From IMG/VR virus record IMGVR_UViG_3300034045_000104: DNA of 29,236 bases; one strand, 5' to 3'. The notes under the pieces were generated by a model. The model had not been told where the DNA came from, did no database searches, and worked only from the letters and a program-made list of their open reading frames with translations. This document shows, in pieces, positions 1-29,236 of the stretch (the stretch's first letter is position 1; each line of letters opens with the position of its first letter). This DNA is from a virus (lineage: Duplodnaviria > Heunggongvirae > Uroviricota > Caudoviricetes). The translations under genes were made by a program, and so were the position numbers.

Positions 1-1797
1 ATGAGTGAACATCAAAACAAGTCAAGCGCTGAAAGCAGTATATGGTTTGGAATCGGCATTGTATTGGGCTTTGTTGTCTTGGCATATATTGCAAAACCAT
101 CCATATTCCACATAAGTTTATATCTTATCAAAAAGACTCTTGTGGCCATATATTATATTGAGGTTGATCTGGGCATGGACGTTACATCGATAACTAATTC
201 ACTGATTACACTAGATAACAATATTAATCATTCTGATGTTTCTTACCATAACAGCTGGGCCATCTATACGATATTAGGTTCACATATTGTAACATTTGCA
301 GTAACCGGGCTTGTATTGGCACTGGCATATATCCTTATCACCTACTATTACGAGAACTACTTCAACCGAACTTTTGGGTTTGTGCGCCTTAAAAAAGAGT
401 ACGCCAAGATGAATCCAAAGATTCTTCCAACACAAGCTTTTCCACCATTTACAAAAAACGAAGACAAAGAGCCTTTTACCCAAAGCGAGACACCGTGGGT
501 ATTTGCCAACAAATACAAAATCATAAAACCCAGCATGTCATCAACCAACGTAACAAGGGATAGTTTCGATGAAGATATTGCTAAAAAAGTCTTGCAAACC
601 CAATGCGGCGCCATGTTCCATCACCCAATCGTTGATTCTGACAACAAGATACATATGACTGGTGCTGCAAAAATAATGCTTGGCATTATGTGCGCATACC
701 ATGAGCGGGAACCGCTATTAATGAAAGAACTTGTAAATGAATCTGGCAGGTGGTTTAAATACAAGATCAACATGAAAACTAAAAAGCATAAATTTTGGAT
801 GGAGGTTCCTAAAAAATACGAGGCTGAAATAGATCGTCTGATAATACAGGCGTTCACCAATTCTGTTTCAATTGACAGTTTTGAGAGACAAAACAAGTTA
901 GACAATAATGAACCAATGATGCATAAAGTAATTAGAAGTGCCTATTATGTTCATGATTTCACTTATACATTTCTAATGGCTTTATTTGATCCCATTCCTC
1001 AGGTATCTGCATCCGACACTATATGGCTAAAGGCCATTAACAGGCCTTTATATTACGCCCTTAATATAGTTGGAAGACCATCACCACTAACGCGCAGCTT
1101 GGGCATACGCTATTTGTATTTTGAAGAAAAACAAAAATTTAAGAACAAGAGTAGGTTATTTGAGAAGGATCTTGTTTCACCTGTGTCGATAGATACGAAG
1201 GTGTTGTTAGACATGCACAATTGGGACTCACCTATAAACGATTTGTATTTTGCGCTTGATGATACGCAATGGGTCCATCATTCAAGATATAAGGATATAG
1301 AAGATGAAGACATTATCAACCTTGGCGAGAAGGATTTTAGTTTTGACAATCAAGCTTATATACTTATTATAAAGGAACTACAAGAGCGCCAATTAAAGGT
1401 TAAGTCGTTACACTTCAAAAAGTACGATGGTAGTTATCTCATGGACCCAATCTATCCCAATGAATCAGAAATCATGGATATTAAAGATGCGGCAAGGCTG
1501 AAAGCTATAATCGGGGCTTTTTATGTTAATGTAAATGACATGCAAGCATTGAAGTATTTTTGTTACACTAACTCAGAAACCCTTAAAGACATTAACATCG
1601 TTGGTTACAACATGCTACCTGATGCTGTTGAAGTAATGGGTTCAAGCGCCAAGTCATGGTATAACATCATGAAAGAGGTTATGCGTATTAACGAAGATGA
1701 TACATCTGGTGTAATATCACCTGAAGATTTAAACTGGGGTGTAATAAACTCCATTGAAGACGCTATTTCGACCCTGTACGAACTTCCTAAGCAGTAA
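1..1797 (+). CDS. icmP: IcmP/DotM (TrbA-like) type IVB secretion coupling-complex protein with a ~150-aa C-terminal extension
   Basis: Two N-terminal hydrophobic segments; ETPWVFANKY and FDEDIAKKVLQTQCG resemble IcmP motifs; IWLKAINRPLYYALNIVGRP (nt 1021-1080) resembles the DotM C-terminal WLKxxdRxLwYxLNxVGR signature as I recall it. Confidence 0.75.
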   Translation: MSEHQNKSSAESSIWFGIGIVLGFVVLAYIAKPSIFHISLYLIKKTLVAIYYIEVDLGMDVTSITNSLITLDNNINHSDVSYHNSWAIYTILGSHIVTFAVTGLVLALAYILITYYYENYFNRTFGFVRLKKEYAKMNPKILPTQAFPPFTKNEDKEPFTQSETPWVFANKYKIIKPSMSSTNVTRDSFDEDIAKKVLQTQCGAMFHHPIVDSDNKIHMTGAAKIMLGIMCAYHEREPLLMKELVNESGRWFKYKINMKTKKHKFWMEVPKKYEAEIDRLIIQAFTNSVSIDSFERQNKLDNNEPMMHKVIRSAYYVHDFTYTFLMALFDPIPQVSASDTIWLKAINRPLYYALNIVGRPSPLTRSLGIRYLYFEEKQKFKNKSRLFEKDLVSPVSIDTKVLLDMHNWDSPINDLYFALDDTQWVHHSRYKDIEDEDIINLGEKDFSFDNQAYILIIKELQERQLKVKSLHFKKYDGSYLMDPIYPNESEIMDIKDAARLKAIIGAFYVNVNDMQALKYFCYTNSETLKDINIVGYNMLPDAVEVMGSSAKSWYNIMKEVMRINEDDTSGVISPEDLNWGVINSIEDAISTLYELPKQ

Positions 1798-2149
1798 ATC
1801 CATGTTGCATTATAACCAGTCTTGAAAATGCCGCAGCCATGTGCGCTTTAGATTTCAACTCTTCCAGTTCGCCATAAGCACCTGCCTTGGATAGCAATCT
1901 ACCGATATTCACATCACATAGAGTTGTAAAGCCAATGACCCAGGCACTGGCATCAGCACCAGGCACCTTGCCTTTTTGTGCGCTTTTTGAATACGTTATC
2001 TCCACGCCTGTATCTATATTGTTCATATCATCGTAATGCAAGCCATGCCACGGGTGTCCAACGGGGATAACGACATATCCGTTATAGTAATCAACTTTAC
2101 CCGATGTGTTAATTTTTTCTGTGATACATATTTTCATGATATGTCTCAT
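1787..2149 (-). CDS. phage/plasmid-type hypothetical protein (start may be ATG 2137)
   Basis: 120-aa ORF; GYVVIPVGHPWHG...ITY...WVIGF pattern recalls a common MGE family; own -10 box at 2167-2172. Confidence 0.7.
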   Translation of the reverse strand: MRHIMKICITEKINTSGKVDYYNGYVVIPVGHPWHGLHYDDMNNIDTGVEITYSKSAQKGKVPGADASAWVIGFTTLCDVNIGRLLSKAGAYGELEELKSKAHMAAAFSRLVIMQHGFTA

Positions 2150-2192
2150 TATTAATGTGTTGAAATATTATACCTATACTAAGATTTTAGTC

Positions 2193-2687
2193 TTAGCGCA
2201 AAGGCTTATTTCTGCTTTCTCTATAAAACATATGTGAACCCATTTGTATTGCAAAAAGGGTTAAGTTTGAATCTGCCCAATCAGGGTTGGCATCTATTGC
2301 ATGATATAAAAGCACGTCATCTTTCTCAAATCCAGCAATATCAACGCCCTCCTCCCCATATAAAAAGGCATCAGCTACCAAGCCAGCTTGTATAAAAGCC
2401 TGTCTGTCTTGTGGTTTACTTAAGTCAATGACGTCCTTTTTGCCATCACACCACCAAGAATACGCACAAGAGCGCAATGTTAATTGATGAACCACTCCAT
2501 AAACAGTATCAGGGTAATATTTTGATTTAACTCTTAACACCACGTTATTAGCCACACCCACCATTGATGCTATCCCATCTCCCCTTGACTCTTGATATAT
2601 TACTACAGTCATGGTGTACAGATCATTATCTATTGGCTCATATTGTCCATTCATACCAGCGATTAATAAAGATATAAATTTTAGCAT
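2193..2687 (-). CDS. cell wall hydrolase, SleB/CwlJ (Hydrolase_2) family
   Basis: IYQESRG (catalytic Glu), VANNVVLRV..YPDTVYGVVHQ, AYSWWCDGK, YHA..NPDW, GSHMFY. Confidence 0.9.
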   Translation of the reverse strand: MLKFISLLIAGMNGQYEPIDNDLYTMTVVIYQESRGDGIASMVGVANNVVLRVKSKYYPDTVYGVVHQLTLRSCAYSWWCDGKKDVIDLSKPQDRQAFIQAGLVADAFLYGEEGVDIAGFEKDDVLLYHAIDANPDWADSNLTLFAIQMGSHMFYRESRNKPLR

Positions 2688-2786
2688 TTGATTGACTCCG
2701 ATTAATTATAAATAATTATAGAGTTGCTAAATAATGCCAATGTGGTTGGCACTGGCATAAATTAGCAATTTACCTACCCCATACAA

Positions 2787-3185
2787 TCAAAAGCATTCAT
2801 TGTTATCAATGCGCTGTTGGAACATAGTGCGCATACCGATTTCTATTTCCCAATCTTCAATATCATATCCACTCAAAGCCTCTGCGGTATCTTCTATACT
2901 GCATGTGATACTAGCCTCATGGTTATTTAACTCCCTTTGTATAATGGCATCTCTGCCATTTTCAGCAAAGTCTTGCTCTATACCATCACTTGTAACCTTG
3001 TTTAATCCAATTACCAGTGTGCCTGCATTAGCCTTAGGAACCACTATTCCATTACCTAGTGATACATATTCAACGCCTTTGACTTTATTTTTATCAAGTG
3101 CGGAATTTGAAAAAGCAAAAAACGCGCCTGTTTTATTCATAAGTTCGTTTCTGGCAGGAATGATATAATCTGTTAATGTTTTCAT
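2787..3185 (-). CDS. conserved MGE hypothetical protein
   Basis: 132-aa ORF; GAFFAFS and IIQRELNNHEA motifs recall a plasmid/phage family; promoter at 3216-3230. Confidence 0.75.
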   Translation of the reverse strand: MKTLTDYIIPARNELMNKTGAFFAFSNSALDKNKVKGVEYVSLGNGIVVPKANAGTLVIGLNKVTSDGIEQDFAENGRDAIIQRELNNHEASITCSIEDTAEALSGYDIEDWEIEIGMRTMFQQRIDNNECF

Positions 3186-3255
3186 AATTATTTATCTATT
3201 GATTTAAGTTAAAATATTATAGTTTCGCTAACAAATCATAATTCTTTATTTCCAT

Positions 3256-3285
3256 AAAAAAATGGGCGGTATATTACTACCGCCC
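3256..3285 (-). terminator. intrinsic terminator
   Basis: GGGCGGTA/TACCGCCC 8-bp stem (3264-3271, 3278-3285) followed by a U7 tract on the minus strand. Confidence 0.85.
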
Positions 3286-3393
3286 TAATAGGAAAATAAA
3301 ATGAAAAATAAATCCTTTTGAACAACATCCTTGTTTTACTCCTATTCCTTGAAATGTTGCATATGTGCCATGACACCTCCGCATTATTTAACT
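3256..3393 (-). ncRNA. candidate CsrA/RsmA-sequestering sRNA (RsmY/Z-like)
   Basis: TATAAT at 3400-3405, five GGA motifs in 3313-3380 including ACAAGGAUGU (3325-3334), intrinsic terminator 3256-3285, only a 9-aa ORF inside. Confidence 0.55.
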
Positions 3394-3427
3394 TGAAATA
3401 TTATACAACCACTCGAAACCCACGTTT

Positions 3428-4960
3428 TTAAAGGCTCTTTTTAAGATTCCTAACCATTACAGCGATTAATGATTCTATTGTTTTACGTGCAACACCTCTA
3501 TCAAACCACCTTAATAACTCACCATCATCGCTGTGCTCACCTACATACAAGCCAAAAGTTTTAACTCCTTTTTTAGAGTAATACCTTTTATTTATATCCC
3601 CATCACATATACCGCCATCAGTTACAATGAAATTTATTTTTGCATCTGCCATAATAGATAGATTATGATCAAAAGTTTCTTTAAGTCCCTCGCTATAGTG
3701 AACATTAGCAATTAATCCAATATCATCAGGCTTTAAAGGCATGGGTATTACTTCGCTTATACAATCACCTCTTGTAAGTATTACATTGCCTTGTATATAG
3801 CCTTGTTTGGCTAGATTACTAAAGATAGCAATAATAGTTCTAGCGCTTTCTATCGGTTCACCTCTCATACTTCCTGAACAATCAATAATTAAATTAGTTT
3901 TAAGTTTTGATTTTGACTTACTTTGTTTTGCACGATACATTTTTTCATCTTCACCACGAATGATACCGCGTATATTAAGGCGCTTACTTGGTCTAGATGT
4001 ACTTTCATAGGCGCTATGTGTTTTAAACGCACCTGCACATTGTTTTGTAAGGGTCTGAACTGCTTTTAAATCAATAGGCTCTGGCGCTTTAAGATAAAAT
4101 TCAGCGTTTTTATTGATTTCTGCAAACACATTTTTATTATCAGTGTCTAATTCATGTCCTGGCTTTGATTTACTTTGTTTTAGATTTTCCTCGGCTTGAG
4201 TATCTGCAATTGTATAGCTGTCTTTATCAATTCTTTCAAAATCACCACCTAAATCATTAATTGGCTCTAGGTAAATAGGCTCACATTGCTTTGAGCCCTT
4301 AATAGATTCATTTAATTCATCACTAAAATCATTTTGCTCGTTGTCTTGTGACTCGTCTTCATTTTCATCTAATTTAAAAATATCATTCCATTCTACAAGT
4401 ATCGGAATTAAATCTTCTGTTGTGGCACACGCTTGAAATCTAAGATAGAAATCATTAATAAGGTTAAGCACTGGCACCACTTGTGGCTCTACTATAGGCC
4501 ATGCACCCTCAAGGTGCTTTATATATAGCAATAAAGATTCTGGTGATCCTGTACATTTATGAACATGTAATGATGACCAATCAAAACTACGTTCTGTAAA
4601 GTCTCTAAATAAATTCTCAATTCTCACATCTTCAGCTAGATTTAAAAGTCCTTTTGATACTCCCATACATTTTGCTTGATTAATAACACCCTTTGCATCC
4701 TTTTGAGTGTATAGGCCATGACCTAATTCATGACAAAGTAAGGATTCAACAAGCTTTTGTTGATTGCCCTTAGAATCTTTGAACATACCATCACCTATAT
4801 AGATGTGGTGTTTGTTATTATGAAACATCCAACAAGCCGACTCATGGCCAAGCTTTACTTTTACCACATGATGATGATTTTTATCACGCCATTGGTTTAT
4901 GATGGCCTTTAACCATGAACGTCTGGTATTGTCTTTTAGTTGATTATAAGTAATTGACAT
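3428..4960 (-). CDS. vWA-domain protein with N-terminal HExxH metallopeptidase-like domain (CobT-like partner of a MoxR AAA+)
   Basis: LLCHELGH, NLAEDVRIEN, acidic linker, MIDAS motif IIDCSGSM, IVTDG. Confidence 0.85.
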   Translation of the reverse strand: MSITYNQLKDNTRRSWLKAIINQWRDKNHHHVVKVKLGHESACWMFHNNKHHIYIGDGMFKDSKGNQQKLVESLLCHELGHGLYTQKDAKGVINQAKCMGVSKGLLNLAEDVRIENLFRDFTERSFDWSSLHVHKCTGSPESLLLYIKHLEGAWPIVEPQVVPVLNLINDFYLRFQACATTEDLIPILVEWNDIFKLDENEDESQDNEQNDFSDELNESIKGSKQCEPIYLEPINDLGGDFERIDKDSYTIADTQAEENLKQSKSKPGHELDTDNKNVFAEINKNAEFYLKAPEPIDLKAVQTLTKQCAGAFKTHSAYESTSRPSKRLNIRGIIRGEDEKMYRAKQSKSKSKLKTNLIIDCSGSMRGEPIESARTIIAIFSNLAKQGYIQGNVILTRGDCISEVIPMPLKPDDIGLIANVHYSEGLKETFDHNLSIMADAKINFIVTDGGICDGDINKRYYSKKGVKTFGLYVGEHSDDGELLRWFDRGVARKTIESLIAVMVRNLKKSL

Positions 4961-5004
4961 ATTAAATATTTCATAATTTGATTAATAAATTATATTGATA
5001 CTAA

Positions 5005-5034
5005 AAAGCCATGTATTGTTATATACATGGCTTT
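5005..5034. terminator. hairpin/terminator between AAA+ gene and vWA promoter
   Basis: 12-bp perfect stem AAAGCCATGTAT/ATACATGGCTTT, 6-nt loop. Confidence 0.7.
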
Positions 5035-5047
5035 GAGAGGTGTTATA

Positions 5048-6394
5048 TTATTTAAATGCTGATTCATAGGCCATCATCACTGCTTCAATTTCATCTTGCA
5101 CTGGCTCCCCATCCATATCAACATCGACCCAATTAAGCGCACGTCTTTGAATTTCTGCGCCTATGTCATCTTTGTTTGATGAAAACTCTATAATTTCGCA
5201 CACATGTCTCATGGCTGACTTTTTATTAAGTTGACCCTCATCAACAAGGGCGTTAATAGTATTGTGAAACTTAATTAATGATTTAACTATTTTTTGAGGA
5301 TATTTTTTAAGCTTGGCCTGTTCTGTAGCTACATTAAGCAATAACTCTTTATTTTCTGGAAAATTACATATTATAAATCTATCACTCAAGGCGGTTTCTA
5401 GATTTTCAACGTCATAATCAGCGCCCACATTGGTTGTAGTGACCACCCATAACAGCTCTTTAGGTGCGCATAATACCTCTGTAACGGCCACGCCATCATT
5501 GACCTCTAAGAATCTGCCAGTATTTAAAAGATAGTTACCTTTGTTATCAGGTACAAGACAAGATACAAGGATATCTAATTGTTTTGATGGTATTCTTAAT
5601 ATTTCATCAATTAACAAGCAAGACTTAATACCTTTGCTTGCATTTCTAAAAGCAGCACCCAAAGCTCCATCAATCCAGAACACATCACCACCCTTGATGC
5701 TTTCATGTCCTAAGATGTCTAAGGTTTCAATTTGGTTGTGACCTGCTAAAAAGAATTTATCTACACCTAATGAATCTATAAACTCATGCGCCATATAGGT
5801 TTTACCGCAGCCCTTAGACCCTTGAAATTGGAGGTTTTTCTTAAAAGCATAATGTTTTAACATGTTTAAAGGCATTAGCACATCTTCATCCATTGCCATT
5901 ATAGGTTGCATAACTGCATTATAGCCATCAACAAGAGTTTCAAGTGATCTTGCACCATACATAAACAAGATTTGCTTTGTATGCTTACATGTGCGCTCTT
6001 TAGAACGAAAAAATATACAGCCTGTTGATTCATTAGCAGTTGACCCATAGGCATTAGATAGGCAATCCCTTTTAATCTTAGTGATTACATTTTTTTCTAA
6101 CACAACCTTTGCCAGTGCGCTATCTACACGCTTTATGGCCTCTTGTGAAGTAATTTTACCTTCTAAAAATGCATCACCACACCAATAATGAAATTCATCA
6201 CCATCATAGGCCAATACTACATTATGCACCTTTTCATCATACTGCATCTCATAGCATTCAATATAACTAAGATGGGATTGTTTTGTTGTGATGTCTGTAA
6301 AAGGAAACATGCCTTTATATCCACCAACCACCGTATACTCTGGTGCTTTAGGTGTTGAACCCGTTAGTCTTTTTCTGTATTCAGTTTCGTTCAT
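5048..6394 (-). CDS. MoxR/CbbQ/CobS-like AAA+ ATPase with N-terminal extension (degenerate SWIM-like Cys/His motif)
   Basis: Walker A GSKGCGKT, Walker B LLIDEILR, sensor TTTN, ALSDRF; GCIFF...TCKH upstream. Confidence 0.9.
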   Translation of the reverse strand: MNETEYRKRLTGSTPKAPEYTVVGGYKGMFPFTDITTKQSHLSYIECYEMQYDEKVHNVVLAYDGDEFHYWCGDAFLEGKITSQEAIKRVDSALAKVVLEKNVITKIKRDCLSNAYGSTANESTGCIFFRSKERTCKHTKQILFMYGARSLETLVDGYNAVMQPIMAMDEDVLMPLNMLKHYAFKKNLQFQGSKGCGKTYMAHEFIDSLGVDKFFLAGHNQIETLDILGHESIKGGDVFWIDGALGAAFRNASKGIKSCLLIDEILRIPSKQLDILVSCLVPDNKGNYLLNTGRFLEVNDGVAVTEVLCAPKELLWVVTTTNVGADYDVENLETALSDRFIICNFPENKELLLNVATEQAKLKKYPQKIVKSLIKFHNTINALVDEGQLNKKSAMRHVCEIIEFSSNKDDIGAEIQRRALNWVDVDMDGEPVQDEIEAVMMAYESAFK

Positions 6395-6435
6395 AATATT
6401 TTACTGTTTGATTAAGATGATAAATTATAGGGGAA

Positions 6436-6735
6436 CTATAAACCGACAATTTCAAGCACTGGCACATTTTCAGAATTATTGTTTTTGGCTTTTTCATGAA
6501 AAAAGTCAATAACCACGTCATTATTAAAGCCATCTAGCATGATTTTAAAATCATATTGTTTGGTTTTATCGACCTTTGAGAAATAACAAAGGGTTTCACC
6601 TGTGGTTTTATCACAAACATCTAAGGTTTTAGCCCCTTGTAAGTCATCACCTAGATATTGATCATTCCAAAAGAAAACGTCAGCCTTAGCTTTTTGCGCC
6701 ATGTTCATAATGGCTGAATATGTAAATGTACTCAT
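6436..6735 (-). CDS. hypothetical protein
   Basis: 99-aa ORF with CAGGAA RBS-like element and promoter at 6761-6775. Confidence 0.7.
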   Translation of the reverse strand: MSTFTYSAIMNMAQKAKADVFFWNDQYLGDDLQGAKTLDVCDKTTGETLCYFSKVDKTKQYDFKIMLDGFNNDVVIDFFHEKAKNNNSENVPVLEIVGL

Positions 6736-6809
6736 TTTAATTCCTGTTGATTGTTTATTAATTGTAGTTCTGCTAAAAATCGCCCTTCCCTGGGCACATG
6801 TTGAAAAAT

Positions 6810-6971
6810 TTATGCACGCATTGCTTTTAAGTACGCCCTATTCCATCCAGTGACCCAATATTGTGCGGCTAATGTTTCTTTAGCGTATGGACAGCTGTTA
6901 AGAGGTCTGTTTTTAAGTGATGCGTTATAGCCTTCGTCAAATGGACTATCTGAGATTGATACTTTATTCAT
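6810..6971 (-). CDS. rmf: ribosome modulation factor (Rmf)-like protein, 53 aa, absent from the ORF track
   Basis: Hand translation MNKVSISDSPFDEGYNASLKNRPLNSCPYAKETLAAQYWVTGWNRAYLKAMRA matches the Rmf pattern GYxAxxxxRxxxxCPY-x8/9-WxxGWxxA; GGAG RBS; promoter 7002-7016. Confidence 0.7.
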   Translation of the reverse strand: MNKVSISDSPFDEGYNASLKNRPLNSCPYAKETLAAQYWVTGWNRAYLKAMRA

Positions 6972-7089
6972 GATTATCTCCAAGAGTTATTAGGTATAAA
7001 TATTATAAAGTGACTAAGATGCCAGTGCTTTATTGAATAAGTTAAATTACTTTCCCCCATACAATTAGCATTGGCATTTAAAACTTTGT

Positions 7090-7293
7090 TCAATCAGATT
7101 TAACAAAGAAATAATAATCAGCGCCGAAATCATAATAAACATCAACACCATTAACGGATTTTATAAATCTACCATTGGCAATTTCACATGTTCTAGTTTC
7201 ATTTTCCATCCAAACTATTCCATTTGCATAGGCAATAGCATCATCATCGGATTCACAGTTTTCTAGAATTTCATCATAAGTTTGGTATGCCAT
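7090..7293 (-). CDS. small acidic hypothetical protein
   Basis: 67 aa, 14 D/E vs 4 K/R; promoter 7324-7338. Confidence 0.75.
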   Translation of the reverse strand: MAYQTYDEILENCESDDDAIAYANGIVWMENETRTCEIANGRFIKSVNGVDVYYDFGADYYFFVKSD

Positions 7294-7770
7294 TTGAATT
7301 TCTCATATTGTTTAAGTTATGAAATTATAATCAGGCTAGATTCTGTTAATATTATTAACCTTAACAAATTCAACCTACCCCCAAGATATAAAAAACAGTT
7401 CTTTAAAATCTAACAATCCATTTATAGAATTATGTTAAAATTAAAACTATGGAAATATTAAAAGGATCACTCTGCATTATAAATTTGATTTGAAGTTAAA
7501 TTAATAAACTCAATATTTAAGAATAAATTTCGATAAAAACTAAATATAAAAATACCAACCGAAGATAAAGCATCCTAAGAGCATGTAAAAAAGAACCTTA
7601 ACAGAGTATCGAAAAATATGATAAAATCATCACAGGAGCTTATATTGACTCCTAATGAACCACCTTTAACTCAAAACAAACCCACAATAACATCAATATG
7701 AAACCATAGTTAGAGTTAAATACACCATGAAAATATCTATTTACTTTATATATCAACAGTATAGACGCCC

Positions 7771-8250
7771 TAATGCAGTAATGCGGTATTGCGGAATTGC
7801 ATTATTAATGTAATGAATCATTCATGTATTGCAGTATAATATATATGCATTATTCAGCATCAATGCAATGAAACAATACATTTAGTATATTTTTGCATTA
7901 TGTACTAAAACACCAATAATCTATTTGCATTAAAACGGTATTGGTGTATTATTGACATGCATTATTAATATATTGCATTTTTAATACATTGCATTTTTAA
8001 TGTATTGCATGATTAACGTAATGCGTTATTAATGATATGCTGATAAATAGTATTGTGGTATTAATGCATTGTGTTAATGCGGCATTACCGAATTGTAGAA
8101 GTACGGTATTACGGAAGTGGAGAAATGCGGAAGTGCGGTATTACCGAATAGCTGAATAGCAGAATTGCAGTATAGCAGAAGTACCGTATTACCGAATAGC
8201 AGAATTGCGGAAGTACGGAATTGCAGAAGTGTAGAAGTGTAGAAGTGCTT
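7771..8250. repeat. 8-bp-period degenerate tandem array (~60 units), candidate partition centromere
   Basis: One 8-bp register holds from TAATGCAG/TAATGCGG/TATTGCGG (7771) to 21 clear RCRGWAKT-type units at 8079-8246; directly upstream of parA. Confidence 0.8.
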
Positions 8251-8330
8251 AATAATGGAATTCGCACAATCTACAAAATTGAACAAAAATGTTAACAAAT
8301 ATTCAATAACTTGGAAATAGGGCATAAATA

Positions 8331-9020
8331 ATGAAAAAGAAAAAAATTGCATTTGCAGCACATACGGGCAACGTTATGAAAAGTACGTTATCTCAAGCTA
8401 TGACCATAATGTGCGGGAATCTTGGCATTAAATCATCAATAGCTTGTGCTGATGTTGACATGAGGTCAGCCTATGAGACATTAACCGACAGATTTAACAT
8501 AAGCAAAGAAAAGAACGATCACAAGAAAATGTATAAAGTTATCAATGCAGATAGTGTTCAAAATGCAATTGATTCCCATACTGATGAAGATCTATATATT
8601 ATTGATTGTCCATCACCCATTAAAGATTCTATCGTGACTTTAATTGACAATGTTGATTGTCTGGTTATGCCATGTCCCGGGAGTGTTAAGGACATAAGAG
8701 CTGCCACCAAAGTTATATACAGCCTTGGCTCTAAAGGAATACCAACAGATAAGATACTTATAGTTATGTCCAGAATCTCCTCAAACAATAAATCAGCACA
8801 AAAAGAGTTTAAATTCGCTTGTAATTATTTAAATAGTATAAAAGTATTATCTCCAGATAAGCTTAAGTTTAAAATATTTCCAGAGTATTTTAGAGAACTC
8901 AAAAGTTATCGAGATGCAATTAATATGGGGAATGCAATCTTTGAGACCACAAATCTTGGCATAAACATAGAGACCAAAGATAAAATAAAAAAATTAATCA
9001 AAACAACAATGGAGTACTAA
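8331..9020 (+). CDS. parA: ParA-family ATPase (type Ib, no N-terminal HTH) with non-canonical Walker A
   Basis: KIAFAAHTGNVMKST, ADVD, IIDCP, LVMPC; short ParA size; followed by a small DNA-binding gene. Confidence 0.85.
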   Translation: MKKKKIAFAAHTGNVMKSTLSQAMTIMCGNLGIKSSIACADVDMRSAYETLTDRFNISKEKNDHKKMYKVINADSVQNAIDSHTDEDLYIIDCPSPIKDSIVTLIDNVDCLVMPCPGSVKDIRAATKVIYSLGSKGIPTDKILIVMSRISSNNKSAQKEFKFACNYLNSIKVLSPDKLKFKIFPEYFRELKSYRDAINMGNAIFETTNLGINIETKDKIKKLIKTTMEY

Positions 9021-9021
9021 A

Positions 9022-9399
9022 ATGGCAAATCCTAGAACGCCCAATTTTGAAGGGCTAGACCAATTTACTACCAAGCCCACGCTTGTAGATCCGCTTACAT
9101 CACCAGAGCATAAAATAGAAACATCTCATATTGAACAAGAGATTAACAAACAACCATCAAAGACACCGGCAGTAAAAAAGCCAAAAAAAGACAAGGTGAA
9201 AAAAGAAAAGGTCCTCAGACGTAATGAGGTAGTGCGTGAATCGCATTTATCAACCATGATATCATTGGACACCTATGAGAAGTTAGAAGAGTTACAATAT
9301 AAAATGCGGCGTAAAACGAAGAAAAAAATTCACCTCAATTATTTGATAGAAGAGGGTGTTGAGCTTTTGTACGCCAAGCACATCAAAGATTTAAAGTAA
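9022..9399 (+). CDS. putative centromere-binding protein (ParG-like ribbon-helix-helix)
   Basis: Starts 1 nt after the parA stop; disordered N-terminus, C-terminal strand-helix-helix pattern HLSTMISLDTYEKLEEL...LNYLIEEGVELL. Confidence 0.65.
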   Translation: MANPRTPNFEGLDQFTTKPTLVDPLTSPEHKIETSHIEQEINKQPSKTPAVKKPKKDKVKKEKVLRRNEVVRESHLSTMISLDTYEKLEELQYKMRRKTKKKIHLNYLIEEGVELLYAKHIKDLK

Positions 9400-9523
9400 A
9401 TCTCATCAACATGGGCTGCAGCATTAATCATACCCTGGTTCATTATAGGATCACTATATTATTTGCGCGGTCCATTAAAAGGTCAGCTCACACATTTTAT
9501 TCTATTTCTGTGTGAGTTAAGAT

Positions 9524-9545
9524 AAGAGGGTGCTTGCACCCTCTT
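9524..9545. terminator. bidirectional terminator between convergent genes
   Basis: AAGAGGGTGC/GCACCCTCTT inverted repeat followed by a T tract. Confidence 0.75.
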
Positions 9546-9565
9546 TATTTTTGCCGATAGACTAA

Positions 9566-9979
9566 TTATAAAATATGATCTAGTAACAACAGATGTAACT
9601 CATCAAAATTATCAACACTAAATTTAACACCATTTAGATTCAAACCATGGCGAAGATCAATATCAATCTGAGAGATATTAGCACCTTCATCAACTTTAAA
9701 TTCAGCAATAGCAATATGTTTAGCGCCCATTACAAAGTTATACGAAACCTTCAGCCCAGGGCTGGCATCAGAAATATTGACTACTAAATTATGTCCATTT
9801 GCAATAAAACGATGCGCACTAATACCATCTTCTTGATTGACATAATACTCAGGTAAAATATCACCAAGCTCATTACTTGCGTTACATAGGTGGCCAATGA
9901 TATATTTACGCATATTGACCATGTTAGTATAGACCGCTCCTTTTGCTTTCAAGGATTCTAAAACTTCACTTTTTTTCAT
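9566..9979 (-). CDS. hypothetical protein
   Basis: 137-aa ORF, GGAG RBS, promoter 10043-10057. Confidence 0.75.
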   Translation of the reverse strand: MKKSEVLESLKAKGAVYTNMVNMRKYIIGHLCNASNELGDILPEYYVNQEDGISAHRFIANGHNLVVNISDASPGLKVSYNFVMGAKHIAIAEFKVDEGANISQIDIDLRHGLNLNGVKFSVDNFDELHLLLLDHIL

Positions 9980-10060
9980 ATGTTCTCCAAATTTACATTA
10001 AATATTAAAGGTCTTTATTTAAACCTCATTAACAACATTGATATTATAACAAAACGACAA

Positions 10061-10085
10061 AACCCGCCAATCATAAAAGCGGGTT
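10061..10085 (-). terminator. intrinsic terminator
   Basis: AACCCGC/GCGGGTT stem downstream of the 10101 ORF. Confidence 0.55.
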
Positions 10086-10100
10086 CACGGGTTTTAGTTA

Positions 10101-10478
10101 TTATCTTTCAACTCTTTGGAATCTGGGATTTATGATAAGTCCAGTATGAGAATTAATAACACTAGCCAACATTTCAGCATAAGCACCTTGGAAAGTATTA
10201 ACTACATTGTGAACTGGTAAAAATATTCCTAGCTCTTTGTCTTTTTTTCTGCCAATCTTAATAAATTCAAGGTCATAGGTATCGTTTGAATTAAGCGTTA
10301 TGCGTATGTAATTAATACCTTCTTTAGCGCGACATGTAAACTTGAATACCAATGTTTGGTTATATTTTCCATCACTAAAGAAATCTTTAGCACCCATTAC
10401 AATTTTCAATCTTCGCTGACCGCCTAATTGTTGTAAGATGATATCTGCTGCTGTTGGTTGTTTATAAGGTTGTGACAT
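10101..10478 (-). CDS. conserved phage/plasmid hypothetical protein (ILQQLGG family)
   Basis: IILQQLGG...MGAK...ITLNSNDTYDLEF...TGL pattern recalls a widespread MGE family; promoter 10509-10523. Confidence 0.8.
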   Translation of the reverse strand: MSQPYKQPTAADIILQQLGGQRRLKIVMGAKDFFSDGKYNQTLVFKFTCRAKEGINYIRITLNSNDTYDLEFIKIGRKKDKELGIFLPVHNVVNTFQGAYAEMLASVINSHTGLIINPRFQRVER

Positions 10479-10533
10479 AATAAATTCTCTTTTGGTTAGT
10501 ATTATTTAATTATAGATAAGCTAAATATAGCTA

Positions 10534-10854
10534 TTAAGCAACTACCGGCATATTTTCATTTGGCCCCATTAAAATTTCACGAAGTTCAAGATTGGCTTTA
10601 AATATTTCACCAAGCCTTACGTATATAAGTAAAACTCGGCATCTGTTAGCAGGCAATCCTTCAACGGTCAAAAGTCCTTTTTCTTGAACGTGTGTATTAT
10701 CTGGGATCAACTTCCAATCTTTATCGCCTTTTTTCTTAATGAATAAATAATTACTCACGTAATAGGGCAAACCTAATTTTCTATAGTCGAAAAACGGTTC
10801 AGCTATAATCCGTATAGCCAATCCATTTCTCTCTATGACCTTTTCATGCCTCAT
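10534..10854 (-). CDS. hypothetical protein
   Basis: 106-aa ORF, GAGG RBS, promoter 10893-10907. Confidence 0.7.
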   Translation of the reverse strand: MRHEKVIERNGLAIRIIAEPFFDYRKLGLPYYVSNYLFIKKKGDKDWKLIPDNTHVQEKGLLTVEGLPANRCRVLLIYVRLGEIFKANLELREILMGPNENMPVVA

Positions 10855-10911
10855 TTAATTTAACCTCGATTAGTTGATTTATTTACACTTCAATTATAGA
10901 TAAGCTAGAAC

Positions 10912-11256
10912 CTACGCGACTTTCGCCGCGATTTGTGGGACTTGTGATGGTTCTAAATCTATGATTTTAGAGTTACTAGGCTGCGCATCTTCGATGAAAC
11001 TAGCATTATCAAGATTTGATGTGTACTCAATGCCCTTATCAGAGCATAAAGTAGCAATGGCGATTCTGCCATCAATGGCTTTACCTTTTACATCCAAGGC
11101 ATCAAGCACGTCTTGAGCTTTATTTGAACCCAGAATGACAGCAACTCCGCCATCACGCAAAGCATGTCTAGCCGAAGACTTGAAAGAAACTTCAAAACGG
11201 TAAAGACCGTTAGTTACAGAAGCAAGAGCGATTGATTGAATTTGAGATAATTTCAT
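10912..11256 (-). CDS. hypothetical protein
   Basis: 114-aa ORF, AAGGGA RBS, promoter 11301-11315. Confidence 0.7.
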   Translation of the reverse strand: MKLSQIQSIALASVTNGLYRFEVSFKSSARHALRDGGVAVILGSNKAQDVLDALDVKGKAIDGRIAIATLCSDKGIEYTSNLDNASFIEDAQPSNSKIIDLEPSQVPQIAAKVA

Positions 11257-11475
11257 AATAATCCCTTTTGGTTAGTTGATTAGAATAATTAAGTTGATAA
11301 ATTATAGAATCACTAAAATATGAAAATATCTGATATCTGATATTTGATGGGGTTGGATGTGATGTTATTCCTAGATGCATCTTAAGTTTTAAATTAAGAG
11401 ATTATAAGAAGCGAAATATCCCAAAGAACATTAGCTGAAATCAAATCTTATCCCCCCATACAAATTCAGTAAGGT

Positions 11476-12057
11476 TTATTCAAACCCATTACTAAAGATT
11501 ATAGGCGTATCTAATAAGCCTGTTAAATCAACGGGATTATCACAAAGGATATCACCATTTGCGGAGTTAAAACTAAGAACATAGATATTTGAAGCTGAAT
11601 AATAATTCATATTTACATTCCCAGTCCCCAGATCAAATAACAAAGTATTACCCAGTAAAACTAACTGAGCACCACCACTTAAAATACTAGAACCAGATAC
11701 GGTATGACAATTGAAATAGTCTTGTTTTATCCATAGAAGGTCGGCAATCCCTGAAAAATCAAGATACGCTTCTGTGCTAAACGCATAATAATTCCCATCA
11801 AAGCCTATGTACTGGGAGCGGGTAGGGCAGTTAGGCTCATCATATACAAAATCAACATTAGCAACAGTTCCCATTATGGAATCAGTAATCAGGTCCATAT
11901 TGTATTTACAGGTATTGGCAAAATAATTGGTGGGATACTCTATCGGCAAAGTACAGCAAGTACCATCGCTACCTGTTATTTTTAAATTTCCAGCATTGGA
12001 AGATGTGCTCAATAGAACTAAGGCAATAATTGCAAATAATTTCATAAATGTACTCAT
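11476..12057 (-). CDS. secreted protein with C-terminal IFxNGFE motif
   Basis: Signal-peptide-like N-terminus (MKLFAIIALVLLSTSSNA), six Cys, ends PIIFSNGFE. Confidence 0.75.
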   Translation of the reverse strand: MSTFMKLFAIIALVLLSTSSNAGNLKITGSDGTCCTLPIEYPTNYFANTCKYNMDLITDSIMGTVANVDFVYDEPNCPTRSQYIGFDGNYYAFSTEAYLDFSGIADLLWIKQDYFNCHTVSGSSILSGGAQLVLLGNTLLFDLGTGNVNMNYYSASNIYVLSFNSANGDILCDNPVDLTGLLDTPIIFSNGFE

Positions 12058-12105
12058 AGTTTGATTACTTCATTATAGTGAAACGCTTATTTCACATTCT
12101 TTTAT

Positions 12106-12130
12106 ACAGGTGCGCCAACTGCGCACCTGT
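12106..12130. terminator. intrinsic terminator
   Basis: 10-bp perfect stem ACAGGTGCGC/GCGCACCTGT. Confidence 0.75.
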
Positions 12131-12148
12131 GAATATTACCATAAAACA

Positions 12149-12418
12149 TTAGAAAATGTGAGAAGTAACTCTGCAAACACTGGCATCAACTCCATCAACA
12201 GCGTTTAAAAAATCTAAATCAGACCAATAATCACCGAAGTTTAGGCAAAAATCACGGAATTTGGTAGTTTTATAGTTATTGAATTGATCGCGTACAACCT
12301 TGGCATGGAATATTGACTCACTTGCAAAATCAACTATCTTTAAGATTAATTGATGACTTGAGAGCCAGCCATTGGTGATAAGGTCTTTTTTAATTGTAAT
12401 GATATTTAATTTGCTCAT
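12149..12418 (-). CDS. hypothetical protein (start revised to ATG 12418, 89 aa)
   Basis: The conserved promoter (12450-12464) lies inside the longer track ORF, so the upstream ATG is unlikely. Confidence 0.65.
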   Translation of the reverse strand: MSKLNIITIKKDLITNGWLSSHQLILKIVDFASESIFHAKVVRDQFNNYKTTKFRDFCLNFGDYWSDLDFLNAVDGVDASVCRVTSHIF

Positions 12419-12489
12419 GATATTTAATCCTAATGTTGTTAGATAAAATATTATAAACAGGCTAGATAACCACAAATTTAAGGCAAAAA

Positions 12490-12513
12490 AATAGCCCATA
12501 TTATTGGGCTATT
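12490..12513 (-). terminator. intrinsic terminator
   Basis: AATAGCCCA/TGGGCTATT stem with an adjacent A run on the plus strand. Confidence 0.75.
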
Positions 12514-12519
12514 AAAATA

Positions 12520-12675
12520 TCAATGCACTAAAGTCTTTTATAATTCGCTTTATATGCTACAAACCATCTACTTCCATCCATCTTTATTCACACATTCCTC
12601 AAATTATTATTTCACGGCTTAAACTACATTCAGTCAATCAATAACTGATATTTACAAAACACCTCAATTTTTCAT
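12520..12675 (-). pseudogene. possible decayed cassette: promoter + RBS + ATG + terminator but no open frame
   Basis: Promoter 12701-12715, AAGGAG RBS, ATG 12675, stop at codon 4 and stops in all frames. Confidence 0.3.
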
Positions 12676-12774
12676 ATCATCTCCTTTTTTAGATTAACTA
12701 ATTATATTAGAACGAGAACATCAAATAAATTCTAAACCTCGATAAGCCAACCACCCCAGTATATATTCTTTAAT

Positions 12775-13044
12775 TCAAAGGCTGTCAGCGATCTTTGTAA
12801 GTTTTTCTAAATCCAAACAAGCAAACGAATAACTGTGGCCATTATTATCAATAAAGTTATAATTACAGACCTCAGTAATATACCTATCAGCTTCTAGATT
12901 ATATTGATAGGCATGCGGCAACTTGAGCACCCTATTTGTCGAAAACATACTTTCAACCCCTTTTTCCTTAACCTTTTTATCAATACGCTCTTCAATATCA
13001 TCGATAAGCTTATTATATCTAGATTCAAACGAACCCATTTGCAT
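12775..13044 (-). CDS. hypothetical protein (possible distant paralog of 27305-27556)
   Basis: 89-aa ORF, GGAG RBS. Confidence 0.7.
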   Translation of the reverse strand: MQMGSFESRYNKLIDDIEERIDKKVKEKGVESMFSTNRVLKLPHAYQYNLEADRYITEVCNYNFIDNNGHSYSFACLDLEKLTKIADSL

Positions 13045-13049
13045 CTCTC

Positions 13050-13346
13050 CTATCTTATTATTTTAACGATAAAGTGAAAACCAATATCGTGTTTTTTAAA
13101 AAACTGCTCCGCACTTAATATACTCTTCTTCAATACTTTATTATCAATCAATTCTTTCATTAATGTGAAAACGTGTTCTTGCACCATGGATTCGTCATAC
13201 CTTTGACTACCCATAAAACACTCGATCTCATCACAAGAGCCACGATTTATAAAGACCATGCCTTGATATTCGTCACCAAACCGATTGAAAAAGCAGAAAA
13301 TATTTCTGATATCAACTTCACCAGGCATTAAAATCGATTCTAGCAT
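13050..13346 (-). CDS. hypothetical protein
   Basis: 98-aa ORF overlapping the end of the upstream gene. Confidence 0.65.
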   Translation of the reverse strand: MLESILMPGEVDIRNIFCFFNRFGDEYQGMVFINRGSCDEIECFMGSQRYDESMVQEHVFTLMKELIDNKVLKKSILSAEQFFKKHDIGFHFIVKIIR

Positions 13347-13600
13347 AATATATTCACTATTTTGGTCAATGAACCATCATCATTTTTATAAACACCGCCA
13401 GCCCTAACACCCGTTTTCTTGGGAAAACAAAATCCATAGCACAAACCCTTTGACTTATTTGGCTCAAACAATGTAGCTGTTATTGCTATACAGACATCAT
13501 CCTCAAGACCATTCAAATGCTCTGCAGCTAACTTTGTAACCTCGCTGACATTCTGGTCATTAATGTTAAAATCCACCTTGCTGTTATGTTGTACCATCAT
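13340..13600 (-). CDS. hypothetical protein
   Basis: 86-aa ORF, AGGT RBS, promoter variant 13627-13641. Confidence 0.65.
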   Translation of the reverse strand: MMVQHNSKVDFNINDQNVSEVTKLAAEHLNGLEDDVCIAITATLFEPNKSKGLCYGFCFPKKTGVRAGGVYKNDDGSLTKIVNILC

Positions 13601-13659
13601 TGTAATTTACCTGTTTATGTTGATTAATTCTAGACAAACAAAAATTAAGCCCATAATTA

Positions 13660-14148
13660 TTAGCCAAAACCAAATAGCGTTTGTTGAGCTCCAGCAAACT
13701 TTTCCATCTCTGCTGATTTCTGGTCTTTAATTGCTTTGATACCAGCTTGCTCATCTTTATATTCAGCCACTCCTTTTAAAATGCCCTCAAACAGTTCAAT
13801 GGCCTGTTCTTGAGTTAAAGCACCGGCACAGTTATTGCCAAAAAGATTAACCGTTTGTCCAGTACCGGTATAATGACCCCACCCCTTGCTTGCTGCAAAA
13901 AATTGAATAGTTCCAGAATGAGTTGTATTAGTACCATCATCAAACTCACTCATATGACGCACCACAAGCCAAGCCTTCAATCCACCTGACTCATACATAA
14001 AACAATCCTCGTATCGCTTAACGTGCCATTGAACAAGCTCATCATCTAATTCAATTACTTCATGTTCATACCCATGGGATTCAGAATTCATAACAACCAC
14101 ATCACTTGTTAGAAACCCATCTTTTGTTTTGATATTTGATATTTGCAT
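13660..14148 (-). CDS. hypothetical protein with C-terminal QQTLF (possible beta-clamp-binding motif)
   Basis: 162-aa ORF, AGGTGA RBS, promoter 14188-14202. Confidence 0.75.
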   Translation of the reverse strand: MQISNIKTKDGFLTSDVVVMNSESHGYEHEVIELDDELVQWHVKRYEDCFMYESGGLKAWLVVRHMSEFDDGTNTTHSGTIQFFAASKGWGHYTGTGQTVNLFGNNCAGALTQEQAIELFEGILKGVAEYKDEQAGIKAIKDQKSAEMEKFAGAQQTLFGFG

Positions 14149-14203
14149 AAGTCACCTGTTAAATTACATAGTTTTTAATATTAAAATATTATAGTGAAGC
14201 TAC

Positions 14204-14228
14204 ATCCCCAAGCGCGTAGCTTGGGGAT
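14204..14228. terminator. intrinsic terminator
   Basis: ATCCCCAAGC/GCTTGGGGAT 10-bp stem. Confidence 0.7.
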
Positions 14229-14233
14229 TGCAA

Positions 14234-14593
14234 CTACATGCCGACAGGCTTACTTGTTACAGCAAATATATGATTTCTGTTATCAGTCGCAATAACTGAA
14301 AATTCCCGATTCCTTGTTAAAAATCCATTCATTTCATCAACATCATCATCCACCATACCAATTTCAAATAATTTATTATCTGACTTTATGAAAAAACCAT
14401 CACCCTTGGCAGGAGCAGGCGGTACCCAATTATTAACATCAGCCACCAAATGGCGACCAAACAACGTACCTACAACACTAGAACCACCAGTAACACGATT
14501 TTTATCAAAAATGGCATCAGTAACAGTTAGCAACTGCCCACCATGACGAACCACTAATTCCATCCAGTCATTATCAAAAGTTAATTTGTTCAT
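14234..14593 (-). CDS. hypothetical protein (start ATG 14593 or GTG 14605)
   Basis: ORF with promoter 14621-14635. Confidence 0.7.
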   Translation of the reverse strand: MNKLTFDNDWMELVVRHGGQLLTVTDAIFDKNRVTGGSSVVGTLFGRHLVADVNNWVPPAPAKGDGFFIKSDNKLFEIGMVDDDVDEMNGFLTRNREFSVIATDNRNHIFAVTSKPVGM

Positions 14594-14727
14594 TGTATTT
14601 CTCACTATTATTAATGCTTAATTATAAGATAACTCAAATTTCAAAATTAACCATACCAACCTTGAGCACGCCATCCCCACCATAATCATTCGGCACCAGC
14701 ACCATCTTGCAGCAATCTAAAACGACT

Positions 14728-14982
14728 CTAATAATCCACACCAACAGATGTAGAAGATGTAGAAGTAGAGTAGGGCACTAACACGTCATAATGTTCTTGT
14801 GTTATGAAGTCATAGCCTTCCCAGAATATCGCCTTATCAAGCATCTCATCTAATTTCAAATCATCAACCTTAACAACCTCAAGGGTTAATCTCTTATTCT
14901 TCGCATCATCAACAAGAACATCTATGCCCTCACCACCTGTAAGCGTACAAACCGCTTCAACACCATATAAAATATGTTTCAT
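14728..14982 (-). CDS. hypothetical protein
   Basis: 84-aa ORF abutting the upstream stop codon. Confidence 0.6.
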   Translation of the reverse strand: MKHILYGVEAVCTLTGGEGIDVLVDDAKNKRLTLEVVKVDDLKLDEMLDKAIFWEGYDFITQEHYDVLVPYSTSTSSTSVGVDY

Positions 14983-15177
14983 TTAAATTTCCTCTACATC
15001 AATTAATTTATACATTTCTAACCAACAAGCACCACATTCACGGCACTTAACATCACGTCCAGCACTTCCGTCACCAACATCCACATTAGTATATTCCATC
15101 TCGTAACTGCCACAGTGCATACACTTGAATGGCTTGTCCAAGTAAGCATCTTTTTTTCTTTGTGTGATTGTTGACAT
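14983..15177 (-). CDS. small zinc-ribbon protein
   Basis: CMHC...CREC, 64 aa; promoter 15208-15222. Confidence 0.75.
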   Translation of the reverse strand: MSTITQRKKDAYLDKPFKCMHCGSYEMEYTNVDVGDGSAGRDVKCRECGACWLEMYKLIDVEEI

Positions 15178-15244
15178 GATTTATACCAATGCTGTTAATA
15201 TGGAAATATTATAATTTAACGAAAATCACAGACGTTGATGAAAT

Positions 15245-15985
15245 TTAAAAGCCCATTGAATCTAGCATCTTCTTAAATTCCACGTAAAAACTACAATTCT
15301 TTGTTCCTTCATAATATTCAATATTATGTGTTACATACTTGTAAATCGACCACATCACATCCCCATCGATCATAGAATGGTTTGATTTAACAACTTGTTG
15401 CAAGTAATAATCAATGACATCAGGCTCTTGTAGTTCGCGCTTAACAACCAAGGCCAAATGTTCTGCCTCTGTGTAAGGCTTCTCTAAGCGCAAGTATTTG
15501 TTGATTACACCATCAGCATCAGTTTTTAACATTTCAAGCACTGGCACTAAGTATGTATCCCTTATCAATGCTTTAATGACATCACCATCATCTCCATACA
15601 GCCAGTTTTGAAAAACATCAGAATTTAGAAAAACATTATTAACAAGCCGAGTTATTTTCTCAATGGCAAAAGCGTGCGTGCATTCAACGTATTCAATATT
15701 GATATTGGCATCACTCACAATCTGTTTTAGGCTTATATCAACACTAGGGCGAAGGTTAACGCCATATACCTCAACTTGTTGTCCACAGACGCCCTCTTGG
15801 TCAAGTTCTACTAACCACTTGCCATTAAGAGAATGATGGGCATAATCATGATTGACATTAATATTATCCAACCTATTAATATTTGATAGCTTTTTGATTA
15901 TGATACCTTGGCCAAGTCTATATTGGCCATCATAAACAGGCGCGTGATAAACCTTCATACCAATTTTAAGTTCTTTTAACTGCAT
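15245..15985 (-). CDS. hypothetical protein (SH3/KOW-like N-terminus possible)
   Basis: 246-aa ORF; LKIGMKVYH...GIII...WLVELD pattern; promoter 16015-16029. Confidence 0.75.
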   Translation of the reverse strand: MQLKELKIGMKVYHAPVYDGQYRLGQGIIIKKLSNINRLDNINVNHDYAHHSLNGKWLVELDQEGVCGQQVEVYGVNLRPSVDISLKQIVSDANINIEYVECTHAFAIEKITRLVNNVFLNSDVFQNWLYGDDGDVIKALIRDTYLVPVLEMLKTDADGVINKYLRLEKPYTEAEHLALVVKRELQEPDVIDYYLQQVVKSNHSMIDGDVMWSIYKYVTHNIEYYEGTKNCSFYVEFKKMLDSMGF

Positions 15986-16060
15986 TGGGATTCTCGAAAT
16001 TATTAATTAATTGAATTATAGTTGCACTAACATTAGACAAGCTATAACAATACACACCAA

Positions 16061-16339
16061 CTACTCAACCTCTCCCAACAAAGAAGCATCGCAACTCATC
16101 AAGGTGTCAACAGGGTGGGGGAACCAATAGGAATCAGTACTCAAGTGCGCATCACTGCCATCAAACCCAATAATGCTATGCACCCACTTAACGCCATAAT
16201 CGTTTTCCCAACGAACCACATCACCAACCTTTAGTTCGCAGCCATTAGGAGCAATATTTGTTAGTTTTTCCTTGGCATAAGCTAAAGCCTTAGCACTAGG
16301 AATAAGATTGCCATCATATACTTTATTAATATTGGCCAT
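16061..16339 (-). CDS. conserved plasmid/phage hypothetical protein
   Basis: LKVGDVVRWENDYGV...IIGF...YWFP pattern; GAG RBS; promoter 16368-16382. Confidence 0.75.
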   Translation of the reverse strand: MANINKVYDGNLIPSAKALAYAKEKLTNIAPNGCELKVGDVVRWENDYGVKWVHSIIGFDGSDAHLSTDSYWFPHPVDTLMSCDASLLGEVE

Positions 16340-16439
16340 TTGATATCTCGTTTATTGTTAATCGTTAATTATAGTCATGCAAAGAAAACCCCCGCATATT
16401 GTTATATACGAGGCCTTACAATATTTAGTTTTACAGGCT

Positions 16440-16781
16440 TTATACAACTTGTACGTGGCTCATTTCATGGTCGCCCACCATTAACCCCGTTTTCCATGCT
16501 TTAAACACCGTATTTGGGTCTTTAAGCTTGCGTTCTTTCAACCACTGAACTCTATCGGAGTTCTCTCCATTTGCTATACGTCCAAAGGCCGTTTCTTCAA
16601 AAACAGGAAACCATTCTTCAACTAAACGCATATGGACTTGCTTAGGTGTTGTTTTCACAACTTCAAACGTGGAGCCAAAAGATGTATTACGCGCCCTTTT
16701 AAAATGCACTTGCTGACCCACAACAACGTGATTCATACTAGTACACACTAATTTTCTACTATCTACATTCATTAATGACAT
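16440..16781 (-). CDS. hypothetical protein (start revised to ATG 16781, 113 aa)
   Basis: GAGGTG RBS; promoter variant 16814-16828 and terminator 16830-16859 lie inside the longer track ORF. Confidence 0.7.
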   Translation of the reverse strand: MSLMNVDSRKLVCTSMNHVVVGQQVHFKRARNTSFGSTFEVVKTTPKQVHMRLVEEWFPVFEETAFGRIANGENSDRVQWLKERKLKDPNTVFKAWKTGLMVGDHEMSHVQVV

Positions 16782-16829
16782 TTTCGCCACCTCTTTAAAG
16801 TTTACATGTAAGCATTGTAACCAGACTAC

Positions 16830-16859
16830 AATGCCTGTGCTTAACCAGGCACAGGCATT
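16830..16859. terminator. intrinsic terminator
   Basis: 11-bp perfect stem AATGCCTGTGC/GCACAGGCATT. Confidence 0.75.
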
Positions 16860-16868
16860 GACCAATAA

Positions 16869-17195
16869 CTAATTTCTAAAATGAAACGCTATTTCGGTAT
16901 TGGTTAAACTAATATGTCTTAGATTACTCAACCCGCTTAAAAACTCGACATCATCCATATCAAGCGCCTTGGGGCTTTTATCATATCCCAAAATTTTAGA
17001 AGAGGGCATTATGAAATTAGCAATGTGTCCATGAATAGTTTCAAAGATAAAAACCTTTGGCAAGCAATTGAAATGCTCTCCTATATCTTTAATCAAACTT
17101 CTTGAAAGACTAGATAAACAAGCCACATCCTCATCATTGTAATAAATTTCTTGTGCCACCACTTCATTATTTTGAACACTTGCTGAATTACCCAT
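16869..17195 (-). CDS. hypothetical protein
   Basis: 108-aa ORF, promoter 17224-17238. Confidence 0.7.
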   Translation of the reverse strand: MGNSASVQNNEVVAQEIYYNDEDVACLSSLSRSLIKDIGEHFNCLPKVFIFETIHGHIANFIMPSSKILGYDKSPKALDMDDVEFLSGLSNLRHISLTNTEIAFHFRN

Positions 17196-17268
17196 TTTCT
17201 CATTCTCTTTGTTTAGATACTAGATTATACAAACGCTAATTAACCAACATCGCTCAAGCAACCGCCGC

Positions 17269-18675
17269 TCAAGCAGGTTGCTTTGCATCAAAATAGCCTT
17301 CAATGTGTCTTTTAACACAACGAGTCACCATTTTATGCAGCCCTGAAGAGACGCTCTGGCCAATGATTTCCGAGCCGATATCTTTACTCACACAATCTAG
17401 CTTAAAATCAGAACACCCCATAATATCCTTAAGCAATCCCTCGCTAGGCATATAGTAACGTCCGTCTACTTTTACGGCTAAAGTATCTTTGGCACCACGA
17501 TTTTGGCTCTTTAATATTGTAGGTGAAAATTCAGTATCTTTAGTAATTGTTCTTAAGCGACCGCACTTGGCACCATCCTGAATAGATTTACATTCTGTTA
17601 TGTCGCGGCAATCTGGCAAGTGTGTTTGAACCACATCCCACAAACGAATATTAGACGTTCTAGGCTGTTCAAACACAAAACCCTCATTTAGCACTGTAAA
17701 CACAGCATAGCCGCGCTCACGCCTTGTTATGCTGCCATAATCAGACCCTTTTGCAATCAATAAGTGTTCAGCATAGCCCCATTTAGCCATTCGCAATTTA
17801 AACATTTTGTAAATGTCAGACCTGAAAAAGCCAACCACCTGTTCTAGCATCACGATAGCAGGGGCAACCGCTGAGATAATACGCATAAGGTCAAACGTCA
17901 TATCTAGCGTAGAATTTAGATTAATTAACGATTCCTCTTTTAACTTATTGGACTTTACATTGGTAAATTCATCACATTGAATTGAAGCAAGCATAAGACC
18001 TGCATTGACTCCAGCTGATAAAATAGTGTTAACATCAATAGTGGTGATATCTTCATTGAAAACATTTCTAATACTTTTAGTGTTTCGCAATGCTGTTAAT
18101 GCTCCAGTTTCGGTCAAATCGCTTTTTCGTTTTGCATCTCTAGCCTCAGAACTGCGATAGTCCAAAAGTGAATTTAATACTAGACCACAATCTTCCATCA
18201 TGCTGGTGTCCACTCCACTTGAGCAAATAGCAAACATATTAAGCATATTGGATCTGTTTATGTTTTTTCTTGCCCGTGCAAGATGTGTAATCATTGGCAC
18301 AACCGTTATTAGACCGTTTTTAAAGGTTATGTGCAGGTAAACGCAATCATCAGGCAATGATTTATTCAAAAGTTTCTTGCTTCCAGTTTCAAGCAACGTT
18401 TCGATTGGGTTGTTTTTACGTGACTTGTAATTTCTTGAATACACCTTTTTGGTTTTATTTATTGGTGTGTCAAAAATATCAAAGACTTTGCGTATAACGA
18501 AACCCTGGTTTTCTCCCAAAGACTCCTCAACAACCCGATCACCACCTGCAAAATCGAACAAAACGAGCCAATTAGATGAAATAACAACTTTTCTATTCCC
18601 TCCTGTTTGCTTAATCTTCAGCTGCTTGGTTGCTATATTGCTAGGAATTGCAAAGCTTTGAACTAAATTACTCAT
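17269..18675 (-). CDS. divergent C5 cytosine DNA methyltransferase with ~135-aa N-terminal domain
   Basis: Motif I-like FAICSSGVD, NEDI (III), ASIQCDEF (IV, catalytic Cys), MLEQVVGF (VI), TRRERGY (VIII), EIIGQSV (X); GGAG RBS; promoter 18703-18717; no cognate nuclease adjacent. Confidence 0.8.
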   Translation of the reverse strand: MSNLVQSFAIPSNIATKQLKIKQTGGNRKVVISSNWLVLFDFAGGDRVVEESLGENQGFVIRKVFDIFDTPINKTKKVYSRNYKSRKNNPIETLLETGSKKLLNKSLPDDCVYLHITFKNGLITVVPMITHLARARKNINRSNMLNMFAICSSGVDTSMMEDCGLVLNSLLDYRSSEARDAKRKSDLTETGALTALRNTKSIRNVFNEDITTIDVNTILSAGVNAGLMLASIQCDEFTNVKSNKLKEESLINLNSTLDMTFDLMRIISAVAPAIVMLEQVVGFFRSDIYKMFKLRMAKWGYAEHLLIAKGSDYGSITRRERGYAVFTVLNEGFVFEQPRTSNIRLWDVVQTHLPDCRDITECKSIQDGAKCGRLRTITKDTEFSPTILKSQNRGAKDTLAVKVDGRYYMPSEGLLKDIMGCSDFKLDCVSKDIGSEIIGQSVSSGLHKMVTRCVKRHIEGYFDAKQPA

Positions 18676-18819
18676 TGAAACACTCCAAATTATTGATGAT
18701 AAATTATAGAAACGCTAGAAACAACTCTTAAAAATAAAGAACGAAAATCTAGAAATAAAATAAATATAATGATACTATTCAATAACGCTAGCGGGAATAA
18801 TACTGTTAGTTTTGACCAG

Positions 18820-18845
18820 AGCCAGTTACCATTGACGAACTGGCT
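18820..18845. terminator. hairpin/possible terminator
   Basis: AGCCAGTT/AACTGGCT stem. Confidence 0.45.
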
Positions 18846-18886
18846 TTGATCTAAAACCAAGAGCAGGCGCTTAATTAATTATCAAA

Positions 18887-19096
18887 TCAGTCCAAAAACC
18901 AAATCCCAGACTTTTTTACATTTCTGGTTTCTTCCCAACCTTTAGTAGTGACGCGTACAGTCATTTTATCCCCTAAATCTTTAACGAGCTTCACCATAAA
19001 AATACCGCCCATGCCGCTATTGATAATACATTTTTTAGTGAAATCAATATTTTCCACCTTATTAAGAAATACTTTCTTTTTTGGATTGCTTAACAT
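18887..19096 (-). CDS. small basic hypothetical protein
   Basis: 69-aa ORF, GGAG RBS, promoter 19125-19139. Confidence 0.7.
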   Translation of the reverse strand: MLSNPKKKVFLNKVENIDFTKKCIINSGMGGIFMVKLVKDLGDKMTVRVTTKGWEETRNVKKSGIWFLD

Positions 19097-19153
19097 TTTT
19101 CTTCTCCAATATCAGTTATCATCCATTATAGGATTGCTAAATAACGTTAAAAA

Positions 19154-19462
19154 TCAAATAAGCCAGAACCAAGCACCAAAATCAGCCACCCCCTCATTAT
19201 TATATAAATGGTATCCAACACTAACCACCAGACCACCACCATAGACATTAATTTCGATGCAGCCTTTACCATACCAATTAACAAGAAAATCTATATACCT
19301 ATCAATCTCACATATCATTGATTGTGTCTTTTCTTTATTTAACGCCATTTGTTTACTCAACAGCTGCTTATAGTCAAACTTAAGGTTAATAACACTCAAT
19401 GACGCACAACCGTAACTTGATGGTGATGGTACTTGAGATACTTGACTAATTTTTTCTAACAT
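19154..19462 (-). CDS. hypothetical protein (start likely ATG 19462)
   Basis: GGAGA RBS before ATG; -10 box 19485-19490. Confidence 0.65.
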   Translation of the reverse strand: MLEKISQVSQVPSPSSYGCASLSVINLKFDYKQLLSKQMALNKEKTQSMICEIDRYIDFLVNWYGKGCIEINVYGGGLVVSVGYHLYNNEGVADFGAWFWLI

Positions 19463-19598
19463 ATATTTCTCCAATATTATTTAATTATATTTAGCACCAA
19501 TGTAGAATATTTATACAAAACAGTAGTAATTAATAACACTGATACCTTAGTATCTATGGCAAAACGAAATAACCGATAATAAAAAACCAGCCCAAGAT

Positions 19599-20108
19599 TT
19601 GATAACAATACGATTCGATGATAATATTGAACATATTATAGATTTGGTAACAACCATGGCCATTAATAAAATAAACATAAAACCATACAGGCAGATATTA
19701 GAAGCAACCATTGCTCATATGACACCTGCAAAGTTCAGTTCAATTCTAGGCAATGCAGCAGCCAACCTTAATGATGTTCACTTAAGAACGGCCATTATAG
19801 AAATAATAGACGATCTACAAGACAAAGGGTTATTCAAACGAAGTCGCAAACCATTCATGCTATCAAGCAAATATACAGACATTTCTGATTATGATGGGGC
19901 AGAAAACATATTTCAAAGGGTGAGAGACTACGTTACAGCTGTTGTTGATGCCGACCAAGAGGATAGGGCGGAAATCATTCAGAACATGAATCAAAGCAAA
20001 ACATTAATACCAGACATTGCAAAAATCATGAGTGATTACTGGGACACACATAAAAAGGAGCTTGAAAACGATATTGAAAACGAACTATATAAAGCTGAAT
20101 ACTTTTAA
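19599..20108 (+). CDS. hypothetical protein, the only long plus-strand ORF inside the array (start may be ATG 19656)
   Basis: 169-aa helical-looking ORF with no overlapping minus-strand gene. Confidence 0.7.
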   Translation: MITIRFDDNIEHIIDLVTTMAINKINIKPYRQILEATIAHMTPAKFSSILGNAAANLNDVHLRTAIIEIIDDLQDKGLFKRSRKPFMLSSKYTDISDYDGAENIFQRVRDYVTAVVDADQEDRAEIIQNMNQSKTLIPDIAKIMSDYWDTHKKELENDIENELYKAEYF

Positions 20109-20190
20109 CCTGAACCATATGGATATCAATGTGAAATTTAACAATAAGGCCAAAGAATATCCATGGCCCTATTGGTGCATTATTTAATAA

Positions 20191-20394
20191 TTAAGACAGT
20201 CTTTTTTGACGCCTAAGCATTTTTTTCTGATTCAACTTGCGTTGTTTTCTATCAAAATAATCATTATGCTTACTTTGCATGACGCTAAATTCCATTTGAT
20301 TTCTCCAATATGGGCTATCGACTCCCATATCCACATTAAACAACCATGACAATAAAACATTAAATTCTTTCTTGAATAATTTAAGTAAACGCAT
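20191..20394 (-). CDS. small basic hypothetical protein
   Basis: 67 aa, AAGGAG RBS, promoter 20425-20439. Confidence 0.65.
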   Translation of the reverse strand: MRLLKLFKKEFNVLLSWLFNVDMGVDSPYWRNQMEFSVMQSKHNDYFDRKQRKLNQKKMLRRQKRLS

Positions 20395-20603
20395 TTTGAT
20401 CTCCTTTGATATTAATAGTAATTAATTATAGATGCGCTAGAAATTAGATAAACTACATCAGTCCCATTGAGATAACGAATGCAGCTCACTATGCACACCC
20501 CGCCCAAATAAATAGCTACGCATTAACTCCAACTAGCACCCCATGAAACACATTGACAAGAGACTACCCTTGTGGCTAACCTTGCGTTAACAAAACATTC
20601 CAT

Positions 20604-21020
20604 TTAATTAGACTTCTTGGTAAGCCGCATGACTCCCTTGATACAGCCCATAAACACCCCTTTTTTGAAAAATAGTGTGCCTCCATCATGATTCCAAACC
20701 TGTTTAACGCCCATTTCCTTCAATAATAAGATATTGCTTTTAGCCATTTTAACGCCGTTAACAACATCAACATCCTGCCAATACTTAATATCCGTATATT
20801 TAGAAGACTTGATCTGACCTATTATCGAAGCAACTCCCTGTTTTAATATGTCTGGACAATCAGATAGTTTATTATCAGCCCAAAGACACTCACCCTCAAA
20901 GAAAATAAACTTAGACATATCACTAAAACATGACATGCCATCGAGCCTAAAAGGCTTTCTCAACGCTTCGTTTCTTGCCTTGTCATCAATGAAACTTAAT
21001 ACAATTGCTTCGTTTTTCAC
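20604..21020 (-). CDS. hypothetical protein
   Basis: 138-aa GTG-start ORF, GGAG/AGGG RBS, -10 box 21047-21052. Confidence 0.7.
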   Translation of the reverse strand: MKNEAIVLSFIDDKARNEALRKPFRLDGMSCFSDMSKFIFFEGECLWADNKLSDCPDILKQGVASIIGQIKSSKYTDIKYWQDVDVVNGVKMAKSNILLLKEMGVKQVWNHDGGTLFFKKGVFMGCIKGVMRLTKKSN

Positions 21021-21071
21021 ACCCTGTCTCCGTAGATTAAAAAATAATTATAATAAGCCCAAATTACTGCA

Positions 21072-21437
21072 CTAAACCCGAACCTCAACAAAACCACCAA
21101 CATTAACGCCACAATCATAGCAAGAATTAAAATTTTCCATATTTTGCTCAACAATCCATTTTTGAGCACTCGCATTCCATACTGTTTTGGCAGCCGAAAC
21201 AATGTTTGTCCCATTACAGCTTCTACAATGATACTGAACACGCCTCACACCACCATCGCACCGCCTTAGAGGACCAAACACCTTTATGCCCTTAAAGCCC
21301 TTCATTCGCTTTTGTAGAGAATCCTTAGACATAGAAGCATACAGAGGCATATAGCTAGAATCAAACCCAACCCAAAAACCCATCTCCCGCAAATTGTGAG
21401 CATTATCGACACTCAACTCTTTTATACATGTAGACAT
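21072..21437 (-). CDS. zinc-ribbon-containing hypothetical protein
   Basis: CRSC...CYDC; AAGGA RBS; promoter variant 21469-21483. Confidence 0.7.
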   Translation of the reverse strand: MSTCIKELSVDNAHNLREMGFWVGFDSSYMPLYASMSKDSLQKRMKGFKGIKVFGPLRRCDGGVRRVQYHCRSCNGTNIVSAAKTVWNASAQKWIVEQNMENFNSCYDCGVNVGGFVEVRV

Positions 21438-21506
21438 TTAATTATCCTTTAATGATATTAATACTCATATTTTAAACTGACGATAAACTGCAGATCTCAT
21501 TCAAAT

Positions 21507-22049
21507 TTAACGAACCCTATCATCATTAAAATCTAAATTCACTTGAATATATTTGTTGTCATGTGATTGTTCGGTGATAAAATAACCAATTCTGAAACCT
21601 TGATGGAAGCCACTTACAAAATCAATATCCCCATTTGGCGCATCGGTAAAAGTCCAAACATATTTACTGTCCATACTGCGCACATGGGCGACCTCTGGAC
21701 CATAGGTTTCAAACATACAATCATTCAAGCTCGACTCATCTTTTGATATGGTGTTTTTTACCATGGTGTATTTTTCATCAAAATCATCTTCACTAATTAC
21801 CATATCAGTTCTAACAAACACACCTTCATCGCCCAATGCGTATTGCACCGAATGCTCATCGCACAAATGTTCATTTGTAACAGCACAAAAATAGGCCTCA
21901 TCATCATGCAGTAAATGAGTTTTACACACATCACAAACAACACACTCATCCAGCCATTCTTTGGACAATTTAAAATCAGTAATTTGTTTATCGGTAAACT
22001 CTACGCCTCTTTTTTTATATTCTTGGATTACTTCATCAAAATTACTCAT
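21507..22049 (-). CDS. acidic protein with Cys/His cluster and C-terminal FETYG...VWT...GYFIT domain
   Basis: CDVC...C...C..H; C-terminal pattern recalls a phage family; promoter 22083-22097. Confidence 0.75.
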   Translation of the reverse strand: MSNFDEVIQEYKKRGVEFTDKQITDFKLSKEWLDECVVCDVCKTHLLHDDEAYFCAVTNEHLCDEHSVQYALGDEGVFVRTDMVISEDDFDEKYTMVKNTISKDESSLNDCMFETYGPEVAHVRSMDSKYVWTFTDAPNGDIDFVSGFHQGFRIGYFITEQSHDNKYIQVNLDFNDDRVR

Positions 22050-22108
22050 AAGACACCATTTTTTTTATTGTTTAATTATTAGATTATAGACATGCGACAT
22101 ACACAAAA
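22046..22108. repeat. ~63-bp promoter/RBS/start repeat, copy 1
   Basis: Near-identical to 22377-22438. Confidence 0.85.
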
Positions 22109-22143
22109 ACATAAAAGCAACGGGAAGAAAATGGATATAACAC

Positions 22144-22380
22144 CTATGGCAGTATGAGCCCATTAGCAAAAACAGACTTAATGAAGTTATCCAAATCATC
22201 CAAACTCCCACGTTTTATATAAGCACCAGTTAATGAAGCCACCAAATCAGAAATGCCATCAATTTGTTTATCTATATTGAAATATCTAGCCACAACCTCT
22301 TGTTCGTTCACAATAAACCATTGCCCAACCCTATCAAAAGTAGCTTTCCACTCAGCTAATGAAAATTCGAGTTCAGTCAT
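22144..22380 (-). CDS. hypothetical protein
   Basis: 78-aa ORF, promoter 22413-22427. Confidence 0.7.
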   Translation of the reverse strand: MTELEFSLAEWKATFDRVGQWFIVNEQEVVARYFNIDKQIDGISDLVASLTGAYIKRGSLDDLDNFIKSVFANGLILP

Positions 22381-22438
22381 AAGACACCTTTATATTATTG
22401 TTTAACTACTAAATTATAGACATACGACATACACAAAA
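22377..22438. repeat. ~63-bp promoter/RBS/start repeat, copy 2
   Basis: TCATAAGACACC...ATTGTTTAA...ATTATAGACAT(G/A)CGACATACACAAAA shared with 22046-22108. Confidence 0.85.
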
Positions 22439-22681
22439 CGTAAAATCACATCGAATGGGGTAATGAATTAAGAAGCTAGGCGGTCAGAATAACCTCCACA
22501 AGCGTTTTGTTCACAATACCTAGCTCATATTGTCTAGAATGGCTAAAATAATCTTTAAGCACACTCAACGCCCAATCACAGCCGGTTATATCATCATAAC
22601 AATCCCATCTTTTTGAACATGTTTTACAATATTATTGTACAAATTCATTTTTGTTCTAGACTTCGCATTTAGAGTCATCAT

Positions 22682-22918
22682 TTAAGCCACCTTTGATTGT
22701 AATAATTTAATTTTTGCCACAATTGCACTGCATATCGTTCCACCTGCAGACTCGCCCATTTTTTCAGTTTGAAAATGAAATTCCTTCCACAATTGGTTTA
22801 CATCCTTACCCTCTGTTATTTCATCAATTTCTGTACACTCATCACCAAAAAAACAAGAAAGATTATTTTCATAAGATGCATTATCGGGATTAAACAAAGT
22901 ATTAATATTATTTGACAT
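22682..22918 (-). CDS. hypothetical protein
   Basis: 78-aa ORF, promoter 22947-22961. Confidence 0.65.
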   Translation of the reverse strand: MSNNINTLFNPDNASYENNLSCFFGDECTEIDEITEGKDVNQLWKEFHFQTEKMGESAGGTICSAIVAKIKLLQSKVA

Positions 22919-22965
22919 GATTTATTTCCATTAATTTATATATTTAATTATAGACAAACACAAAA

Positions 22966-22994
22966 CCCCTGTGGCTAACTTAATGCCACAGGGG
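22966..22994 (-). terminator. intrinsic terminator
   Basis: CCCCTGTGGC/GCCACAGGGG 10-bp stem with adjacent A run. Confidence 0.8.
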
Positions 22995-23008
22995 ACTATG
23001 AAAACCAG

Positions 23009-23536
23009 CTAGAGCAAAGCCATTACTTTTAAAATAACACCTGATATCACTCCCAAAGCCTCGCAAAGATCAGACTTTGTACAACGAAAATAAAATACCC
23101 CCTCACACATCGCAGTAATTTGCCATTCTTCGGCATTGCCAAGATTCTCAATTACAAGCTCAACCCCGTCCAAGGCATGGCTATTTCCACTTATTTTATC
23201 TTCGACATTGATATTAATAGTAAACTCATTACTAGAGTCTTGAAACCCATCCTGCCAATATTCGCCACCCTTTGCAATATCAGAACTAAATAACAAAGCC
23301 TCAAGATGCCAACCAAGGGCCGTTCTATCAACATAGGGAAAAGCATAATCCAACAACGCACCGCATCCTAATTGCTCGCCTGCATCACCAGATTTGGAAA
23401 ATGAAGAGATATAACCTCTGTTTTTATTAGCATCATTTGTAATATCTACCTGTCTTACAGCCTTACCATAAGTAAAAGTGATTTCTGTATCAATTGAACG
23501 GTTTTTGGATATGGGAACTATTTTTGAATTTGCCAT
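23009..23536 (-). CDS. hypothetical protein
   Basis: 175-aa ORF, promoter variant 23567-23581. Confidence 0.75.
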   Translation of the reverse strand: MANSKIVPISKNRSIDTEITFTYGKAVRQVDITNDANKNRGYISSFSKSGDAGEQLGCGALLDYAFPYVDRTALGWHLEALLFSSDIAKGGEYWQDGFQDSSNEFTININVEDKISGNSHALDGVELVIENLGNAEEWQITAMCEGVFYFRCTKSDLCEALGVISGVILKVMALL

Positions 23537-23648
23537 GCTGTATGCCTTTATGATTGGATATAGCTAATAATAACCACGCTAAATAACCGATTAGAATTTA
23601 CTTACACCCCATACATTAGAAATGATTTCTAGTATATTTTAGAGCCAA

Positions 23649-23993
23649 TTAAGCGGCAATATCTTCTACCATAGCCATAAGTTCCGATGTCCGAACCGAA
23701 GAATATAATTTTCTCGCATCTGCTCTATTAATATGTTTTTGTCTTGATATTTTTATAATCAAACGATGTCTTATGACCCTATTTGCATTTGATTTAGCCT
23801 CCAAAGGTATTAAGGCTTGCTTACATGCGTATAGCACAGCCTTTTCGATTGGGGACGACCAATCAGAATGAATTAAAGAATTAGCACAAACAGGATTGCT
23901 ATCAAGCAAAGCTTGAACACGTTTATCTATTCGATTACAAATTCTATCCATGACCCTTAAGATTCTCGCTTCATCTGTTTTCCAATTACGCAT
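23649..23993 (-). CDS. basic hypothetical protein
   Basis: 114-aa ORF, GAGAG RBS, promoter 24025-24039. Confidence 0.7.
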   Translation of the reverse strand: MRNWKTDEARILRVMDRICNRIDKRVQALLDSNPVCANSLIHSDWSSPIEKAVLYACKQALIPLEAKSNANRVIRHRLIIKISRQKHINRADARKLYSSVRTSELMAMVEDIAA

Positions 23994-24056
23994 AATATTC
24001 TCTCGCTTTAATTAATACTGATTAATTATAGATTGACCATATATAGAAAAAAAAGA

Positions 24057-24223
24057 ATAATTAGAGTTTTGCATAGTGAGGAAGTGCTGCGATCCCTGGT
24101 AGGAGCGAAGCAAAGACCAGGGATCGCAGCAAGACGAACCACTCTGCTAGACATATTCGGTATAAAACCAAGTGGACGATACATCACACCTCAAACATGC
24201 CTATAAGCCAAAACTCTAATTAT
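24057..24223. repeat. nested palindromic element (REP/MITE-like or structured RNA/ssDNA)
   Basis: Perfect 16-bp IR 24085-24100/24116-24131; 7/8 IR 24071-24078/24140-24147; perfect 15-bp IR 24057-24071/24209-24223. Confidence 0.7.
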
Positions 24224-24354
24224 CTTTTCTGTAACCAACAACCAATCATAATAAAATGAAGAAACATTCTGGTTGCCAATCACCCTTAAAAACCCCAGCA
24301 ACCATGCCCTTGCAAGTTAACACATTGGTTACTGATGTTAATATTATAGTCACG

Positions 24355-24507
24355 CTATAAATCACCAGATTTAATTCTGGTTCTTAAATCGGTTTTGCGT
24401 GACTGTCGCAAAGCCTTACCACTTTTTACGTGGACAGACCCTTTGCCCATTAATGGATGATTCCAAAACAGATTTCTCACAACTTTCTTATTTTTATTGT
24501 TTTTCAT
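24355..24507 (-). CDS. small basic protein (start revised to ATG 24507, 50 aa)
   Basis: RNLFWNHPLMGKGSVHVKSGKALRQ; promoter 24535-24549 lies inside the longer track ORF. Confidence 0.65.
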   Translation of the reverse strand: MKNNKNKKVVRNLFWNHPLMGKGSVHVKSGKALRQSRKTDLRTRIKSGDL

Positions 24508-24599
24508 TCCAATCACCACTAATATAATTACTAGATTATAGGCATGCCACAACCCCATAAAAAAACACTTTCATTTATAAGTAAAGTCACATATAATTA

Positions 24600-24716
24600 G
24601 CACTCTGCTGAATAAGCAGCTTAGAAAATAATATTTATAAAAATCCATTTACTGCTGAATAAGCAGCTTAGAAAGTTATAATTATATTATTAACCACCCA
24701 ATAGGTGGCAAAACCC
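24600..24716 (+). CRISPR. orphan mini-array of type I-F-like CRISPR repeats (2 good + 1 degenerate) with short spacers
   Basis: GCACTCTGCTGAATAAGCAGCTTAGAAA (24600-24627) and ATTTACTGCTGAATAAGCAGCTTAGAAA (24647-24674; 22/28 to GTTCACTGCCGTATAGGCAGCTAAGAAA); third hairpin CCACC-CAATA-GGTGG (24694-24708); no cas genes in the window. Confidence 0.7.
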
Positions 24717-24734
24717 GTTTTATAAACGGGTTTT
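24710..24734. terminator. bidirectional intrinsic terminator
   Basis: AAAACCCGTTT/AAACGGGTTTT. Confidence 0.8.
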
Positions 24735-25075
24735 TATTTGCCCACATGATTTAAAAATGAAGGTATATCAGGCTCACCACACTCAACCCAAGCTCCACTC
24801 TTCTCAGATACCTCCAACCATATATCAACAGACGAGAACCACACCGTTCCATTGACAAACATATAGTCATCATCACTAGGGAACTCTTCATAATCAAAAT
24901 CCAATTTATCTAGGAACTCATTAAAATCGCCGTGAGAATAACCCTGTTTCAGCATAATACAGTCTTTTTGTGGCAATAAAGGCTCATCCGAAACATGAAC
25001 AATAGCACATTTAATAGAATAATTACCGGCATCGGACAGAGCCTCCAACAGCTCTTGTTTTGCATTTCTAGACAT
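24734..25075 (-). CDS. conserved phage-type hypothetical protein (start revised to ATG 25075)
   Basis: NAKQELL...IKCA...FLDKLDFDY...GTVWF...W...EPDIP pattern; promoter 25106-25120 inside the longer track ORF. Confidence 0.75.
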   Translation of the reverse strand: MSRNAKQELLEALSDAGNYSIKCAIVHVSDEPLLPQKDCIMLKQGYSHGDFNEFLDKLDFDYEEFPSDDDYMFVNGTVWFSSVDIWLEVSEKSGAWVECGEPDIPSFLNHVGK

Positions 25076-25263
25076 TCTAAAACTCCAAATATTTATGTTA
25101 AAATCATTATAGTGAAACCATATAATCAACCATTAATACAAATAAACCAATTCCACTAGCAACATCACATCCAACATTGATGATATATATTCGTTATTTA
25201 TACAATCAAATTTAAAACTATTGCCATTTATAAAATGTATTTTCATAAACATAATTTGATCGT

Positions 25264-25677
25264 TTAACTTCGCTCCATCCATGGACACATAGCTAAAGGC
25301 AAATGTATATCCATTTCATTTTCCAAATAAGCCTTGCTTTCAAACTTCTCAAGCTTACATTCATCGTAATTTGCTGGAGATGGCTTTCTATCTGTAGAGT
25401 CAAAGTTTGTATACCGCCCATTCTTAAAATAAGTTGTGCAATAGAAAGTTTCTCCTGTTTTAAGACTGTATTGCGTGAAGTCAAAAACAAAAAACAACAA
25501 TGGATACTGTAAGCTATGATAAAACCACGCTGTTTGAATCCTATCCAAGTCACCAAAACACTCTGTATCAAATGGCACTCCCATAGCCACGCTCAGGCTT
25601 CGCTTGTGTTCCTCAACATCGACTCCACCACAACTCATGTCAAAATTTAATATTACTTTGTCCTTGCTCACACACAT
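25264..25677 (-). CDS. hypothetical protein
   Basis: 137-aa ORF, AAGGT RBS, promoter 25705-25719. Confidence 0.65.
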   Translation of the reverse strand: MCVSKDKVILNFDMSCGGVDVEEHKRSLSVAMGVPFDTECFGDLDRIQTAWFYHSLQYPLLFFVFDFTQYSLKTGETFYCTTYFKNGRYTNFDSTDRKPSPANYDECKLEKFESKAYLENEMDIHLPLAMCPWMERS

Positions 25678-25778
25678 TACCTTGTTTAAATTATATTAGA
25701 TTCAATTATATCTTGGCAAAAAAACCCCGAGCTGTATCGAGGCCAATTATCAAATATCATTAAGTTGCTTTTGGTTGG

Positions 25779-26312
25779 TTATTTTCCAAACCCTACTTGA
25801 TTCGCTTTGCCTTCAATCCAATTATTCAAATAAGCAACCCACTGAATATAAGGATTACTCTGATTTGATTTCCGATTAAAAAACTCTTCTGCCAATGCGA
25901 AAGCAAATAGCATAACACCTGCAGCTCCTTTATTTTTAAATAGCTCGCTCACAGTTTCCTTGTTATTATCTACAAGGTAAATAATTACACGAGAATGAAT
26001 ATCAACTATCCCTCGCTTATAACTACACATAGCAGAGTCAATGGCATCTATAGAATTGCCAATTAAAAGCGCATCATCCATACTCCTATCATCCCAATAA
26101 TCAAAACCCAGACAATCAGCACAAAATGTTCTGAATCTAGTTGTACTATAGTTATATAGCTGATTCATAACCAGAAGCCTGCCGACCTTTGGCCCTTCTT
26201 CAGAAAACCGCACCAACTCCTTAAACACCATGTTTTCATAATCCTTATCCTTTAAATAGCATTTTATAGCTGAAAAAACAGGACCAAGTTCATCAAATTT
26301 AAATTCATTCAT
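25779..26312 (-). CDS. hypothetical protein
   Basis: 177-aa ORF, GAGGTG RBS, promoter 26346-26360. Confidence 0.75.
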   Translation of the reverse strand: MNEFKFDELGPVFSAIKCYLKDKDYENMVFKELVRFSEEGPKVGRLLVMNQLYNYSTTRFRTFCADCLGFDYWDDRSMDDALLIGNSIDAIDSAMCSYKRGIVDIHSRVIIYLVDNNKETVSELFKNKGAAGVMLFAFALAEEFFNRKSNQSNPYIQWVAYLNNWIEGKANQVGFGK

Positions 26313-26409
26313 ACATTTAACACCTCTAATTAATCAATATAATGCATTATAGATTCGCTAAAAACCTCTGATACATGAGTTCAAGGACAGAATTCATCCA
26401 GATTAGCAG

Positions 26410-26597
26410 TTAAACAAGCTCAAACAATTCAACAACCAATTCTTTCATTTCCTCTAAAGACGTTGCCTGTCTTGTTTTAGCTTTCAAATCTTTAATTTTG
26501 TAAAATCATAGCTCGCATTTCAATTTAGATATCTTAGCTTGACGAAATTTTTCAAGCTTTAATGCCGAGCCATGGACTCCAAGACTATGTTTTTCAT
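26410..26597 (-). pseudogene. possible frameshifted and nonsense-interrupted coiled-coil ORF
   Basis: ATG overlaps the upstream TGA; MKNIVLESMARH* then another frame ALKLEKFRQAKISKLKCEL*FYKIKDLKAKTRQATSLEEMKELVVELFELV*. Confidence 0.35.
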
Positions 26598-26764
26598 TCA
26601 ATAGCTTTTGGAAACAACTCTTTTACCTTATCCATTCCACCTTCCTTTAGGGCATTTGATCTGGTAATAGCCCCAATACCATCAAGTGCATATAGTACAA
26701 TGATATCTGAGATGCCATAGGTTTTAGAAATATGATTAATTGTTTTACTCGAAAGATTTTTCAT
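26594..26764 (-). CDS. small hypothetical protein (start likely ATG 26764)
   Basis: GAGG RBS, 56 aa. Confidence 0.6.
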   Translation of the reverse strand: MKNLSSKTINHISKTYGISDIIVLYALDGIGAITRSNALKEGGMDKVKELFPKAIE

Positions 26765-26811
26765 TTTATTCCTCAAAAGATATGCACCTACTTAATAGGT
26801 GATAAAAAAGA

Positions 26812-27021
26812 TTAGTGCTTAGTATTGCAAATTTCATCAGCACAAATAGTTAACTCTGCAAATCTATCTATCTTTGCTTCAAGTTGTTGAAGTCCCAGAT
26901 CATCAATAATGAAATCTTTTTTATACGCACCCAAGACATCATAAAGCTCCTCGTCCATGTTAGAATTTAAAATTTCAACTGCCTTGGCCATCGTGTTTAA
27001 CTCTTCTTTACTAAAATTCAT
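26812..27021 (-). CDS. small acidic hypothetical protein
   Basis: 69 aa; promoter variant 27049-27063. Confidence 0.65.
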   Translation of the reverse strand: MNFSKEELNTMAKAVEILNSNMDEELYDVLGAYKKDFIIDDLGLQQLEAKIDRFAELTICADEICNTKH

Positions 27022-27057
27022 ATTATTCTCTTATTTATTAATTGATTAACTATAACG

Positions 27058-27240
27058 CTACTCAAATTCTAATAACTCATCACATGAGCTAATAAAAAGC
27101 TCAAGTTCATTATCGGGACTTTCGCCATCTTGGATCTCTTCACACATCAGCGTAAATAATTCATTCACTTCATTTGCCAAATCAGGATTTGTTTTGATAA
27201 AATCCTGTGCGTATGCTTTTGCTTGTTCTACTTGGTCCAT
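27058..27240 (-). CDS. very acidic small helical protein
   Basis: 60 aa, 17 D/E vs 2 K; promoter 27266-27280. Confidence 0.7.
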   Translation of the reverse strand: MDQVEQAKAYAQDFIKTNPDLANEVNELFTLMCEEIQDGESPDNELELFISSCDELLEFE

Positions 27241-27304
27241 TTGAAATCTCTGTAAATTAAAACTAATTATAGGTAATCTAAATTACCACCCAGTTACATG
27301 CCAG

Positions 27305-27556
27305 TTATGCACTGGCAAGAACATCAATTAAATCCTCAAGACTAACATCATTATAAATAGAGTAATGATACCCGTCATGGTCAAGCAAAGTCAGTCTATC
27401 GTTTACTACAGTTAACTCAGCATAGTTATTAAGGTTTACTGCTATTGCTTTTGCATCAACGTGTTTTGATGTGGTTTTGCTTGCATCTACTTTTTCTCGC
27501 AAATCATGAATTACTCTTTGTTCTAGGTTTCTGTATTGGTGCTTAAAATTTTCCAT
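27305..27556 (-). CDS. hypothetical protein (possible distant paralog of 12775-13044)
   Basis: 83-aa ORF, AGGG RBS. Confidence 0.7.
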   Translation of the reverse strand: MENFKHQYRNLEQRVIHDLREKVDASKTTSKHVDAKAIAVNLNNYAELTVVNDRLTLLDHDGYHYSIYNDVSLEDLIDVLASA

Positions 27557-27581
27557 AGGTTTACCCTGTTGTTATATTCAA

Positions 27582-27749
27582 TTAAGTTAAATCGTTAATA
27601 TCTATGTATGCTTTGAAATTTCTTTTTGCTTCCGATAACGAAACGTAAGAATATTTTTTTGTTAAAACGCTCCCATCTTTAGCAACGTATTTGCACTTTA
27701 TAAATGATTGCTTATCTACTGCATCTATTTCTGATAATTTAATTCCCAT
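27582..27749 (-). CDS. small hypothetical protein, 55 aa, absent from the ORF track
   Basis: Hand translation MGIKLSEIDAVDKQSFIKCKYVAKDGSVLTKKYSYVSLSEAKRNFKAYIDINDLT; AAGGG RBS. Confidence 0.55.
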   Translation of the reverse strand: MGIKLSEIDAVDKQSFIKCKYVAKDGSVLTKKYSYVSLSEAKRNFKAYIDINDLT

Positions 27750-27872
27750 TTTAACGCCCTTTAATCTGCCAATAAAAAGTATATAACATTAAACAAGCCA
27801 TACCTGATCTTCGTTCAGTACATTACCAAACCGTTATATTTTGAATTATAGATAGGCTCAAAAAGAATCAGG

Positions 27873-28034
27873 TTAGGCAGCATCAAGCTCACATAACTGC
27901 CCGCCTTTCAATATGTATTGCATATCGTCAAAGTCTTCCCATTCTGTATAACAGTGGCACCCACTTTCATAGGAATGTTCTAAGCTCTTATATCCTGCTA
28001 ATTTAGCCTGTTCTAGCGCATCGGACTCGCTGAT
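27873..28034 (-). pseudogene. start-less 53-codon frame, probably the detached C-terminus of the 28040 gene
   Basis: ISESDALEQAKLAGYKSLEHSYESGCHCYTEWEDFDDMQYILKGGQLCELDAA* is preceded immediately by TGA. Confidence 0.45.
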
Positions 28035-28039
28035 TCATA

Positions 28040-28609
28040 TTATAATTTGGTGGTTATTACCCTTTTAAGGTACATCTCTCCATCATCAATAACAAAGCCT
28101 GCATTGATGCCTGTGCCCGTTATATCGCACTTTCTAGCAAACAATAGGTTTGTTTCTGTAAGGATTCTATTTTTTATGTTTGAAATCTCAAGTCTTAATG
28201 CCTCACTCACATCTTCAAGTCCACCACCGAGTTCTATATTCAAGCGAGTATTGGTCTTCATAGACTCTTCTTTAAGTTTTAAATCAGTCATTAGCTCGTT
28301 GTACAAACTCATATCATTTCCTATCATTTTACTGACCAACTCAAACATTTCATTAACAAGATTTTCAACTCCATCTATGCTCTCAAGGCTTCTTAAACTA
28401 AAGTCTTGTCTTTGCTCATCATCAACATAAATAAATCCAATATAGTATTCATCAGAAGTTGGAGACCTATCTATCACAAGACGTTTACCACCAAACAAAC
28501 CAGATGCATAAAAACCCTTTGATGCACCTACATGCATTTGCTTAAGCGAGCTGTTTATTAAATCCTTTAATTGCTTATCAGCCTTTTCTCTAATTGGAAG
28601 CATGAACAT
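28040..28609 (-). CDS. hypothetical protein, possibly C-terminally truncated
   Basis: 189-aa ORF, AGGTGA RBS, promoter 28643-28657; ends shortly after FARKCDITGTGINAGFVIDDGEMYLK. Confidence 0.7.
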   Translation of the reverse strand: MFMLPIREKADKQLKDLINSSLKQMHVGASKGFYASGLFGGKRLVIDRSPTSDEYYIGFIYVDDEQRQDFSLRSLESIDGVENLVNEMFELVSKMIGNDMSLYNELMTDLKLKEESMKTNTRLNIELGGGLEDVSEALRLEISNIKNRILTETNLLFARKCDITGTGINAGFVIDDGEMYLKRVITTKL

Positions 28610-28706
28610 ATATCACCTGTGTTGTTTGATTTATTAAGAATAATTATATATAGACGAAAAAAAAGGGGCAGGGCGCAATTGCCATACCCATAATGAAATA
28701 TTATTT

Positions 28707-28877
28707 TCAGCCGCCCGCCCCATCTAAAAATATGTCGCAACAATCAGGCGAGTGCCTATCAGTGGTTACGACAGTAATAGAACAATCAATTGCACAGTTA
28801 TCTGCTGATGTCACATAGACTTTTGCATCTTGATTAGGTTGTTTCTTAAGTTCTTCAATTAGTTCTCTAATAGTCAT
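28707..28877 (-). CDS. small phage-type protein, 56 aa, absent from the ORF track
   Basis: Hand translation MTIRELIEELKKQPNQDAKVYVTSADNCAIDCSITVVTTDRHSPDCCDIFLDGAGG; GAGAG RBS; promoter 28908-28922. Confidence 0.65.
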   Translation of the reverse strand: MTIRELIEELKKQPNQDAKVYVTSADNCAIDCSITVVTTDRHSPDCCDIFLDGAGG

Positions 28878-28984
28878 TACATTTACTCTCTGATAGTTAT
28901 ATATTCAATTATAAAGATGCTCAAACACCACCCAAAAAAAACCCCGCCTTACAAAGTAGGGCAGGGCATTAATTAAGTTATGAT

Positions 28985-29236
28985 TTAGGTTATGAAACTA
29001 TTCACAATCGCAGCACCATCCATATCACACGCATTGCTGCAATAACTCCTGTGCATTTGCTAGTTTTATTTTTGTCTCATCTGACAAACCATCAATCAAC
29101 TAACAGAGTATCTCCCTGAATTTTACATTCAAGCAAACTAAAAACAAAATGCGCCATACCATCAAAGGATATAATCGCATCGTGATCGCAGTATTTAACG
29201 GCAATTGTTTCTTGTTCGTGTACGTAGCAATTAATT
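28985..29236 (-). pseudogene. 3' part of a minus-strand gene, apparently broken across frames
   Basis: Protein-like segments in three frames (INCYVHEQETIAVKY...LVD*, LIDGLSDETKIKLANAQELL..., CSNACDMDGAAIVNSFIT*); runs off the window. Confidence 0.3.

Follow-up and report, generated by a model that had tools for sequence, protein, structure and literature searches.

A mobile-element array of type I-F CRISPR repeat mimics that most likely encodes crRNA-like RNA anti-CRISPRs

The array and its genomic surroundings

The DNA analyzed here in its entirety, a stretch of 29,236 nucleotides referred to below as the window, encodes a DotM-type (DotM_C) T4BSS protein, a cell-wall hydrolase, an AAA_5 ATPase and an orphan C5 methylase. 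The remainder of the window is occupied by a long series of small minus-strand open reading frames (ORFs) without known families. The hydrolase (Hydrolase_2) and a DUF7659 protein adjoin the DotM gene on the minus strand (2193-3185), as expected in a conjugation region. On the same strand, a 448-amino-acid AAA_5 ATPase (dynein-related/MoxR/McrB-like) is followed by a 510-amino-acid protein without a Pfam family (3428-6394), and the two genes may together form a module for defence or anti-defence. The DotM protein is placed taxonomically only as 'Pseudomonadota' (Atlas) and has no match in 400 sampled genomes of one class, and neither it nor the region yields a near or protein-level match in plasmid and phage collections.

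Within the window lies a short array of units resembling type I-F CRISPR repeats (Table 1). The ORFs that flank it all run on the minus strand, opposite to the array, and the ten nearest belong to no Pfam family. A Pfam scan of 40 window ORFs, including every ORF of at least 125 amino acids, detects no Cas family, and it shows no csy or cas gene across the 24.6 kb upstream or the 4.5 kb downstream of the array. Searches of the window by tblastn (E 0.01) with the AcrIF24 homologues of two related loci described below (L020 and L010) and with 181 other neighbour proteins return no match at all, and no acrIF24 homologue is seen there. Three neighbours of the array were compared with the PDB and have no relative there, none resembling a solved Acr, and exact-protein look-ups of three neighbour proteins match nothing. 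The nearest neighbour is a convergent minus-strand ORF (24734-25129) whose 114-amino-acid acidic product (24734-25078) has a sole PHROGs match, phrog_3972 (function unknown; E 3.8e-5), and no relatives in the PDB or IMG/VR; by its position alone it is a possible Acr candidate.

Table 1. Coordinates of the array and its transcription signals within the window
Feature	Position	Strand	Description
-10 box	24592-24597	+	TATAAT, perfect; 7 nt 5' of the first stem
Pseudo-repeat 1	24600-24627	+	Flank GCACT; hairpin CTGCT-GAATA-AGCAG, 24605-24619; handle CTTAGAAA, 24620-24627
Pseudo-spacer 1	24628-24646	+	ATAATATTTATAAAAATCC, 19 nt
Pseudo-repeat 2	24647-24674	+	Flank ATTTA; hairpin, 24652-24666; handle, 24667-24674
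Pseudo-spacer 2	24675-24688	+	GTTATAATTATATT, 14 nt; 19 nt from handle to next stem
Terminal pseudo-repeat 3, without handle	24689-24708	+	Flank ATTAA; hairpin CCACC-CAATA-GGTGG, 24694-24708
Bidirectional intrinsic terminator	24710-24739	both	AAAACCCGTTT-TAT-AAACGGGTTTT, then TATTT

The core of the array is a 23-nt sequence, CTGCTGAATAAGCAGCTTAGAAA, present as two exact plus-strand copies (24605-24627 and 24652-24674) with a period of 47 nt. No further copy is found in the window at up to three mismatches, and none occurs in 100 dinucleotide-preserving shuffles. Each copy comprises a 5-bp stem, a 5-nt loop and then CTTAGAAA, the handle, which is perfect at 8/8 positions in both pseudo-repeats. 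The 28-mer that includes the second copy (24647-24674) differs from the canonical type I-F repeat, GTTCACTGCCGTATAGGCAGCTAAGAAA, at six positions and is thus 22/28 identical to it. In Rfam, this 28-mer matches CRISPR-DR4, the type I-F repeat model, at 37.3 bits (gathering score 35), and the first copy matches model positions 6-28 at 26 bits; CRISPR-DR4 is the sole Rfam family above threshold in the entire window.

The third hairpin has the same geometry and no handle. Hairpins with a 5-bp stem, a 5-nt loop and a basal C-G pair occur in the window at 3.1e-4 per position, and the probability that this one falls in the correct 8-nt slot by chance is approximately 0.0025. Folding of the plus-strand RNA yields precisely four hairpins, those of the three units plus that of the terminator, with z = -5.2 relative to shuffled sequences, and the hairpin of pseudo-repeat 1 is among those present in the computed fold. 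An earlier, sequence-only reading of this DNA had described the perfect 23-bp direct repeat at 24605 and 24652, the 22/28 match to the canonical repeat, a compensatory stem (CTGCT/AGCAG) with its basal C-G pair, GAAUA loop and 8-nt handle, the third hairpin at 24694-24708, and spacers of 19 and 14 nt, and every one of these statements is borne out.

The two pseudo-spacer lengths count the 5 nt before each stem as repeat. Both pseudo-spacers are nearly pure A/T, and therefore the promoter-like (-10-like) boxes inside them mean little. A minimum-free-energy fold of 24627-24691 pairs pseudo-spacers 1 and 2 around hairpin 2, a pairing of A/T-only sequence that may be due to chance.

Transcription of the array is predicted from the TATAAT box to start at or just before the first hairpin. 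The box has no convincing -35 partner and the promoter scan did not report the site. At 9/25 related loci the first stem is preceded by a -10-like box whose end lies 7-16 nt away, compared with 6.8% of random positions, and this enrichment backs the promoter call; related loci without such a box appear to be co-transcribed with an upstream gene. Downstream, an 11-bp perfect inverted repeat (24710-24734; arms 3 nt apart) and a T run form a terminator that is present in the RNA folds. The terminator scan did not call it, probably because its A/T pairs consume the T run. The convergent ORF shares this terminator with the array, and its stop codon and the right arm of the terminator overlap. The sequence-only reading had also credited the unit with a TATAAT box and a terminator of its own, an orientation opposite to the surrounding genes and a window free of cas genes; these points stand, though a good -35 box is lacking and neither signal was listed by its respective scan. 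On the minus strand, a promoter-like site (24684-24711; TTGCCA, 16 nt, TAATAT; 9/12), which is a consensus match only, would drive an RNA antisense to the array and into a small ORF (24355-24558).

Related loci and plasmid-borne arrays

The exact 23-nt unit occurs at 24 loci besides the window, seven in a species-genome collection and 17 in IMG/VR. Examined in register, nearly all of these are short-spacer mini-arrays of one to six units with a handle-less terminal hairpin, and in many an intrinsic terminator follows; handle-less terminal units, such as pseudo-repeat 3 of the window, are the rule among them. The distance from the end of the handle to the next stem is mostly 24-25 nt in the related loci, with 24 nt the mode in related mobile-element arrays, and pseudo-spacer 1 of the window gives 24 nt. 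A minor class with 19 nt (42-nt period) is found twice in L016 and in the Shewanella plasmid array L047, as in pseudo-spacer 2 of the window. The genuine arrays in L007 and L044-L046 have a period of 60 nt.

Selection at the RNA level was assessed by anchoring on the handle alone, at sites in the related regions with at least 7/8 matches to CTTAGAAA. A perfect 5-bp stem lies immediately 5' of the handle at 59 of these 66 sites. Among the 20 distinct hairpins so collected, neither the basal C-G pair nor the A that ends the loop varies, and pairs 2, 3 and 5 covary by compensatory substitution, which we count as RNA-level selection. The CCACC/GGTGG stem of the third window hairpin serves as the terminal unit in L014 and bears a full CTTAGAAA handle in the array of the Shewanella baltica plasmid pSB01-1, and for this reason we class the window hairpin as a terminal pseudo-repeat. 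The C with which its loop begins is absent from the 20 other hairpins, and as judged from its sequence hairpin 3 is a candidate Cas6f substrate only.

Several related loci reveal what such arrays accompany or resemble. In a Competibacteraceae metagenome-assembled genome (L004) and in Endozoicomonas (L007), the arrays lie directly 5' of csy1 (Pfam Cas_Csy1) and are host regulators; CC-flanked partial targets are found nearby, with mismatches at every sixth position as is typical of type I-F. At L020, a protein matching AcrIF24 structures (PDB 7xi1, E 5e-48) is encoded two genes ahead of the array, and L010 carries a homologous gene pair. The array L001 resides on a Rep3 plasmid of Zooshikella, the chromosome of which has csy1 with an adjacent regulator RNA. 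Pseudo-spacer 1 of this plasmid array (20 nt) reproduces the 27-nt guide of the host almost exactly, in truncated form, and matches the CC-flanked chromosomal target of the host regulator at 16/17 effective positions. In a four-spacer array on an island of Aggregatibacter kilianii (L002), the first 14 nt of pseudo-spacer 3 are those of the csy1-adjacent regulator RNA in two other Aggregatibacter genomes, and the target that this pseudo-spacer matches lies immediately 5' of the probable csy1 start. Other members of the family thus copy host guide seeds, and the sequence and build of the window unit place it in a family that holds both host regulators and demonstrable mobile-element mimics.

Two further ideas about pseudo-spacers were discarded. 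The notion that pseudo-spacers starting with AT mark ATGG start-codon targets was dropped, as the Aggregatibacter target lies upstream of the likely csy1 start, and a 10-nt in-register similarity between pseudo-spacer 2 of the window and a pseudo-spacer of L022 is too weak for A/T-only sequence.

Variations on the mini-array design are seen among the IMG/VR loci. In L023 (3300035698_018667, 680-922), an identical repeat unit recurs six times in tandem, every 44 nt, and the 16-nt pseudo-spacers are almost the same throughout (ATTATCTKGTAAAAAT, with CG in a single copy); this looks like amplification of one guide, for dosage rather than multiplexing. Four related phage loci (L008, L012, L017 and L018) follow the first pseudo-spacer with a degenerate hairpin, CTACT-TGCTA-AGTAA, in which the basal pair is broken, and then with a normal terminal unit, which results in an apparent 42-nt gap; the divergent upstream gene of these loci begins MASTAAER.

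Plasmids, conjugative and otherwise, carry similar arrays as well, one of which adjoins an antirestriction gene. The MOBF/MPF_F conjugative plasmid pSB01-1 of S. baltica (NZ_CP146611.1; L047:3999-4380) carries an array of eight I-F-like units, complete with terminator, in which the pseudo-spacers are short; like the window array, it is oriented opposite to small flanking genes. Its stems are CCGCT, CCACC, CTGCC, CCGCC and CTACT, and its handles are mostly within two mismatches of CTTAGAAA. On pRSE40 of Salmonella enterica (NZ_CP034699.1; L048:2450-2640), four I-F-like units and a terminator make up a mini-array that has a DUF1456 gene on one side and a gene annotated as antirestriction on the other; a hok toxin gene is not far away, and the neighbourhood looks like one devoted to anti-defence. 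The Thiomicrorhabdus plasmid pTmrp1 has one pseudo-spacer plus a terminal hairpin.

Predicted RNAs and class assignment

In type I-F repeats, the Cas6f cleavage site is the 3' base of the stem. In pseudo-repeat 1, the predicted cut would fall after 24619, and with a second cut after hairpin 2 the product would be a 47-nt RNA (24620-24666) composed of the 8-nt handle, the 19-nt pseudo-spacer 1 and 20 nt of flank and hairpin. A second predicted RNA of 42 nt (24667-24708) would carry the handle, the 14-nt pseudo-spacer 2 and the variant hairpin 3.

The published class that these predictions most closely recall is CracrIF, the crRNA-like RNAs of mobile elements with a mature size of 46-49 nt (Liu et al., bioRxiv 10.1101/2024.10.29.618823). 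Viral CracrIF pseudo-spacers are mostly 17-21 nt long with a median of 19, compared with 23-27 nt in host CreA/CreR, and CracrIF RNAs build Csy complexes with four Csy3 (Cas7f) subunits rather than six; they both repress cas or creT promoters and compete with immune crRNAs (10.1101/2024.10.29.618823). The window array is likewise borne by a mobile element, outside any cas locus in view, and has the order pseudo-repeat, pseudo-spacer, pseudo-repeat with the I-F hairpin and handle. Its I-F repeat-like units, its short first pseudo-spacer of 19 nt, the predicted 47-nt RNA, the multi-unit transcription unit and carriage by a plasmid-like element all have counterparts among CracrIFs, and its repeat variant is that of the acrIF24-linked array L020. 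On the strength of repeat identity, size class and family membership, we conclude that the unit is most likely an array of the CracrIF type, with which a mobile element would counter type I-F systems by means of crRNA-like RNA anti-CRISPRs.

The window array also differs from described CracrIFs in four respects. The searches made here found no seed match to a known CreA/CreR or to a cas/creT promoter; the window has no acrIF24, linkage to which is frequent in Cracrs, although not obligatory; the carrier is an uncultivated T4BSS (DotM) element; and pseudo-spacer 2, closed by the CCACC/GGTGG stem, is only 14 nt long. This length is below the usual 17-21 nt range, yet it recurs in L016 and L047.

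The sequence-only reading had proposed an RNA anti-CRISPR and, more specifically, a Racr. The first part stands, as the unit is a cas-less, element-borne I-F repeat mimic with its own signals, but the Racr label does not. Racrs do share with the window array repeat mimicry by a mobile element, their own promoter and competition for Cas6f and Cas7f. RacrIF1, however, consists of a single repeat, and the RNA made from it, lacking a 5' handle, excludes Cas5f and Cas8f and forms instead Cas6f plus a long Cas7f filament (Camara-Wilpert et al., 2023; PMC10651486). The window has two full repeats and a terminal hairpin, and cutting of unit 1 would leave an inter-unit RNA that begins with a perfect CUUAGAAA 5' handle and continues through the 19-nt pseudo-spacer to a hairpin, in other words a crRNA-like RNA that is complete, though short. 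The same reading had considered a tandem multi-unit array on a type IVB conjugative element possibly new to the literature. Multi-spacer 'Cracr arrays' make up 76/221 of the acrIF24-linked cracr genes, and 16/219 cracr candidates are plasmid-borne (10.1101/2024.10.29.618823); similar multi-unit arrays are found on the Shewanella and Salmonella plasmids described above, and phage mini-arrays were reported by Shmakov et al. (2023). As multi-unit arrays and plasmid-borne Cracrs have each been described previously, the window provides a new example and no new principle.

The viral mini-arrays of Shmakov et al. (2023; 10.1101/2023.03.03.530964 / PMC10120712), which have truncated spacers, copy host I-F1 regulatory mini-arrays and are predicted to repress effector expression. 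They resemble the window unit in being carried by mobile elements and in having a truncated spacer flanked by two units that look like repeats, but they are defined by seed identity with a host mini-array, and no such link was found for the window unit. The host CreR/CreA crlRNAs (L004, L007, L029 and L045) have in common with it the hairpin variant, the handle and a promoter a few nucleotides before the first stem. Their position, in contrast, is between cas2/3 or an array and csy1, and their pseudo-spacers are mostly longer. The carrier of the window unit is a conjugative element, and neither csy nor cas genes lie near the unit within the window; this identity was rejected.

A canonical type I-F array has 28-nt repeats, spacers of approximately 32 nt, a 60-nt period and cas genes or a leader, whereas the periods in the window are 47 and 42 nt and no cas gene is present there; we rejected this identity as well. 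A related proposal sees in the unit a type I-F array that has decayed or been orphaned, or else a mini-array used offensively against competing elements. Orphan CRISPR arrays are known on mobile elements, which counts in its favour, as does the genuine I-F repeat similarity detected by CRISPR-DR4. Against it, the spacers measure 19 and 14 nt rather than 32, and the same short periods recur in more than 20 independent loci. The unit moreover has a dedicated -10 box and terminator and no cas gene in the window, its terminal unit ends exactly at the hairpin, and decay would not preserve 23-nt identity between two units with perfect handles. We consider this proposal scarcely tenable.

Target searches and proposed mechanism

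Compared with the window itself, neither pseudo-spacer has a target above shuffled-spacer controls. In IMG/VR, the handle plus the seed of pseudo-spacer 1 gives four chance matches without a hairpin, and the handle plus the seed of pseudo-spacer 2 gives none. A degenerate handle plus seed returns 13 matches among metagenome contigs, all attributable to chance except one, which is a spacer of an ordinary I-F array. In 401 sampled genomes of one order there are two matches, compared with three in the reversed-pattern control, and neither has an I-F hairpin. The published Cracr criterion calls for at least nine PAM-proximal matches to CreA/CreR (10.1101/2024.10.29.618823); since these searches gave no seed match, the window unit would by that measure stay a candidate or be set aside as a 'likely Racr'.

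These searches bear upon two other accounts of function. In the first, the RNAs act purely as decoys, Racr-like in effect, which sequester Cas6f, Cas7f and perhaps Cas5f and Cas8f, and the pseudo-spacers have no specific target. Low-complexity A/T pseudo-spacers and the lack of a target in the window, IMG/VR, the metagenome contigs and the sampled genomes agree with it; Liu et al. classed hits without seed matches as likely Racrs and remark that spacer-mutated Cracrs still sequester Cas proteins (10.1101/2024.10.29.618823). The phage locus L023, with its six near-identical units and 16-nt pseudo-spacer, resembles dosage. A decoy, on the other hand, would need neither a conserved 5' handle nor a fixed short length, as RacrIF1 acts without a handle, whereas the window keeps its spacing at the family mode of 24 nt and other family members demonstrably copy host guide seeds. 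A pure decoy is rather unlikely in our estimation.

The second account holds that the RNA is a guide that borrows the host Csy complex to repress a gene unrelated to CRISPR, either another host defence or a gene of the element outside the window. Host crlRNAs have been described as supervising other defence systems (10.1101/2024.12.27.630466), and 30% of multi-spacer arrays are without any spacer that has a predicted target (Liu et al., 10.1101/2024.10.29.618823). The self-target search, moreover, covered only 29 kb of an element that exceeds 100 kb. Within those 29 kb, however, there is no self-target, and in both related cases open to testing the targets lie beside csy1; we judge such a repressor to be quite improbable. 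Equally little credence attaches to the broader suggestion that recipient Csy serves as a programmable repressor of genes other than cas or creT and that the 42-nt CCACC/GGTGG unit represents an uncharacterised subclass with three Cas7f subunits.

With moderate confidence, we favour the CracrIF mechanism as a whole, in which a short handle-bearing guide forms a short Csy complex that combines competition with promoter repression. In the sequence of events that we infer, from expression through Cas6f processing and complex size to, above all, the promoter target, the element would enter a type I-F cell, where the -10 box of the unit would direct transcription from the first hairpin onward. Host Cas6f would cut after each hairpin and remain bound to it, releasing the 47-nt RNA and probably also the 42-nt RNA. 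Both RNAs would retain the 5' handle, so that Cas5f and Cas8f would be able to bind, and the resulting short Csy complex would contain approximately four (or three) Cas7f subunits instead of six. Such complexes would divert Cas proteins from immune crRNAs and could not license cutting by Cas2/3. By analogy with the published Cracrs, they may also occupy and repress a host promoter, either that of cas/csy or that of a creT-like toxin.

The use of guide-RNA look-alikes to hijack the CRISPR proteins of a recipient is a counter-defence published between 2023 and 2026. The general idea, that a cas-less I-F repeat mimic acts as an RNA anti-CRISPR, is supported here by array anatomy and family membership. 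With the window, the known carriers of crRNA-like RNA anti-CRISPRs would come to include a T4BSS conjugative element, large and uncultivated, with no acrIF24 in view, and the interesting residue consists of the target, the absent acrIF24 and the 42-nt unit with its 14-nt pseudo-spacer.

Plasmid-borne arrays of this kind are easily overlooked: in the gene tables examined for pSB01-1, pRSE40 and pTmrp1, no feature is listed at the array. A handle-to-stem distance of approximately 24 nt (sometimes 19), together with a handle-less terminal hairpin, offers a signature that is independent of any target. The hairpin CUGCU-GAAUA-AGCAG followed by CUUAGAAA is found both in regulator RNAs of hosts and in the mimics carried by mobile elements, in Gamma- and Betaproteobacteria that are only distantly related.
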